Below are positions 1 through 64,000 of a stretch of DNA of 64,000 bases, in pieces. The notes beneath the pieces were generated by a model. It was not told the origin of the DNA. It ran no database searches and saw nothing but the letters and a program-made list of their open reading frames with translations. Positions within the stretch are counted from its first letter, which is position 1; each line of letters begins with the position of its first letter. The stretch is from Thermoplasmatota archaeon (GTDB taxonomy: Archaea > Thermoplasmatota > Thermoplasmata > UBA10834), in NCBI GenBank assembly GCA_040751795.1, contig JBFMHR010000004.1:64001-128000 (forward strand), given 5' to 3'. Made by a program: the position numbers and the translations under genes.

Positions 1-453
1 GAAGATCTTCGTGAGCTTCTGGTCGAATCCGAGGGCGATGATGTCCAGGGCGTTCTCGTAGCCCCACTTCTTGGTCTCCTCGAGGGTCAGGTGGTCGTAG
101 AACATGAACTTCTCGTCGTCCGTCAGCTGGAACCAGAGGTTGACCTTGAACACGTCCTGGAGGTACTTGGTGAACTCCCAGGGCATCAGGTGCCCGAGGT
201 GGATCGGCCCAGAGGGCCCGCGTCCGGTGTAGAGCGCGAACTTGTTCCCCTTGTCGTACTCGTTCAGCACCCAGTCGAGGTCCCTGTGGGAGTAGAAGAC
301 CTCCCTCCTGAGCATGTGGTGGAGCGGGCCGTACCTGGAGATCCTCTTCAGGAGCGCCCCGTCTATCCTCTTCGTGCCGAAGCGCTCGACCAGGACGTCG
401 TAGTCGACCTCGCCCGAGACCCCGTAGGGGGTGACGACGAACTCTTTGTTCAT
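1..453 (-). CDS. trpS: Tryptophanyl-tRNA synthetase (5' part; runs off the window edge)
   Basis: Manual translation of the minus strand from ATG at 453: MNKEFVVTPYGVSGEVDYDVLVERFG...RREVFYSHRD...LYTGRGPSGPIHLGH...FQLTDDEK, the archaeal/eukaryotic TrpRS signature with a HIGH-like motif. Confidence 0.93.
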   Translation of the reverse strand, partial: MNKEFVVTPYGVSGEVDYDVLVERFGTKRIDGALLKRISRYGPLHHMLRREVFYSHRDLDWVLNEYDKGNKFALYTGRGPSGPIHLGHLMPWEFTKYLQDVFKVNLWFQLTDDEKFMFYDHLTLEETKKWGYENALDIIALGFDQKLTKIF

Positions 454-582
454 CCGCTATCGGGGCCTCGGTTAGAGGTTCTGACATTATATTCCTTTGC
501 CATGTGGCGGGGCCTCCAGCCGGGGAAGGTTTTTACCCTGCCACCCCTCTCTGCGACCAGCACAGTGTCGGAAGGTGTCGAG

Positions 583-1515
583 ATGGGAATGTGGAAACAG
601 GCAGTCGTGTGCGCGCTCTCTCTGGTGGCAGTCATGTCCGTGTTCGCGGCCCCCGCTGCGGCCACGGACCGCTCGGAGGGCGACTACTGGGTGTACGAAG
701 GTGAGATGGAATACGAGGGGATCGCGGTCACGGGAACGTTCAGATACGAGTTCGAGGAGAAGGACTCCCTGACGGTCGGCTCGGAGACCTATGATGTCAA
801 CGTCATGAAGGTGACGGGCTCGATGACGGGCGAGACCGACGACTTCCTGGGCATCTCGGCCACGGTGGAGATGACCTTCGACGGATACTCCTACGACCTA
901 GTGGGTGGCATGGCCGTGGTCAAGGAGGACATGCACATGTGGGCGAACCTCACCATCGGGACTGGCTCGCTGGCCATCGTCACGATGGTGGAGACGCAGG
1001 ACGTCACCACGAACTCCCCGCCGTTCATGTCGGGGTTCGTCGACGGCGAGACCGGGGCCGGGGACCAGTGGAACGAGACGGTCGAGGTCTCCACGACATC
1101 CACTACATGGATCGACGGTGCGATGGAGGACACGTACAGCGGCACCTACACCGAGGACCACGCCTTCACCGTCGCCGCGGCCGAGGAGAGCGTGACTGTC
1201 GACGCCGGGACGTTCTCGTGCCTCAAGATCACCGCCACGGGGGAGTGGGACGACTACATCGTCTACTGGTACTCACCTGACGTGGCCGGCTGGGTGAAGA
1301 TGTCCTCGTACTCGATGGGCGAGACCTCGCCGTACATGACCATCGAGCTCTCCGAGTACACCCACGGCGGGCTCTCCGCGACGATGGTCCTCATGATCGT
1401 CGGGGCCGTGGCCATCATCGCGGTCGTCATCGTGGTCGCGCTCCTCATGCTCAGGAGGGGCAGGACCCCGACTCAGGTCCCGCCGCCGATGCCCCCGCCG
1501 CCTCCGACAGGGTGA
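583..1515 (+). CDS. Secreted/cell-surface protein with C-terminal TM anchor and Pro-rich tail
   Basis: True start probably ATG 583/589 within ORF 91..1515; N-terminal signal peptide (..SVFAAPAAA), acidic Thr/Gly/Tyr-rich beta-like body, C-terminal hydrophobic helix followed by RRGR and PPPMPPPPP. Confidence 0.75.
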   Translation: MGMWKQAVVCALSLVAVMSVFAAPAAATDRSEGDYWVYEGEMEYEGIAVTGTFRYEFEEKDSLTVGSETYDVNVMKVTGSMTGETDDFLGISATVEMTFDGYSYDLVGGMAVVKEDMHMWANLTIGTGSLAIVTMVETQDVTTNSPPFMSGFVDGETGAGDQWNETVEVSTTSTTWIDGAMEDTYSGTYTEDHAFTVAAAEESVTVDAGTFSCLKITATGEWDDYIVYWYSPDVAGWVKMSSYSMGETSPYMTIELSEYTHGGLSATMVLMIVGAVAIIAVVIVVALLMLRRGRTPTQVPPPMPPPPPTG

Positions 1516-1521
1516 TGGCAG

Positions 1522-2025
1522 GTGTCCCCTGACCATGCGGTAGCCAGGAGGGTCTCCGAGTCGAGGTCGGTCGTCGCCAGGGTGATGATGCCCCAGGACG
1601 CGAACATCGCCGGGAACGTCTTCGGGGGGACCATACTCAAGACCGTCGACGAGATCGCCTACGTCGCGGCCACTCAGCACGCGCGCGCGAACGTCGTCAC
1701 GGCGTCGGTCGACCGGATGGCCTTCCTGTCCCCGGTCCACGTGGGCGACCTCCTGACACTCAAGGCGAACGTGAACGCCGTGTGGAGGTCGTCGATGGAG
1801 GTCGGCGTCCGCATCGAGGCCATGGACCCCAGGACGGGAGAGGTGAGGCACACCGGGTCTTCGTACCTGACGGTCGTCGCCCTTGGGCCCGACGGCGCCC
1901 CGTGCCCCGTCCCACGCCTCGAGCTGGAGACGGACGAGGACGTGCGCCGGAACCGCGAGGCACTCGCCCGCAGGGCGAGGAGGCTCGAGGAGAAGGCCGT
2001 CGAGAGGTTCAGGTCGAAGGCGTGA
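1522..2025 (+). CDS. Acyl-CoA thioesterase (hotdog fold)
   Basis: PQDANIAGNVFGGTILKTVD..A, VVTASVDRMAFLSPVHVGD, SSMEVGV motifs. Confidence 0.92.
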   Translation: MSPDHAVARRVSESRSVVARVMMPQDANIAGNVFGGTILKTVDEIAYVAATQHARANVVTASVDRMAFLSPVHVGDLLTLKANVNAVWRSSMEVGVRIEAMDPRTGEVRHTGSSYLTVVALGPDGAPCPVPRLELETDEDVRRNREALARRARRLEEKAVERFRSKA

Positions 2026-2117
2026 CCCCGCCCCGAGGGGTATTTCAAACTTCTGCACGCGGGGACTCCGGGGTATTTATCGGAGAACCAGTTTCACCCT
2101 CATAGCAGGAGGATAGA

Positions 2118-3578
2118 TTGTCCAAAGCGGTTTTCGACCCCCTGAGCAAGGAGCAGGAGGACGCGGTGCACCTGGAGTCCATCAGGATCCTGGAGCAGGT
2201 GGGCATCAAGGTGACGAGCCACAGGGTGCTCGCCATGCTGAAGGAGAAGGGCGCGGTCGTGGACGACCGGAGCCAGGTCGCCCGGCTCTCGGAGGCGATG
2301 GTGGAGGAGGCCCTCTCGAAGGCGCCGAAGGAGTTCGTGATGGCCGCCAGGGACCCGCGCTGGGACCTGTCCCTCCCCGCGACCAGCAGGGTCTACGGGG
2401 TCAACGACGGCCAGCCCACCGACGTCTGGGACATGGACGCCCAGGTGAAGCGGAAGTCGACCGCCCGCGACCTCGTGGACCTCACCCTCGTGTGCGACGC
2501 GATGCCGGAGGTGGACCTGTACTGGCCCGAGGTGGTCGCCACCGACCTCCCCCCGGACGTCTCCAACAGCCACGAGTTCGTGGCGTCGCTCTTCAACACG
2601 GGCAAGCACATCCAGCACGGCGCGGGGTCGGTCGAGGACGCGAGGTTCCTGATCGACGCGGCCGCAGCGGTCGTCGGGTCGGAGAAGGACCTGGCCAAGA
2701 GGCCCATCATCTCGATCACGCACACGCCCATCACGCCACTGAGGTACGAGGAGGGGGACATCGAGGCCGCGGTGGAGTTCGCCCTCGCAGGACTCCCCGT
2801 CGTGCACCTCTCGATGGCCATCTCGGGCTCCGTCGCCCCGGTGACGCTGGCGGGCACGGTCGCCCTGGTGAACGCGGAGAACCTGGCGGGATTCGTGATC
2901 TCCCAGGCCGCCAAGGCCGGCGCGCCCGTCCTGTACAGCTCCGAGTCCGGCCCGATGGACATGAAGACCGGCGTGTTCCTCTCCGGCTCGACCGAGGGCG
3001 CCCTCATCAACTCGGCGGGGTGCCAGATGGCGCGCAGGTACCGGATGCCCTCGCAGGTCGGCGGCACCGCCGCATCGGGGTGCAGGCCGGGGTACGAGGT
3101 CGGCTACCAGAAGGCCATCAGCGGGCTCCTCCCGGTCATGGCGGGCGCGGACCAGGTCGTAGGCATAGGCGGCTTCGAGCGCTCGGGCTGCGAGTCCGTC
3201 GAGCAGGTCGTCATGGACTGCGAGCTCTGGAGGAACATCCTCCGCGCGTGGAGGGGCATCGACGTCGGGAGGGAGACCCTCGCCTTCGACGCCATCTCCA
3301 GGGTGGGCCCGGGCGGCTACTTCATGAAGGACGTCCACACCCTCAGGCACTTCAGGAGGGAGAACCTCCTGCCCAGGATCGCCATGCTCCCGCCGCCCCA
3401 GGACTCCGCCGAGGAGCCCATCAGGGTTGCGGCCCGCAGGGAGGCCAAGAGGATCCTCGCCGATCACAGACCGCCGCCGATCGAGAAAGGCGCCGCCGAC
3501 GAGGTCAAGGCCATTCTGAGGAGGTACGACGAGGCGACCATCAAGGCGGCCGTCCCGACGGACTACCTCAGGTACTGA
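2118..3578 (+). CDS. Trimethylamine methyltransferase (MttB) superfamily protein, non-pyrrolysine
   Basis: IH..S..ILE.VG N-terminus, TPLRY, APVTLAGTVALVNAENLAG, MDMKTG, QMARRYRMP motifs; no in-frame TAG. Confidence 0.9.
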   Translation: MSKAVFDPLSKEQEDAVHLESIRILEQVGIKVTSHRVLAMLKEKGAVVDDRSQVARLSEAMVEEALSKAPKEFVMAARDPRWDLSLPATSRVYGVNDGQPTDVWDMDAQVKRKSTARDLVDLTLVCDAMPEVDLYWPEVVATDLPPDVSNSHEFVASLFNTGKHIQHGAGSVEDARFLIDAAAAVVGSEKDLAKRPIISITHTPITPLRYEEGDIEAAVEFALAGLPVVHLSMAISGSVAPVTLAGTVALVNAENLAGFVISQAAKAGAPVLYSSESGPMDMKTGVFLSGSTEGALINSAGCQMARRYRMPSQVGGTAASGCRPGYEVGYQKAISGLLPVMAGADQVVGIGGFERSGCESVEQVVMDCELWRNILRAWRGIDVGRETLAFDAISRVGPGGYFMKDVHTLRHFRRENLLPRIAMLPPPQDSAEEPIRVAARREAKRILADHRPPPIEKGAADEVKAILRRYDEATIKAAVPTDYLRY

Positions 3579-3649
3579 ACGCCACCGCGCGAGTAGTGGC
3601 CTGTGAAGGGTTATCTTCACCGAGACCGATGACCGGCCGCTGTGATAGC

Positions 3650-4768
3650 ATGGGCTTCTCCGATGGGTCAGGGTACGACAGGTCGCTGAGGGCGGGGGCG
3701 AGGGCGTGCGTGGACGACGTCCTCGGCCTGAAGAAGGGCGAGACGCTGCTGGTCATAACCAACCCGAACCGCGAGGTCCGGGAGATCTCCATGGCCATAT
3801 TCGACGCCGCCGAGGGGGCGGGCGCGTCCCCCGTTGTGGCTTTCCAGCCGGAGAAGGGCCAGTTCGACTTCACCGAGGCGTCCATAGTCGCTGCGATGCG
3901 GGCGGAGCCGGACGCCATACTCTCCATGAGCGCGGACAGGCTGGGCAAGGACAGGGTCGGGCTCCAGAAGGGCTACAAGGGGAAGAGGAAGTACAACGAC
4001 TACTTCGAGCTCCTCTACGAGGAGAAGAAGTCGAGGGCCTTCTGGTCCCCGGGGATCACCAAGGACATGTTCAGGCGGACGGTCCCGATCGACTACACGA
4101 GGCTGAGGTCGGACTGCAGGCGGCTCGTCAAGCTGCTGGCCGCGTCCTCCGAGGCCAGGGTCACGGCGCCGGGAGGGACCGACATCCGCATCGGCGTCAA
4201 GGGCAGGAAGGCCCGGCCCGACGACGGGGACTTCAGGAGGCCCGGCGCGTCCGGGAACGTCCCGTCGGGAGAGGTGTACGTGTCGCCCGCGCTGGGCACC
4301 GCCCAGGGCGTCATCGCGTTCGACGGTTCCATGGTCCTCAACGAGGGCGAGGTCGTGATCAGGACGCCCATAGTCGCCGAGGTCGAGGGCGGGTTCATCA
4401 CCGCGATCTCCGGGAGGTCTGAGGCCGACAGGCTCAGGGCCTCTATAGCCTCCGCCCGGTCCAAGACGAGGAAGATGGTCTCCCAGGGCCTCCTCCCGAG
4501 GAAGAGCCTCGAGTCCTACTCCAGGAACGCCTCGTCGATAGGGGAGCTGGGGATAGGGCTCAACAGGCGCGCGAGGATCGTCGCGAACATGCTCGAGGAC
4601 GAGAAGGTCTACGGGACGTGCCACTTCGCCGTGGGCAGCAACTACGACGGGGACGCGGAGGCGCTGATCCACCTGGACGGGATAGTCAAGAGGCCGACCA
4701 TCACCCTGGTCTCCCACTCCGGCAAGGAGACGGTAGTGATGGAGTCCGGGAAGCTGAGCTGGGACTGA
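3650..4768 (+). CDS. Aminopeptidase, M29/thermophilic metalloprotease family
   Basis: C-terminal part of ORF 2492..4768; GNVPSGEVY, IGELGIGLN, LEDEKVYGTCHFAVGSN, IHLDG motifs. Confidence 0.88.
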   Translation: MGFSDGSGYDRSLRAGARACVDDVLGLKKGETLLVITNPNREVREISMAIFDAAEGAGASPVVAFQPEKGQFDFTEASIVAAMRAEPDAILSMSADRLGKDRVGLQKGYKGKRKYNDYFELLYEEKKSRAFWSPGITKDMFRRTVPIDYTRLRSDCRRLVKLLAASSEARVTAPGGTDIRIGVKGRKARPDDGDFRRPGASGNVPSGEVYVSPALGTAQGVIAFDGSMVLNEGEVVIRTPIVAEVEGGFITAISGRSEADRLRASIASARSKTRKMVSQGLLPRKSLESYSRNASSIGELGIGLNRRARIVANMLEDEKVYGTCHFAVGSNYDGDAEALIHLDGIVKRPTITLVSHSGKETVVMESGKLSWD

Positions 4769-4805
4769 GAGAAGGTTTAACTGCAGGCCCTCACTTCCGA
4801 GACGC

Positions 4806-5642
4806 ATGGAGGAGCGGGTCCTGCCGGGCGCGGCGGACCAGGACAGGTTCGACAGGTCCAGGAGGGTCGGATGGCTCGACCTCGAGTCGGTCTTCCGGTC
4901 CAGGGTCCTCATGCTCGGGGCGGGCGCCCTCGGCAACGAGGTCGCCAAGTGCCTCGCGCTCTCCGGCTTCAGGAGGGTCACCGTCGTGGACATGGACCAC
5001 GTCGTCGGCTCGAACCTGAACAGGTGCCTCTTCTTCACGTCGGAGGACGCGACCGCCCGCAGCAGCAAGGCGGAGGTCGTGGCCAGGGGCATCGAGCGGC
5101 TCTCCCCGGAGGCCAGGGCGAGGGCCATCGTGGGGAGGCTCGAGGACATCCCGGACGGCCTCTACCGGGAGTTCGACGTCGTCGTGGGTTGCCTCGACAA
5201 CATAGGCGCCAGGGTACACGCGAACTCCCGCGCCTACATGGCCGGGAGGCCGTACATAGACGGGGGCATGGAGGGCTTCTCCGGGAAGGTGATGGTCTGC
5301 CTCCCGCCGGACGGGCCGTGCGTCCAGTGCGGGATGAACAGGTCCCACGCGAGGGTCGCCGGGCTCAGGTTCAGCTGCACGGGCAAGGGGGTGGTGTTCC
5401 ACGAGCCGAGGCTGGCCGCGGAGATCACGACCACCAGCGTGGTGTCGGCGGTGATGGTCAGGGAGTGCCTGAAGGTGGTCTCGGGCAGGGGTGACACGGC
5501 CTTGAGGAACACGCTCTACTACGACGGGCAGAGGAACGTGGCGGAGGAGCTCGAGGTCCCCCTCGACCCGAGGTGCCCGAACCACCCGGCGAAGGTGCTA
5601 CAGGTATCCGAAAACCATATAACATCAGGCTCTGTCCAGTAG
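4806..5642 (+). CDS. E1-like ubiquitin/Ubl-activating enzyme (ThiF/MoeB/E1 family)
   Basis: GAGALG nucleotide-binding loop, DMDHV..SNLNRC, CLDN..AR, Zn site PCVQC...RCPNH, candidate catalytic Cys in RFSCTG; no rhodanese domain. Confidence 0.9.
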   Translation: MEERVLPGAADQDRFDRSRRVGWLDLESVFRSRVLMLGAGALGNEVAKCLALSGFRRVTVVDMDHVVGSNLNRCLFFTSEDATARSSKAEVVARGIERLSPEARARAIVGRLEDIPDGLYREFDVVVGCLDNIGARVHANSRAYMAGRPYIDGGMEGFSGKVMVCLPPDGPCVQCGMNRSHARVAGLRFSCTGKGVVFHEPRLAAEITTTSVVSAVMVRECLKVVSGRGDTALRNTLYYDGQRNVAEELEVPLDPRCPNHPAKVLQVSENHITSGSVQ

Positions 5643-5655
5643 GCAGGTGGTCGCC

Positions 5656-5895
5656 ATGACGTTCAGGCTCAAGGTGAAGAATGCCGAGACGGGGGCGACG
5701 GTGGAGATGGAGCTGGACGACGACAACACCGTCGACGAGATGATCGAGAGCGCTGCCACGTTCTGGAACAAGGACATGGGCGCGTACGTGCTCAGGAAGG
5801 GCAAGAAGGTCCTCCGGGGCGGGTCCACGCTCAAGGAGTCCGGCGTGATGGCCGAGGACGTGCTGGAGCTCATCCCCGACCCCGAGGGCGGATAG
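5656..5895 (+). CDS. Ubiquitin-like protein (beta-grasp) with free C-terminal Gly-Gly
   Basis: 79 aa from ATG 5656 (GTG 5647 alternative): FRLKVKN..G.TVEMEL...NTV..M...TLKESGVMAEDVLELIPDPEGG-stop, resembling ubiquitin's TL.DY.I...STLHLV..GG; lies between E1 and E2. Confidence 0.88.
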   Translation: MTFRLKVKNAETGATVEMELDDDNTVDEMIESAATFWNKDMGAYVLRKGKKVLRGGSTLKESGVMAEDVLELIPDPEGG

Positions 5896-5900
5896 TCCGG

Positions 5901-6422
5901 ATGTCCCTGCCGATAGACGTCCTGAGGCTGCGCATCAAGAACGAGATCGACGCATGCCAGCGAGAGCTGCGCCACCACATCTCCGTCTCGGACCCGACGC
6001 TCAGCCGCTTCCCCATCCAGATCAACGTTCATCTCCTCCGCGTCCCCGGCCCCGCCTGGGAGGACGGGAGGGTTGTGCACCTCTTCGTCCACAAGTTCGC
6101 GCTCATCATAGGCGAGGACTACCCGATGGAGAAGCCGATCGTCAAGTGGATGACGCCCATATTCCACCCCAACATCATGCCCCCCGAGGACGGGGGCTAC
6201 GTCTGCACCAAGCTCCTCGAGAACTGGGACCTCAGCTCGAGCCTGTCGGCCTTCATAATCGGCCTAGAGTCCCTGCTCTCCAACCCGAACCCCGGGAACC
6301 CGTTCGGCTCGGACGCGTGCACGCGTGCGGCCGCCTACTTCAACAGGAACAGGTACTCGCCCCCCTCGCAGATGGACCAGTCGGACAGGAGGGTCAGGAT
6401 CGTGGGGGCGTCCCATGGCTAG
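5901..6422 (+). CDS. E2 ubiquitin-conjugating enzyme (UBC fold)
   Basis: YPMEKPIVKWMTPIFHPNI..GYVC..L.NW...LESLLSNPNPGNPF..AA.YF matches the UBC consensus YP..PP.V.F.T.I.HPNI...G.IC..L..W...I..LL..PN...PL. Confidence 0.92.
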   Translation: MSLPIDVLRLRIKNEIDACQRELRHHISVSDPTLSRFPIQINVHLLRVPGPAWEDGRVVHLFVHKFALIIGEDYPMEKPIVKWMTPIFHPNIMPPEDGGYVCTKLLENWDLSSSLSAFIIGLESLLSNPNPGNPFGSDACTRAAAYFNRNRYSPPSQMDQSDRRVRIVGASHG

Positions 6423-7059
6423 GCCGAAGGTGGTGAGGGAGACCAGGCGGAGCCCGGAGGAGAGGCGCCCGCCGGCCGCGGGCTCGCTGCGCCCTCACGG
6501 GTGGCTGTCCCCGGACTCCTTGGCCGCGTACGAGGAGGCTCTGTCCTCCGGGGCACCATTCCCCCTGTACATCTCCTCGCACGCCGAGGCGCTGATGCGC
6601 TCCCACGCCGAGAGGGAGGCGCCGCGGAGGCTCGAGGTGATGGGATTCATGCTCGGGGAGGTCGCCTCCTGGGAGGGCTCGGTGTACGCGACAGTGAGGG
6701 ACGCCGCCTCGACGGACCTGAAGAGCAGCCCCTCGAAGGTCAGGTTCGACCGCGACGCCTTCCCGAAGCTCTTCGGGGACATGGACGGCTCGGGCTTCGA
6801 CTACATCATCGTCGGGTGGTACCACTCCCACCCCGGCCACACATGCTTCCTCTCGAGGACGGACCTGGAGACCCAGAGGACCATGTTCGACCAGCCCTAC
6901 CACTCCGCCCTCGTGATAGACCCCCTGAGCGAGGACGTCAAGGCGTTCAGGCTCGCCGGCCGGGGGTACGAGGAGGTCCCCTTCGCCGTCACCGACGCGA
7001 TCTCCCCCGCCAGGCGGGTGGGGGGAAGGACCCGGAGGCTCAGGGCGGGCCAATCCTGA
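6415..7059 (+). CDS. JAB/MPN+ (JAMM) metalloisopeptidase, Rpn11/CSN5-like
   Basis: ATG 6415 overlaps the E2 stop; EVMGFMLG...GWYHSHPGHTCFLSRTD..TQ...ALVIDP, a full E-x(n)-HxH-x7-S-x2-D motif. Confidence 0.92.
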   Translation: MARPKVVRETRRSPEERRPPAAGSLRPHGWLSPDSLAAYEEALSSGAPFPLYISSHAEALMRSHAEREAPRRLEVMGFMLGEVASWEGSVYATVRDAASTDLKSSPSKVRFDRDAFPKLFGDMDGSGFDYIIVGWYHSHPGHTCFLSRTDLETQRTMFDQPYHSALVIDPLSEDVKAFRLAGRGYEEVPFAVTDAISPARRVGGRTRRLRAGQS

Positions 7060-7106
7060 GGGAAAAGCTATTCGTGCCGCCCGTCTTAGGGTCCTATCGG
7101 TGTGAG

Positions 7107-8240
7107 ATGGCCCCTGGATGTACGCCCGCCCTCCTCATCGCGCTCGCGTTCCTGTCCATGTGTGCCTCGGGGCTCGCCGCAGGCGAGGACGGGGACGACT
7201 ATGCGATCTTCTACAGCGTCGACGACACGAAGGTCAGCATAGTCTCGGGCAACCTCACCGTGGCCGTCACCAGGGACTGGCCGAGGGTGCTCTTCTGGCA
7301 CTCGGATGACCCGTTCTCCCCCACCTTCGAGGTCGGTTTCCCGAAGCTCTACCTGTTCAACGACACCGACAGGGACGGCAGGTTCTGCAGGTCGGAGGCC
7401 GTCTACACCGTCTACCTCGACTCGAACCGGGTGGAGTGGAACCTCTCCTCGGTCTCGTTCGGCTACGAGGGCGAGCTTGGGGAGTCCATATCCTTCTCGA
7501 TGACCGCAAGGGCGAACGCCTTCAACGACACGCTCGACGCGCCCCCGGCCGTCGAGTCGTGGGCCAACGTGACGTTCTGGTTCAGGGTCGCCGAGAACAC
7601 GACCACCGTCGCCAACCCCGCCGGCTCGTACGGCCTGTCGGGGAAGACGGAGATGCTCGTCGACATGAGCATCGAGGTCACCAACAGGACTGAGTTCGAC
7701 GCGGTCGCCCTGGAGCGCTTCCTGCAGGGCGGGGGCACGACCGACATGTTCGAGATACTCGAGGACGGCCGGGACGGGGCCGTGAGCGCGGTGCTCTCTG
7801 GCAGGGTCGACGAGAGCGCCGGTGACGGGGACTTCACGAGGCCCCTGAACATGACGGACTCCGCAGTCCAGAGCATCGAGTTCGCGAAGGACGACGGCAC
7901 GGTCCAGGCGTTCTACAGCTGGGGCTCGGAGGCCGTGGACGCGAGCGGGTCCACGCCAGGGGTCCACCTCAACTCGTCGTGCTTCACGACCGGGGCCGGG
8001 CTCATCCTTCACTCCGTCGTGCCGCTGTCCAACGGGACCGCATCCATCTCGCACGACTCGAGCGTCGGCCTGGTCGAGGAGGGCTTCGTCGGGGCCATGA
8101 CGGACTGGATAAGGGAGCACGGCCTCGTGCTGGGGTCGGCAGCGGCCGTCGCCGCCGTGGCGGGCGTCGTCGCGCTGCACCTGGTCCTGAGGCGGAGGCG
8201 CTTCGGAGGGGAAGGCCCCGAGGAGAGAGGCGCCAAGTGA
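7107..8240 (+). CDS. Secreted/surface glycoprotein with C-terminal TM anchor
   Basis: Signal peptide after ATG 7107, many N-x-S/T sequons, acidic composition, C-terminal hydrophobic helix followed by RRRR. Confidence 0.72.
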   Translation: MAPGCTPALLIALAFLSMCASGLAAGEDGDDYAIFYSVDDTKVSIVSGNLTVAVTRDWPRVLFWHSDDPFSPTFEVGFPKLYLFNDTDRDGRFCRSEAVYTVYLDSNRVEWNLSSVSFGYEGELGESISFSMTARANAFNDTLDAPPAVESWANVTFWFRVAENTTTVANPAGSYGLSGKTEMLVDMSIEVTNRTEFDAVALERFLQGGGTTDMFEILEDGRDGAVSAVLSGRVDESAGDGDFTRPLNMTDSAVQSIEFAKDDGTVQAFYSWGSEAVDASGSTPGVHLNSSCFTTGAGLILHSVVPLSNGTASISHDSSVGLVEEGFVGAMTDWIREHGLVLGSAAAVAAVAGVVALHLVLRRRRFGGEGPEERGAK

Positions 8241-8244
8241 GCCG

Positions 8245-8781
8245 TCAGACCCATATCGCGTGCCGCTTCCTCATCTGGCCCTCGCCCTGGCCGAGCTTCT
8301 CCATCAGCCGGGCGACTATGCCGTCGAGGTAGATCAGGGTGGCGTCCTCGAAGAGCGTGCCGAGGGGCGCGAGCGTGCGCCGGTCCTCGTCCTTCGGGGG
8401 CGTTATCGATATGACGACGTTGGAGGCGCTCGCGAGCTTCGAGTGCGGGTTGGCGGTTATCGTGATGACCCTCGCGCCGACCCTCCGGACTATGTTCGCC
8501 GTCTGCACGGCCGACATGGTCTCGCCGGTGTGGGACACGATGACGACGAGGTGGCCCTCCTCGACTATCGGGGTCACGGTCTCCCCGACGAAGTAGACCT
8601 CGAGCCCCATCTGGACGAGCCTTATGGCGAACGCCTTGGCGATGAGCCCCGAGCGGCCGACCCCGTAGATGAAGACCCTCCTGGCACCGATGATGGCCTC
8701 GACGAACTCGTCCGTCCCCTCGATCTCCCCCTCGAGGGTCCTGCCAATCATCCTGACTATGTACTCGGTGCTCTCCTTCAT
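8245..8781 (-). CDS. hxlB: 6-phospho-3-hexuloisomerase (SIS domain)
   Basis: FIYGVGRSGLIAKAFAIRL, VGETVTP, SHTGET, LAPLGTLFE, RH at C-terminus. Confidence 0.88.
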   Translation of the reverse strand: MKESTEYIVRMIGRTLEGEIEGTDEFVEAIIGARRVFIYGVGRSGLIAKAFAIRLVQMGLEVYFVGETVTPIVEEGHLVVIVSHTGETMSAVQTANIVRRVGARVITITANPHSKLASASNVVISITPPKDEDRRTLAPLGTLFEDATLIYLDGIVARLMEKLGQGEGQMRKRHAIWV

Positions 8782-9827
8782 CTCGACCCGGCCTTCTCCT
8801 TCTTGTTGTTCACGGTCTCCTTGCCCTCCCTCGAGACCCTCTTGGAGAGGACCCTCTCCAGTATGACCTTCATGTACATCGCGTCGTGCTCGAGCAGCGG
8901 GGAGCCGGATATGATCGTGATGGGGTCGTTCCTGTCGACCAAGGCCTCGGCCAGCGGCTCGAACCTGAGGTCCCCCTTCTTGATGGAGGTGTAGCGCTTC
9001 TCGTTGCCGTCCTCGTGCTCGACGCCCGAGAAGTGGGTGTAGAACTCCCCGTCGGAGAGGTCGGACAGCGAGTCCAGGAGCTCGTCGAAGTCCTTCGGCT
9101 CCTTGAGCTTACCGTGCTCGCGCGCGTGGTAGTGCGCGAAGTTGACCACCGGGACGACGCCCTCGATCTCCTTGCACAGCTTCGCGACCTCGGGGAGGGA
9201 CCCGAAGATCTCCCTGCGCCCGCTGAGCTCGAGCCCTATCGGGGCCTTGATCCTCTGCTTCTTGTACCAGGCCGAGAGCTCCTTGACCCTGCCCCTGATG
9301 CGCTTGAAGGCGGTCTTGTCGTCCACGTCCCCGTACAGCCCGAGGTGGGTGACGACCATCGAGCCCCCGAGGGCCTTGGCGATGATGCCGCCCCACCTGA
9401 TCGAGTCCATGCTCTTGAACGAGAGCTCCCCCTCGCTGACGAGGTCCATGTAGTAGGGCGTGTGGATCGACATGGCCACGTCGAGCTCGTCGGCCATCAC
9501 CCTGAGCTTGTCCAGGTCCTGGTAGTTGGTGGCCAGGCCGCTCGTGAGGGCGACCAGGGTGTCCTCGGCCTTTATGGGGGTGTCGAGGTCGTACAGGACC
9601 TCCTCCTTCACCCCCTTCTTGCGCACGATCTCGATGACCATGTCGCTGGTGAGCTCGAGGGGGGTCATGCCGACCTCCTCGGGCTCGGCCGTGCGCTCCT
9701 GGACGCTAGCCCTGACGAGCTGCGTCTCGAGGGCCGTGAGGCCGAGGTGGTGGACGTCCTCGATTCCGTCCTTCAATGTGCGCCCCTTGCAGGAGAGTGG
9801 GATTCCCGCGGGGCCAAAACGTATCAT
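8778..9827 (-). CDS. Endonuclease IV-like TIM-barrel protein (AP endonuclease family 2)
   Basis: MIRFGPAGIP, SIHTPYY, HLG, NFAH.HAR, HFSGVE, IIS.SPLLEHDA. Confidence 0.8.
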   Translation of the reverse strand: MIRFGPAGIPLSCKGRTLKDGIEDVHHLGLTALETQLVRASVQERTAEPEEVGMTPLELTSDMVIEIVRKKGVKEEVLYDLDTPIKAEDTLVALTSGLATNYQDLDKLRVMADELDVAMSIHTPYYMDLVSEGELSFKSMDSIRWGGIIAKALGGSMVVTHLGLYGDVDDKTAFKRIRGRVKELSAWYKKQRIKAPIGLELSGRREIFGSLPEVAKLCKEIEGVVPVVNFAHYHAREHGKLKEPKDFDELLDSLSDLSDGEFYTHFSGVEHEDGNEKRYTSIKKGDLRFEPLAEALVDRNDPITIISGSPLLEHDAMYMKVILERVLSKRVSREGKETVNNKKEKAGSR

Positions 9828-9983
9828 CAGAGACCACTGATATGAGCTGAGTTTCCGGAGTATGCCTTATGGCGTATATATCTATTCGTGGACGTCGTAT
9901 ATTGGTCCGCCCGCCCGCCAGCCCGCGCCCTCGCGCCCCGCGCGGCGTGGCGGATGACATCTGGCCAGGGTCCCGGGGGCATC

Positions 9984-9997
9984 CAAAGCTTTATAAA
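9984..9997 (+). promoter_or_regulatory. BRE/TATA promoter of the ribosomal protein operon
   Basis: CAAAGC-TTTATAAA about 50 nt upstream of the rpl18e ATG in a GC-rich background. Confidence 0.6.
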
Positions 9998-10046
9998 CGG
10001 TTCCCCCATTTACTCGCCTGCTCTCTGGTTGTCGGAGGAGTCAGAT

Positions 10047-10412
10047 ATGGGTAAGATCTCTAAGAAGACGAATCCCAACCTCGTAGGCCTGATCAAGCGT
10101 CTCAAGGACGCGAGCAGGACCAACGAGGCACCTGTCTGGCGAGACATCGCAGCACGCCTGGAGGGCCCTCAGCGGAACTGGGCCGAGGTCAACGTCGGGA
10201 AGCTCCACCTCTATGCGGAGGAGGACGACGTGATCGTGGTCCCGGGGAAGCTCCTGGGCTCGGGCGAGCTCGCGAAGAAGCTCACCGTCGCGGCATACAG
10301 GTCATCGGGACAGGCGAAGGACAAGGTTGCGAAGGCGGGCGGGACAAGCATGTCCATAGAGGAGCTCATGGCTAAGTACCCCAAGGGCTCCAAAGTCAAG
10401 ATCATGGGGTGA
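10047..10412 (+). CDS. rpl18e: 50S ribosomal protein L18e
   Basis: KTNPNL..LI..L, APVWRDIA.RL, AEVNVGKL, VVPGKLLGSG; GGAGG RBS upstream. Confidence 0.96.
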   Translation: MGKISKKTNPNLVGLIKRLKDASRTNEAPVWRDIAARLEGPQRNWAEVNVGKLHLYAEEDDVIVVPGKLLGSGELAKKLTVAAYRSSGQAKDKVAKAGGTSMSIEELMAKYPKGSKVKIMG

Positions 10413-10417
10413 AGGCC

Positions 10418-10843
10418 ATGGCCGTCATAGATGCAGAAGGGCTCGTGCTAGGGAGGCTCAGCACCCACGTCGCAAAGCGCCTCCTCAGCGGCGAGGAGAT
10501 CGTCATAGTCAACGCCGAGAAGGCCGTCATCTCGGGCGACAAGGTCCAGTTGCTCGCTCACTACAAGCACAGGAGGGAGAGGGGCACGAGGAACCACGGG
10601 CCGTTCTTCCCGCGCGACGCCGACGCGATCCTCAAGAGGACCGTCCGTGGGATGCTCGAGCACAAGAAGCCCTCGGGACGCGCCGCCTACAGGCGCCTCA
10701 AGGTCTACGTGGGCGTCCCGAAAGGGCTCCAGGCCGAGAAGGCTGAGACCCTCGAGTCGGCGAAGAAGCCCCAGCTGTCCAAGTACACGACCCTTGCTGC
10801 GATATCCAAGGAGCTCGGGTCCAAGAGGGAGGTCCGCACATGA
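10418..10843 (+). CDS. rpl13: 50S ribosomal protein uL13
   Basis: [49 protein letters not shown]. Confidence 0.96.
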
Positions 10844-11238
10844 AGGTCGTAGTCGCCAGTGGCAAGAGGAAGAGCGCGGTCGCGAGGGCCAGCGTCAGGA
10901 AGGGCCGCGGTCTCGTCAGGATCAACAGCGTCCCGGTCGAGATATACGAGCCGTCCCTCGCGAGGACGAAGATCATGGAGCCGCTGACGCTCGCAGGCGA
11001 CAAGTCCACGAAGGTGGACATCGACGTGAACGTCGAGGGCGGCGGTGTCATGGGCCAGGCGACCGCCTCCAGGACCGCGATAGCCAAGGGGCTGGTCCAG
11101 TTCCTGGAGGACCAGGACCTCGAGGCCATGTTCATGAGGTACGACCGCTCGCTCCTCGTCTCGGACGCGAGGAGGAAGCTGCCGAAGAAGCCTCTGGGCA
11201 GGGGCGCGAGGAAGAAGAGGCAGAAGTCGTACAGGTGA
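10840..11238 (+). CDS. rps9: 30S ribosomal protein uS9
   Basis: [35 protein letters not shown]...QKSYR. Confidence 0.97.
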
Positions 11239-11245
11239 TGTTGAG

Positions 11246-11434
11246 ATGATCATACCCGTAAGATGCTTCACGTGCGGCAAGGTCATAGGCAGCGCCTTCG
11301 AGGAGTTCGTGAAGAGGGTCGACATGGGGGAGCCGCCGAGGGACGTCCTCGACGCCCTCCACCTGGACCGGTACTGCTGCCGCAGGATGATCCTCACCCA
11401 CGCAAACCTCATAGACGAGGTCGCGCCCTACTGA
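11246..11434 (+). CDS. rpoN: DNA-directed RNA polymerase subunit N (Rpo10)
   Basis: [14 protein letters not shown]...[11 protein letters not shown]. Confidence 0.97.
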
Positions 11435-11462
11435 GGGCGCCCTCGGCAACCATTTCTCCCAC

Positions 11463-11535
11463 GGGCCCGTGGGGTAGCTTGGTATCCTTCCAGCTTGGGG
11501 TGCTGGTGACTCGCGTTCAAATCGCGACGGGCCCA
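11463..11535 (+). tRNA. tRNA-Pro (GGG)
   Basis: GGGCCCG/CGGGCCC-A acceptor stem, anticodon arm CCAGC-TTGGGGT-GCTGG, T-loop GTTCAAATC; CCA not encoded. Confidence 0.93.
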
Positions 11536-11536
11536 C
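11515..11536 (+). repeat. attL-like 22-bp direct repeat (3' end of tRNA-Pro)
   Basis: GTTCAAATCGCGACGGGCCCAC, identical to 12724-12745. Confidence 0.9.
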
Positions 11537-11687
11537 ATGGCCATTTAGTCAATTAGCAGGAATTGGGATTTCAGTCACATAGGGCGCCAGTGATTGTCTT
11601 CAGAGCAAGACATTGGCTTTGGTGAATACTCGGAAATGCCCCTAAGGCAGCCAATCTGTTTATTAGCGCGGTTTTGGATGACAAGCT

Positions 11688-12608
11688 GTGAACAGCCGCA
11701 ACCACGGCAACGTCGGAGCTGCGGCAGCCACGAGGCCACTTCTAATTGCCATCATGGTTACGAGCTCGTTCACGGTCATTGAGTTCATTGGCGGCATCCT
11801 GACCGACAGCCTGGCATTGATGAGCGACGCTGGTCACATGTTCACCGATACTCTCGCTCTGGCTTTGAGCCTAGGGGCCATGAGGGTGGCTATGCGCCCG
11901 TCCAGCGAGGAGATGACCTTTGGCTTCCTTCGAGCGGAGATCCTGGCTGCGTTGGTCAACGGCGCCACTCTGATTCTTGTGTCGCTGTTGATCTTCTCCG
12001 AGGCCCTCGAGCGAATCCTGGAACCGCCAGAGATAGAAGCTCCTCTTATGCTTCTTGTCGCCGTCCTCGGCCTCGCGGCAAATGCAGCAGGCATCTACCT
12101 GCTTCACGACAAGTCCAAGGGGAGTCTCAATGTCAGGGGTGCCTTCCTGCATATGCTCGGGGACCTTCTGTCCTCAATCGCAGTCATTGTCGGAGCGCTT
12201 CTCATCATGCTCTTTGACTTGAGGATTGCCGACCCATTATTGGGCATTCTGATCGGTGCCATCATACTGTACGGCTCCTGGAAACTCGTGACCCAATCGA
12301 CAGCCATCTTGCTGGAATCAGTCCCAAGCCATCTGAAGCTCGGAGACATACGGATGTCACTTCAGAGTGTTGGGGGAGTTGTTGAGATACACGATCTCCA
12401 TGTGTGGACGCTAACATCAGGTCTCCACGCGATGAGTGCGCATGTCGTAGTGGAGGACAGGCGGATCAGTGACTGCGCAGGGATCGTCCAGGAGTGCGAA
12501 AGGCTACTCAAAGAGCGATTCTCGATATCGCACACGACATTTCAGCTAGAGTTCAAGACCTGCGGAGAGAACGCATGTGTGTTTGTCTCTACCCGGCCAC
12601 TACATTGA
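11688..12608 (+). CDS. Cation diffusion facilitator (CzcD/ZitB-like Zn/Co/Cd exporter)
   Basis: SLALMSDAGHMFTD, TFGFLRAEILAALVNG, LNVRGAFLHMLGDLL, IHDLHVW, HTTFQLE. Confidence 0.93.
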   Translation: MNSRNHGNVGAAAATRPLLIAIMVTSSFTVIEFIGGILTDSLALMSDAGHMFTDTLALALSLGAMRVAMRPSSEEMTFGFLRAEILAALVNGATLILVSLLIFSEALERILEPPEIEAPLMLLVAVLGLAANAAGIYLLHDKSKGSLNVRGAFLHMLGDLLSSIAVIVGALLIMLFDLRIADPLLGILIGAIILYGSWKLVTQSTAILLESVPSHLKLGDIRMSLQSVGGVVEIHDLHVWTLTSGLHAMSAHVVVEDRRISDCAGIVQECERLLKERFSISHTTFQLEFKTCGENACVFVSTRPLH

Positions 12609-12723
12609 GGGATGTCCAATCTGATTGAAGTAGGTGAGCGGCCCGAAGGGTCCAGAGGGCAGCGGGGCGAATCCCAATCCGCGCGAATAGAGCATTTAGC
12701 CAGTAGTGCCTGTCGCGGCTCAG

Positions 12724-12745
12724 GTTCAAATCGCGACGGGCCCAC
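12724..12745 (+). repeat. attR-like 22-bp direct repeat (duplicated tRNA-Pro 3' end)
   Basis: GTTCAAATCGCGACGGGCCCAC, identical to 11515-11536. Confidence 0.9.
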
Positions 12746-12806
12746 TCGGGCAACTTCGTTGAGGGGCTGCGTGTCGGGCAGGCAGGTCTATATAGGCCGG
12801 CGTCAT

Positions 12807-12823
12807 TGACTGACGGTCAGTCA
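12807..12823. promoter_or_regulatory. Putative TetR-family operator (perfect inverted repeat)
   Basis: TGACTGAC-G-GTCAGTCA between a TATA-like TCTATATA (12787-12794) and the tetR ATG (12833). Confidence 0.7.
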
Positions 12824-12832
12824 GGTGTGCCG

Positions 12833-13516
12833 ATGCCACGCGTCACGAAGGAGCGGGATGAGCGAAGGGAGGAGTTCATAGAGGCCTCGAAGGCCCTCTT
12901 CAACAAGAAGGGCTTCGAGAATACGACGGTGGACGACATAGTCGATGCGGTGGGAGTCGCGAAGGGCCTCTTCTACTACTACTTCGAATCGAAGGACGCC
13001 CTCCTCGATGAGATCACGGATGCTTTCGTGCAGGAGATCAAGATGGCCATCACCAGTGCAGCCTCCCGCGGGGACCTTTCGGCGGTCGCCAAGATGGAGC
13101 TGCTGCTCGAGGCTTCTGGCGACATCAAGGTGAAGTCGATGGCCCTTGTGAGATACTTCCACGAGGCGAGGAACAGGCACCTGCACCTGGCGGTCGAGGA
13201 GCGCGTGATGGAGTTCCTGGTCCCCGCCCTCCAGGACATCATCCGACAGGGGGTCGAGGAGGGGGTCTTCGATACCAAGCAACCTCACCATGCGTCCCTG
13301 GCCATCATCGGCGCAGGGAGGGCGATATCCCACGAGTGGACGGACCGACTCTCGGCGGGGGAGGTGATGGAGATGGTCTCCGCGTACCAGGCCTTGGCCG
13401 AGAGGATGCTCGGCGCCCGCCCAGGCACCCTTGACGTCTACAGCCGTTTGGTGAAGAAGAACCTGGCCAAGGTCACATCGTCAGGCCGAAGGGGCCCGAG
13501 GAGGCAGGGGAAGTGA
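12833..13516 (+). CDS. TetR/AcrR family transcriptional regulator
   Basis: RREEFIEAS..LF.KKGFENTTVDDIV..VGVAKGLFYYYFESKDALL HTH. Confidence 0.93.
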   Translation: MPRVTKERDERREEFIEASKALFNKKGFENTTVDDIVDAVGVAKGLFYYYFESKDALLDEITDAFVQEIKMAITSAASRGDLSAVAKMELLLEASGDIKVKSMALVRYFHEARNRHLHLAVEERVMEFLVPALQDIIRQGVEEGVFDTKQPHHASLAIIGAGRAISHEWTDRLSAGEVMEMVSAYQALAERMLGARPGTLDVYSRLVKKNLAKVTSSGRRGPRRQGK

Positions 13517-15078
13517 GCGACGGGACCCAGGACGCCAGCGGCGGCGGTGCGGCGAGGGACGCCGGCTCACGGAGGTTCATAATGGCCGGGTTGACGCTGG
13601 GGCTGCTCCTCGCTAGCCTGGACCAGACCATTGTGGGCACGAGCCTCCCCAAGATCGTGGGCGAACTCGGAGGCCTCGACAGGTTCTCTTGGCTGTTCAG
13701 CGCGTACATGCTCGCCGCGACCATAATGATCCCCATGGCGGGGAAGATGAGCGACAGGTACGGCCGCAGGCCGGTCTTCCTCCTCGGCATGGTCTTCTTC
13801 CTCTCGGGCTCCGCTCTCTCCGGCCTCGCCCAGGACATGGACCAGCTCATCATCTTCCGGTTCGTCCAAGGGTTCGGAGGCGGCGCGATGTTCCCCGTTG
13901 CGGTCGCGACGGTCGCCGACCTGTACGCGCCCTCCGAGCGCGGCAAGATGCAGGGGGGGCTGGGCGCGGTCTTCGCGCTGGCGAGCATAATAGGGCCGTT
14001 CGTGGGCGGGTGGATCGTGGACAACATCGACTGGAGGTGGGTGTTCTACGTGAACCTCCCGATCGGCGTGGCTGCCATAGCGGTCACCTCGGTCAAGTTC
14101 CCGAGGGTCCGGGCCGACTCGCGGCAGCCCGTGGACTACCTGGGGATAGCCCTGCTCACGGCCGCCCTCTCCGCGGGCCTTCTGATAACGTTCTGGGGCG
14201 GCACGACGTACGGGTGGGCGAGCATCGAGATACTGTCACTGGGCGTCGTCTGCGCCCTGCTCTCGGTCGCCTTCATCTACGTCGAGACCACCGCCGCGGA
14301 CCCGATGCTGCCGCTCAGCCTGTTCAGGGAGCCGGTCTTCGCGCTCAGCTCCCTCTCCCTGATGGTCATGGTGATGGGCCTCCTCGGCGTGGTGGCGTTC
14401 CTCCCGCTGTTCCTGCAGGCCATCATCGGCATGTCCGCGACGTACAGCGGGGAGCTGCTCGTCCCGCTCATGCTGACCTCGATGGCGGGGGCCATAGTCA
14501 GCGGGTTGATGCTCAAGAAGACGGGCTACAAGGTCTGGATCCTCGCGGGTCCGCTCATCGCGGCGCTGGGGCTCTACCTCCTCTCGACGCTCCACAGCGA
14601 GAGCGGCGCCCTCGAGGCCGTCGCCTATCTCATGGTCTCCGGCCTCGGGCTGGGGTTCACGATGGCCAACTACGTGGTCGCGGGTCAGAACGTCGTTTCG
14701 AGGGAGATGATGGGTGTCGCCTCCTCGACGCTCACGCTCTTCAGGACGCTCGGCGGCACCATAGGGGTCACCGTCCTGGGAGTCGTGGTGAACAGGCGGT
14801 TCTCCGCCGAGCTGTCGGGAACCATCCCGCCCGGGTGGGAGTCCCTCGAGTCCCAGGACATGAGCACTCTGGGGAACCTCCTGCTCAGCGCGGAGGGGGA
14901 TGCGTTCCCTCCAGAGGTCATCGAGGGAATCAGGACCGCCCTCAGCGAGAGCATCACCTTCGCCTTCCTCGTGAGCGCCTTCGTGGTCCTCGGTGCCTTC
15001 GTGGTGACGCTATTCATCAAGAACGTGCCCCTGAAGAGCGTCGAGGAGCCGTCCGAGGGAGGGGACCCGCCTCGCTGA
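13513..15078 (+). CDS. MFS drug efflux transporter, DHA2 (EmrB/QacA) family
   Basis: LDQTIVGTSLP, GKMSDRYGRR, FRFVQGFGGG, WRWVFYVNLPIG; about 14 TMs; overlaps the tetR stop. Confidence 0.93.
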   Translation: MSDGTQDASGGGAARDAGSRRFIMAGLTLGLLLASLDQTIVGTSLPKIVGELGGLDRFSWLFSAYMLAATIMIPMAGKMSDRYGRRPVFLLGMVFFLSGSALSGLAQDMDQLIIFRFVQGFGGGAMFPVAVATVADLYAPSERGKMQGGLGAVFALASIIGPFVGGWIVDNIDWRWVFYVNLPIGVAAIAVTSVKFPRVRADSRQPVDYLGIALLTAALSAGLLITFWGGTTYGWASIEILSLGVVCALLSVAFIYVETTAADPMLPLSLFREPVFALSSLSLMVMVMGLLGVVAFLPLFLQAIIGMSATYSGELLVPLMLTSMAGAIVSGLMLKKTGYKVWILAGPLIAALGLYLLSTLHSESGALEAVAYLMVSGLGLGFTMANYVVAGQNVVSREMMGVASSTLTLFRTLGGTIGVTVLGVVVNRRFSAELSGTIPPGWESLESQDMSTLGNLLLSAEGDAFPPEVIEGIRTALSESITFAFLVSAFVVLGAFVVTLFIKNVPLKSVEEPSEGGDPPR

Positions 15079-15180
15079 GATGGAGGAAGATGTCCGGCTC
15101 GCTTGCCGTGGCCGAGTCCTACGGGGGGGGGAGGTGCGCCTTCAAGATTGTCGGATTCCCGCGCCCCTGCTTGGTCGGCG

Positions 15181-15420
15181 CTACACCCCAGTCCTGTTCT
15201 GCGTGTCCTCTCCGGGGAACGGTTCGTCGTCGAACGGGTTGCAGTTGTTGTCGTCGTAGTACCCGTCGTCCTCGCCGTGGGTGAGCTGGTTCTGGTCCCC
15301 TCCCGCGAGTGCCACGCCTATCCCGGACACCGCCACCGCGGCGAGGGCGACCGCGATCCCGATCGTCAGCGCCCTCTTCCCGAAGCGACCCCTGCGTTCC
15401 CCATCCTTCCCTATCCTCAT
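15181..15420 (-). CDS. Small secreted acidic peptide/protein (hypothetical)
   Basis: Basic N-region, hydrophobic core ending in VALA, then about 40 Asp/Asn/Glu-rich residues; alternative start 15456. Confidence 0.55.
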   Translation of the reverse strand: MRIGKDGERRGRFGKRALTIGIAVALAAVAVSGIGVALAGGDQNQLTHGEDDGYYDDNNCNPFDDEPFPGEDTQNRTGV

Positions 15421-15547
15421 GCGGCCGTCCGAGCCCCTCTCGAGTCTGATGCCCATGCTGAGCGGGAGCGGCCGGCGGGGTACAAGAACCTGGGCAGCAG
15501 ATTTGCAGTGGTTATATCAATTGTGATAACGCGGCCCGCCCGCCAGC

Positions 15548-17365
15548 TCACCGCTTGTGGTTGCTGCCGTTGCCGGCCTTCTTGAGGAGGACGACCATCA
15601 CCGTCCCCTTGGTGTAGTCACCGGCCGCCCGGTTCTCCGCCCAGACGAGCCCGCCGCAGGCCCTCGCGATCCTCCGCACGACGAACAGGCCCAGGCCGGT
15701 CCCGGCGACGCCGGTGTCCCCACGGTAGTACCTCTCGAAGATCTTCTCCTTCTCTCCCTCGGGTATCCCCTTGCCGCGGTCCGCCACCCGAATCGACCAG
15801 TACTCGGTCCCCTTGTGGGTGACGGGCTCGATCGTGACGTCGATGACGACCTCCTCCGCCGGGTCGAACTTGGCCGCGTTGGTCAGGAGGTTCACGAACA
15901 TCCTCATCAGGAGGGTGCTCCCCTCGACGTAGCAAGTGGGCCCGGGCTTCTTGACCGATATGCTGATGCGCTTGTCCGGGTAGAGCCTCCTGGCCTCGTC
16001 TATGGCCTCGTCGCACATGCTGCATATGTCCGTGGCGTCGCGGCACTCCCCTTCCCCGAGCGCCTCGGCCCGGGAGAGGTCCCTTATCACCGACGCCAGC
16101 TCGTAGGCCCCGCGGACGTCCTTCGCGACGATCTCGATGGCCTTCCTCTCGTCCTCCGTCAGGCCCCGGGACCCCGGCATCTTGTCCAGGAAGTGCATCG
16201 CGGCCGACATGTAGTTCACTATGTCGTGCGACAGTACGTCGTTGAAGAACTCGCACTCCGTCTTCGCCTCCTCCATCTTGGTCTTCAGGAGGTTGCGTTC
16301 GGTGACGTCCCGCACGAACAAGTGGACGCTCCGCTCGGGGTGCGTCTCGTGCAGCCTGGCCGACACCTCCCCGACGACCTTCCCGCCCTTCTTCTTGACG
16401 AAGTCGAACTCCTGGTTCCTGAGCACGCCCTCCTTGTTCACGAGCCAGACGCACCTCTCCCAGGCGTTGGCCCCGCCCAGGAGCAGCCTCGAGACGTTGC
16501 ACGACTCGAGGCGGTCCTCGGGGCCGTACCCGAGCATGGCGAGGGCGGCCTCGTTGAGCGACGAGATGGTCCCGTCCAGGAGGCAGACTATGATCGGGTC
16601 GGGGGAGAGGTTGACCAGGGCCCTGTACGCGTCCTCCGACCTCTGGAGCTCCTCCGCCCTCCTCCTCACCTGCCTCTCGAGGTCGAGGTTGAGGTTCTGC
16701 AGGTCCAGGTTCCTCGTGAGTATCTCGTCGTTCAGGCGGAGGGTGTGCTCGGAGACGGACTCCCTGTCCGCCTCGGTGGCGTGCCCGAGCCTCTGCAGCA
16801 CGGCCCTCTTCCCGACGACGAACCTGCACTCGGGGTCCCCGGCCGCCGTGCACGTTCTCTCCATGGCGACTATCTCGCCCAGTCCGTCACAGTCGACCCC
16901 CCCGAAGACATGCTTCCCCGCGCCCGCGAGCAGGCCGCAGATGAACGAGCACGAGGGCCCCTTCTGGATATCGCCGTGGCTGAGGTACCCCATGGCCTCG
17001 AGCGAGTCGGGGCAGGTCACCTCCATCGACGACCCCTCGGCATCGAAGGCGACGACCTTGAATGTGGCCAGCCCGTCGCGGGCGAAGGCGTCGACGAGGA
17101 GGTCCATCAGGGCGCGCGGGTCGGATGCGTCCGCGTCGGAGAACTCCCGGTGCATGTAGCAGTGGAACATCTCGGCGCCGGCCCTGTACGTGAGGTCCTT
17201 CTCGAACCGTCCGACGTCGCTCCTGAGGGTCCTCTTCAGCGCGCACAGCGTATGGGCTGTGTTGGCAAGGACCCTGTCTGAGACTGTCTTCCCCTGTCCG
17301 GATTCGGGGCCCGGCTCGGCCTGCCCCGACTCGCGGCCGCTGTCCCGTCCGCTCAGTTGACCCAC
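15548..17365 (-). CDS. Sensor histidine kinase with V4R and PAS domains
   Basis: V4R-like C..ICGLLAG...E..C...GDPECRF, coiled coil, PAS (SPDPII...LNEAALAMLGY...RDVTER), H-box SHDIVN, N-box NLLTNAAKF, DRGKGI, GTGLGL. Confidence 0.88.
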   Translation of the reverse strand: MGQLSGRDSGRESGQAEPGPESGQGKTVSDRVLANTAHTLCALKRTLRSDVGRFEKDLTYRAGAEMFHCYMHREFSDADASDPRALMDLLVDAFARDGLATFKVVAFDAEGSSMEVTCPDSLEAMGYLSHGDIQKGPSCSFICGLLAGAGKHVFGGVDCDGLGEIVAMERTCTAAGDPECRFVVGKRAVLQRLGHATEADRESVSEHTLRLNDEILTRNLDLQNLNLDLERQVRRRAEELQRSEDAYRALVNLSPDPIIVCLLDGTISSLNEAALAMLGYGPEDRLESCNVSRLLLGGANAWERCVWLVNKEGVLRNQEFDFVKKKGGKVVGEVSARLHETHPERSVHLFVRDVTERNLLKTKMEEAKTECEFFNDVLSHDIVNYMSAAMHFLDKMPGSRGLTEDERKAIEIVAKDVRGAYELASVIRDLSRAEALGEGECRDATDICSMCDEAIDEARRLYPDKRISISVKKPGPTCYVEGSTLLMRMFVNLLTNAAKFDPAEEVVIDVTIEPVTHKGTEYWSIRVADRGKGIPEGEKEKIFERYYRGDTGVAGTGLGLFVVRRIARACGGLVWAENRAAGDYTKGTVMVVLLKKAGNGSNHKR

Positions 17366-17507
17366 CTTAGGAAGAGTGCCCTGCCCCGTCCACAGGGGCC
17401 CGGGTGCGCCCTCGTTGGTAGTGTGTCAGCGATAGCTAGGTTAAATATCTTCGCCGCTACGGGCGCCAAGTGCGCCGGGGAGGGGGGATAGCTTCATAAA
17501 CTCCCGC

Positions 17508-18377
17508 TCACGCCCGACGGATCACCGGGACGGCGACCCTCAGGGCCCGGACCGTCTCAGCGACGTCGTGCACCCTCACGACGTCCGCGCCGTTCCGCAC
17601 CGCGAGGACCGCCGCGGCGAGGGACCCCTCGAGCCTCTCCCCCGGGGGGAGCCCCGTGAGCTTGCCGATGAACGCCTTCCTCGACACCCCGATGACGACC
17701 GGCTTCCCGAGGGACCTCAGCTCCCCGAGCCTCGCGATGATCTCCAGGTTGTGGTCGAGCGTCTTGCCGAAGCCGATCCCGGGGTCCACCATGATCCTGT
17801 CGGGCCGTATGCCCGCGTCCTCGGCCGCGCCAACGCGCTCCTGGAGGAACGACCGGACCTCGGAGACGACGTCCTTGTACCTCGGGCTGGCCTGCATGGT
17901 CCTGGGTTCGCCCTTCATGTGCATGACTATGACGGTCGCGTCGTGCTCGGCGACGACCTCGGCCATCCTCGGGTCCCTCAGGCCGGTGACGTCGTTCACG
18001 ATGGACGCGCCGGCGAAGAGGGCCCTCTCCGCCACCTCGGGCTTGTAGGTGTCGATGGAGACGCGCCCTGGCCTCCCCGCGCTGAGCGCCTCGACCACGC
18101 CGACCGTCCTCGAGAGCTCGACCTCGACGGGCACCGGCTCGGCCCCGGGCCTGGTGGACTCGCCGCCCACGTCCACGATGTCGGCGCCCGCGGAGAACAT
18201 GTCCAGCCCCCTCGATATGGCGCCCTCGGCGTCGCCGGCTATGCCGTCCCCGGAGAACGAGTCCGGGGTGATGTTGACGATGCCCATGACCCGCGGCACG
18301 TCGAACCTGAGCCTGCAGGTCCCGACCATCACGGAGGAAGGCCCGGGACGTCCCTTCGCGCGCTTCGAGGTCGCCAT
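17508..18377 (-). CDS. folP: Dihydropteroate synthase
   Basis: MGIVNITPDSFSGDG, DVGGESTRPG, SIDT, DPGIGFGK, GVSRK, RVHDV. Confidence 0.95.
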   Translation of the reverse strand: MATSKRAKGRPGPSSVMVGTCRLRFDVPRVMGIVNITPDSFSGDGIAGDAEGAISRGLDMFSAGADIVDVGGESTRPGAEPVPVEVELSRTVGVVEALSAGRPGRVSIDTYKPEVAERALFAGASIVNDVTGLRDPRMAEVVAEHDATVIVMHMKGEPRTMQASPRYKDVVSEVRSFLQERVGAAEDAGIRPDRIMVDPGIGFGKTLDHNLEIIARLGELRSLGKPVVIGVSRKAFIGKLTGLPPGERLEGSLAAAVLAVRNGADVVRVHDVAETVRALRVAVPVIRRA

Positions 18378-18387
18378 CGTCCCCATC

Positions 18388-19500
18388 TCACTGGATGAGG
18401 AGGTCATCGACGACCTCGGCTATGTCCCTTATCCCTATGTCCAGCCTGACCACCTCGTTGCCGTACCGCAGGTTGGTCACGCAGAATGGGCACGCGGTCA
18501 CGAGGATGTCGGCGACCTCGGACGCCGCCTTCACCCTCCTCGAGGCGATCCTCTGGGCCGCCCCGGGGTCCGCCGAGCGCACGCCGCCACCGCCGCCGCA
18601 GCACCTCGCCGAGTCCTTGCTCTCCTTCATCTCGACGTAGGTCGCCTCCGGGATCATCCTGAGGACCCCCCTGGGGGCGTCGTAGATCTTCAGGTGCCGG
18701 CCGATGTGGCACGGGTCGTGGTAGGTGATCCTCTTCTTCAACGGCCTCAGCTTCAGGTCCCTCTTGGCGAGGAACTCGACCAGGTGCTCGGTCTCGAATG
18801 GGACCTCGATGTGCTTAGGGTACTCCTCCCTGAACATCTTGAGGCAGCCAGCGCACGTGAAGATGAGCTTCTTGACGCCGAGCCTCTTCGCCGCCTCGAC
18901 GTTCGCGGCCATGAGCTTCTTCACGAGCTTCTCGTCCTGGCCGGTCCTCATCAGGGTGCTGCCGCAGCAGACCTCGTCGACGAGGGTGAAGTCCACGCCG
19001 AGCTTCCTGAGTATGGATATGGTGTGCCTGGCGACCTCGGGCATCCTGTAGCGGGCGGTGCACCCGACGAAGTACCCCACCTCGGCCCTCTTGACCTCCG
19101 CACCGAGGTCCACCTCCGCCTCCTCGCCGTAGGGGTTCTTGGTCTTCCTGATGTTCTTGACGATCCTCTTGTGCGCGGGCAGGGCGCGCCCGGCCTCGAC
19201 CAGGTCCGCCCTGGCCGCCTCGACGATGTTGACGACCTGGATGTTGGAGGGGCACCTCCTCTCGCAGTCCTTGCAGGTGGTGCACTGGTAGAGTCTCTCT
19301 ACCACGGAGTCGTCGGCGGGTATCTCCCCTCTGCTCAGCCCGTAGGCGAGGATGACCTTCCCCCTCGCGACGGACGGGTCCCACTGGTTGTCCTCGAAGT
19401 ACGGGCATACGCTCTTGCAGAAGCCGCAGAGGGTGCATGTGAGCATCTCCTTCTCGAGCTTCTTGGTCCGTTCGGCCTTGATGACCTTCCTTCGAGCCAT
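18388..19500 (-). CDS. Fe-S oxidoreductase, GlcF/HdrD-like (2x 4Fe-4S plus 2 CCG domains)
   Basis: CTLCGFCKSVCP, CTTCKDCERRCP, CCGS, YHDPCH, CCGGGGG, TACPFC. Confidence 0.88.
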   Translation of the reverse strand: MARRKVIKAERTKKLEKEMLTCTLCGFCKSVCPYFEDNQWDPSVARGKVILAYGLSRGEIPADDSVVERLYQCTTCKDCERRCPSNIQVVNIVEAARADLVEAGRALPAHKRIVKNIRKTKNPYGEEAEVDLGAEVKRAEVGYFVGCTARYRMPEVARHTISILRKLGVDFTLVDEVCCGSTLMRTGQDEKLVKKLMAANVEAAKRLGVKKLIFTCAGCLKMFREEYPKHIEVPFETEHLVEFLAKRDLKLRPLKKRITYHDPCHIGRHLKIYDAPRGVLRMIPEATYVEMKESKDSARCCGGGGGVRSADPGAAQRIASRRVKAASEVADILVTACPFCVTNLRYGNEVVRLDIGIRDIAEVVDDLLIQ

Positions 19501-19538
19501 GGGAACCGCCGGGTGCGCCGTTCAGTGATGCGCTGTGC

Positions 19539-20780
19539 TCACTGGACCTTCGGCACAGTAATCACAGCGTCCATAATAAAAGTCACCTTGGACTTGGGCC
19601 CCAGGTCGGCGAGCGCCCTGTCCACCGCCTCCTGGAGGCTCCCCACCGGCTCCATGTGCGCCTTCCTCGCGACCTCGGGGTCCAGCTTCGTGACGGCCAT
19701 CATCCTGCACTTCAGGCCGATCTCTGCCATCTTGGCGGCCTTGTGGTACCCCAGCTTGTAGGTGTGGGAGATCTTCTCGAGCGCGTCCTTGGGGGTGTTG
19801 GCGCTCGCGAGGAGGTTGAGGAACGTCTCGGGGCCGACCCCGGTCCTGCACGCGCTCACGAGGATGATGATGCCGCCGTCCCGGACGGCGTACTTCGCGT
19901 TGTCCAGGGCCTTCTGCGACTGGTAGAGGTCTATGTCGTACGGGAACGCGGTCACCGCGACCACGACGTCCGCCTTCCGCTTGAGCTTCATGACGAAGAC
20001 CTCGTCGGCCTTCTTCACCGCCGACCTCCACGACCTCGTCAGGTTGCCGGCCGCCGCATGGCATATGCGGTGGTGCTTGTCCAACACGACCATCACCGAG
20101 AATATGCGCTTGTCCCTGAGGGCCTTGGCCATGTCCTCCATGTCCTCGCTGACCGGGTTCCCCTTGAGCCTCAGGGCCTGCGCCTCCAGCCTCAGGGCGA
20201 GCTTGTGGTTCTGCTCGATCGTCTCGTAGGCCGAGACGCCCGGCAGGAAGGACTTCCTGCCGCCGGTGTAGCCGGCGAAGTAGTGCGGCTCGACGCTGCT
20301 GATCACGATGATCCGGTCCGCGTCCATGACCTTCCTGTTCACGAGGAGCCTCGTCCCGTTCCTCGAGGTCCCGATGAACGTGGTCTCGCTGGTCTTCGAG
20401 TCGTGGACGGTCACCCGGTCCTTCACCCTCTCGTAGACCGGGCCGAATATGAACCGGTACTCCTCCTCGGTCGGGGCGCGGTGCATCCCGGTGGCTATGA
20501 TGTAGCTGACGTCCTTGCCCTCGAGGACGGGCATCATCTGCTCCAGGACCCTCCCCGTCGGCGTGGGCCTCGTGCCGTCGTTGACCACAACGAGGACGTT
20601 CTTGGCCCGGCGGACGAACTCCTCCAGGGTCGACGGCCCAAGCGGGCTCCTGAACGCGCTCGTGAGGGTCTCACCCTCGTCCAGGGGGGGCAGGTCCTTC
20701 GGGTGCACGACCTCCCCGACATTCACGTCGGGAAGCTCGACCGCCTCCCTCCCATCCCCGTACTGGACCTCTATGCGCAT
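19539..20780 (-). CDS. larA: Nickel-pincer-dependent lactate racemase family protein
   Basis: NDGTRPTPT, ATGMHR, HDS, EPHYFAGYTGGRKSFLPG, DIDLYQSQKAL. Confidence 0.9.
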   Translation of the reverse strand: MRIEVQYGDGREAVELPDVNVGEVVHPKDLPPLDEGETLTSAFRSPLGPSTLEEFVRRAKNVLVVVNDGTRPTPTGRVLEQMMPVLEGKDVSYIIATGMHRAPTEEEYRFIFGPVYERVKDRVTVHDSKTSETTFIGTSRNGTRLLVNRKVMDADRIIVISSVEPHYFAGYTGGRKSFLPGVSAYETIEQNHKLALRLEAQALRLKGNPVSEDMEDMAKALRDKRIFSVMVVLDKHHRICHAAAGNLTRSWRSAVKKADEVFVMKLKRKADVVVAVTAFPYDIDLYQSQKALDNAKYAVRDGGIIILVSACRTGVGPETFLNLLASANTPKDALEKISHTYKLGYHKAAKMAEIGLKCRMMAVTKLDPEVARKAHMEPVGSLQEAVDRALADLGPKSKVTFIMDAVITVPKVQ

Positions 20781-20904
20781 GCGGAATACCGGGCTGGAAT
20801 AGGGGTTGGTCTATTAGTAGGTTGCCAAGGTGTGTCACGGCTTCGCAGGCCCCCCTCCAGGCCCCTTCAAAGGGTTAATTAGGTCGTATGAATCTCTAGC
20901 GCCC

Positions 20905-21882
20905 GTGAAGACCGTAGGTACTCTCGGCGAGCGGGGCGTCATACGCGTGATAGACGGCATCGTCAAGAGCGACGCCTCCGTCGGGATCGGCGACGACTGC
21001 GCGGCGATAGACCTCGGCGACAAGTACCTCCTCGTCACGACGGACATGATGGTCACCAAGACCCACATCCCCAAGGGGATGGGCCCCTACGACGTGGGGT
21101 GGGCGCTCGTCGCGGTCAACCTCAGCGACATAGCCGCCATGGGCGGGAAGCCGCTGGGGGTCGTCACGGCCATCGGCATCACCAAGGGCCACCCGATCGA
21201 GTTCCTCGAGCAGATGGTCGACGGCATGAACGACTGCGCCCTCAGGTTCGGGACATCCATCATCGGCGGCGACACCAAGGAGCACGAGGACCTGATCCTC
21301 TGCGGGACCGCCGTGGGCGAGGTCTCCAAGTCGGGGATCCTGCTGAGGAAGGGCGCGAGGGCGGGCGACCTGATAGCGGTGACGGGCGCGCTGGGCAAGG
21401 CCGGCTCGGGCTTCCTCTCGCTCAAGCGGGGCCTGAACCTGAAGGACGCCGAGGACAGGCTCAAGCGGCCGTTCCCGAGGGTCAAGGAGGGCATGGCCCT
21501 TTCGGCGTGCGGCTTCGTCACCTCCTGCATGGACATATCGGACGGCCTGTCCAGCTCCATATTCGAGTTCTCGAGGAACTCCGGCATGACGCACGAGATC
21601 GACTACGCCAAGGTGCCGAAGGCCCCCGAGGTGGACATGGTCTTCCACGACCTCGAGAGGCAGAAGGACCTGGTGCTGAACTTTGGGGACGACTTCGAGC
21701 TCCTCTTCACCGTGAAGCGGGAACACGAGCAGGACCTGCCGGCGCTCGCCGAGGGCATGGGATGCCCCATATCAGTGATAGGGAAGGTCACCAGCGGCGA
21801 GGAGAACATCCTGGTCGACAACGGCAAGCGGGAGAAGCTGGAGAACCTTGGCTATGAGCACTTCAGGGCTAGGAAGTACTGA
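20905..21882 (+). CDS. thiL: Thiamine-monophosphate kinase
   Basis: IGDDCAA, VTTD, VNLSDIAAMGGKP, IIGGDT, MDISDGL, GDDFELLFT, GYEHF. Confidence 0.93.
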   Translation: MKTVGTLGERGVIRVIDGIVKSDASVGIGDDCAAIDLGDKYLLVTTDMMVTKTHIPKGMGPYDVGWALVAVNLSDIAAMGGKPLGVVTAIGITKGHPIEFLEQMVDGMNDCALRFGTSIIGGDTKEHEDLILCGTAVGEVSKSGILLRKGARAGDLIAVTGALGKAGSGFLSLKRGLNLKDAEDRLKRPFPRVKEGMALSACGFVTSCMDISDGLSSSIFEFSRNSGMTHEIDYAKVPKAPEVDMVFHDLERQKDLVLNFGDDFELLFTVKREHEQDLPALAEGMGCPISVIGKVTSGEENILVDNGKREKLENLGYEHFRARKY

Positions 21883-22876
21883 GGCGCGGTTCTACACGCC
21901 CGAGGGCGGGAAGGTGAGGTGCGCGCTGTGCCCCCACTCGTGCCTGATCCCCGAGGGCAGGCGCGGGATATGCGGGGTGCGCGAGAACAGGGAGGGGAAG
22001 CTGTACTCCCTCATCTACGGCCTCGCCTCGTCCGTGCACCCGGACCCGATCGAGAAGAAGCCGCTCTTCCACTTCATGCCGGGGACGACCTCGATCTCCT
22101 TCGGCAGCGTCGGCTGCAACCTCTCGTGCCTGCACTGCCAGAACTCATCGATCTCCAGGGCTGGGCCGGACGCGCATGGCCTCACCCCGATTACCCCCGC
22201 GGACGTCGTCGAGTACGCGCGCTTCTCGAACGCTAGGTCGGTGTCATGGACGTACAACGAGCCCTCCATTTGGCACGAGTTCACGACGGTCGCGTCGAAG
22301 GCGGCCCACGACGCCGGGCTGAAAACGGTCTACGTCACCAACGGCTTCATCCAGGAGGAGCCGCTGAGGGAGCTGAAGGGCGTCATCGACGCGATGAACA
22401 TAGACGTGAAGGCGTTCAGGGAGGAGTTCTACAAGCGCGTTTGCGGGGGGCGCCTCGCCCCGGTCCTGAGGGCCTGCGAGCTCGCGAAGGGGCTCGGGAT
22501 GCACGTCGAGCTGACATACCTCATCATCCCGGGCCACAACGACGGGGAGGACGAGATCAGGGAGTTCTCCGAGTGGGTCGCGGGCTCCATGGGCGCAGGC
22601 GTGCCCGTGCACTTCTCCGCGTTCCACCCAGACTACAAGCTGACATCGGTCCCGGCTACGCCTGTGAGCACCCTGCTGAAGGCGTACGGTGTGGCGAGGA
22701 CGGCGGGGCTCGACTTCGTCTACATCGGGAACGTGCCGGTGGGGGACAAGGACGACACTGTCTGTCCCAAGTGCAGGTCGCTAGCCGTCGAACGCGACGG
22801 GTTCTACGTCAAGTACAATGGCCTGAAGGAAGGGAAGTGCGGCAGGTGCGGCGCGGACCTCGGCTTCGTGGTGTGA
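21854..22876 (+). CDS. AmmeMemoRadiSam-type radical SAM enzyme (PFL-activase-like)
   Basis: CALCPHSC, DPIEKKPLFHF, GCNLSCLHCQN, TYNEP, YVTNG, YIGNV. Confidence 0.9.
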   Translation: MSTSGLGSTEARFYTPEGGKVRCALCPHSCLIPEGRRGICGVRENREGKLYSLIYGLASSVHPDPIEKKPLFHFMPGTTSISFGSVGCNLSCLHCQNSSISRAGPDAHGLTPITPADVVEYARFSNARSVSWTYNEPSIWHEFTTVASKAAHDAGLKTVYVTNGFIQEEPLRELKGVIDAMNIDVKAFREEFYKRVCGGRLAPVLRACELAKGLGMHVELTYLIIPGHNDGEDEIREFSEWVAGSMGAGVPVHFSAFHPDYKLTSVPATPVSTLLKAYGVARTAGLDFVYIGNVPVGDKDDTVCPKCRSLAVERDGFYVKYNGLKEGKCGRCGADLGFVV

Positions 22877-22891
22877 GCCCCGGGGACCGCC

Positions 22892-23785
22892 TCAGAGCCC
22901 CATGACCAGGACGAGGAAGTTGCCGACCACCGCGGCGAAGGCCATGGCGATGGTCATCGGCACGATGAACGGTATCTTTGGGGTCACCCAGAGCCGCGTG
23001 TGGCCCACGGAGACGAGCCTGTCCACCTCCGCTCCGAGGTCCTCGTCCCTCCGGGGCCTCGTGTACCTCCGGTGGACCCCGTCCTCGACCCTCTCCATCA
23101 GCCACACCTTCCGGGCCTTGACGTCCTGGGCGTCCAGCCTGTACCCGAGTAGCGCGTAGGGCACCTCGAACTCGCCCGCGGCGAGGTTCCTGGCCGCGAA
23201 CGCCACAGGGGTGAACGCGACGATGACCGCTGCGGTGACGAGCACGACGAAGGAGAACGGGAACACTATCTCCGCGTAGGTGCCCTCCGCCGCGATGAGC
23301 GGGACGGGCCCGAGGTAAGGGTAGAACGGGAACATGACCGAGAGGGCCATGAGGGCCTTCGCGTCCGCGCCCCCCCTGATCATGTCGAGCATGTACATGA
23401 CCACGATGGCCATCATCATGACCGGAGCGGTCAGGAGGTGGGCGAAGTAGGTGTCGTCGGCCCACATGTACCCCAGGATGACGGTGGCCACGATGGCGGC
23501 CGCGTATGATGCGACGGGCAGCGCCCTCGCCCACCCGCCGGACTCCCCCGAGGGCCCGTAGACGTCCGCCAGGACCGCCAGCACGGGGACCAGGACGAGC
23601 AGGTACTCCAGCGGGGCCTCGTCGACGGCCACGCGGGCGGCCAGCAGGGCCATGGCCAGGGCGGACAGCACCATCCAGATGCCGTTGCCGACCTTCCTGG
23701 TCCTCCAGTCGAGGCCGGAGGCGTAGGAGAGGATGGCTAGGGTTACAGCGAGCTGAACCGCCGTCACGGCGTCCTGTGCATCCAC
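22892..23785 (-). CDS. Prepilin/prearchaellin peptidase (A24, FlaK/PibD-like)
   Basis: YAS.LDWRTR.V, GGADAKAL, WVTPKIPFIVP; multi-pass membrane protein. Confidence 0.88.
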   Translation of the reverse strand: MDAQDAVTAVQLAVTLAILSYASGLDWRTRKVGNGIWMVLSALAMALLAARVAVDEAPLEYLLVLVPVLAVLADVYGPSGESGGWARALPVASYAAAIVATVILGYMWADDTYFAHLLTAPVMMMAIVVMYMLDMIRGGADAKALMALSVMFPFYPYLGPVPLIAAEGTYAEIVFPFSFVVLVTAAVIVAFTPVAFAARNLAAGEFEVPYALLGYRLDAQDVKARKVWLMERVEDGVHRRYTRPRRDEDLGAEVDRLVSVGHTRLWVTPKIPFIVPMTIAMAFAAVVGNFLVLVMGL

Positions 23786-23832
23786 GCGACTGGATTAGGA
23801 TGACCGTACTTAATGCATTCGCGGACGGGCCG

Positions 23833-24837
23833 TCAGTCCGCTGGCTCCAGCCCGAGGCCGTCGGCGATCCGGACGGCCTCCTCGTACTCCGAGGTCCTCA
23901 GCCTCCGCGATATCTCAGGGAACTCCCGGGCCCGGTGCTCCGGCCTGTACTGGGCCATCACGTTGACCTTGACGTCCACGAGGTTCGACGCTATCCACTC
24001 CAGCGCAGGCCTCGTGCAGCACTCGACATGCCCAGGCAGGACGAGGTGCCTGATGATCATCTCCGCGTGGGCCCTCGCCTTCAGGTGGTTCCTGGTGACG
24101 ACCCGCATGTACTCCGGCACGCCGGAGAGCCTCATCGCGCAGGCGTCGTTGCCGTACTTGAAGTCGGTCAGGTAGACGTCCACGACCGGGTCGAGCAGCT
24201 CCATGGCCTCCTCCGAGAGGTACATGTTGGAGTTCCAGACCTGCGCGATGTCCGCATCGCACCCCTGGAGGGTCCGGAGTATGTACGGCAGGTTCGAGGT
24301 CGGGTCCCCGCCCACCCAGTTCACGTTCCTGGCAGCGGCCGTGCGCAGCCCCCGGGCGCGGCCGGCCCTCCCCTCGATCATCCGGGCCAGCTCGTCGGGG
24401 GGGATGCGGATACCTGAGCGCGGGCGCGTGCTGATCTCCCAGTTCTGGCAGTAGACGCAGTCGAAGGTGCAGCCTGCGAAGAACACGGTGTACGATGGCA
24501 CCAGGTCCGGTTCCTCGCCCATGTGGATGAACTCGCTCGTAACCCTCGCGTCCAGGACCTCGCAGTGTCCGGCCTGTCCCTCGCCCCTCCTCGCGCGGCA
24601 CCTCCTCTCGCAGAGGACGCACTCGGACTGCAGCCTCTCCGCGAGTTCGGCCTTGAGGCTCAGCAGGTCGGCGCCGTCGCCGTCACCTCCGCGCAACGCC
24701 CTCCGATGTGCGGCCCAGAGCTCGTCCGTGCTGGCAGAGAGGTCGGCGTCCGTGCGCCGTTCCCTGCAGGCGAGGTACCTGGCCCTCTCCTCGCCGGCAA
24801 GGACCCTGTAGTATCTCTCGAGAGCCCGCGAGCCCAT
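23833..24837 (-). CDS. PflX-like radical SAM protein
   Basis: CVLCERRC, HMGEEP, GCTFDCVYCQNWEIS, NVNWVGGDPT, WNSNMY, DFKYGND.CA, RHLVLPGH. Confidence 0.88.
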   Translation of the reverse strand: MGSRALERYYRVLAGEERARYLACRERRTDADLSASTDELWAAHRRALRGGDGDGADLLSLKAELAERLQSECVLCERRCRARRGEGQAGHCEVLDARVTSEFIHMGEEPDLVPSYTVFFAGCTFDCVYCQNWEISTRPRSGIRIPPDELARMIEGRAGRARGLRTAAARNVNWVGGDPTSNLPYILRTLQGCDADIAQVWNSNMYLSEEAMELLDPVVDVYLTDFKYGNDACAMRLSGVPEYMRVVTRNHLKARAHAEMIIRHLVLPGHVECCTRPALEWIASNLVDVKVNVMAQYRPEHRAREFPEISRRLRTSEYEEAVRIADGLGLEPAD

Positions 24838-24892
24838 GCCAGTACAGTTGACGGAATAGGGATTTAATACTTCCAGGCCCGTGCGAAGGGCG

Positions 24893-25852
24893 ATGCGGCC
24901 ATCCGGTCTCGACGACATCCCCGACCTGTGGAAGGCGACCTACGACCTCGTGGCCCAGGTGCCGATGGGCAGGGTGACGACGTACGGCGAAGTCGCGAGG
25001 GCGCTCGGCGACGTCGTGGCGAGCAGGTTCGTCGGGCTGGCGATGAGCATGAACGACGACATCGTCCGGGTCCCCTGCAGGAGGGTGGTGCAGTCGGACG
25101 GCCGGGTCGGCGGGTACACCGGCGGCGGGCCCCGCCGCAAGGCCGCCCTCCTGAGGAAGGAGGGCGTCAGGGTGGAGGGCGGCGTCGTGCTGGACCTGGC
25201 CGACCTGATGTTCACCGACTTCGTCTCCGACCAGCCCCTCAAGGGGCTGAGGCGCCGCCAGGCCAGGCTCAGGGGCCGCGTCGACGTGCCCTCGCGCGAT
25301 ATAGATGTCGGGTACGTGGCCGGGGTGGACGTCGCATACGGCGGCGAGCACTCGTACGCGGTCGCAGCCGTGTTCGACTGGGCGACGGGCGGGATGGTGC
25401 GCCACTCGGTCCAGGAGGGGGATGCGTCGTTCCCCTACGTCCCGACCTACCTTGCGTTCAGGGAGCTCCCTCTCGTCCGGCCACTGATCGAGGACCTCCC
25501 GGAGGGGACGGTCCTCATGTACGACGGCAACGGGCTCCTCCACCCGGAGGGCATGGGGATTGCCACCCATGCGGGCGTGGCCTTCGGGGTCCCGACGATA
25601 GGGGTCGCCAAGAGCTACCTGTGCGGCGAGCGCGGAAGGCGCCTCCGGGGAGGCGTCGTCCCGCTCTCCATGGGCGGGGAGGTGGTCGGCTACGAGCTCT
25701 CGGGAGGCGGGTCCGCCTGGCCCGTCTACGTCTCCGTGGGGAGCGGCATAGGCCCGGGCCAATCCCTCACGGTCGTCAGGCGGTTCATGCGGCACAGGGT
25801 CCCTGAGCCGACGAGGGCCGCCCACATCCTCGCGAACAGGGCCCGTGGGTGA
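24893..25852 (+). CDS. O6-alkylguanine alkyltransferase (AGT/MGMT) - endonuclease V fusion
   Basis: N-terminal VPMGRVTTYGEVA...VPCRRVV..G..GGY; C-terminal GVDVAY, PYVPTYLAFRE, DGNGLLHP..MGIATHAG, TIGVAKS, PEPTRAAH. Confidence 0.88.
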   Translation: MRPSGLDDIPDLWKATYDLVAQVPMGRVTTYGEVARALGDVVASRFVGLAMSMNDDIVRVPCRRVVQSDGRVGGYTGGGPRRKAALLRKEGVRVEGGVVLDLADLMFTDFVSDQPLKGLRRRQARLRGRVDVPSRDIDVGYVAGVDVAYGGEHSYAVAAVFDWATGGMVRHSVQEGDASFPYVPTYLAFRELPLVRPLIEDLPEGTVLMYDGNGLLHPEGMGIATHAGVAFGVPTIGVAKSYLCGERGRRLRGGVVPLSMGGEVVGYELSGGGSAWPVYVSVGSGIGPGQSLTVVRRFMRHRVPEPTRAAHILANRARG

Positions 25853-25891
25853 GCAAGCCACAAATAACCGCTAGGCCGTCAGCGTCACCTG

Positions 25892-26794
25892 ATGCGGATA
25901 GTGGTCTTCGGGGCAGGCTCCCTCGGCTGTGCCCTGGGCGGGCTCCTCGCGAAGAGGCACGAGGTCGTCCTGATCGGAAGGAAGGAGAACACGGACGCCG
26001 TCAGGGAGAACGGCCTGCGGCTCGAAGGCGAGGTCGAGGCCAGGGTCGGACTGGACGCACGCGAGACGGTCGACGGCCTGTCCCCGCCGGACCTCGTCGT
26101 CCTGACCACAAAGGCCTACCATACGAGGGACGCCGTCGATGTCCTCTCCGCGGCGCCATGGCCTGACGCGCGGGCCATCACGCTGCAGAACGGCCTCGGG
26201 AACCTCGAGGTCCTGCGCGGGTGGAAGGGGGCCAAGGCCTTCGGCGCGACGACGACCATGGGCGCGTCGCTCGTCTCGCCGGGGAACGTGAGGCTCTCGG
26301 GCCTGGGCAGGACGGTGGTCGGGGCCGACCTGGACGAGGACGGGGCCTGGGGGATAGCCGGGGCGTTCTCCGCATGCGGGCTGAAGGTGGATGTCAGGAG
26401 GGACATCGCGGGCGAGATATGGGCGAAGGCGGTTGTGAACTGCTGCATCAACCCGCTGACCGCGGTGCTCCGCGTGCCCAACGGTAAGCTGCTGGAGAGC
26501 GAGCCGGTGTCGCGCCTGATGTCCGACATATGCATTGAGTGCTCCGCCGTCGCTCTGGCCGCGGGCGTCGCCCTTCCCGAGGGAAGGATGATCGACCGGG
26601 TCAGGGCGGTGGCCGAGGACACCGCGGGCAACAGGTCCAGCATGCTCAGGGACGTCGAGCTGGGGAGGAGGACGGAGATAGCGCAGCTGAACGGCGCGGT
26701 CTGCAGGGTGGGCTCCGCCCACGGGATTCCGACGCCGCTGAACAGGGCCGTGGCGGCCATGGTGGAGGCGCTCGAGCCAGCCACCGTGCAATGA
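25892..26794 (+). CDS. panE: 2-dehydropantoate 2-reductase
   Basis: GAGSLG, TKAY, LQNGLG, WAKAVVNCCINPLTA, SSMLRDV..GRRTEI..LNG. Confidence 0.93.
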   Translation: MRIVVFGAGSLGCALGGLLAKRHEVVLIGRKENTDAVRENGLRLEGEVEARVGLDARETVDGLSPPDLVVLTTKAYHTRDAVDVLSAAPWPDARAITLQNGLGNLEVLRGWKGAKAFGATTTMGASLVSPGNVRLSGLGRTVVGADLDEDGAWGIAGAFSACGLKVDVRRDIAGEIWAKAVVNCCINPLTAVLRVPNGKLLESEPVSRLMSDICIECSAVALAAGVALPEGRMIDRVRAVAEDTAGNRSSMLRDVELGRRTEIAQLNGAVCRVGSAHGIPTPLNRAVAAMVEALEPATVQ

Positions 26795-26842
26795 GTAAAA
26801 AGGTTAATATCGTAACATGATGCTCTTCAGGGCCGTGATAAG

Positions 26843-27481
26843 ATGGTAGATGTGAAGGAGCTGGCAGCCAACGCCAAGGTCCTCAGGAAGAAGGGCCTGA
26901 GCGTCCGCGAGATAGCCGACGAGTTGCACCTCTCGATCGACACGGTCAACTACCTGATAGAGTACGGTGCGGAGGGCCTGCCCCCATCGGACGTGAAGAT
27001 CGGCTGGCGGTCGATCGGCGTCTCAGGGTACCGCATAGGGCTGATGTCCGAGCTCATGGCCGACATGGCGCTCGAGGAGCTCTCGAAGAAGGAGCAGCTC
27101 GCCGACGTCGTCATGGGGATATCCATAAACGGGGTCCCGTTCGCGTGCAAGATATCGGAGCTCATGGGCATCGACTTCGGCGTCTACAGACCTCACTCGG
27201 AGTCCGAGACGGGCGGGGCGTTCAGCTCCAACTTCGCCTCCACCGGCGACAAGAAGAAGATCATAATCGTTGACGACGTGCTCAGCACGGGCGCGACGAT
27301 CAAGGGCGCCATCCACGACATACGGGAGGCGGGCGGCGAACCGGTCCTGGTGCTCGTGATAGTCAACAAGAGCAGCATGAACGAGGTCGACGGCGTCCCG
27401 CTGAGGGGCCTGATTAGGGCCCGGTCGCTGGGCGGGACGATACTGGGCGGCGCCGTCAAGAAGGGCTTCCCGTACGACTAG
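26843..27481 (+). CDS. Orotate phosphoribosyltransferase-like regulator (GfcR-like; HTH plus PRTase)
   Basis: N-terminal GLS..EIADELHLS.DTV HTH, D..I.WRSIG, SSNFA, IIVDDVLSTGAT. Confidence 0.82.
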   Translation: MVDVKELAANAKVLRKKGLSVREIADELHLSIDTVNYLIEYGAEGLPPSDVKIGWRSIGVSGYRIGLMSELMADMALEELSKKEQLADVVMGISINGVPFACKISELMGIDFGVYRPHSESETGGAFSSNFASTGDKKKIIIVDDVLSTGATIKGAIHDIREAGGEPVLVLVIVNKSSMNEVDGVPLRGLIRARSLGGTILGGAVKKGFPYD

Positions 27482-28698
27482 GACCTCTTCGCCGACTCCC
27501 TGAGCGCCTCGATCACGGGCATTGGCTTCCCGAGCATGAACCGCTCGAGGGCGCCCCCTCCGGTGCTGCAGTAAGAGAACCTGTCCTTCAGCCCGAGCTT
27601 GTTCGCGGCGGCGCTGGAGTGCCCTCCGCCTATGACCGAGAACGCCCCCGACTCGACTATGGCCTGGTAGACGTCCCTCGTCCCCCTGGAGAACTCCTCC
27701 CTCTCGAACACCCCCGGGGGCCCGGAGAGGAAGACGGTCTTGGACGAGCGGATGATCTCGGTGAACCTCCCGATGGTGTCCTCCCCGATGTCCATCACGG
27801 CCGCCCCCTTGGGCATGGAGCCGAGAGGGTACTCCCTCCTCGCCCCGCCCTCGTCGACAGCGCCGTCGGATGGCAGCACGATCTTGTCCTGGTGCTCGGA
27901 CCAGAGCCTCCGGGCTAGGTCTGCGGACTCGAGGCCCATGTCCTTCCTTATCATCTCCTCGGTGCCGGAGCCGACGCTCTTCCCGAGGCACCAGAGGTAG
28001 CCGTAGCCGGCCAGCCCTGCGACCAGTATGTGGTCCACGGAGTCCCTCTTGACGAGCGCCTCGATGGCCTGGAGGGCGTCGGAGAGCTTCTTCCCGCCGA
28101 AGATGTAGGTCGACGGGCGCTTGGGCGCCTGGAAGACGTCCGACAGGGTCCTGATCTCCTTCTCCAGCAGCCTCCCGGCCGCCGAGGGCAGCACCGCGGT
28201 GAACCCGACCAGGGATGCGTGCGACCTGTGGGACGAGGCGAATGCGTCGTTGACGAAGAGGTCGAACTTGGGGGCGAGCGACCTGACCATGTCCGACCTG
28301 GCGTGCTCCTCGGGGCTCCTGCTGGCCTGCTCCTCCCCGAAGTACCTCACGTTCTTCATGAGGACGCACTCCCCCTCGGCGAGGCCGTCGATGGCCTTCA
28401 GCGCGTGCCCCCCGAAGATGTCGTCCACGTAGCGGACCTTCCTGCCGAGGTACCTGCTGAGGAAGGCCGCGTGTTCGTTGAGCGGTATGAAGTCGTAGTC
28501 GCCGGGCCGGCCCTGGTGGGCGAGCACGACCAGCTTCCCGCCGCGGTCGACGATCTCCCTGATGGTGGGGACAGACGACAGTATCTTGGAGCCGTCCTCC
28601 AGGGCGAGGGTCCTCTCGTCCACCGGGGAGTTGATGTCCACCCTGAGGAGCACCCTCTTGCCGCGCAGGTCGAAATCGTCCAGTGTGTGGAACCCCAT
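27478..28698 (-). other. pgk: Phosphoglycerate kinase
   Basis: GKRVLLRVDINSP, LAHQGRPG, FVNDAFASSHR, GPPGVFE, IGGGH, STGGGA. Confidence 0.95.
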
Positions 28699-29033
28699 CC
28701 CGCTGCCCCCGTCCAAGCCTCTGCCCGAGTCTCTTCCCCCTTCTCCGCCCGCATGCGCCGGCCTGCGCCGGCGCGAGGACCCGTCGGAACCGTCCGTCAA
28801 GGCCGATGCCCCCGCGCACCGCGCCTGCCCGGCGCCAGGTGCGCGCCCTTACCGTTGTACCGGATTGGACGTTCGATATAAAGCATTGACGTCGCTATCA
28901 CTCCTGGGAAGGGGACAGAAAGTATTTTGTCAGAGCATCAGCATTGCTGAGGAAAGATGGGCGCGCACGAGGTTTTTGGCGATTTGGCCCGTCCACGGAT
29001 GTGTTTCGTTTGAAGGCGATTGCGGTAGACAAG

Positions 29034-30164
29034 ATGCTCGTGAAGGACATCATGAGCCCCCCGGCTCTGACGGCCAACAAGGGAGATACGGTCTCAGAGG
29101 TCATCTCGAAGATGAAGAAGAACAACGTCAGGGAGATACCCGTGGTCGAGGGGGGCAAGCCCCTGGGGCTCGTGAGCCACAGGGTCCTGATCGCCCGGAG
29201 GAACGTCCCACTCAGCGCCAAGGTCGAGCACGTGATGATCCCCGCGCCCAGGCTCGAGGAGGACATGAAGGTGCTCGAGGCCGCGGAGGAGATGCTCTCG
29301 TCCGGGGTCAGGGGCGCCCCCGTGGTCAGGAACCACAAGATGGTCGGGTTCGTGTCCAGGACGGACATAGTGAGGATGCTGCCGAAGGTGGACGAGCTCC
29401 GCTCGAAGAAGGTCTCCGAGATCATGAGCAGGAACCCCCACGCCGTGACCAAGGACGAGACCATCAGGAAGGCCCAGGTCATGATGACCGGCCTTGACGA
29501 GAAGGCGCTCCCGGTGGTCGACAAGGACGAGAGGCTCATCGGCGCGGTCGGTATGACGGAGGTCATGGACGTGATATGGTCGCCCAAGGCGTCGAAGCCC
29601 CCGAACGAGATCATGGGCAGCGGGAGGGACGCCGTCGACGTCAAGGTCGGGGGCATCATGAACGACTCCCCCACCTTCGTCCTGCCGGACGACACCCTGG
29701 AGAAGGCCGTCTCCGTGATGATGGACAAGAAGCTGTCCACCCTCTTCGTGACCTCCGAGGGCAGGCTCGTGGGGGTCGTCTCGCAGGTCGACCTCATCGA
29801 GCAGGCGATCGGCCTCCTCCCGAGGGAGGGCGTCTACGTCCAGATCACGGGCCTCGACGTCGGGGACCCAGAGGTCTACGACGTCCTCTACGAGCTCATA
29901 GGCAAGTCGATGAAGAGGATCGACAGGATCGTGCCCCCGAGGGTCTTCTCCATGCACGTGAGCACGTACCACCACGAGGGCCTGAAGAGCAAGTACAGCC
30001 TGGGGGCCCGGCTCACGACCTCGAAGAGCATGCACTACGTTAAGAGCGTCGACTGGGACCTGTACAAGGCCACCGACGCGCTCCTCGACATGCTCGAGGC
30101 CAACGTCAGGCGGGACCACGAGAAGCAGCTGGACCTGGTCAAGAAGAGGAAGCCGAACCTATAG
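29034..30164 (+). CDS. 4xCBS domain protein with C-terminal HPF/RaiA-like domain (candidate ribosome hibernation factor)
   Basis: Two CBS pairs, then VQITGL...KYSLGARL.....HYVKSVDWDLYKATDALLDMLEANVRRDHEK, resembling the HPF fold end (DMYAAID...KLERQLRK.K). Confidence 0.75.
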   Translation: MLVKDIMSPPALTANKGDTVSEVISKMKKNNVREIPVVEGGKPLGLVSHRVLIARRNVPLSAKVEHVMIPAPRLEEDMKVLEAAEEMLSSGVRGAPVVRNHKMVGFVSRTDIVRMLPKVDELRSKKVSEIMSRNPHAVTKDETIRKAQVMMTGLDEKALPVVDKDERLIGAVGMTEVMDVIWSPKASKPPNEIMGSGRDAVDVKVGGIMNDSPTFVLPDDTLEKAVSVMMDKKLSTLFVTSEGRLVGVVSQVDLIEQAIGLLPREGVYVQITGLDVGDPEVYDVLYELIGKSMKRIDRIVPPRVFSMHVSTYHHEGLKSKYSLGARLTTSKSMHYVKSVDWDLYKATDALLDMLEANVRRDHEKQLDLVKKRKPNL

Positions 30165-31175
30165 GTCCCAGTACTCCGACGCGTTCCTCATGCACCTCTC
30201 GACGGTGCCGCGCCCGAGGCAGCTGTTGTCCACCATGTCGGTGAACTCCAGGGGCACCTCGACCCCCTCCATCGCGCCGACTATGCCCGCGACCACCTCC
30301 GAGAGGGAGGGGATGTCGTACCCCCCCTCCAGCATGAAGGTCGTCCTCCCCCCGCACGCCCTCCTCCCGAACGAGAGCAGCTGCCTGGCCTGGCGCACGT
30401 GCCCGTCCGAGGAGAGGCTGAGCGACGCGAGCGGGTCCCTGTAGTGGTTGTCGACGCCCATGCTGACCAGGAGCGCGTCCGGCTTGAACTGCTCCAGTAT
30501 CGGCTCGACCACGCTCCCGTAGGCGAGGTCGAAGGTGGAGTCGCCGCAGCCGGAGGCCAGGGGCATGTTGAACGTGAACCCCTGGCCCTCCCCCTTCCCC
30601 ACGAAGTCGAGGCTCCCCGTGCCCGGGAAGATCCCCGTCTGGTGGGTGGAGATGTAGAGCACGGTGGGGTCGGCCGCGAAGACCTGCTCGGTCCCGTTGC
30701 CGTGGTGGACGTCCATGTCGACTATCGCTATCCGACGGTCGCCGCCCCTCTGGAGGTGCCTCGCCGCGATGGCTATGTTGTTGAAGTAGCAGAACCCCAT
30801 CCCGAAGTTCGGCCCCGAGTGGTGCCCCGGCGGACGGGTCAGGGCGAAGGTAGGCCTCCCGTGCTCCTTCGCGTGGGCGACCGCGTCTATGGCCGACTCC
30901 GCGGAGAGCGCCGCGATGCCGAAGGTCTCGTGGTGGACCCGCGTGTCGAGGGTGAGGTTGCACTCGCCGCAGGTCTCTATGAAGTCGATGTAGTCCTCCT
31001 CGTGGACGAGCCTGAGGTGCTCCTTGCTCCCGGCCCTCGAGGAGCGCACGTCCTTCCAGAGTCCGTGGGCCTTCAGCTTCTGGACTATGCCCCTCAGCCT
31101 CTCGGGCGACTCCGGGTGGAAGGGGTCCTGGACATGACCGTAGAACTCCTCGTTGAAGAATATGGCCACGTCCAT
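30159..31175 (-). CDS. Histone deacetylase family protein
   Basis: HPESPERL, RPPGHHS, MGFCYFNNIAIAA, DMDVHHGNGT, FPGTG, LEGGY. Confidence 0.94.
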   Translation of the reverse strand: MDVAIFFNEEFYGHVQDPFHPESPERLRGIVQKLKAHGLWKDVRSSRAGSKEHLRLVHEEDYIDFIETCGECNLTLDTRVHHETFGIAALSAESAIDAVAHAKEHGRPTFALTRPPGHHSGPNFGMGFCYFNNIAIAARHLQRGGDRRIAIVDMDVHHGNGTEQVFAADPTVLYISTHQTGIFPGTGSLDFVGKGEGQGFTFNMPLASGCGDSTFDLAYGSVVEPILEQFKPDALLVSMGVDNHYRDPLASLSLSSDGHVRQARQLLSFGRRACGGRTTFMLEGGYDIPSLSEVVAGIVGAMEGVEVPLEFTDMVDNSCLGRGTVERCMRNASEYWDL

Positions 31176-31260
31176 CCCTTAACCTGGTGTCCGTAGATAA
31201 GATTTGTTCCAGACCGCGCGGGCCGGGCCGAAAGTAACATAACGCTCGAGACCCGGTTCA

Positions 31261-31659
31261 GTGGCAGGTGTCCCCTTGAGCATCGAGCAGCTGATCCTGC
31301 TACTGGTGGCCGTCCTCCTCGTCGCCCTGATATTCTTCGCCAGCTCGGCCCTGGTGGCGAGCGACTGGTCCATCGACGGGCCGTTCGTGCTCCGCCTGCT
31401 CCTAGTGTCCCTCATCGCCGTGCTGGTGATACCATTCGTGAGCGGCGTCGCGCACGACCTCGGGATCGACGAGCTCGGCCTCCTCTTCGGCTTCGTGATA
31501 CTCATATTCGTGGTGAGGTACGTGCTGGTGGAGGAGCTCCCGGTCGCGGACGACTGGCTGGCCTCGATAGTGATAACCCTCCTCGGCGTGGTGCTCATCT
31601 TCGCGGTGCAGGAGCTGGCCGACAGGTTCTTCGACACCCGGATGCTGACGGTGTTCTAG
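31261..31659 (+). CDS. Small multi-pass membrane protein (hypothetical)
   Basis: Four hydrophobic segments, GC3-biased codons, fills the gap between neighbouring genes. Confidence 0.7.
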   Translation: MAGVPLSIEQLILLLVAVLLVALIFFASSALVASDWSIDGPFVLRLLLVSLIAVLVIPFVSGVAHDLGIDELGLLFGFVILIFVVRYVLVEELPVADDWLASIVITLLGVVLIFAVQELADRFFDTRMLTVF

Positions 31660-32741
31660 ATCTCCCTGAACTCCTTCGAGCACGGGGTGAGGGTCTGGCA
31701 GCCCTTCCTGGTCACCAGGACGTCGTCCTCGATCCGGACCCCGCCGAACCCGGCTATGTACGCCCCCGGCTCGACGGTGAGGACCATGCCCTCCCGGAGG
31801 GTCATGTCCCTCGCGGGCGATATCCCGCCCGGGTCGTGGACCGACACGCCTATCCCGTGGCCGGTGCTGTGGATGAACCTGCCGCGGAACCTGCTGCCGT
31901 CGATGATCCTCCTTGCCGCGCCGTCCACGTCCTTCCCCTGGACGCCGTCGCGGATCGCGTCTATCGCGGCCATCTGCGCCCTCAGGACGACGTCGTACAT
32001 CTCCCTCTGGCGCGCGTTCGCCCTGCCGCAGGTGAAGGTCCTCGTGATGTCCGAGACGTACCTCCTGTAGCTGGCCCCGAAGTCGAAGAGTGCGAACTGC
32101 CCCCTCTTGAGCCTCTTCGCCGCAGGCTGGTAGTGCGGCTCGGCGCTCATCGCCCCGAAGGACGCGTTGGTGACGAAGGCTGGCCCGGTGGCCCCCAGTC
32201 TCATCATCTTGTAGTTGAGCTCCGCCGCGGCCTCGGTCTCGGTCATGCCCTCGGACACCAGCTCCGGGATGGCCTCCCCGGCCTCGGACGCGATCCTGCA
32301 GGCCTTCCTTATGGTGGCGATCTCGTCCGGCTGCTTCACCACCCTGGCGTCCTCCAGGTCGGCCGAGACGTCGACGAGCTTCGCCCTCCCCGCGGCCTTC
32401 TTGACCTTGAGGTAGTTCGAGTGGGTGATCTCGCGCGAGTTGACCCCGACCCTCCGCATCCCCTTGAGCCTGCGCTCCATGAGCTTGTGCCTGTGCTCCG
32501 AGCTGTTGAAGACCGCAGTGCGGGCGCCGGCCTGCCTGGCGCTAAGCTCCTCGAGCTCCGAGCTGAGCACCTCCGTCCTCCTGGGCTGGATGATGGCGAC
32601 GCACCCCTCGAACAGGCCGTTCGGGATACCGGTCGCGTAGAAGAAGCTGTTGTCCAGGTTCGGGTCAGTGCCGTTCATGAGCACGACGGCGTCCACGTCC
32701 GACTTCATGGACGCGAATATGTGTCTCTCCTTGGTGGCCAC
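31656..32741 (-). CDS. pepQ: Xaa-Pro aminopeptidase/prolidase (M24B)
   Basis: EPHY, DFGA..Y.SDITRT, FIHSTGHGIG..VHD, TVEPG.Y..GFGGVRIEDD. Confidence 0.92.
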   Translation of the reverse strand: MATKERHIFASMKSDVDAVVLMNGTDPNLDNSFFYATGIPNGLFEGCVAIIQPRRTEVLSSELEELSARQAGARTAVFNSSEHRHKLMERRLKGMRRVGVNSREITHSNYLKVKKAAGRAKLVDVSADLEDARVVKQPDEIATIRKACRIASEAGEAIPELVSEGMTETEAAAELNYKMMRLGATGPAFVTNASFGAMSAEPHYQPAAKRLKRGQFALFDFGASYRRYVSDITRTFTCGRANARQREMYDVVLRAQMAAIDAIRDGVQGKDVDGAARRIIDGSRFRGRFIHSTGHGIGVSVHDPGGISPARDMTLREGMVLTVEPGAYIAGFGGVRIEDDVLVTRKGCQTLTPCSKEFREI

Positions 32742-32790
32742 ATGATCACTGGCCGCGAATGCGTCTCGGCGTATAAAGAGGTTGACCGGT

Positions 32791-33597
32791 TCAGACGCCG
32801 ACCCATATGTGGCCCGTGATCTTCCTTATCGCCGATATCGCGGACAGTGCGGCCAGGTAGCTCGTCTTCGGGTTCCTCGGGGAGGGGACGTTCCTGGTCA
32901 CGACGTCCAGCTCGCCGAACCTCCCCTTGGCCTTGAGGTTGTGCTCGTTCGTCTTGACCTGGGGGTCGCACACTATCCTTATCATCGTCTTCTCGAAGCC
33001 TATCCCCGCCAGGGATATGGTCGCGGCGACGTTGATGTTCTGCGGGAAGTGCTTGACCGCCTCCCTGGCGGTGCCGTAGAACATCTCGGTCCTGACCCTG
33101 ATGTCGGAGGCCACGATGCCCTTCGACTCGAGGTACGGGCTGGGCCCGAACGCCGACGGGGGCTTGGTGGTGGTCAGCGTCACCTCGTCCATCCCCTCGA
33201 TGCTGGCCGCGGAGAGGGCGTCCACGCCGCCTATCGCCCCGCTCGGCAGGTAGACCCTGGCGCCCTTCCTCTTCGCCAGCCTGAATGCGTCGCTCTGGAA
33301 CTTCTCGTCCTGGAACACGCCCACGCTCATTATGAGGGTGTCGACGCCCGCCGAGAGGGCCAGGGGCGCGTAGTACCTGGCGGCGTCCTGGCTGGCGGCC
33401 TCGACGACGAGCCTTATCTCGGGGAGCACGGGCACGATGTCGGGGACGTACCGGACCTTCTTCGTCTTCTCCTGGAGCCTCGTGGCGCACTCCTGGGACC
33501 GGTCCGTGAGGTAGGTCGTGTCTATGTCCGGCATGTCCTCGACCGCGCGGGCTATCGTCGTGCCTATCGCCCCGCAGCCGATGACGCAGATCTTCAC
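32791..33597 (-). CDS. nadX: L-aspartate dehydrogenase
   Basis: GCGAIG, VEAASQ, MSVG, PSGAIGG.D, FPQNINVAA, NPKTSYLAALS. Confidence 0.93.
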   Translation of the reverse strand: MKICVIGCGAIGTTIARAVEDMPDIDTTYLTDRSQECATRLQEKTKKVRYVPDIVPVLPEIRLVVEAASQDAARYYAPLALSAGVDTLIMSVGVFQDEKFQSDAFRLAKRKGARVYLPSGAIGGVDALSAASIEGMDEVTLTTTKPPSAFGPSPYLESKGIVASDIRVRTEMFYGTAREAVKHFPQNINVAATISLAGIGFEKTMIRIVCDPQVKTNEHNLKAKGRFGELDVVTRNVPSPRNPKTSYLAALSAISAIRKITGHIWVGV

Positions 33598-33726
33598 GCC
33601 TGGGCCACAGACGCCTACGATATAAAAGCTTTCACGACCGTCAGGTGAACGCGTGGCGGAGCGGGGCGGACCGGGCCTGATTCCACCATCATGTTTTATA
33701 GCGTCCGAAGTGCTGACACAGGCAGG

Positions 33727-35124
33727 ATGAGCGAACTACTGGCCCCTCTCCTCAAGGGCGTCCGTTCCAGCGCAGCCCTCGGCCTCGACTACATCGAGCT
33801 GAGGGCCGACGACGTCGCACAGACGTCGGTCGAGCTCCGCGAGTCCTCGGTCGAGAGCGTCACGCGGAAGCTGGAGCGCGGCCATTCCGCGAGGGTCCTG
33901 AGGGCGGGGAGGTGGGGGTTCGCATCCTCCGACGGCATGAAGGACGTCGCCTCGACGGTCGCCGAGGCGTCGAAGGCGGCAGCTACCCTGGCCAAGGGCG
34001 GCCCCGCGGACACGAGCCTCTGCGAGGTCAAGCCGGTCAAGCGGGAGGTGCGGCCTCCCGCGAAGGTCCCTCTCGCCGAGGTGGGGCTGGACGAGAAGGT
34101 CTCGCACCTCACCTCCATCTGCAGGGCCGTGGTGGCGGCCGACGCGCGCATGACGGGCGCGAAGGCGAGCTACTCCGACGTCACCGGGGAGAGGGTCCTG
34201 GTCACGAGCGAGGGCACCGAGGTCGTCCACCACATCTCGCACGCGTACCTGATGGCCCACGCCTCGGGCAACGCCTCGAACAGGATGGTGTCCGTGAGGG
34301 ACGAGATGGGCACGGTCTCCGCAGGGTGGGAGCACTTCACGCGGGCCGAGCCCGCCGAGGCAGTGGCGGAGCGCCTCGTGAGGAAGGCGCGGCTGCAGAT
34401 GGACGGCGTCCCGTGCAAGAGGGGCACGCACCCATGCGTCATATCGCCCAGGGTGGCGGGGATGCTGGCCCACGAGGCCCTCGGGCACCTCTCCGAGGCG
34501 GACCTCTTCGCGGCCGGCGCCTTCAACGACTTCGTCGGGAGGCGGGTCGCGCCCCGATCGGTCACCATGGTCGACTCACCCATGATGGAAGACGGGTTCG
34601 GGAACGTGGCCGTGGACGACGAGGGGGTCGTCCCGAAGCCGGTCACCCTGATCGACGAGGGGATGCTCGGCTCCCAGATGACCAACCGGGAATGGTCGGC
34701 GCGCCTGGGCGTCCCCCCGACGGGGAACGCGCGCGCCGAGAACTACAGGGTCCCGCCCATCATCCGCATGAGGAACACCTACTTCGAGCGCGGCGACATG
34801 ACCCTCGAGGAGCTGCTGGAGGGGATCGGCTCGGGATACTACTGCGTGGACGTCCGGGGCGGCCAGGCCGAGTCCAACTCGAGCTTCCAGGTCAGCATCC
34901 AGGAGTGCTACGAGGTCGTGAGGGGCGAGCTCGGGAGGCCGGTCAGGAGCCTGGCCATCAGCGGCCTCGCCACCAAGGCCCTCGGCATGATCGACGGGCT
35001 CGGGAAGGACTTCGGGTCCGAGTCCAGCTACTGCGGCAAGCTCATGCAGTCGATGCCGACCAGCGACGGGGGCCCCCACATCAGCATCAGGAGGGGCGGC
35101 GTCGTCTTCGGAGGTGCCGATTGA
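33727..35124 (+). CDS. tldD: TldD family metalloprotease
   Basis: AHEALGHLSEAD, DDEGV, TGNARA..Y..PPIIRMRNTY, CGK..Q..P.SDGGP. Confidence 0.9.
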   Translation: MSELLAPLLKGVRSSAALGLDYIELRADDVAQTSVELRESSVESVTRKLERGHSARVLRAGRWGFASSDGMKDVASTVAEASKAAATLAKGGPADTSLCEVKPVKREVRPPAKVPLAEVGLDEKVSHLTSICRAVVAADARMTGAKASYSDVTGERVLVTSEGTEVVHHISHAYLMAHASGNASNRMVSVRDEMGTVSAGWEHFTRAEPAEAVAERLVRKARLQMDGVPCKRGTHPCVISPRVAGMLAHEALGHLSEADLFAAGAFNDFVGRRVAPRSVTMVDSPMMEDGFGNVAVDDEGVVPKPVTLIDEGMLGSQMTNREWSARLGVPPTGNARAENYRVPPIIRMRNTYFERGDMTLEELLEGIGSGYYCVDVRGGQAESNSSFQVSIQECYEVVRGELGRPVRSLAISGLATKALGMIDGLGKDFGSESSYCGKLMQSMPTSDGGPHISIRRGGVVFGGAD

Positions 35125-36506
35125 TGCCCGCCGGGAAGCGCGACCTCCCGTCGGTGACGGACGCCCTCGAGAGGGTGGCCGCGACGGCGAAGAGGATGCG
35201 GCTGGCCGAGTTCGACGCCTTCGCCGTGTCGAAGGCCTCCAGGAGCGTCACCATAGAGAGGGGAGGCGTCTCCGGGGCGGACTCCAGGACCGCGACGGCC
35301 CTCCACGTCCGGGTATGCATCGACGGCATGGTCGGCGGCGCCTTCTGCAACAGCTTCGAGGGGGGCGATGTGTCGAGGTGCTTGGCGGAGGCGGCGGGGA
35401 TCGCGAGGCTGATGGCGCCGGACCGGAGATGGAGCGGCTTCCCTGCCGGCCCGGACAGCTACAGGTCCGTGCCTGGCCTCTGCGACAGGTCCGTGGCCTC
35501 CACGGACGTCGCCACCCTGGGGATCATGGCCGAGGAGATGATCGACGGCGCGATGTCCGTGTCTAAGAAGGTCGCCGTGCCGTACGGCGCGGTCGAGGCC
35601 ATCGAGAGGTCCGTCGGGGTCGCCAACTCATCTGGCGTGGACGTCGTCATGAAGGAGACCCAGCTCCAGGCGGTGATATGCTGCGTCGCAGGGTCCGGCG
35701 TGTCCATATCCCCGGACTGCGAGGAGTCGGGGATGTCGCGCGGGTGCGACCTCCGGACGGACAGGATCGGGGAGCGGGCCGGATGGATCGCTGACAGGAG
35801 CACGCACCTGGTCAAGGCGTCGACCGAGGAGTGCGAGGTCGTCTTCTCCCCGATGTCCCTGGGAGCCTCAGACAGCGGCCTCCTCACGGTCGCCCTCAAC
35901 AAGGCCTTCTCGGGCCAGAGCGTCATGCAGAGGACCTCGTTCCTCATGGACAGGGTGGGCGAGCAGGTGTGGTCCGACAGGGTCACCATGAGCGACAACC
36001 CCCTCCTGTCTGGCAGGTGCGGGTCGAGGCCGTTCGACGACGAGGGCCTGCCGACCTCCAAGACGCAGATGGTCAGGAAGGGCGTGCTCAGGGAGTTCCT
36101 CTGGGACAACTACTTCGGCTCGCTCTCGGGCGAGGGCTCGACCGGCAACGCCGTCAGGGACCTGGCCTCAGGGTCGGTCGGAGTCGCGCCGCTCTGCCTC
36201 CAGCTGACGCCTGGACGAGGCAACATGCACTCCCTCATCGAGGAGGTCGGCCACGGCTACCTGGTCTGGGGTGGCCAGGGGTCCCACACCAGCAACCCCG
36301 AGACAGGGGAGTTCTCGTTCGTCGCGAGCCCGGGCCTCCTCATCGAGGACGGGGAGGTCGTCGGCGGCGTGCGCGGGGCCATGATCTCCGGCAACATATC
36401 CGCCTTCATGCAGAACGTCGAGTTGGTCGGCGGGGACGTGGTGGATTTCGGGAACTCGCTTATGCCGAGCGTCCTGTTCAGGGACGTCAAGGTGACCACG
36501 GGCTGA
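35124..36506 (+). CDS. pmbA: TldE/PmbA family protein
   Basis: C-terminal part of ORF 33912..36506, ATG overlapping the tldD stop; SRPFDDEG.P, STGNA, TGEFS, MISGN; lacks HExxH. Confidence 0.88.
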   Translation: MPAGKRDLPSVTDALERVAATAKRMRLAEFDAFAVSKASRSVTIERGGVSGADSRTATALHVRVCIDGMVGGAFCNSFEGGDVSRCLAEAAGIARLMAPDRRWSGFPAGPDSYRSVPGLCDRSVASTDVATLGIMAEEMIDGAMSVSKKVAVPYGAVEAIERSVGVANSSGVDVVMKETQLQAVICCVAGSGVSISPDCEESGMSRGCDLRTDRIGERAGWIADRSTHLVKASTEECEVVFSPMSLGASDSGLLTVALNKAFSGQSVMQRTSFLMDRVGEQVWSDRVTMSDNPLLSGRCGSRPFDDEGLPTSKTQMVRKGVLREFLWDNYFGSLSGEGSTGNAVRDLASGSVGVAPLCLQLTPGRGNMHSLIEEVGHGYLVWGGQGSHTSNPETGEFSFVASPGLLIEDGEVVGGVRGAMISGNISAFMQNVELVGGDVVDFGNSLMPSVLFRDVKVTTG

Positions 36507-37204
36507 TGACGATGCCGCGGGACATTCCCAGGGCGGCGGCGAGGAGGAAGGCCGCCAGGATCGACAGGGCGCTCACCGAGGAGTACGGCGAGAAGTCGGC
36601 CGGCTCGGACGAGGATCCCGTCGACACGCTCGTCGAGACCATTCTCTCGCAGAACACCACGGACATCAACTCCCACAGGTCCTTCCTGGCGCTGAAGAAG
36701 GCGTACCGGGACTGGCACGACATGCTCGGCGAGGACCAGGCGATCGTATCGGGGATCATCCGCTCCGGGGGCCTGCCCGACATCAAGGCCAGGAGGATAC
36801 TCGACGCGCTGGAGTTCATCCACCGCGAGCGCGGGAGGATCGAGCTGGACTTCCTGAGGGACATGCCCCCGGCGGAGGCCGACCGGTGGCTGGCGCAGAT
36901 GAAGGGCGTCGGCCCGAAGACCCGCTCGATAGTCCTGCTCTTCTCCCTGGGGATGGCCGCGTTCCCGGTGGACACCCACATCCACAGGGTGACCCGGCGC
37001 CTCGGGCTGATCGGCCCCAAGGTCACAAGGGAGCAGGCCCAGGCGGTGCTCGGGGCCATCGTCCCGGAGAGCGAGTACTACAACTTCCACATCAACCTCA
37101 TAGAGCACGGAAGGGCCGTGTGCCGGGCCCGCAGGCCAGCTTGCGAGGCGTGCTTGGTCGCAGGCATGTGCGACCACTTCTCCGCCGCGAAGGCACAGCC
37201 TTGA
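36506..37204 (+). CDS. nth: Endonuclease III-like HhH-GPD DNA glycosylase
   Basis: ILSQNTTD, GVGPKT, FPVDTHIHRV, GRAVCRARRPACEACLVAGMC 4Fe-4S motif. Confidence 0.9.
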   Translation: MTMPRDIPRAAARRKAARIDRALTEEYGEKSAGSDEDPVDTLVETILSQNTTDINSHRSFLALKKAYRDWHDMLGEDQAIVSGIIRSGGLPDIKARRILDALEFIHRERGRIELDFLRDMPPAEADRWLAQMKGVGPKTRSIVLLFSLGMAAFPVDTHIHRVTRRLGLIGPKVTREQAQAVLGAIVPESEYYNFHINLIEHGRAVCRARRPACEACLVAGMCDHFSAAKAQP

Positions 37205-37232
37205 TATAGGCTCGAACCGCCTCCCTTGGCTC

Positions 37233-37637
37233 ATGAGGTACAGGCTGCTGGAGCACACGGCCGACGCGATGGTCGAGGCCCACGGCGAGAGCCTCGGCGA
37301 GAGGTTCGCCAACGCGGCCTACGCGATGTTCGACCAGATGACCGACGCCTCCAGGATCTCCCCGACGGGCGAGGTCAGGGTCGAGCTCAAGGCGGAGGCG
37401 CGCGAGCAGCTGCTGGTCGACTTCCTCCAGGAGCTCCTGTTCCTCCACGACACCGAGAACCTCGTGTTCGGCGAGTTCGACGTCGAGACCGACGGCACCA
37501 GCCTCACGGCCCGCGCCCGAGGGGAGGCGTTCGACGGGTCGAGGCACCCGAAGAGGTCCGTGGTGAAGGGAGTGACGTACCACGGGCTTTCCTTCGACGA
37601 CGCGAGGAAGACCATCACAGTGCTGTTCGATGTCTGA
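37233..37637 (+). CDS. Archease
   Basis: Y..LEHTAD, F.NAA.AMF, VKGVTYH, VLFDV C-terminus. Confidence 0.93.
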   Translation: MRYRLLEHTADAMVEAHGESLGERFANAAYAMFDQMTDASRISPTGEVRVELKAEAREQLLVDFLQELLFLHDTENLVFGEFDVETDGTSLTARARGEAFDGSRHPKRSVVKGVTYHGLSFDDARKTITVLFDV

Positions 37638-37646
37638 GGCGCGCAG

Positions 37647-38606
37647 ATGAAGGCGTCGGCGGTGGCCCACCCCATACAGGGCCTGATCAAGTACCACGGC
37701 CTCAGGGACGAGGTCCTGAGGCTGCCCTATCACGACTCCATCTCCGTCGCCACATCGCCGACCGCCTCGCACACCACCATCGAGTTCGGGGACTTCGGGA
37801 GTGACAGCGCCACCCTGGACTCTCGCGCGCTCGAGGGCAGGGAGCTCGAGAGGGTCGTGTCCGTGGTTGACGAGGTCAGGCGCAGGGCGGGCTCGGAGGC
37901 GAGGTTCCGCATGGCGTCGACCAACAACTTCCCGTCGAACGTGGGCCTGGGCGCCTCCGCGTCGGGGTTCGCCGCGCTCGCGCTGGCTGGCAGCGAGGCC
38001 CTCGGCCTGTGCCTCACGCTGGAGCAGGTCTCCGTAATAGCCAGGAGGGGGGCCGGCTCCGCGACTCGCTCCGTCACCGGCGCCTTCTCCCGCTGGAAGG
38101 CAGGCCACGACGACGAGGAGTCGTACTCCTACCAGATCGCCTCGGAGGAGTTCGAGATGGGGATAGTGGTGGCGCTCGTGCCCGCGTTCAAGTACACCGA
38201 GAGCGCCCACCGGGCCGTGCTGGGGTCCCCGTTCTTCCACTCGCGCCTCGCGTACATCCACGGGGCGCTGGCGGAGATGGAGAGCGCGATAAGGAAGAGG
38301 GACATCGACCGGGTCGGGATGCTGGCCGAGCGCGACTCGCTCATACTCCACGGGATAACAATGACGGGGCTCGACGAGATGATCCTCTGGCGGCCCGAGA
38401 CGGTGAAGGTCATCCTCGAGGTCAGGAGGATGCGCGAGGAGGGCATCCCCGCGTACTTCTCCATAGACACCGGGGCGACCGTCTACGTCAACACGCACCC
38501 GTCGCGGACGGACGAGGTCGAGGAGAGGATCAAGGGGCTGGGCGTCGAGACGCTCCGTTGCGGCGTCGGCGGGTGCGCCACCGTCGTCAGGGAGCACCTC
38601 TTCTAG
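37647..38606 (+). CDS. mvaD: Phosphomevalonate decarboxylase (haloarchaeal MvaD-type, GHMP family)
   Basis: AHPIQGLIKYHG.RD..LRLPYHDSISV, NNFPSNVGLGASASGFAAL, ARRGAGSA.RSV.G, YFSIDTGATVYVN. Confidence 0.85.
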   Translation: MKASAVAHPIQGLIKYHGLRDEVLRLPYHDSISVATSPTASHTTIEFGDFGSDSATLDSRALEGRELERVVSVVDEVRRRAGSEARFRMASTNNFPSNVGLGASASGFAALALAGSEALGLCLTLEQVSVIARRGAGSATRSVTGAFSRWKAGHDDEESYSYQIASEEFEMGIVVALVPAFKYTESAHRAVLGSPFFHSRLAYIHGALAEMESAIRKRDIDRVGMLAERDSLILHGITMTGLDEMILWRPETVKVILEVRRMREEGIPAYFSIDTGATVYVNTHPSRTDEVEERIKGLGVETLRCGVGGCATVVREHLF

Positions 38607-39350
38607 TCACTTGCCGTCCGCGCCCTGGAGGTCGATAGCCTCTCCGAGGGAGAGTTCCCCGAGGGCCACCCTGGCCGCGAGGTCCTTCGAGACGGTCAGC
38701 CGCCCGTTGCTCTCGAGCCTGCTGAGCCTCTGGATGTTGCGCAGCTCTCCGTCGCACGGCTGGACCGGCTGCTTCTTGACGGGCTTGTACCCGGGCGTCA
38801 TCGCTATCTCCACGGCTGCGTCCTCGTCGGGCGTCTCCGATCTGGTCGTGGTGTTGTGCTCGTCGACTATCTCGAGCCTCCGCCCGTCGTCCCAAAGCCT
38901 GTTGAATATCCTGTTCCGGTTGGTCCTGTCCCCGTTGCCGATCCTGACCAGGAGGTTCGTGCAGGGGTAGTCCCTGGCCATCCGGTCCACGATGTCGCCC
39001 ACGCCCTCCGGCGAAGGCGCGACGGCCCTGGTGAGCACGACCCCGTCCCCCACGGCGGCGACCCCTGGCCTGTGGCCCGGGTCGACCCCTATGCACAGGC
39101 TCTTCACCGCGGCGCTCCCGGCGAGCTCCTTGACCGCCCTGGTGACGGCTGCGTCCGGGTCCGCGTCGGAAACGACGCGGTCGAAGGGCACCATCGGCGC
39201 CTCCGCGTCCGTGGTGATCACGACCCCCACGTGCGCGGGGACCGCCTCCCCGAACTCCAGCGAGACGAACCCGAGTCCCCGCTCCCTGAGGACCTCGAGC
39301 GTCTCGAAATAGGTCCTCGAGTCCTCGGTCAGGAGCCCTATGCGTTTCAT
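38607..39350 (-). CDS. Conserved archaeal protein with RNase H-like (YqgF-type) motif
   Basis: IGVDPG.RPGVA, VRIGNG, IVDE..TT, D..AA..IA. Confidence 0.65.
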   Translation of the reverse strand: MKRIGLLTEDSRTYFETLEVLRERGLGFVSLEFGEAVPAHVGVVITTDAEAPMVPFDRVVSDADPDAAVTRAVKELAGSAAVKSLCIGVDPGHRPGVAAVGDGVVLTRAVAPSPEGVGDIVDRMARDYPCTNLLVRIGNGDRTNRNRIFNRLWDDGRRLEIVDEHNTTTRSETPDEDAAVEIAMTPGYKPVKKQPVQPCDGELRNIQRLSRLESNGRLTVSKDLAARVALGELSLGEAIDLQGADGK

Positions 39351-39393
39351 CCAGTGGTGATTTGGGGGCGTCGGGATAAATATGTTCCGCTGC

Positions 39394-40551
39394 TCAGCCC
39401 TTCCCGAACCTGCTGAACACGGACTTCCTCTTGGCGCCGCTGCCGTAGTCGCCCAGGGACTCCCCCAGCTTCTTCAGCATCGCCCTCTGCTCCGAAGTGA
39501 GCTTCGTGGGCGTGACCACCGTGACCTTGACGAACTGGTCCCCGTTCCCGTAGCCCCTGAGGTCGGGCATCCCCTTCCCCTTGAGCCTGAGCACCGTGCC
39601 GGTCTGGGTCCCGGGCGGCACTGTCACCCTGGCGGTCCCGCCCAGCGTGGGCACGTCCACCTCCGCCCCGAGGGCCGCCTGCGCGAAGGTCACGGGCGCC
39701 TCCACCCAGAGGTCCTTGCCGTCCCGGTCGAATACCGGGTGGTCCTCGATGTGCACGACGATGTAGAGGTCCCCAGGAGGCCCTCCGTTCGGCCCGGCCT
39801 CCCCGGCGCCCCTTATCCTGAGCCTCATCCCCTCCTCGGCCCCCTTGGGCACGGAGACCTTGAGGGTCGAGGTGGTCTGGACGGACCCGGCCCCGCCGCA
39901 GTCGGCGCAGGGCTTGGTCACCTGCCTCCCCTGCCCCCTGCAGGTCGGGCATGCTGATATCGTGACGAACTGGGTGTAGCCGCGCTTCTGCCCCCTCTGG
40001 ACCTGGCCCGTGCCCTTGCACGTGGCGCAGGTCTTGATGTCGGCCTGCTTCGCCCCGAGGCCCCCGCAGGTCTTGCAGGCGACGCTGTGCGGAACGCGGA
40101 TGTCCCTCTCGATCCCGGCGGCCGCGTCCTCGAGGCCGACCTCGATGTCGTACCGGAGGGACCTCCCCTCCTGGGGGCCCGTCCTCCTGGCGCCGCCCCC
40201 GAAGAACTGCTCGAATATGCTCCCGCCGAAGCCGCCGCCCTCGGACCCGCCGAAGATGTCGGATATGTCGCCGAAGTGGGTGAAGTCGGACCAGTCGAAC
40301 CCGCCGCTCCTGAAGGTGCTCTGGACGCCCTCGTGGCCGAACTGGTCGTAGCGGGCCTTCTTCTCCTCGTCGGCGAGCACCTCGTAGGCCTCCGAGAGCT
40401 CCTTGAACTTCTCCTCGGACTCCTTGGCCTTGTCCTTGTTCATGTCCGGGTGGTACTTCATGGCGAGCTTGCGGTAGGCCTTCTTGATGTCGTCCATCGA
40501 CGCAGTCCTCGGGACGCCCAGTATCTCGTAGTAGTCTCTCTTAGCGGCCAT
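39394..40551 (-). CDS. dnaJ: Chaperone DnaJ
   Basis: [13 protein letters not shown], four CxxCxGxG repeats. Confidence 0.97.
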
Positions 40552-40628
40552 CTGAAGTCTCCCGGTGACACGTGACGCGTGTCAGGCAAAGGTAATGGGT
40601 AAAGGGTGAAAGAGGTTTCGGAGGGTTC

Positions 40629-42509
40629 TCACTTCTTCTCGTCGTCGACGATTTTGTACTCGGCGTCCACGAAGCCGCCGTCCCCCTCGGGGGGCGTCTG
40701 CCCCTCGCCGGGCGGCGGCGCCTGCTGGGACTGCTGGGCCTGTTGCTGCTGGGCGGCCTCGTAGACCCTCTTGCCGACCTCGAGCAGGGCCTTCTCGAGC
40801 TCGTCGAGCTTCTGCTTGATCAGCGCGGGGTCGTCGGAGGGCACCGCGGCCTTCAGCTCCTCGGCCAGCTTCGTCAGCCTCTCCTTCAGGTCAGGGGCGA
40901 TCTTGTCCCCCATCTCCTCGATGATGTGGCCGACCTCGTAGGCCCTTTGCTCGGCGCGGTTCTTGAGCTCCGCCTTCTCCTTCCTCTTCTTGTCCTCGTC
41001 GGCGAACTTCTCGGCGTCCTTCACCATCCGTTCGACGTCGTCCTTGCCGAGCTTCGTCGTCGCGGTGATGGTTATCTTCTGCTCCTTGCCCGTGCCGAGG
41101 TCCTTCGCCTTGACGTCGATTATGCCGTTTGCGTCGATGTCGAAGGTGACCTCGACCTGGGGGATCCCCCTCGGGGCTGGCGGGATGCCGATGAGGTGGA
41201 ACCTGCCGAGGGTCACGTTGTCCGAGGCCATGGGCCTCTCGCCCTGGAGGACGTGTATCTCCACGCTGGTCTGGCCGTCCGCGGCGGTCGTGAATGTCTC
41301 GCTCTTCCGTGTCGGGATGGTGGTGTTCCTCTCTATGAGCTTGTGGAACACGCTGCCCATGGTCTCGACTCCTAGTGACAGCGGCGTCACGTCCAGCAGC
41401 AGTATGTCCTTGACCGTGCCCTCTATTACGCCCCCCTGGATGGCCGCGCCCATGGCGACGCACTCCATCGGGTCGACGCCGCGAACGATCTTCGGGCCCA
41501 CTATGCCCTCGACGAACCGCTGGACGATCGGCATCCGCGTCGGCCCTCCGACGAGGATGACCTTGTCGATGTTATCCGTGGACAGCTTGCCGTCCTGGAT
41601 GGCCTGCATCATCGGCCCCCTGCACCGCTCCACCACCGGCTTGATGAGCTCTTCGAGGTTCGCCCTCGTCAGCTTCATGGCGAGGTGCCGCGGTCCGGCC
41701 GAGTCGGCGCTCAGGTACGGGAGGTTGATCTCGGTCTCAAGGGTCGAGGAGAGCTCTATCTTGGCCTTCTCGACCGCCTCGCGGACCCTCTGGACGGCCA
41801 TCTTGTCCTTGGATATGTCTATGCCCGTGTCGGCCTTGAACTCCTTCGAGACGTGCTCCAGGAGCACGTTGTCCATGTCTGTCCCGCCCAGCTGCGTGTC
41901 GCCGCTGGTGGATATGACCTCGAAGACGCCCTGGCCGAACTCCATGATGGTCACGTCGAGCGTGCCGCCGCCGAGGTCGAAGACGAGTACCTTGTGCTCG
42001 CTCTCGGACTTGTCCAGGCCGTAGGCGAGGGCGGCCGCCGTCGGCTCGTTGATGATCCTGACGACCTCGAGCCCGGCGATGGTGCCCGCGTCCTTGGTCG
42101 CCTGCCTCTGGTTGTCGTTGAAGTAGGCGGGCACCGTGATGACCGCCTTCTCGACCTTCGTGCCCAGATAGGCTTCGGCATCCCTCTTTATCTTCTGGAG
42201 GATGAACGCGGAGACCTGCTGCGGCGTGTATTCCTTGCCGTGGATCCTGACCTTGTAGTCCGAGCCCATCTTCCTCTTGATTGCCATCACGGTCCCTTCC
42301 GGGTTCGAGACCGCCTGGCGTCTGGCAGGCTCCCCGACGAGCATCTGCCCGTCCTTCGTGAACGCGACGTACGATGGGAATGCCTTGCCTCCCAGGCTCG
42401 TGCCCTCAGCGCTCGGTATTATCGTGGGCCTGCCGCCCTCGACGACCGCGGCCGCCGAGTTGCTCGTGCCGAGGTCGATTCCTATCACTTTTCCCTTCGA
42501 TTCTGCCAT
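40629..42509 (-). CDS. dnaK: Chaperone DnaK (Hsp70)
   Basis: [42 protein letters not shown]. Confidence 0.98.
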
Positions 42510-42512
42510 TCT

Positions 42513-43088
42513 TCACTCACCTCTGTCGTCTGGTTGTGACTCCTGTGTATCGTGAACCTCTTCGGCCTCCCTCCTCTTGGAGACCTTCACCTTCGCCGTG
42601 CGTATGACCTTCGGGCCGATCGCGTACCCCTTCTGGTACACCTCCAGTATCGCCCCGTCCTCACCGCCGTCGCGCTCCTCCCGCATCATGGCCTCGTGTT
42701 CGAAGGGATCGAACCTCCCTTCGGTCCTGACCTCCCTGAGTCCCTGCCTGCGAAGGGCCTGGATGAGCTGCCGGTGTATGCCCTGGAGCCCCTTCAGCAG
42801 CGGTTCGGGATACCCGTTCTTCCCCGCGTCCTCTAGGGCCTTGTCGAATGTGTCCACGACCGCGAGGAGGTCCCGCACGACGTCCTCCGCGCCGGCTCTG
42901 GTCCGTTCCGCCCCCTCCTTCGCGGCGCGTTTCTTGTAGTTCTCGAACTCCGCCTGGAGGCGCTTGAGGTCGTCCGTGAGCTCCTCTATCCTCCTGTCCC
43001 TCTCCGCGAACGGGTCCGGGGGAGGGACCTCCTTCGCATCCTGTTCCTTCTCGGGCGTCAAGGCCTCGCCCGCGTCCTCGTCAGCCAT
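42513..43088 (-). CDS. grpE: Nucleotide exchange factor GrpE
   Basis: RLQAEFENYKKR, FDPFEHEAM, QKGY....VIR.AKVKV. Confidence 0.95.
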   Translation of the reverse strand: MADEDAGEALTPEKEQDAKEVPPPDPFAERDRRIEELTDDLKRLQAEFENYKKRAAKEGAERTRAGAEDVVRDLLAVVDTFDKALEDAGKNGYPEPLLKGLQGIHRQLIQALRRQGLREVRTEGRFDPFEHEAMMREERDGGEDGAILEVYQKGYAIGPKVIRTAKVKVSKRREAEEVHDTQESQPDDRGE

Positions 43089-43108
43089 GGCTCGCAGCCT
43101 CCAGCGGG

Positions 43109-43133
43109 GACGCGGGCGCGTTGAGCCCGCGTC
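43109..43133. terminator. GC-rich hairpin between thermosome and grpE (possible attenuator/processing stem)
   Basis: GACGCGGGC-N7-GCCCGCGTC perfect 9-bp inverted repeat, preceded on the mRNA by a C/U-rich tract. Confidence 0.4.
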
Positions 43134-43175
43134 TCGAACTTGAGGGGTTTGGGTTAAGGGGTTTGGGGATGGACC

Positions 43176-44810
43176 TCAGTCCATGTCTCCCATGTCGCCG
43201 CCGGGCCCGCCGCCCGGTGGGCCCTTCGGGGCGCCGCCCTTGGACGCTATGACGTCGTCGATCCTGAGGATCATGACGGCCGCGTCCGTCGCGGAGCTGA
43301 TGGCCTGCCTTCCGACCCTGATTGGTTCGAGGACCTTCTCCTTCCTCATGTCGGCGATCTTGCCGGTGAAGACGTTCACGCCGGCGGTCTTCTTGCCCGC
43401 CTTGTGCGCCTGCCTCAGCTCAATCAGGATGTCGATCGGGTCCAGTCCGGCGTTCTCCGCCAGCGCTGTGGGTATGACCTCGAGGGCCGACGCGAACGCG
43501 TCTATGGCGATCTGCTCCCTGCCGCCGACCGACGCCGCGTAGTCCCTCAGCCTGAGGGCCAACTCGGTGGCTGCGGAGCCGCCGCCCGTGACCAGCTTCC
43601 CGTCCTCGAAGGCGACCGCGACGACGCTGATGGCGTCGTTCAGGGACCTGTCGATCTCGTCCACGACGTGCTCGGTGCCGCCCCTGATGAGTATGGACAC
43701 GGCCTTCGGGTTCTTGCAGCCCGTGACGAAGGTCATCCTGTCGTCCGCGATCTTCTTCTCTTCGACGAGCTTCGCCTCGCCGAGGTCGTCGGCCTTCAGG
43801 TCGTCCAGCTTCGTGACGAGGTTGGCGCCCGTGGCCTTCGCGAGCTTCTCCATGTCGCTCTTCTTGACCCTGCGCACGGCATATATCCCTGCCTTGGACA
43901 GGTAGTGCTGGGCGAGGTCGTCGATGCCCTTCTGGCAGAAGAGGACGGTCGCGCCCGACTTCTTGACGGTCTCGACCATCTTCTTGAGCATGTTCTCCTC
44001 CTCATCGAGGAACGCGTGCAGCTGGCTCGGGTCCGTGATCTCGATCTTCGCGTCGATCTCGGTCTTCTTGACCTCGAGCGCGGAATCGACGAGTGCGACC
44101 TTGGCCTTCTCGACCTTCTTCGGCATCGCCGGGTGCACTGCCTCCTTGTCGACTATGATCCCGGAGATCATCGTGGTGTCGTCCATCGAGCCGCCCTGCT
44201 TCTTGACGACCTGGATGTTGTCCTCGTCGACGACCCACTTCCCGCCCTCCTTCTTCTCCGCCACGGCGGAGATGGCGTCCACCGCCACCTTGGCCAGGAG
44301 CTCCCTGGAGGCTGCGACGCTCTTCGATATCATCGCGGTCTTCGCGATGTCCATGAGTGTGTCCTTGTCGTCCGGGGAGACGCCGATGGCGACCTCCTCG
44401 AGGTACTCCCTGGCCTTGTTGGCCGCGAGCCTGTAGCCGCCCGATATGACGGTCGGGTGGACGTTCTGCTCGATCAGCCCCTCGGCCTTCTTCAGCAGCT
44501 CACCTGTGAGGACGACTGCGGTCGTCGTCCCGTCGCCGCACTCCTCGTCCTGGGTCTTGGCGACCTCGACGATCATCTTGGCCGCCGGGTGCTCGACGTC
44601 GATCTCCTTCAGTATGGTCACACCGTCGTTGGTGATGACCACGTCGCCCATGCTGTCGACGAGCATCTTGTCCATGCCCCTCGGGCCCAAGGTGCTCCTG
44701 ACCGCATCGGCTATGGCCCTGGCGGCAGTGATGTTGTTGAACTGCGCGCCCTTGCCCTTGTCTCTCTTCGTTCCCTCCTTCAGTATAAGAACGGGTGTTT
44801 GGCCTATCAT
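43176..44810 (-). CDS. ths: Thermosome (group II chaperonin) subunit
   Basis: [38 protein letters not shown]-like tail. Confidence 0.97.
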
Positions 44811-45008
44811 TTCATACCTCCCAACTCTATCTGGACACGACTGTCCTTCGCCCTTCCTTTCACGGGTCGGGGCCCGTATATGTTAGTGCTTCTATATAAC
44901 TGTTATCGTGGCCTGATACGGCGCGGCCCCCGCCCCATAGCGGCCCCCGGGCACACCGTCACGGGGCACGGATATATCTAGGTGCTAGCCTTTCTGCGCC
45001 CCCTTGCT

Positions 45009-45614
45009 ATGAGGATCATCCCGCACCTCTCCCTGAGGGGGAGGACAGTTCTCCGACGCGCATACCCGCGCGCGGAGTGGGAGGAGCTGATCTCCCGCAT
45101 CTCGGCCGAGAACGAGATGCTATACGTCTCCGACGAGGACGGCATTGAGCGCAACAAGCCGCAGCTCGACCTCGCGAGGGAGATCTGCGACGAGGTCCCG
45201 ACGATGTACGAGGCGGGCGTGAGGCACGGGCAGAACGTCATCGACGTGATAATCGCGGGCGCGGAGAAGGCCGTCGTGGGGACGGCGACCCTCGCGGACC
45301 TCGACGAGCTGAGGACAGCATTTAAGTTGTCCGAGAACATTATACTAAAAGCGGACTACCGGGATGGGATACTAGGTTCTGACCCCTCGCTTGGTGGCAG
45401 AGCCTTCCTCGACCTCTCGCGGGACGTGCTGGACATAGGGATCGGCGAGATGGTCGTCCCTCTTCCACTGGCCTCGGAGGCGGCGCGGGCGAAGGAGGAG
45501 CACGGTTTCGTCCTCGGGGTGTTCGCGCCCAAGGCCGAGCAGTCCAGGATGGCGGACCTCGGCTTCGACTACATGGTAACGGAAGACCTCGGGAGCATCG
45601 ACGACGATGAGTGA
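45009..45614 (+). CDS. HisA/HisF-like TIM-barrel protein (divergent)
   Basis: YEAGVR....IDVIIAGAEKAVVGTA resembles the HisA phosphate-binding region. Confidence 0.6.
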   Translation: MRIIPHLSLRGRTVLRRAYPRAEWEELISRISAENEMLYVSDEDGIERNKPQLDLAREICDEVPTMYEAGVRHGQNVIDVIIAGAEKAVVGTATLADLDELRTAFKLSENIILKADYRDGILGSDPSLGGRAFLDLSRDVLDIGIGEMVVPLPLASEAARAKEEHGFVLGVFAPKAEQSRMADLGFDYMVTEDLGSIDDDE

Positions 45615-46092
45615 ACTTCAGAAGAGCATCGCAGTCCTTTACAGGAGCAAGGGGAAGGAGGAGCTCTCCGAGAAGGAGTTCGTCTTCTCGGCGTCCATGG
45701 ACCTGAGGTGGTTCTCGCCGAAGGAGGCACAGAGGCTCATGGAGGCGGGCATCTCGGGCGGGTACCTCGAGAGGAGGGACGGGAGGCTCGTCCCGACGTT
45801 CGACTTCTCCGGCGTCAGCGTCCCGGTGGACTACAGGCCCCCGAAGGAGGCCCTGGACGAGGTCTCGAGGAAGAACGCGGACCTGTTCACGGAGATCGTC
45901 GAGGCCATAGTCAAGGCGAGGTCCGTCCCCAAGCGCGAGGTCGTCTCGAGGGTGAACAGGGAGCAGGAGATGCTCGGGATAGACATAGAGCCCGCGGCCC
46001 TGCTCGTGGCGTCCACCTACGGCATCCAGATGGACATCGACTACCTCCAGCGCGCGGAGTCCGCGGTGCTCGGAAGGGACGTCGTAAGGTGA
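45607..46092 (+). CDS. DUF2240 family protein
   Basis: LSEKEFVFSASMDLRWFSP.EA..L...G.L......L.PTFD. Confidence 0.8.
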   Translation: MSELQKSIAVLYRSKGKEELSEKEFVFSASMDLRWFSPKEAQRLMEAGISGGYLERRDGRLVPTFDFSGVSVPVDYRPPKEALDEVSRKNADLFTEIVEAIVKARSVPKREVVSRVNREQEMLGIDIEPAALLVASTYGIQMDIDYLQRAESAVLGRDVVR

Positions 46093-46107
46093 GCCAGGCC
46101 CGTCCGG

Positions 46108-46596
46108 CTACTTCTCCATCTTGATCAGGTCCGCCAGGGTCAGCGCCCTCGGGCCCGACTCCTTGGCTGCCACGACGGCCGAGACCTTCTCCTTGAGGAC
46201 TATCCCCAGCTCCTTCTGCAGCTTCGAGATGAGCTTCTCGTCCGGCCTCATGTCCCCGGTCTCTATCTTGCTGAGCACCGTGACCCTCTCGTTGATCCTC
46301 GCGGCGAGGTCCTTCTGCGTCATCCCCCGCCTCTGCCTCGCGTCGCGGATCCTCGCGGCGAAGTCGTCGACGAGCTCCATCGACTCCTGCCCCGTGTAGA
46401 TGTCCCGGGGCTTCGCCCTCTTCTCCCGGACCTCGAGCCTCTGAGTGATGATCGGCTTCGGGCCCTCCTCCTTGGGCTGCTCTTTCCGGGCCTCCATGCC
46501 GAATTTTGCGCATTCGGCGCATACTTCAAGATGCACGCCCTCGATGGTCACTTTCTTGCAGAAAGTGACGTCCTTCCCGCACATCTCGCACAGCAT
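46108..46596 (-). CDS. mbf1: Archaeal multiprotein bridging factor 1 (Zn-ribbon plus HTH)
   Basis: MLCEMCG...IEG..LEVC..CAKFG, ELVDDF..RIR.AR...GMTQ.DLA, TLADLIK. Confidence 0.92.
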   Translation of the reverse strand: MLCEMCGKDVTFCKKVTIEGVHLEVCAECAKFGMEARKEQPKEEGPKPIITQRLEVREKRAKPRDIYTGQESMELVDDFAARIRDARQRRGMTQKDLAARINERVTVLSKIETGDMRPDEKLISKLQKELGIVLKEKVSAVVAAKESGPRALTLADLIKMEK

Positions 46597-46696
46597 CAAA
46601 ACCACATCGTTGGACGGAACCAGCAAAGGATAAATAGAGTATTTAACCTTATTACATTCGGAGTACTGAATAAACACTGGAACGGGGTGCACGGAG

Positions 46697-47905
46697 TTGT
46701 CGCAGGACCAATCCGCAGAGATGTTCGAGGAGATACAGAGGAGGATCTCGGTCCTCGAGGAGAGGAACCTCGAGCTGGTCGAGGAGGCCCGCCGGTCCGA
46801 GGGCGAGAAGCGGTTCGTCGAGGGCGAGCTGATAAGGCTGCAGAAGGAGCTCAAGAGGCTCAAGGCCGAGCTCGAGAGGCTCAAAACGCCCCCGCTCATC
46901 ATAGGGCAGATCAAGGACATACTCGCCGACGGCAGGGTCGTCGTCAAGAGCTCGACGGGCCCGGACTTCGTCGTCAGCACGTCCGACTACGTCTCGCCAG
47001 AGCTGCTCGTCGCGGGTGCGCGCGTGGCGCTCAACAAGCAGACCCTCGCGGTCATGGGCGTCCTGCCCCCGTCGCTGGACCCGGTCGTGGTCGGGGCGGA
47101 GATCATCACCAAGCCCGAGACCTCCTACGAGGAGATAGGCGGCCTCGAGGAGCAAATCGTCGAGATACGCGAGGCGGTAGAGGACCCGCTGCTCAGGCCC
47201 GAGCTGTACAAGAAGGTCGGCATCGACCCGCCGAAGGGGGTCCTGCTGGTGGGCCCGCCGGGCACGGGGAAGACCCTGCTCGCCAAGGCGGTCGCCAAGC
47301 AGACCAACGCCACGTTCATCAGGTTCGTCGGCTCAGAGCTGGTGCAGAAGTACATCGGCGAGGGCGCGAGGCTCGTCAGGGAGCTCTTCGACCTCGCGAG
47401 GCAGAAGGCCCCGTCGATAGTGTTCATCGACGAGCTGGACAGCGTCGGCGCCAAGAGGCTCGAGCTCGCCACCTCCGGGGACAGGGAGGTCCAGCGCACG
47501 CTCATGCAGCTCCTGGCCGAGCTCGACGGGTTCAACCCGCTGGGCGAGGTCAAGATCATAGGCGCCACGAACAGGCCCGACATACTCGACGAGGCCCTGC
47601 TCAGGCCGGGCAGGTTCGACAGGATCATCGAGATACCGGTGCCGAACCACGAGGCCCGCCACGACATATTCGCGATACACAGCAAGCGCATGAACCTGGA
47701 CGAGACGGTGAACTTCGAGGAGCTCGCCTCCAAGTCGGACGGGGCCACGGGGGCCGACATCAAGGCCGTGTGCACCGAGGCGGGCATGTTCGCCATCCGC
47801 GAGAACAGGGACATAGTCAGCATGGTCGACTTCGAGAAGGCCATCGCCAAGGTGCTCGACGAGGGCGTCCAGAAGGCGATGGAGTCGGGCCCGATGTTCG
47901 CCTGA
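46697..47905 (+). CDS. pan: Proteasome-activating nucleotidase
   Basis: N-terminal coiled coil, KSSTGP.FVV OB domain, [37 protein letters not shown]-terminal MFA (HbYX-like). Confidence 0.96.
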
Positions 47906-47930
47906 GGGCAGGCGGGGACCGGGTGCGGGC

Positions 47931-48089
47931 TCACCCGCCCGCGCCCTCCTCCAGGTCCTTCTCGACCACGAAGGCGCCTATGTAGCCGCACTTCTTGCAG
48001 TGGTACTTGTACCCCGTGATGAGCGCGGCCTCGTAGTAGAGGTCGGCCGAGCCGCACTGGGGGCACGTGAGGACCCGCCTAGGCCCCAT
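47931..48089 (-). CDS. Small zinc-ribbon protein
   Basis: CPQCGS.DLYY...G.KYHCKKCGY.G.FVVE. Confidence 0.75.
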   Translation of the reverse strand: MGPRRVLTCPQCGSADLYYEAALITGYKYHCKKCGYIGAFVVEKDLEEGAGG

Positions 48090-48172
48090 CTTCCTCCGGC
48101 GCCGCGAGAACATAGATATCGTCCAGCGCCATTCACCGTCCTGCGCCATACTAAATGGCTTCGGTGATCTCC

Positions 48173-49600
48173 ATGGCAGCGCGGTTCGAACCCTTCTCCA
48201 GCGACGATATCGAGAGGATGCACGACGCGACCGTGAGGGTGCTCGAGAGGACGGGTGTGAAGGTCCTCGCGGACGAGGCGGTGAGCCTCCTCACAGGGGC
48301 GGGGGCCAGCTATGACAAGGCCGCCCGCGTCGCGAGGATCCCGGAGCGCGTGCTCATGGGGAGCATCTCCGCGGCGCCGTCGAGTTTCAGGCTGCACTCC
48401 AGGGACGGGAAGCACGCCATCTCGTTCGGCGAGGGCAAGGTCCACCTGAGCAGCATGGGCACCGCGGTGAATGTGGAGGGGCTCGACGGCGTCGTGAGGC
48501 CCTCGACGGCGAAGGACCTCGTGGACTTCCTGAGGCTGACCGACGCGCTGCCGAACATCGACCACTCGTCGTGGACGTGCTGGCCCAGGGACGTCCCCGA
48601 GCGCATCGCACCCCTCGAGGCGATTCGCCTCTCGTTCCTCCACTCCAACAAGACCGTCGACGGCTGGAACTGGGGAAGGGGGGCTACCGAGGAGTCCGTC
48701 GAGCTGGCCGCCATCGTCGCGGGGGGGAGGGAGGCGCTCGCCGAGAGGCCCCTCATGCTGGGCTTCGCGAACCCGGTCAGCCCGCTCACTCTCTCCAAGG
48801 AGTCGACGGAGGGCCTCATATCGTACGCGAGGGCGGGACAGCCGTGCGTCTACCCGCCCGAGTGCATGGCCGGGGGGACCTCCCCTGCGACCATCGCTGG
48901 CCTGCTCGTGCAGCAGAACGCGGAGGTCCTCGCCTCCATCATGGTCGCCCAGCTGGCGAGCCCGGGCGCCCCCTCCATTTACAGCAGCGTCTCCGGGACG
49001 ATGGACATGCGCACCGGTTCGATCGCCCTCGGGGGTCCCGAGATAGGCCTGATAATGGCCGGGACCGCCCAGCTCGCGAGGCGCTACAAGGTGCCGTGCC
49101 GGGGGACCGGCGGGAACACGGAGTCGATGCTCCCCGACTACCAGGCCGGGGCCGAGACCGCCAACACCCTCCTCATGGCGGCGCTCAGCGGGATCGACTT
49201 CGTCTACGACGCCGCGGGCAGCATCGAGTCCAGCCTCACCGCGAGCTTCACGAAGCTGGTCCTCGACGACGCCGTGTGCGGGGGCGTCAGGAGGATACTG
49301 TCAGGGGTGGAGGTCGACGAGGAGTCCCTGGCCGTCGAGGTCATCGAGTCCGCGGGGCCGAAGGGCGCCTTCCTGAGCCACCCCCACACCCTGAGGCACT
49401 TCAGGGGCGAGGCGTACGTGCCGCCCCTGTTCTGGCGCGGCTCGCGGTCCGCCTGGACCGACAGGGACATAGTCGAGAAGGCGCGGCGCAGGGCGAGGGA
49501 GATACTGGCCGGGCACGAGGTCGCCGTCCCGCTCGACCCAGACGTCGACCGCAGGATGGTCGAGTACATCAAGTCGGTCTCGAAGAGGCCGCGGTCCTGA
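48173..49600 (+). CDS. Trimethylamine methyltransferase (MttB) superfamily protein, non-pyrrolysine
   Basis: IERMHDAT.RVLE.TG, VSPL, GGTSPATIAG.LVQQNAEVLA, MDMRTG, QLARRYKVP, DYQAG.E; no in-frame TAG. Confidence 0.92.
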   Translation: MAARFEPFSSDDIERMHDATVRVLERTGVKVLADEAVSLLTGAGASYDKAARVARIPERVLMGSISAAPSSFRLHSRDGKHAISFGEGKVHLSSMGTAVNVEGLDGVVRPSTAKDLVDFLRLTDALPNIDHSSWTCWPRDVPERIAPLEAIRLSFLHSNKTVDGWNWGRGATEESVELAAIVAGGREALAERPLMLGFANPVSPLTLSKESTEGLISYARAGQPCVYPPECMAGGTSPATIAGLLVQQNAEVLASIMVAQLASPGAPSIYSSVSGTMDMRTGSIALGGPEIGLIMAGTAQLARRYKVPCRGTGGNTESMLPDYQAGAETANTLLMAALSGIDFVYDAAGSIESSLTASFTKLVLDDAVCGGVRRILSGVEVDEESLAVEVIESAGPKGAFLSHPHTLRHFRGEAYVPPLFWRGSRSAWTDRDIVEKARRRAREILAGHEVAVPLDPDVDRRMVEYIKSVSKRPRS

Positions 49601-49603
49601 GCG

Positions 49604-50884
49604 TCAGTACTGGCTCATCTCGGCCTTCATGAACTCCCTCAGGAGGCAGGTGGCGTAGCAGCCCTTGTTGAGCGAGAACCTGAACACGGCGTGGCCCTCG
49701 CCGAAGTCGACCTCCAGGTCCCTGTAGGGCGCCAGGAGCTCCCTCCTGGTGCCCTTCGACGAGGCCTCCCCCAGGCCGACGATCTGGAAGTCCGTCTTGG
49801 ATATGCCCTCGCGCGCGACGACCCCCCTCTCTATCTCCCCCATCGGCCCGTCCGCGAAGGCCGACTCGGTGCCGTAGAGGAGGCCGCTCACGAAGGCCTT
49901 CCCCTCCCTGGCGTTCCTCCTGGCCTTCTCGAGGTTGTCGGCCGTGACCGGGATCGGGGAGTCGTGGTCCGGCAGGCGGTTCTTGTCGAGAGGGAGCACG
50001 AGGTCGCCGACCTCCGGGTCCCTCAGGGACATGCCCCTCCTGACCCTCTCGCTCAGCATCTGGTTGAACAGGTAGGACTGGTAGGCGTGGACGAACATCA
50101 TCAGGAGGTTCTGCGGCAGCGTCTTCAGGGCCCCGAGGTAGTCGCCCGGCCTCTCCACGAGGTGCCTGATCAGCGTCCTCTCAAAGGTCAGCTTCATCGG
50201 GAACTCCCTGAGGGCGGCCTCGAAGTCCCGCGATCCCTGGAGGCGCCTCCTGGCCTCGGTGACCTCCGAGTCCTCCATGAGCGGGTTGGCCACGTACCTC
50301 ATGACCGCGCCCTCGAAGTCCCCCCTGGTGAGGTCCTTCCCTATCAGGTGGGTTATGGGCCTCACGGAGCCGAAGCGCTGGACCCCGAAGTAGTTCGGGA
50401 ACCCGCCCACGGCGTCCAGCGCCCGCCTGACCCTCTCGCAGGAGTCCCTGGCGTCGACGGCCGGGTCGGTGTCGGAGACCTTGATGGTGAACCTGTTGCC
50501 GATGAGGTCCCCGATCTCTATCATCCTCCGGGCCCTGTAGGCGTCCGTGACCCTCACGTCGGGTATCGTGAGCCCCTGGACGGCCTCCAGCGGGGCGTTG
50601 AACGACATCAGCTGGGTGGCGACCGCCCTCCCGTCCTTGGTCCCCGCGAAGCCTATGCGCGACCTGCCGACGTGGAGGTTCGAGGCGAGCCTCCTCACCA
50701 GCCTGTTGGCCTCCCAGTTCCTGTGCCAGACCCTGGCCACGACGAACCTGCCGTCCGCCGACTCCGGGGGCATGACGGATATCTCGTCGACGACGAAGTC
50801 CTCGGGGGCCTTCTTGAGCTTCCCCCCGATGCCTGGGACCCCCTCGGTGAGGAACAGCTCCATGCCGAGGTCGCTCTCGTCCAT
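49604..50884 (-). CDS. truD: tRNA pseudouridine(13) synthase
   Basis: PEDFVVDE, FAGTKDGRAVATQ, GNRF.I, PNYFGVQRFG, HAYQSYLFN, L.KGCYAT..LRE. Confidence 0.95.
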   Translation of the reverse strand: MDESDLGMELFLTEGVPGIGGKLKKAPEDFVVDEISVMPPESADGRFVVARVWHRNWEANRLVRRLASNLHVGRSRIGFAGTKDGRAVATQLMSFNAPLEAVQGLTIPDVRVTDAYRARRMIEIGDLIGNRFTIKVSDTDPAVDARDSCERVRRALDAVGGFPNYFGVQRFGSVRPITHLIGKDLTRGDFEGAVMRYVANPLMEDSEVTEARRRLQGSRDFEAALREFPMKLTFERTLIRHLVERPGDYLGALKTLPQNLLMMFVHAYQSYLFNQMLSERVRRGMSLRDPEVGDLVLPLDKNRLPDHDSPIPVTADNLEKARRNAREGKAFVSGLLYGTESAFADGPMGEIERGVVAREGISKTDFQIVGLGEASSKGTRRELLAPYRDLEVDFGEGHAVFRFSLNKGCYATCLLREFMKAEMSQY

Positions 50885-50922
50885 AGGGGTGTGAAGGGGT
50901 TGCGGGATAAAAGAATCGGGGC

Positions 50923-51198
50923 TCAGCCCAGCTGTTTCTCTATCAGCTGCCTCGCCTCGACGTACTGGTTCACCAGGGACTTGGCCGCCTTCTTCAGGGC
51001 CGCCTGCGGCTTCCCGTCGTTCACCCTGACGAGCAGGACCGGCTTGTCCAGCTGCGGGTGCCCGGTGGTGTACCTCGCGTCGGCGACGTTCTTGTCCTGG
51101 AGCAGCTCGTGTATCAGAGGGTAGATCAGGGTCTCGTCCGCGTCGAGGATCTCGACCTTGATGCTGTCCTTCTTCTTGTCTACCAGCTTGAACTCCAT
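50923..51198 (-). CDS. rpoL: DNA-directed RNA polymerase subunit L (Rpo11)
   Basis: DETLIYPL..ELL....V..A.Y...HPQLD.P.L. Confidence 0.88.
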   Translation of the reverse strand: MEFKLVDKKKDSIKVEILDADETLIYPLIHELLQDKNVADARYTTGHPQLDKPVLLVRVNDGKPQAALKKAAKSLVNQYVEARQLIEKQLG

Positions 51199-51291
51199 GG
51201 TTACCGGTTTCACTCGTATGGGTAGGTGGTTCATAAAGCTTACTGAGGCCCCGGAGGGCCTCCCGGCACGGTCCAGCGACGCGCTGGCCCC

Positions 51292-51531
51292 TCACTTCGC
51301 CTTCTTCCGCTTCGCCCCGCCCTTGGCCCTCTTCCCGCCCTTCGCCTTGGCGGGCTTGGCCCTCATGAAGTCCTCGGGCCTCGCTGGGGCGGCTATGACG
51401 ACCTGCCTGTTCCTGGGGTACATCGTCCCGCACATCCTGCAGACGTCGACCTCGCACCACCGGGCGTCGGATGTCGCTATCAGCTTGATTATGCACGCGC
51501 CTCTGCACACGGGGCACTCTTGCGTTGCCAT
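51292..51531 (-). CDS. Small Cys-rich (Zn-binding) protein with Lys-rich tail
   Basis: CPVCRGAC...C..D.CRMCG and a KAKGGKRAKGGAKRKKAK tail; starts 2 nt after the hef stop. Confidence 0.7.
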   Translation of the reverse strand: MATQECPVCRGACIIKLIATSDARWCEVDVCRMCGTMYPRNRQVVIAAPARPEDFMRAKPAKAKGGKRAKGGAKRKKAK

Positions 51532-51533
51532 TC

Positions 51534-53843
51534 TCAGCCCTCCTCGAACTTCCTGCGCATCGTGGTATGAATCCCTTCGGCGATAACCTTTCCGATGCCC
51601 TCGACCCCCATCAGCTCATCGACGGAGGCGTCGGCGACCCCCTTGACGCTCCCGAAGCGCCTCAGGAGCCTCTCCGCGAGCGTGGCGGAGACGTTGGGTA
51701 GCCCCTGCACCAGGAACATCTGCCTGCCCGCGTGGTCCAGGGTGGTCTGGGTCCCCCTCCCGGCCCTCCCCCTGGCCTCCTCCTGGCTGTGCATCGAGGC
51801 GACGGCCGAGGCGGTCTGGGCCGCGTCGTTCGTCGAGAGGACCGTCATCCTGAACTCGGAGAGGAGCGAGCTCAGGTAGTCGTACACGGCGGAGTTGCCC
51901 TCCTGGGAGCCCCTCCCCTCGGCCTCCCCCTGCACTATGAGCACGGGGTGGATGTAGGCCTGCCTGAGCTTCGCGAGCGCGGCCATCATCGACCCGTCGT
52001 TCACGTCGGAGATGAAACCCTCCACGGTCCTGAAGGCGACCGCGACCCTCCCGGAGACCACGATGTCCGCCGCCTCGAGTTCCTCCTCGCGGGGGGCGAA
52101 CCCCTCCGCGGCGAGCGCCCCGGCCAGCCCCGAGCGGGCCACCCTGCCCGACACGGCGAGCGCGGCACCACCCTTGAACTCCCCCAGGGACTTCTGCCCC
52201 CTCTGCTCCGCGGTCTTCTGCGCCAGCTCCTCGCGCGCGTTCGGCGCCTCCGGGGTGAGCATGTCCTCGAGCTGCACCCTCGTGAGGGCCTCCTTGCGCC
52301 GCGGCTCCTCGGGGAGCCCCCTCCGGGCGCGCAGCTTCCTCTTGAGGGCGTCGAGCTCCCTGCGCATCTGCATCTCCTTCTTCCTGCTCGACCAGAAGTA
52401 CGCCTCGTCCTTGGTGTCCCTGGTCACGAACATGACCACGCGCCCGGCCTGCCTCCTGCCGGTCCTCCCCCTCCTCTGGATGGTCCTGATCTCGGACGGG
52501 ACGGGCTCGTAGAAGACGACAAGGTCGGTGGTCGGGATGTCGAGCCCCTCCTCGGCGATGGAGGTCGCGACGAGCACGTTGTGCTCACCCGCCCTGAACC
52601 TGTCTATGATCTCCTTCTGCTCCCTCTGGTTGAGTCCGACGTCCTCGCCCCTGCTGGACTGGCCGACGAACCTGACGGGCCTCAGTCCTTCGACCGACGC
52701 CAGCTTCTGGGTCAGGAGGTCGCACGTGTCGCGGTAGTGGGTGAAGACGATTGCCCTCGAGTCCGGCTTGGTGGCGAACTGCCCCTTCAGTATCGGGACG
52801 ATCTTCTCGAGCTTCGGGTGCTCCCTCTGCTGGCCGTAGAGGAGGGTGCGGGCCTGCTGGAACCTCGCGTCCTTCACCAGGTCCCGCGAAGCCTTCGGCC
52901 CCCCCTTCTCCTGGCCCTGCTTGACGAGCTTGTCGAAGTACCCTTCCAGGGCCCCCTTGCCCTGGGTCTGGGCGAGCTCGATCCCGTGGTTGATCTTCAT
53001 CGCGAGCGAGTTGGCGCTCGCGGTCTGGAATAGGTGGAAGTTCTTGGTGCCAGCGTCCAGCTTGGCCCTGATGACCCTGCCCGCCTCGAGCAGGTCGCGG
53101 GTGGTCGGCGGTTTCTTGGGGTCCAGGTACCCCTGCGCCCTGAGCTTCGCGACCTGGTCGTCCAGGATGCGCTGGAGGAGGTAGATCACGCGCCCCATCT
53201 CCTCCGGCATGGAGACGCCGATGAACTCCGTCTTCACGTCCTGGGTGTACTTCACGACGTCCTCGTCGAGCTCGGACCTGATCTCGACGTTGGTCATCCC
53301 GAGGTTCTCGCACACCTCGGCGATCTTGGAGACGTCGGACCCGGGCGACGCCGTCATGCCGAGGGCCAGCCCGCCGGATTCGGAGAAGCGCTTCCCGATG
53401 GACACGTACGCGTAGTCGCCGACGGCCCTGTGTGCCTCGTCGAAGACTATCAGGGAGACGCCCTTGAGGGAGATCCTCCCCTCCGCGAGGTCGTTCTCTA
53501 TGACCTGCGGGGTCGAGACGACGACCCTGCCGGAGCCCCAGAGGTCCTCCCTCTTCGATGGGCTGACCTCCCCGGTGAACATGACCGGCTCGTGCCCGAG
53601 GAGGTGCTCCCTGAGGAACTTGGAGTGCTGCTCCACGAGGGGCTTCGTGGGAGCCATGAGAAGGACCTTGCCGTCCGTCTTGGCCAGGGTCTCCGCGATG
53701 ACGATTAGCGCCACCACGGTCTTGCCCATGCCCGTCGGGAGCACCACCAGGGTGGACTCGGTGAGCGCGGCCCTGGCGATGTTGACCTGGTAGTCCCTCT
53801 CCTCGACGCTGCCTGGCCTTATGAGCTGATGCTCCACCGACAC
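51534..53843 (-). CDS. hef: Hef (FANCM/Mph1-like SF2 helicase with ERCC4-like and HhH domains)
   Basis: RDYQ, LPTGMGKT, DEAH, TASPG, ATSIAEEGLDIP, QRRGRTGR; C-terminal ERCC4-like domain and two HhH motifs. Confidence 0.93.
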   Translation of the reverse strand: MSVEHQLIRPGSVEERDYQVNIARAALTESTLVVLPTGMGKTVVALIVIAETLAKTDGKVLLMAPTKPLVEQHSKFLREHLLGHEPVMFTGEVSPSKREDLWGSGRVVVSTPQVIENDLAEGRISLKGVSLIVFDEAHRAVGDYAYVSIGKRFSESGGLALGMTASPGSDVSKIAEVCENLGMTNVEIRSELDEDVVKYTQDVKTEFIGVSMPEEMGRVIYLLQRILDDQVAKLRAQGYLDPKKPPTTRDLLEAGRVIRAKLDAGTKNFHLFQTASANSLAMKINHGIELAQTQGKGALEGYFDKLVKQGQEKGGPKASRDLVKDARFQQARTLLYGQQREHPKLEKIVPILKGQFATKPDSRAIVFTHYRDTCDLLTQKLASVEGLRPVRFVGQSSRGEDVGLNQREQKEIIDRFRAGEHNVLVATSIAEEGLDIPTTDLVVFYEPVPSEIRTIQRRGRTGRRQAGRVVMFVTRDTKDEAYFWSSRKKEMQMRRELDALKRKLRARRGLPEEPRRKEALTRVQLEDMLTPEAPNAREELAQKTAEQRGQKSLGEFKGGAALAVSGRVARSGLAGALAAEGFAPREEELEAADIVVSGRVAVAFRTVEGFISDVNDGSMMAALAKLRQAYIHPVLIVQGEAEGRGSQEGNSAVYDYLSSLLSEFRMTVLSTNDAAQTASAVASMHSQEEARGRAGRGTQTTLDHAGRQMFLVQGLPNVSATLAERLLRRFGSVKGVADASVDELMGVEGIGKVIAEGIHTTMRRKFEEG

Positions 53844-53906
53844 AGGCCTTCGAGAACGCCACGTGGGTATGAATGTTTCCCATCAGGTGGCACGAATGTA
53901 GTGCGC

Positions 53907-54224
53907 CTAGTGGCAGCCCGCGCAGCTGCCGCCGCACGAGGAGCCCGATGACTTGACCTTCACGACGACGCCGGGCCCCTGCGGGGTGTCCACGGAGTCG
54001 ATGACGGCCTCCTTGAGCTCGTCCTCGAGCGTCTTCTCGTAGATTAGCGTGAAGCCGTCGACCTTGACCTCGACGTCGCTGTCCTTCTTCTTGTCGAAGC
54101 CCATCATGTAGGCCGGGCCGGAGCAGGAGAACCCTGCGAAGAATATCCTGATCGGCTCGTTCTTCTTCTCGTCGGTGAGTATGGCGTTTATCGTCTTGGT
54201 CGCCTTCGGCGTGACTGTGACCAT
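53907..54224 (-). CDS. HesB/IscA-like Fe-S cluster assembly accessory protein
   Basis: IRIFFAGFSCSGP.Y.M.FD....D, C-terminal CGGSCAGCH. Confidence 0.75.
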   Translation of the reverse strand: MVTVTPKATKTINAILTDEKKNEPIRIFFAGFSCSGPAYMMGFDKKKDSDVEVKVDGFTLIYEKTLEDELKEAVIDSVDTPQGPGVVVKVKSSGSSCGGSCAGCH

Positions 54225-54326
54225 GCGTGTAGCCTCGTGTCGAGCTAGGCCGCACCTGATATAATTGCTTTTTGCCAGCCGCGGCTGGGGCCTTAAGCGG
54301 ACGTCCTGGCCTTATATACGGTCAGC

Positions 54327-55589
54327 CTAGACCTTGACCCGGTCGAACCCCTCGCCGCCCACGGGCTTCGTCGCGTCGATGCCCATCTTGGTGGTGGTCT
54401 CGTCCGCGCTCGGGTCGAGGCTGCTGCCCCTGGCCTTCTCTATCATCACGAGGCCCTTGTGCCCCTGGAACCTGGTTGCCACGGCCCACTCGACGTCCCT
54501 GTCGTCGAATACGTCGATGTCGCCGTCCACCACGGTCACGAGCTTCATCGAGGGGTGCGCCCCGAGCGCCGCCATTATCGCATTGACGGAGTCGCCCTCC
54601 TTCTGCTTGGTGATCGAGACCACCCCGTGGAGCCAGCAGCAGCCGCCCTCGGTCAGCCTCACGGCGTGGACCTCTGGCACCGCGGTGCTCACGGCCCTCT
54701 GGATGACCGGCTCCCTCGGCATCCCCATCATGAGGAAGTGCTCCTCCCTCCCGGGCAGGATCATCTGGAACACCGGGTCGTCCCGGTGGTATATCTTGTC
54801 TATCTCCGCGACGGGCTGGCTCCTGACGGGGTCGACGGTCCCGGTGATGTCCACGAACGGCCCCTCGTCCGCGACCTCCTTGGTCAGCCTCCCCTCCAGC
54901 ACGTACTCGGCGAAGGCGGGGACCAGGAGGCCGTTCCCGATCCTCCGGACATAGACGGGCTCGTTGAGGCACAGCTGCCTCAGGGAGCTGGCGACGTCGA
55001 GCTCGTTCTTCCCGAACTCGAGATTCATGGCCGCCGCGAGCATCACCGACGGGCACAGGCCGATCGCCACGGCGATCTTGAGCTCCTTCCCCTGCGAGAG
55101 CGCCCTCCTGTGGAGGGCGTGGAGGTGCCTCGGGACGACGCGGACCGCGAACCTCCTGTCGTCAAGGAGCATCATCCTGTGGAACGACATGTTCCTGATC
55201 CCGTCGTGCTCGGCTATGACCACGCCGGCCGTCACGAACCTGCCGCCGTCGGTGGGGTAGAACTTAGGTATGGCGGAGGCCCTGAGGTCGAAGTCCGTGA
55301 GGACGTTGGCGTCGAACGGGGCGCTGTCCACCTCCTGCGGCTGGGAGGGGGCGTCCATGGCCCTGACCATCTTGAGCGTGAGGTCGGCGGGGGTGGTGCC
55401 CATCGCATGGGCGATCCTCTCCCTCGTGGACCACAGGTTGCCCACCGCGTGGTACCCGTCCAGGTCCTCGAACAGCATCGGCCTGGTGGGCTCCTTGAGG
55501 AGGTACTTCGTGACCTCGACGTCCCGCGATACCTTGCCCTTGACCACTACCTTGTCGTCGAGACCGGAGAGGATAGCCCTGATGGACAG
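54327..55589 (-). CDS. UbiD family prFMN-dependent decarboxylase
   Basis: DGGRFVTAG, N.SFHRM, RVVPRHL, EGPF.DITGT, EGGCCWLH, KLVTVVDGDID, SSLDPS, KMGIDAT; frame stays open to a CTG at 55589 preceded by GGTGA (GTG 55547 alternative). Confidence 0.9.
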   Translation of the reverse strand: MSIRAILSGLDDKVVVKGKVSRDVEVTKYLLKEPTRPMLFEDLDGYHAVGNLWSTRERIAHAMGTTPADLTLKMVRAMDAPSQPQEVDSAPFDANVLTDFDLRASAIPKFYPTDGGRFVTAGVVIAEHDGIRNMSFHRMMLLDDRRFAVRVVPRHLHALHRRALSQGKELKIAVAIGLCPSVMLAAAMNLEFGKNELDVASSLRQLCLNEPVYVRRIGNGLLVPAFAEYVLEGRLTKEVADEGPFVDITGTVDPVRSQPVAEIDKIYHRDDPVFQMILPGREEHFLMMGMPREPVIQRAVSTAVPEVHAVRLTEGGCCWLHGVVSITKQKEGDSVNAIMAALGAHPSMKLVTVVDGDIDVFDDRDVEWAVATRFQGHKGLVMIEKARGSSLDPSADETTTKMGIDATKPVGGEGFDRVKV

Positions 55590-55703
55590 ACCATCACCGC
55601 CCGATGCATGAGAGTCACCGTATTTCTATCCTTTCTCGCCGTCCAGACGGCGCAGACTGGCCCCTGCTCAACCTTCTTATACGCATTCGCCAATCGAGTC
55701 GCG

Positions 55704-57374
55704 ATGGACATAGAACCCCTGGTCCGCAAGTACGCCCTCCAGAACGCCGTCCAGTACGGCGGGAAGGCCACGCTCGGCTCGGTGCTGGGCAAGGTGATGG
55801 CCGAGAACCCGGAGCTGAGGCCCAAGGCCAAGGAGGTCTCCGCTGCGGCCAAGGGCATCGTGGACGAGGTCAACAGGATGTCCCAGGACGCCCAGAGGGC
55901 CGCCCTGGAGTCCGTCGCGCCGGAGCTCCTCGTGAAGGAGTCGAGGCAGAGGGAGATGGGCCTCCCGGACCTCAGGAACGTGAAGGGCGAGGTCAGGATG
56001 CGCATGGCCCCGAACCCGTCCGGGCCGCTCCACCTGGGCCACAGCAGGATGGCCATACTGAACGACGAGTACGTGAAGCGCTACGGCGGGATCTGCTACA
56101 ACAGGTTCGAGGACACCGACCCCGCCAGGATAGACCCGTCGGGCTACGACTCGATACCGAGGGACTTCGAGTGGCTCGGCGTGAAGATCCACGAGACGAT
56201 CATCCAGAGCGACAGGTTCGAGATATATTACGACATCGCCCGCAAGCTCCTGGACATGGGCAAGGCGTACGTGTGCACCTGCAGGCCGGAGGAGTGGAGG
56301 GACCTCAAGAACCACAAGAAGGCCTGCCCCCACAGGGAGCAGCCCGTCGAGGAGCAGCTCCACAGGTGGGACAGGATGTTCGACGGGTCCTTCAAGGCGG
56401 AGGAGGCGTCCGTCATGGTGAAGACGGACCTCCAGCACCCCAACCCCGCGATACGCGACTTCGTCGCCCTCAGGATAGATGACACGCCGCACCCCAGGAC
56501 CGGGACGAGGTACAGGGTGTACCCGCTCATGAACCTCGCAGTGGCGGTGGACGACCACCTCCTCGACCTCACTCACGTGCTGAGGGGGAAGGACCACCTC
56601 AACAACACCTACCGGCAGGAGTACCTGTACGACTACTTCGGATGGAAGAAGCCGGAGTACATCCACTACGGCCGCGTCTCCATCGAGGACGCGCAGCTCT
56701 CGACCTCCAAGATGGCCAAGGGCATCAGGGAAGGCCTCCACAGGGGCTGGGACGACCCGCAGCTCGGCACGCTGGGCGCGATGAGGAGGAGGGGCATCAG
56801 GCCGGAGGCCATAAGGAGGTACTGGACCGAGGTGGGCATCAAGGAGGTCGACATCGAGTTCTCCTGGAAGACGCTCTTCACCTACAACCGCGAGCTCGTG
56901 GACGACACCGCGGACAGGTACTTCTTCGTGGAGGATCCCTTCAAGATGACCCTCGAGGGCGCGGATGGAGTGGTGGTCGCGAAGGCCCCGCTGCATCCTG
57001 ACCATCCTGAGCGAGGGACGAGGGCCATAGCGGTCCCCAGGGGAGGGGATGTCTTCCTGGCTCGGTCTGACCTGAAGGACGAACCGAAGAGGCTGAGACT
57101 CAAGGATCTGTGCAACGTCGATGTCAGGGGAAACACGCTCGTGTACAAGGGCAACGACCTCTCCGTCCTGAAGGAGGGCGTGAAGATCGTCCACTGGGCG
57201 CCGGCTGACGCCGTCCCGGCCGAGGTCCTGATGACCGATGGCACCACCAGAAAGGGCGTCGCAGAACCATCCCTGGCCAAGGCGATGGGGAAGGTCGTCC
57301 AGCTCGAGCGGTTCGCCTTCGTGCGCGTGGAGCAGGTCAGCCCCTCGATAAGGTGCGTGTTCACCCACAGGTGA
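55704..57374 (+). CDS. gltX: Glutamyl-tRNA synthetase (archaeal type)
   Basis: RMAPNPSGPLHLGH, RFEDTDP, YPLMN.AVAVDDH, VLRGKDH, LSTSK. Confidence 0.96.
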   Translation: MDIEPLVRKYALQNAVQYGGKATLGSVLGKVMAENPELRPKAKEVSAAAKGIVDEVNRMSQDAQRAALESVAPELLVKESRQREMGLPDLRNVKGEVRMRMAPNPSGPLHLGHSRMAILNDEYVKRYGGICYNRFEDTDPARIDPSGYDSIPRDFEWLGVKIHETIIQSDRFEIYYDIARKLLDMGKAYVCTCRPEEWRDLKNHKKACPHREQPVEEQLHRWDRMFDGSFKAEEASVMVKTDLQHPNPAIRDFVALRIDDTPHPRTGTRYRVYPLMNLAVAVDDHLLDLTHVLRGKDHLNNTYRQEYLYDYFGWKKPEYIHYGRVSIEDAQLSTSKMAKGIREGLHRGWDDPQLGTLGAMRRRGIRPEAIRRYWTEVGIKEVDIEFSWKTLFTYNRELVDDTADRYFFVEDPFKMTLEGADGVVVAKAPLHPDHPERGTRAIAVPRGGDVFLARSDLKDEPKRLRLKDLCNVDVRGNTLVYKGNDLSVLKEGVKIVHWAPADAVPAEVLMTDGTTRKGVAEPSLAKAMGKVVQLERFAFVRVEQVSPSIRCVFTHR

Positions 57375-57375
57375 G

Positions 57376-58416
57376 CTACACGTCCCAGAAGGGGACGATG
57401 TCGCACGAGAGGCAGGCGTGGCACATGGTCCTGAAACGCAGCGTGGACAGGCCGTGGTCCTCGAGTATCGACTTCTCTGCGATCGCCAACCTCAACATCC
57501 TGTCCGCGGTCACGGGCTCCAGCTTCCCGAGGCTCTCCTCGAGGGCGGACGCGTTCACCTCGTCCCTCCTGAGGGCCCTTAGGGTCGCGACCGCGCCCAT
57601 GTTCGCCAGGACCCTGGCCCCCTCGAGGACGTTCCCGTCGTCCTCGCCGAGCCCGAAGATGATGTTGGAGCAGACCCTGTTCCTCCCGAAGACCTCGCCG
57701 GCGTGATTTATCGCGTGGAGTATGTGGTCGAGGTCCATGTCCCCGCAGACCTTCTCGAATATGTCCCTGTCGAAGGTCTCGACGTTGAGCTTGATCTCGT
57801 CGGCCCCGGCCTCCCTGAGCATGTCCACCTCGTCCGGCCTGGTGGCGTAGGGCTCGACGCCGATGGGCACCCCGGGCAGCTCTGCCCTGACCCTCCTGAC
57901 CAGGCCGGCCATCCTCCTGACCGTCATGGCGGGGGAGTGCGCCACGGCGCTCGTGAAAGCCACGGACTGGAACCCCTCCTTCCGCGAGGCCTCGAGGACC
58001 ATCCCGACTATCCCGTCGTCGGTGAGGTCCTTGGTCGCGTCCCTGCCGAGCCTGGGCGAGTTGCAGAACTTGCAGTCGTACACGCACGCGCTCTCGATGT
58101 TGACGAAGGCCTGGTAGGGCGCGTGCATCATCGTCGGGACCAGCTCCACGCCGTCGATGAACGCCTCGCCGCGCCTGGTGATGGACAGGCGCTCCCCGTC
58201 GGCGACCAGCTCGAACTCCCCCGGCTCCCTCGAGACGGCCTTCTTCGCCCTGGTCCCGCCGAAGGAGAACACGATGGACGTGCGTCCCGCCCCCGGCCCC
58301 GCAGTCGACCTGCTGGCGGGGAACGGGAGCCGGAAGCCGTCGGGGAGCGTCACGTGGCCGCCGGCGAGCAGCTCGGCCTTCAGCCTCGCCGTCCGCGGGC
58401 TCACTTCCGCTTCCAT
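57376..58416 (-). CDS. Radical SAM protein (biotin synthase-related) with C-terminal CxxCxxC
   Basis: CVYDCKFC motif, IGVEPY, KLNVET, SNIIFGLGE, terminal MCHACLSCD. Confidence 0.85.
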   Translation of the reverse strand: MEAEVSPRTARLKAELLAGGHVTLPDGFRLPFPASRSTAGPGAGRTSIVFSFGGTRAKKAVSREPGEFELVADGERLSITRRGEAFIDGVELVPTMMHAPYQAFVNIESACVYDCKFCNSPRLGRDATKDLTDDGIVGMVLEASRKEGFQSVAFTSAVAHSPAMTVRRMAGLVRRVRAELPGVPIGVEPYATRPDEVDMLREAGADEIKLNVETFDRDIFEKVCGDMDLDHILHAINHAGEVFGRNRVCSNIIFGLGEDDGNVLEGARVLANMGAVATLRALRRDEVNASALEESLGKLEPVTADRMLRLAIAEKSILEDHGLSTLRFRTMCHACLSCDIVPFWDV

Positions 58417-59852
58417 ACCGCACCGTCTTTGGTGTCGCTCACTTCGACGCCGAGCTCCGCCAGCCTCTTCCTGACCCTGTCGGCGTACGCGAAGTCCTTC
58501 TTCGCCCTCGCCGCCGAGCGCAGCTGCACCCACTCCTCGACCTTCCCGTCCGAGAGCCCCTCCTTCGTGATCGTCTCAGGGTCGGGGAACTCGCCGACTG
58601 GCACGGCGTCCCGCACCACCGCGTGCCTCGTCGCTTCCAGGACGTCGAATATCTGGTTGAACCTGCGGAACACGCCGACGACGTTCCCGGCGCCCTTCCT
58701 GCTCAGGCGCCCCTCGCCGATGAGCCTGTTCGCCTCCCTGGCGAAGTCGTACATGACGGCGATGGCCTCCCTGCTGGAGAAGTCGTCGTCCATCCTCTCC
58801 TCGACCCTCCCCCAGGCGCCGTCGCAGAGCCCCTGCGCGTCGTCCGCCCCCTTCGCGCCGTCCAGCGCCGCCAGGGCGGCGTCGTAGGCGTTGTTGAGCT
58901 TCTCCAGCGCCTTCCTCGCCTCCTCGAGGGAGGTCTCGTCGTACTCGAGGGGGGCGCTGTAGGTCGCGTTGAGGACGAAGAACCTGACCACCTCGGGCCT
59001 GTACCTCGCGAGTATGTCGTGGATGGTGAAGAAGTTCTTCAGGGACTTGGACATCTTCTCCTCGCCGATCGTGAGCATGCCGTTGTGCATCCAGTACCTC
59101 ACGAACGGCGCGCCGTTGTACGCCTCGGACTGGAGTATCTCGTTCTCGTGGTGCGGGAAGACCAGGTCCGTCCCGCCCCCGTGGATGTCGACGGTCGGCC
59201 CTATGTGCTTCAGGCACATGGCGGAGCACTCGATGTGCCAGCCGGGCCGGCCCTTCCCCCAGGGGGAGTCCCAGGCGATCTCGCCGGGCTTCGCCGCCTT
59301 CCAGAGCGCGAAGTCCATGGGGTCGCGCTTGTCCTCCCCCGGGTCCACCCTGGCCCCTGCGACCGTCTGGTCCAGGCTCTGGCCGGAGAGCTTCCCGTAC
59401 TCCGCCGCCCTGCGGACGCTGAAGTAGACCGACCCGTTCGACTCGTAGGCGTACCCCTTCTCCTCGAGCCCCTTGACCATGGCTATTATCTCGGGCATGG
59501 TCTCGGAGGCCTTCGGGTAGACATCGGCCCGCTTCACCTTGAGCCTGGCCATGTCCTCCTCGTACGCTCCGATCATGTCCCCGGAGAGCCTCAGCGGGTC
59601 GATGCCCATCTCGTTGGCGCGGGCGATGATCTTGTCGTCCACGTCGGTGAAGTTGGTGACATGCCTGACGTCGTACCCCCTGTATCTGAGCCACCGGACG
59701 ATCAGGTCGAAGTTGATGGCCGACTTGGCGTGGCCCAGGTGGGACCTGTCGTAGACGGTCACTCCGCAGACGTAGATGCCCACCCTGCCATCGACGAGCG
59801 GTTCGAAGGGCTCCTTCCGCCTGGTGAGCGAGTTGTGGATGGTGACTGCCAT
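58401..59852 (-). CDS. cysS: Cysteinyl-tRNA synthetase
   Basis: YVCGVTVYD..HLGH, DFALWK, GRPGWHIECSAM, HGGG.DL.FPHHENE, KMSKS. Confidence 0.97.
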   Translation of the reverse strand: MAVTIHNSLTRRKEPFEPLVDGRVGIYVCGVTVYDRSHLGHAKSAINFDLIVRWLRYRGYDVRHVTNFTDVDDKIIARANEMGIDPLRLSGDMIGAYEEDMARLKVKRADVYPKASETMPEIIAMVKGLEEKGYAYESNGSVYFSVRRAAEYGKLSGQSLDQTVAGARVDPGEDKRDPMDFALWKAAKPGEIAWDSPWGKGRPGWHIECSAMCLKHIGPTVDIHGGGTDLVFPHHENEILQSEAYNGAPFVRYWMHNGMLTIGEEKMSKSLKNFFTIHDILARYRPEVVRFFVLNATYSAPLEYDETSLEEARKALEKLNNAYDAALAALDGAKGADDAQGLCDGAWGRVEERMDDDFSSREAIAVMYDFAREANRLIGEGRLSRKGAGNVVGVFRRFNQIFDVLEATRHAVVRDAVPVGEFPDPETITKEGLSDGKVEEWVQLRSAARAKKDFAYADRVRKRLAELGVEVSDTKDGAVWKRK

Positions 59853-59883
59853 CGTATTCCCTCTCAAATCACGGCTGGGCCTA

Positions 59884-60609
59884 TTAATCCTTCTGAGGTG
59901 TGGGGCAGGCCAGCTCCTCGGGCCTGCCAGCGCCCTTCTTGGCCGTGGCGATCTTCTTGGCCGACTCGAGCCCGAGCTTCTTCTCGATCATCTCGAGCCT
60001 GTACTCCATCTCGGAGAGGCTGTGGCAGAGGTCCACGAAGGCGTTGACGACGGGGTCCGGCAGCTCCTCGTGGTGCAGGTCTATGGAGGTAGCGCCCTCC
60101 CTCTTGACTATCTTGGCGGGCACGCCGACGACCGTCGAGTTGGGCGGGACCGACTTGACGACGACTGAGCCGGCGCCGACCCTGACGTTGTCGCCTATCA
60201 CGACCGGCCCCAGGATGGTCGCCCCCGCGCCTATCACGACGTTGTTGCCTATGGTCGGGTGGCGCTTCTTCTTCTCGGTGCTCACGCCGCCGAGCGTGAC
60301 GCCCTGGTAGACCGACACGTTGTCGCCTATCTCGGCCGTCTCGCCGATGACCACGCCCGTGGCGTGGTCGATGAAGAAACCCTTGCCGATGGTCGCGCCC
60401 GGGTGTATGTCCGCCCCGGTGAGGACCCGCGAGACGTAGTTGAGCGCCCTCGCCGTCTTGAAGTGGCCCTTCAGGTACTGCCTGTGCGAGGCCCTGTAGC
60501 ACCTGATCGCGTGCAGGCCCGGGCTGAAGAGCATCGCCTCCGCCCTGCTCTTTACGGCGGGGTCCCGCTCCAGGACGATGTCGATGTCCCTCTTCCCAGT
60601 CTCGGCCAT
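59884..60609 (-). CDS. cysE: Serine O-acetyltransferase
   Basis: RDPA, PGLHA, DIHPGA.IG..FFIDHATGVVIGETA, GVTLGG..KRHPT. Confidence 0.95.
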   Translation of the reverse strand: MAETGKRDIDIVLERDPAVKSRAEAMLFSPGLHAIRCYRASHRQYLKGHFKTARALNYVSRVLTGADIHPGATIGKGFFIDHATGVVIGETAEIGDNVSVYQGVTLGGVSTEKKKRHPTIGNNVVIGAGATILGPVVIGDNVRVGAGSVVVKSVPPNSTVVGVPAKIVKREGATSIDLHHEELPDPVVNAFVDLCHSLSEMEYRLEMIEKKLGLESAKKIATAKKGAGRPEELACPTPQKD

Positions 60610-60614
60610 CGCGG

Positions 60615-61541
60615 TCAGTCTCCAAACAGGTCAGTGCTCAAATATCTTTCTCCGGAGTCCGGGAAGACCACGACGACGTTCCTGCCTGGCCCCAGCTCCT
60701 TCGCGACAGCCAGCGCGGCCCAAGCGGCCGCGCCGGACGATATCCCGACGAACATCCCCTCGAGCCTCGCGAGGTCGCGCGCGGTCCTCGCCGCGTCCTC
60801 GCCGCGGACCCTGATGACGGAATCGTAGACATCCGTGTCGAGAGCCTCGGGCACGAACCCCGCGCCGATCCCCTGGATTCTGTGGGGCCCGGGCGCGCCC
60901 CCGGACAGCACGGGCGACTCGTCGGGCTCCACTGCCACGACCCGGACCTCCGGGAACCTCCTCCTGAGCGCCTGGCCTACTCCGGTCACGGTGCCGCCCG
61001 TGCCCACGCCAGCGACGAAGGCGTCCACGCGGTCCATGGCCCTGATGATCTCCCTCGCCGTGGTCTTCCGGTGGGTCCAGGGGTTGGACTTGTTCCTGAA
61101 CTGCTGCGGCATGAACGACCCGGGTGTGGCGGCGGCGAGCTCCTCCGCCTTCTGCACAGCCCCTTTCATCCCCGACGGGCCGGGAGTGAGGACCAGCTCC
61201 GCCCCGAAGGCCTTGAGGACCCTCCTCCGCTCCACGCTCATCGTCTCGGGCATGGTGAGCACGAGGCGGTGACCCTTCACGGCGCAGACCATGGCCAGGC
61301 CGATGCCGGTGTTGCCGGACGTGGGCTCTATCACGACGGTGCCCTCCCCGACCAGCCCCTTCCTCTCGGCCGCCTCGATCATTCCCTTGGCTATCCTGTC
61401 CTTGACGGAGCCCATGGGGTTGAACCACTCCAGCTTCGCGTAGACGTCGGCCCCCCCGGGAGGGGCGAGCCTGGAGAGCCTGACGATGGGGGTGTTCCCC
61501 ACCGTGTCGAGGATGCTCGGGAGCGGTTTGCGTCTAGCCAT
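60615..61541 (-). CDS. cysK: Cysteine synthase A (O-acetylserine sulfhydrylase)
   Basis: [53 protein letters not shown]. Confidence 0.96.
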
Positions 61542-61808
61542 CGCGCACCGTGAGAGCATATGGCACGAACTTATATAGGTTAGCCGGGGCGGGGAGGGCG
61601 TCCCGCGGCGTCGACGTACGTAACTGTCCCACGGCCGGAGACGGGCGGAGTCAGTATCGTCCGGTGCTTCGAGGGTTGCACTACATTTCTAGGTTTGAAC
61701 CACAATCCTATTAACGCCGTGAACCGGGTTGCGTGCCGGCACGGACGCTTAGGGGGGCGCGACGACGGGTACTGCTGGCTCTCCCCCAGGCGCAGCCGTA
61801 GAAGGAGT

Positions 61809-62543
61809 ATGGGGGGAGACAACACGCGCAACAAGAAGCTGCTTGTGGGAGCAGTCGCCCTGGTAATGCTGTCCTTGACAGCAGTGCAGGCGACCGCTGA
61901 GTACAGCCTGGAAGAGAGCGTCATATACGCCGAGGGCATAGGCTTCGACGGCCTCGAGGTGGTCCCGAACGCGGCGTTCCCTGCGACGATAGTGGGGCCC
62001 GCCACGAACGTGATGGTGGACTGGTCTGACGACATCGTGTTCCACCAGTTCCCGGCCGGACAGAAGGTGAGGACCGAGGTGGTCCTGCACAACATGAACC
62101 TCGACGGGACGGTCGGCCCCGCGGTCTACACGATCACCGCGCACCTGCTGATCGCACCTGTCAACGCCGACGGGACGCTCGGCCCGGCGATATACGAGAG
62201 CTGCATCGCCGAGGGCCTGTGGGTCGACGGACCATCGGACGCGTACTCGGCCGAGGTCAACGAGCTGGGCCTGCTGCTCTACGGGTACAACTGGGACACC
62301 CGCGGCCTCGCAGCCGGCACCTACCGCCTCGTCTTCTGGCTCGAGAAGGACGCCAGCTGCCCGGACGTGAACCCGTACAGCGGGCTGCCGGTCGCCTACA
62401 ACCCTGTGCAGATGACCCAGGGCGCGCCGGGCGACACCGACACCTCCGCCGGGACGATATACGGCATCGTCGGCTACGACCTAGCCAGCAACATATCGTG
62501 GCTGGACATCACCCTCCTCGCCAAGAAGACTGGCAGGAAGTGA
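61809..62543 (+). CDS. Secreted protein, paralog 1 of a tandem family (unknown function)
   Basis: Signal peptide (NKKLLVGAVAL..ATA/EY); shares VM.DWSDDIV.HQ..AG.KVR.EV.L and DAY.AE.N..G.LLYG.NWDT..L.AG.YRL.FW with 62794..63513. Confidence 0.8.
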   Translation: MGGDNTRNKKLLVGAVALVMLSLTAVQATAEYSLEESVIYAEGIGFDGLEVVPNAAFPATIVGPATNVMVDWSDDIVFHQFPAGQKVRTEVVLHNMNLDGTVGPAVYTITAHLLIAPVNADGTLGPAIYESCIAEGLWVDGPSDAYSAEVNELGLLLYGYNWDTRGLAAGTYRLVFWLEKDASCPDVNPYSGLPVAYNPVQMTQGAPGDTDTSAGTIYGIVGYDLASNISWLDITLLAKKTGRK

Positions 62544-62793
62544 GGGGAAACCCGAAGGGGGTGCGGGGCCATCCGGCCCCTCATCCCGTACCATTTTCTT
62601 CTCCGCCGCCGACCGATGGCGTCGTTGCAGGGTATATGAAGTCAGTACGGTGTCTTATCAGCCCGTTATTTCGATGAATGCACCAATACCGATATATCTT
62701 CTCCAATCATGACTCGGTCTGGCACGGTGGGCATCCCGGGGCGCGGCTTCCCGTGTGCCGGGGCCCATCTGTACGAAGAGATGAGGGGGAGAC

Positions 62794-63513
62794 ATGAGAA
62801 GCAGAGGATTCGTAGCTGGAGCGGTGGCACTCGCCATGCTGGCGCTGTGCTCCGGACAGGCGGCGGCGGAATACCCGCTGGGCGTGAACGTGGTGTGCCC
62901 CGAGGGGTACTTCGTCGGCGGAGAGCCGGTGGTCGACGGCCAGGTGCAGGATGCTGGCACCCTGTTCGTCAGGCCGGCTAGCGATGTGATGCTCGACTGG
63001 TCGGACGACATTGTGTACCACCAGTGGACCGCCGGGTCGAAGGTCAGGGTCGAGGTCATCCTGACGGAGCCGGCCACGGGCGCGTACGTCTACACGCTGG
63101 CCGCGCACTTCCAGGTCGAGCAGCAGCAGGCTGACGGCACCTGGTTGGCGATATACGGGCCGAAGTCCATCGGCGGGGACCTGTGGATCGAGGGACCGGA
63201 CAGCAAGGACGCCTACAGGGCGGAGATCAACTCCGAGGGCTGGCTGCTCTACGGGTTCAACTGGGACACGAAGGACCTCCCTGCGGGGGCCTACAGGCTG
63301 AGCTTCTGGATCGGCGACGTGCCGGCCCAGGACCCGCTCGGGAACCCGATATCGCCCCTCGGCGTCGACATAACGTCCGGCGCGCCCGGCGACACCGAGG
63401 CGCTGAGCGGCGAGATACTCGCCACCGTCGAGTACGACTTCGCGGCGGACTACTCGTCGCTCGTGCTCGAGCTGCTCCCGAAGGAGCACGGCCGGGGCAT
63501 CAGCGGGAAGTGA
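62794..63513 (+). CDS. Secreted protein, paralog 2 of a tandem family (unknown function)
   Basis: GGGGGAGAC RBS then ATG; signal peptide ending AAA/EY; extensive identity to paralog 1 including GAPGDT. Confidence 0.82.
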   Translation: MRSRGFVAGAVALAMLALCSGQAAAEYPLGVNVVCPEGYFVGGEPVVDGQVQDAGTLFVRPASDVMLDWSDDIVYHQWTAGSKVRVEVILTEPATGAYVYTLAAHFQVEQQQADGTWLAIYGPKSIGGDLWIEGPDSKDAYRAEINSEGWLLYGFNWDTKDLPAGAYRLSFWIGDVPAQDPLGNPISPLGVDITSGAPGDTEALSGEILATVEYDFAADYSSLVLELLPKEHGRGISGK

Positions 63514-63755
63514 CCCGCTGGCGTCCTCGAAACGACAAACCCCTTGGCACTTCTTTTCCACCTTCTGCGGCGGTTTCCACGTCGGTTCACCTCGATATCA
63601 CCCCTGATAAAGTCAGTACGCGGGGATTTCACCGCGTTATATCTATGCGCGTACCAAAACCGAATACTACCCCCGCCCGGCATACGGCAGGCTCACGGCC
63701 GGCACGGAGAAGACAGGGGGGCGAGTGCCCTCACGGCCGATTACGAGGGGGAGAC

Positions 63756-64000
63756 ATGAAGACGAAGACTTTGGGCGTCGGAGCGATGGCCCTGGTCCTG
63801 GTGTCGATGGCTCTGCTCTCCGCTCCCGCGGAGGCGAAGTACAACGGCGACAGGCCGGACGTCACAGGGATATATGACTACAACCAGAACATCACGTTCA
63901 GCGAGATCGTGGTGTTGCAGGAGCTGGACATCGGGACCGGCCTGTTTGTCGACGTCGAGTACGGCGTGGACTTCGACGGGACGCTGTTCAGGCTCGGCGA
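63756..64000 (+). CDS. Secreted protein, third array member (5' part; runs off the window edge)
   Basis: Same GGGGGAGAC-ATG context; manual translation MKTKTLGVGAMALVLVSMALLSAPAEA/KYNGDRPDV..., open to the window end. Confidence 0.7.
   Translation, partial: MKTKTLGVGAMALVLVSMALLSAPAEAKYNGDRPDVTGIYDYNQNITFSEIVVLQELDIGTGLFVDVEYGVDFDGTLFRLG

Follow-up and report, generated by a model that had tools for sequence, protein, structure and literature searches.

The window analysed here is a 64,000-nucleotide stretch of DNA from a Thermoplasmatota archaeon, and positions 4806-7059 of its + strand carry four packed open reading frames in the order E1-Ubl-E2-JAB. An earlier note on this DNA had described four reading frames on one strand, with gaps of 13 nt and 5 nt followed by an 8-nt overlap of the E2 and JAB genes; all four were found on the + strand and the spacings are correct. 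The gene content and catalytic motifs that it gave also hold, with ThiF, UQ_con and JAB all assigned by Pfam. The features, with motifs and promoter patch as read from the sequence only, are as follows.

4776..4780, + strand: possible TATA-like A/T patch TTTAA, 26-30 nt 5' of the E1 ATG
4806-5642, + strand: E1 (ThiF type), 278 aa, with motifs GAGALG, C172-x2-C175, loop RFSC191TG and C257-x2-H260
5376-5378, + strand: codon of Cys191, the candidate catalytic Cys of the E1
5656-5895, + strand: Ubl, 79 aa, C-terminus ...PDPEGG; an alternative GTG start at 5647 gives 82 aa
5901-6422, + strand: E2 (UBC fold), 173 aa, with a basic C-terminal tail and R-[IV]-V motif
6165-6173, + strand: H89-P-N of the E2
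6204-6206, + strand: catalytic Cys102 of the E2
6415-7059, + strand: JAB (JAMM/MPN+ metalloprotease, Rpn11-like), 214 aa
6823-6864, + strand: JAMM motif H137-S-H139-x7-S147-x2-D150

A 37-nt gap separates the upstream stop at 4768 from the E1 ATG at 4806. If the TTTAA patch were TATA-like, the operon transcript might be leaderless or near-leaderless. No bacterial-type promoters or terminators were found in a scan of 4500-7400 that does not cover archaeal promoters. A Shine-Dalgarno-like patch, GGTG, lies 5-10 nt upstream of the Ubl start. The G+C fraction of the operon genes is 0.663-0.665, against 0.607-0.691 over the window. A search of sequencing runs for this stretch listed no RNA run and 20 DNA rows, which contained at most 0.39 of the sampled words.

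The E1 was assigned to ThiF PF00899 with E 5.6e-47 and 160 bits (cut-off 28.1). Its zinc site is C172xxC175 ... C257xxH260, and Cys191 lies in the flexible crossover loop. The best matches of the sequence in PDB were UBA3, Uba1 and SAE2 (E about 1e-21 to 1e-22), followed by MoeB and ThiF at 1e-16 to 1e-17. The structure model (pLDDT 83.9; residues 182-200 and 263-278 disordered) gave ThiF (TMt 0.86), UBA5 and MoeB as top Foldseek matches. Cysteines C74, C129, C172, C175, C191 and C257 are invariant among 18 sequences. Related loci were also counted in a census of 95 non-identical loci, gathered by E2 similarity from related organisms, so that its counts are not independent; GxGxxG, CxxC and the loop Cys are present in 64 of 64 complete E1s. 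No ubiquitin-fold domain is seen in the model, in which the chain covers the ThiF/MoeB core only and runs out in a disordered tail, its last residue being 278, and the protein is predicted to be a minimal Ubl-activating enzyme of ThiF/MoeB/UBA5 size. Canonical E1s recruit the E2 through a C-terminal ubiquitin-fold domain (UFD). UBA5 is a single-domain E1 with a crossover-loop Cys and no ubiquitin-fold domain that still charges an E2, and the UBA5-UFC1 pair of the UFM1 pathway provides an architectural analogue of the window E1, UBA5 (6h78) being second in the fold search. By sequence, however, the window E1 is nearer to UBA3, Uba1 and SAE2 than to UBA5 (2e-10), and the window E2 differs from UFC1 in being a canonical UBC of the HPN type.

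The Ubl scored 17.4 bits (E 0.0039) against Pfam ubiquitin PF00240, below the cut-off of 25.4, and did not match ThiS PF02597, a profile that finds three ThiS/MoaD genes elsewhere in the genome. Its fold is clearly that of ubiquitin and SUMO: the AlphaFold model (pLDDT 88.3) matched SUMO1 and ubiquitin chains in Foldseek at TM 0.80-0.88 and about 20-24% identity. Look-alikes in the Atlas fall into unnamed clusters, mostly from Thermoplasmatota. The Gly-Gly (Pro-Asp-Pro-Glu-Gly-Gly) immediately precedes the stop codon. Residues W37, G49, P74, D75, P76, G78 and G79 are invariant among 23 sequences, and P-x-GG is found in the Ubl of 92 of 92 relatives, with a tail of 1-10 residues past the GG in 25 of the 92. 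These tails imply that the Ubl would be trimmed by the JAB protease in the relatives that have them.

The E2 matched UQ_con PF00179 with E 1.1e-14 and 54.7 bits (cut-off 27), and no Prok-E2 family is listed among its Pfam results. Nearly all of the best 60 of 250 PDB matches are named ubiquitin-family E2s (E down to 2.1e-14), and a profile search gave the same picture. H89, P90, N91, C102, W109, P129 and N130 are invariant among 23 sequences; in the census all of the 92 relatives have HPN, and 91 of them have HPN...C. There is one E2 per genome. Searched against a representative library, the E2 gave 7394 matches at E<=0.001, 369 at <=1e-10 and 34 at <=1e-30. When 20 of the weaker matches were looked up in clusters, the only names returned were 'Theionarchaea archaeon DG-70' and 'uncultured archaeon'.

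The JAB protein is the only match in the genome to JAB PF01398 (E 3.1e-11, 43.6 bits, cut-off 22.5) and also matched Prok-JAB (3.1e-07, 30.7 bits). It has an N-terminal extension of ~50 aa with a conserved P-[KR]-[IV]-[IV] ... PP ... H-x-W pattern. Its best PDB matches are yeast Rpn11 (8.5e-14) and 6fjv, '26S proteasome regulatory subunit N11-like protein' (2.6e-12), which we take to be Caldiarchaeum Rpn11. Every complete relative in the census (88 of 88) has the JAMM motif.

The order E1-Ubl-E2-JAB is kept in 67 of the 95 related loci; the others have Ubl-E2-JAB (22), Ubl-E2-JAB-E1 (2), E1-Ubl-E2 (1) or the E2 alone (3). Recurrence of the identical order in so many non-identical loci places the association of the four genes far beyond chance. 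In the 22 loci with Ubl-E2-JAB no E1 was found adjoining the cassette, and in loci L039, L040, L042 and L049 there is none within about 6 kb. The E2 was detected in 32 of 41 relatives. Among sampled genomes it was present in 31 of 32 for the window's family, 140 of 401 for the class (50 of 104 genera) and 93 of 401 for the phylum (51 of 164 genera). Its identity to the window's E2 falls with greater taxonomic distance. The best 80 related loci are all archaeal MAG records, most labelled Thermoplasmata, Thermoplasmatota or Methanomassiliicoccales, which bears out the Thermoplasmata origin that had been proposed. Loci below 60% E2 identity have common flanks, with TrpRS on one side and SIS, TIM barrel and L18e-L13-S9-RpoN on the other, so that both gene order and flanks are shared with distant families. 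The tracking of taxonomy by E2 identity, together with one chromosomal slot in distant families, suggests that the cassette has long been passed on vertically in this phylum; it looks inherited rather than recently acquired. On the same two grounds the earlier note's term 'ameliorated', meaning an acquired cassette, was not upheld.

In the window the operon is accompanied by genes for an MttB-like methyltransferase, an M29 peptidase, a membrane protein of no family, SIS, TIM barrel, L18e/L13/S9/RpoN and a cation-efflux transporter. This is a housekeeping context, and the earlier note was right to place the four genes outside both sulfur-carrier operons and defence islands. A match to the membrane protein was found in 59 of 65 loci whose E2 identity is >=70%, 8 of 20 at 60-70% and 0 of 48 at <60%. 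Examination of 100 neighbourhoods gave no additional conserved gene with the cascade. A second, canonical ThiF (258 bits) is located elsewhere in the genome, on contig C1; with the three ThiS/MoaD genes, the genome appears to carry a SAMP-like set separately.

No RING, U-box or HECT gene was found in or beside the operon. Elsewhere in the genome, zf-RING_2 has two sub-threshold matches, both on other contigs, and Prok-RING_1 is above cut-off on contig C1, outside the window. Across the class, Prok-RING_1 was found in 177 of 401 genomes, a tally that takes in one weak match from the unpublished genome G204, and was above cut-off in 88. It is present in families in which no E2 was detected (f14, 11/11; f20, 8/8; f10, 4/4) and scarce in E2-bearing families (f26, 2/14; f6, 10/56). 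Strict co-occurrence of a trans-acting RING E3 with the E2 was rejected on this pattern, Prok-RING_1 being common in families where no E2 was detected and scarce in some that have it.

It is probable that the operon encodes a self-contained eukaryote-type Ubl conjugation cassette, vertically inherited within Thermoplasmatota. The evidence for a conjugation cassette comprises the domains and motifs, the folds of Ubl and E1, the near-invariant catalytic residues, the conserved operon and its position, and the separate sulfur-carrier set. In our reading the system would be either E3-independent or served by an E3 in trans. The chemical steps can be sketched from the assigned functions. The E1, which like ThiF, MoeB and UBA5 is probably a homodimer, would adenylate the C-terminal Gly79 of the Ubl and then carry the Ubl as a thioester on Cys191 in the mobile crossover loop. 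The Ubl would be handed to Cys102 of the UBC-fold E2 and from there to target lysines, either directly, without an E3, or via a RING-like protein encoded elsewhere. Ubc9 is an E2 that can transfer without an E3. The Rpn11-like JAMM protease would take the Ubl off conjugates and, in relatives with tailed Ubl, expose the GG. The chemistry is inferred at every step, as are the targets and any connection with turnover that depends on the proteasome or Cdc48. Several points count against a conjugation cassette: the modelled E1 is without the E2-recruiting ubiquitin-fold domain; the operon has no E3, and RING-like candidates elsewhere do not strictly co-occur with the E2; and in 22 of the 95 loci no adjoining E1 was found.

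Among known systems, the parts of the operon resemble by sequence the eukaryotic and Caldiarchaeum kind, not the SAMP/MoaD sulfur carriers. The operon of Caldiarchaeum subterraneum encodes Ub, an E1-like and an E2-like protein, a small RING finger protein and Rpn11 (Nunoura 2011, PMC3082918; Hennell James 2017, PMC5654768; Fuchs 2018, PMC6043591). Both archaeal operons combine a GG ubiquitin-fold modifier with an E2 of UBC fold that has HPN and Cys, and with a JAMM protease of the Rpn11 kind. The post-GG tails of relatives are comparable to the nine-residue pro-peptide that is removed by CsRpn11 (Fuchs 2018, PMC6043591; Hennell James 2017, PMC5654768). Unlike that of Caldiarchaeum, the window operon has no RING E3 gene, its Ubl stops at GG with processing unneeded, and its lineage is Thermoplasmatota rather than the TACK group. 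Its E1 also differs, having 278 aa and no ubiquitin-fold domain, whereas a legend to the Caldiarchaeum E1 model mentions UBL domains (PMC5654768). Asgard archaea likewise have eukaryote-type E1, E2, Ub and MPN components, and the sources also describe several E2/UEV paralogues, RING E3s and an ESCRT link (PMC11188069; bioRxiv 10.1101/2023.07.25.550441), whereas the window genome has one E2, no operon E3 and no ESCRT neighbour. Haloferax SAMP/UbaA/HvJAMM1 shares an archaeal GG beta-grasp modifier, a ThiF-type E1 and a JAMM protease; sampylation there is established to run without an E2 and to use modifiers of the ThiS/MoaD type (Koonin 2015, PMC4571572).

In the tree of the 2023 preprint (bioRxiv 10.1101/2023.07.25.550441), the archaeal E2/UEV clade has a 'Ca. 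Thermoplasmatota E2' clade at its base, and it is from this tree that the E2 would be called 'deep-branching'. A bolder reading, possible and offered tentatively, sees in the cassette an ancestral 'minimal ubiquitin system' of Thermoplasmatota that works without an E3 and in which a ThiF-sized E1 without UFD charges a canonical UBC E2. On this reading it would have branched off early, as a sister of the Asgard, TACK and eukaryotic systems, and would have been remodelled further in one family to a Ubl-E2 fusion. If so, E2-dependent ubiquitylation would predate the split of these archaeal lineages. In the one family concerned, the Ubl is fused to an E2 domain without the canonical Cys. The fusion gene stands head-to-head with that of a roughly 1460-aa protein whose end is a prokaryotic RING finger; this arrangement hints that an E3-like partner evolved, or is retained, separately.

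An anti-virus defence system of the Bil type is quite unlikely. Bacterial BilABCD reportedly consists of Ubl, E2, JAB and E1, the Ubl being conjugated to phage structural proteins, and this four-part composition is the one seen in the window operon; on the Bub side, the PDB entry 'Citrobacter BubCD' matches the window E1 at 1.8e-06. PADLOC gave weak matches of the E1 to 'E1-E2' models (best 1.9e-13) and of the JAB to 'JAB' models (best 2.4e-4), but these are generic CBASS-type models that match ThiF and JAB cores, and the E2 and Ubl were without a match in PADLOC-DB 2.0.0, which may not hold Bil models. The E2 is of the eukaryotic UQ_con type and not of a prokaryotic E2 family. Defence systems are typically patchy and found in variable islands, whereas this cassette is single-copy, occupies a fixed housekeeping slot by ribosomal protein genes in distant families, and is nearly universal in its own family, with inheritance that tracks taxonomy. 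Less likely still, the acceptor to which E1 and E2 join the Ubl might not be a protein but, for example, a glycan or the head group of a lipid, as with Atg8 and phosphatidylethanolamine; or the Ubl might serve mainly as a non-covalent adaptor. An operon without E3 or substrate-recognition module, and with the family-less membrane protein 3' of it in the window's own family, would suit such a role; however, that neighbour is confined to the window's lineage, an Rpn11-like isopeptidase is a better fit to protein conjugates, and the PDB searches with E1 and E2 revealed nothing beyond shared folds with Atg3, Atg7 and Atg10. A sulfur-carrier or SAMP-type role is likewise very unlikely. In it the E1 would adenylate and thiocarboxylate the beta-grasp protein for the thiolation of cofactors or tRNA, conjugation would go no further than E1-only 'sampylation', and the E2 would be non-catalytic. 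Such a role would suit the ThiF/MoeB size and fold of the E1 and has a precedent in E1-only conjugation in Haloferax (cited in Koonin 2015, PMC4571572), but a canonical ThiF and ThiS/MoaD genes are already present elsewhere in the genome, the Ubl resembles ubiquitin and SUMO rather than ThiS, no rhodanese, Moco, thiamine or tRNA-thiolation gene adjoins the operon, and an E2 that keeps HPN and catalytic Cys in nearly all relatives is hard to square with an inert protein.

The Ubl conjugation cassette is in part already on record. The earlier note had assigned it to a lineage not usually credited with such a system, which is half right: a literature search found no paper that describes or tests a Thermoplasmatota E1-Ubl-E2-JAB operon, but NCBI and JGI records already name the protein 'ubiquitin-conjugating enzyme E2 [Thermoplasmata archaeon]', and the 2023 preprint has its Thermoplasmatota E2 clade. 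The novelty is therefore below the note's estimate; in its interpretation, gene content, motifs, origin and context stand, while amelioration and half of the claim of novelty fall. Fuchs 2018 (PMC6043591) describes a 'JAMM-3' group in operons with Ub, E1 and E2 homologues, naming no taxa in the accessible text, and this may be the group to which the window's JAB belongs. The one euryarchaeal case in the available part of Grau-Bove 2015, a marine group II genome, is a different system, with a UCH deubiquitinase and RINGs. The word 'ubiquitin' does not occur in the first 300,000 characters of PMC7203096.

Discussions of E2-dependent ubiquitylation usually attribute it to eukaryotes, Asgard archaea and Aigarchaeota, and treat the bacterial Bil, Bub and CBASS systems as defence offshoots. 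A large euryarchaeal phylum appears to have this chemistry as a conserved housekeeping trait, cut to four genes. Source names on member proteins include Candidatus Methanoplasma termitum, methanogenic archaeon ISO4-H5, Methanomethylophilus sp. and Methanomassiliicoccus sp.; with members in enrichment-cultured methanogens, the biology is testable in living archaea, which to our knowledge has so far been impossible for Caldiarchaeum. The system is a natural experiment in how an E1 without UFD could charge a UBC E2, it bears on whether an E3 is required at all, and it offers a route to the role of ubiquitin-like tagging in a cell with a 20S proteasome and without a 19S lid.

The Ubl-E1-E2-JAMM cassette in the window is real, complete and conserved. 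The earlier note had described four packed reading frames on one strand, and the same spacings are read here: 13 nt, 5 nt and then an 8-nt overlap. The G+C content of the operon is 0.663-0.665, against 0.607-0.691 over the window. The features are as follows.

2118-3578, +, MttB family gene (trimethylamine methyltransferase-like), 486 aa, 3.7e-77
4806-5642, +, E1, open reading frame of 278 aa
5647, +, alternative GTG start of the Ubl
5656-5895, +, Ubl, open reading frame of 79 aa, PDPEGG immediately 5' of the stop codon
5901-6422, +, E2, open reading frame of 173 aa
6415-7059, +, JAB, open reading frame of 214 aa

The domain assignments of the earlier note held when searched by profile and by structure. 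Pfam identifies the E1 as ThiF (E 5.6e-47), the E2 as UQ_con (1.1e-14) and the JAB protein as JAB (3.1e-11; Prok-JAB 3.1e-07). The Ubl scores 17.4 bits on Pfam ubiquitin, under the cut-off of 25.4, and is recognized by its predicted fold: the model (pLDDT 88.3) superposes on SUMO1 and ubiquitin with TM 0.80-0.88 at approximately 20-24% identity. Its C-terminus reads ...LK-ESGVMAEDVLELIPDPEGG and includes the near-invariant Glu77; on a modified lysine, trypsin would thus leave 19 residues of the Ubl instead of diGly, and Glu-C should leave K-epsilon-GG. By language-model similarity the Ubl resembles unnamed clusters of archaeal proteins, and 20 of the 30 hits come from Thermoplasmatota. Among the best 60 of 250 PDB matches of the E2, down to 2.1e-14, almost all chains are named ubiquitin-family E2s, and a 23-member E2 profile agrees with this single-sequence result. 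The closest PDB relative of the JAB protein is yeast Rpn11 (8.5e-14); another match is 6fjv, 'N11-like protein' (2.6e-12), which is presumably the Caldiarchaeum Rpn11; the motif H-x-H-x7-S-x2-D is perfect. A basic [PR]-[KR]-[IV]-[IV] motif occurs both in the E2 tail (6385-6422, ...RRVRIVG...) and at the JAB N-terminus (6415-6440, MARPKVVRE...). Most of the families in the alignments keep it at both sites and the most distant do not; it may be a shared docking motif.

The best PDB matches of the E1 by sequence are to adenylation domains, those of UBA3, Uba1 and SAE2 (about 1e-21 to 1e-22), with MoeB and ThiF (1e-16 to 1e-17) and UBA5 (2e-10) ranking behind. Size and predicted fold (pLDDT 83.9) are of the minimal-E1 type. 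The top Foldseek matches of the model are ThiF (TM 0.86 on target), UBA5 and MoeB, and the protein lacks a ubiquitin-fold domain. Residues 182-200, which bear Cys191, and 263-278 are predicted to be disordered. Cys191 is flanked by the zinc ligands C172xxC175 and C257xxH260, and its position corresponds to the crossover-loop site of the ThiF, MoeB and UBA5 cysteines.

Conservation was surveyed in 133 fetched loci, reduced to 95 non-identical E2 sequences; the loci were gathered by E2 similarity from related organisms, so that the counts are not independent, and some loci end at contig edges. The order E1-Ubl-E2-JAB occurs in 67 of the 95, Ubl-E2-JAB in 22, Ubl-E2-JAB-E1 in 2, E1-Ubl-E2 in 1 and E2 alone in 3. 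Catalytic motifs are nearly invariant: E2 HPN (92/92) and HPN...C (91/92), the JAMM motif of JAB (88/88), GxGxxG, CxxC and the loop Cys of E1 (64/64), and P-x-GG of the Ubl (92/92). GG is the C-terminus of the Ubl in 67 loci; in another 25 (e.g. L042 and L048) it is followed by 1-10 residues. No E1 was found within approximately 6 kb of Ubl-E2-JAB in L039, L040, L042 and L049. Two families have a JAB with a long coiled-coil C-terminal extension (L041:6520-9144, +, 874 aa; L047:6595-8484, +, 629 aa), and in these loci E1 follows JAB instead of preceding Ubl. Six loci share a conserved neighbor cluster, a protein of 234 aa. It has a zinc ribbon at the N-terminus, and its weak LURP-one-related (tubby-like) match, of 17.6 bits, does not reach the cut-off; in one locus it lies just upstream of E1 (L038:3365-4069, +).

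The neighbors in the window are housekeeping genes, in accordance with the earlier placement of the operon outside any sulfur-carrier operon or defence island. They comprise a class I W/Y tRNA synthetase fragment, a thioesterase, an M29 peptidase-like gene lying upstream with the MttB gene, a 377-aa membrane protein of no family, SIS, a xylose-isomerase-like TIM barrel, L18e, L13, S9, RpoN and a cation-efflux transporter. The MttB family gene, just upstream of the operon, has no in-frame stop. The MttB, M29 and membrane protein genes adjoin the operon in the window's own lineage, and the first two are its neighbors only there. The slot itself is kept in distant families: in loci with less than 60% E2 identity (e.g. 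L043, L044, L050-L054, L097, L098, L135), TrpRS again flanks the operon at one end, and SIS, the TIM barrel and L18e-L13-S9-RpoN flank it at the other end. Of the 41 loci with 50-60% identity, counted without removal of duplicates, 14 gave a SIS match, 14 a TIM match and 11 an L18e match; of the 7 loci below 50%, 5 gave a TIM match.

E2 identity to the window drops as taxonomic distance grows, from 75-88% in the genus and 63-78% in the family to approximately 63-65% in the order (full-length matches) and 30-61% elsewhere. Together with the conserved slot, this argues for vertical inheritance rather than a recent, since ameliorated transfer. The E2 is present in 32 of 41 close relatives (22/24 of the same family, 3/3 of the sister family of the order), in 140 of 401 class genomes (50/104 genera; 31/32 in the window's family) and, by profile search, in 93 of 401 phylum genomes (51/164 genera). 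Among the genomes searched it was not found in several large families, e.g. f11 (0/75) and f19 (0/50). Some larger Thermoplasmatota genomes of the phylum sample (G516, G504) have 5-7 E2 matches, some in frames of 552-1057 aa; E2 paralogues seem to have multiplied and undergone fusion in such lineages. Named genome records gave 257 confirmed relatives. Archaeal MAGs make up all of the best 80, and the majority bear the label Thermoplasmata, Thermoplasmatota or Methanomassiliicoccales (e.g. RBG_13_57_23, UBA10834). Names given to member proteins include 'ubiquitin-conjugating enzyme E2 [Thermoplasmata archaeon]', 'ubiquitin-conjugating enzyme [Candidatus Methanoplasma termitum]' and 'hypothetical protein AR505_0175 [methanogenic archaeon ISO4-H5]', with Methanomethylophilus sp., Methanomassiliicoccus sp. 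and Candidatus Sysuiplasma acidicola as further sources.

In 100 neighborhoods no further conserved gene lies beside the cascade beyond lineage synteny, so there is no operon E3. Elsewhere in the genome zf-RING_2 has only two matches, both sub-threshold (18 bits). The first is the C-terminus of a frame of approximately 1510 aa on contig C1, ending near 149547 (L136:160-1635, +), which passes Prok-RING_1 (30.7 bits, cut-off 29.1) and is preceded by a CARDB domain; the second, on contig C51 (L137:766-1827, -), is 353 aa long and contains several zinc ribbons. Both have the pattern C-x2-C-x12-C-x-C-x4-H-x2-C-x6-C-x2-C (C4HC3, binuclear zinc finger). The contig C1 protein is giant and helical, and all 32 genomes sampled from the window's family keep this giant form. 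Across the class, 177 of 401 genomes have a Prok-RING_1 match, a total that includes one weak match in the unpublished genome G204; in 88 the match exceeds the cut-off. It occurs in families where E2 was not found (f14, 11/11; f20, 8/8) and is rare in one where E2 is universal (f26, 2/14). A trans-acting RING E3 as strict partner of E2 was rejected on this distribution, which leaves the Prok-RING_1 protein only a candidate E3.

A suggestive link to a possible E3 comes from the Thermoplasmata family f16, in which a protein of approximately 225 aa fuses an N-terminal Ubl-like domain (hhalign against the Ubl profile: probability 87.7%, E 3.4e-06, 71 columns) to an E2 domain that keeps HPN and lacks the canonical Cys. 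Of 14 representatives inspected by eye, 10 are without a Cys in this stretch and 4 have one at a shifted position. Fifteen genomes of the family have an E2-like match; in 10 of them (G041, G051, G069, G077, G092, G106, G142, G147, G224, G230) the contig also carries the RING C-terminus, divergently oriented and at a distance of 4.6-4.8 kb. The fusion stands head-to-head with a protein of approximately 1460 aa ending in the Prok-RING_1 finger; in L055 a 1454-aa frame (1238-5602, -) and a 221-aa frame (5801-6466, +) are 198 nt apart. There is no four-gene operon at L055, the one E2-like locus of the family that was examined.

The closest known system is the ubiquitin cascade of Caldiarchaeum and Asgard archaea. 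However, an operon RING E3 and an E1 with a ubiquitin-fold domain, both defining features of that cascade, are absent here, so the operon is classed as a variant and not as a member of this kind. Bacterial Bil systems have the same four-part inventory, from which a defence role might be supposed; but the E2 belongs to the eukaryotic UQ_con type, PADLOC gave no match for E2 or Ubl, and a fixed housekeeping position with taxonomy-tracking inheritance does not fit a defence system. A SAMP-type identity was rejected, since the assembly (2.05 Mb, 53 contigs, 92.8% complete), with one UQ_con and one PF01398 JAB match, holds a second, canonical ThiF gene (contig C1, 258 bits) and three ThiS/MoaD genes, none at the operon, and thus a separate sulfur-carrier or SAMP-type set.

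From the parts, it is inferred that E1 would adenylate Gly79 of the Ubl and form a thioester on Cys191, followed by trans-thioesterification to Cys102 of E2 and transfer onto substrate lysines. The JAMM protease would reverse the modification and, in relatives with tailed Ubls, also mature the precursor, on the model of Caldiarchaeum, in which CsRpn11 matures pro-ubiquitin (Fuchs 2018, PMC6043591; Hennell James 2017, PMC5654768). An E1 without the E2-recruiting ubiquitin-fold domain and a cascade without an encoded E3 are unusual.

The cassette is real and complete, as the earlier note held; its distribution is more ordinary and its novelty less than thought there, although it differs informatively from the known systems, and the E2 is already named by automatic annotation. 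Full-text literature searches found no paper that reports the operon or an experiment on it. Fuchs 2018 mentions a JAMM-3 group, encoded in operons together with Ub, E1 and E2 homologues, and its passages on the group name no taxa; this may be the same group, with a bearing on priority. For Euryarchaeota, Grau-Bove 2015 lists a single case, a marine group II genome. According to its text, a 2023 preprint (10.1101/2023.07.25.550441) retrieved 240 non-Asgard archaeal UBC proteins, and 'Ca. Thermoplasmatota E2' branches deeply within the archaeal clade.
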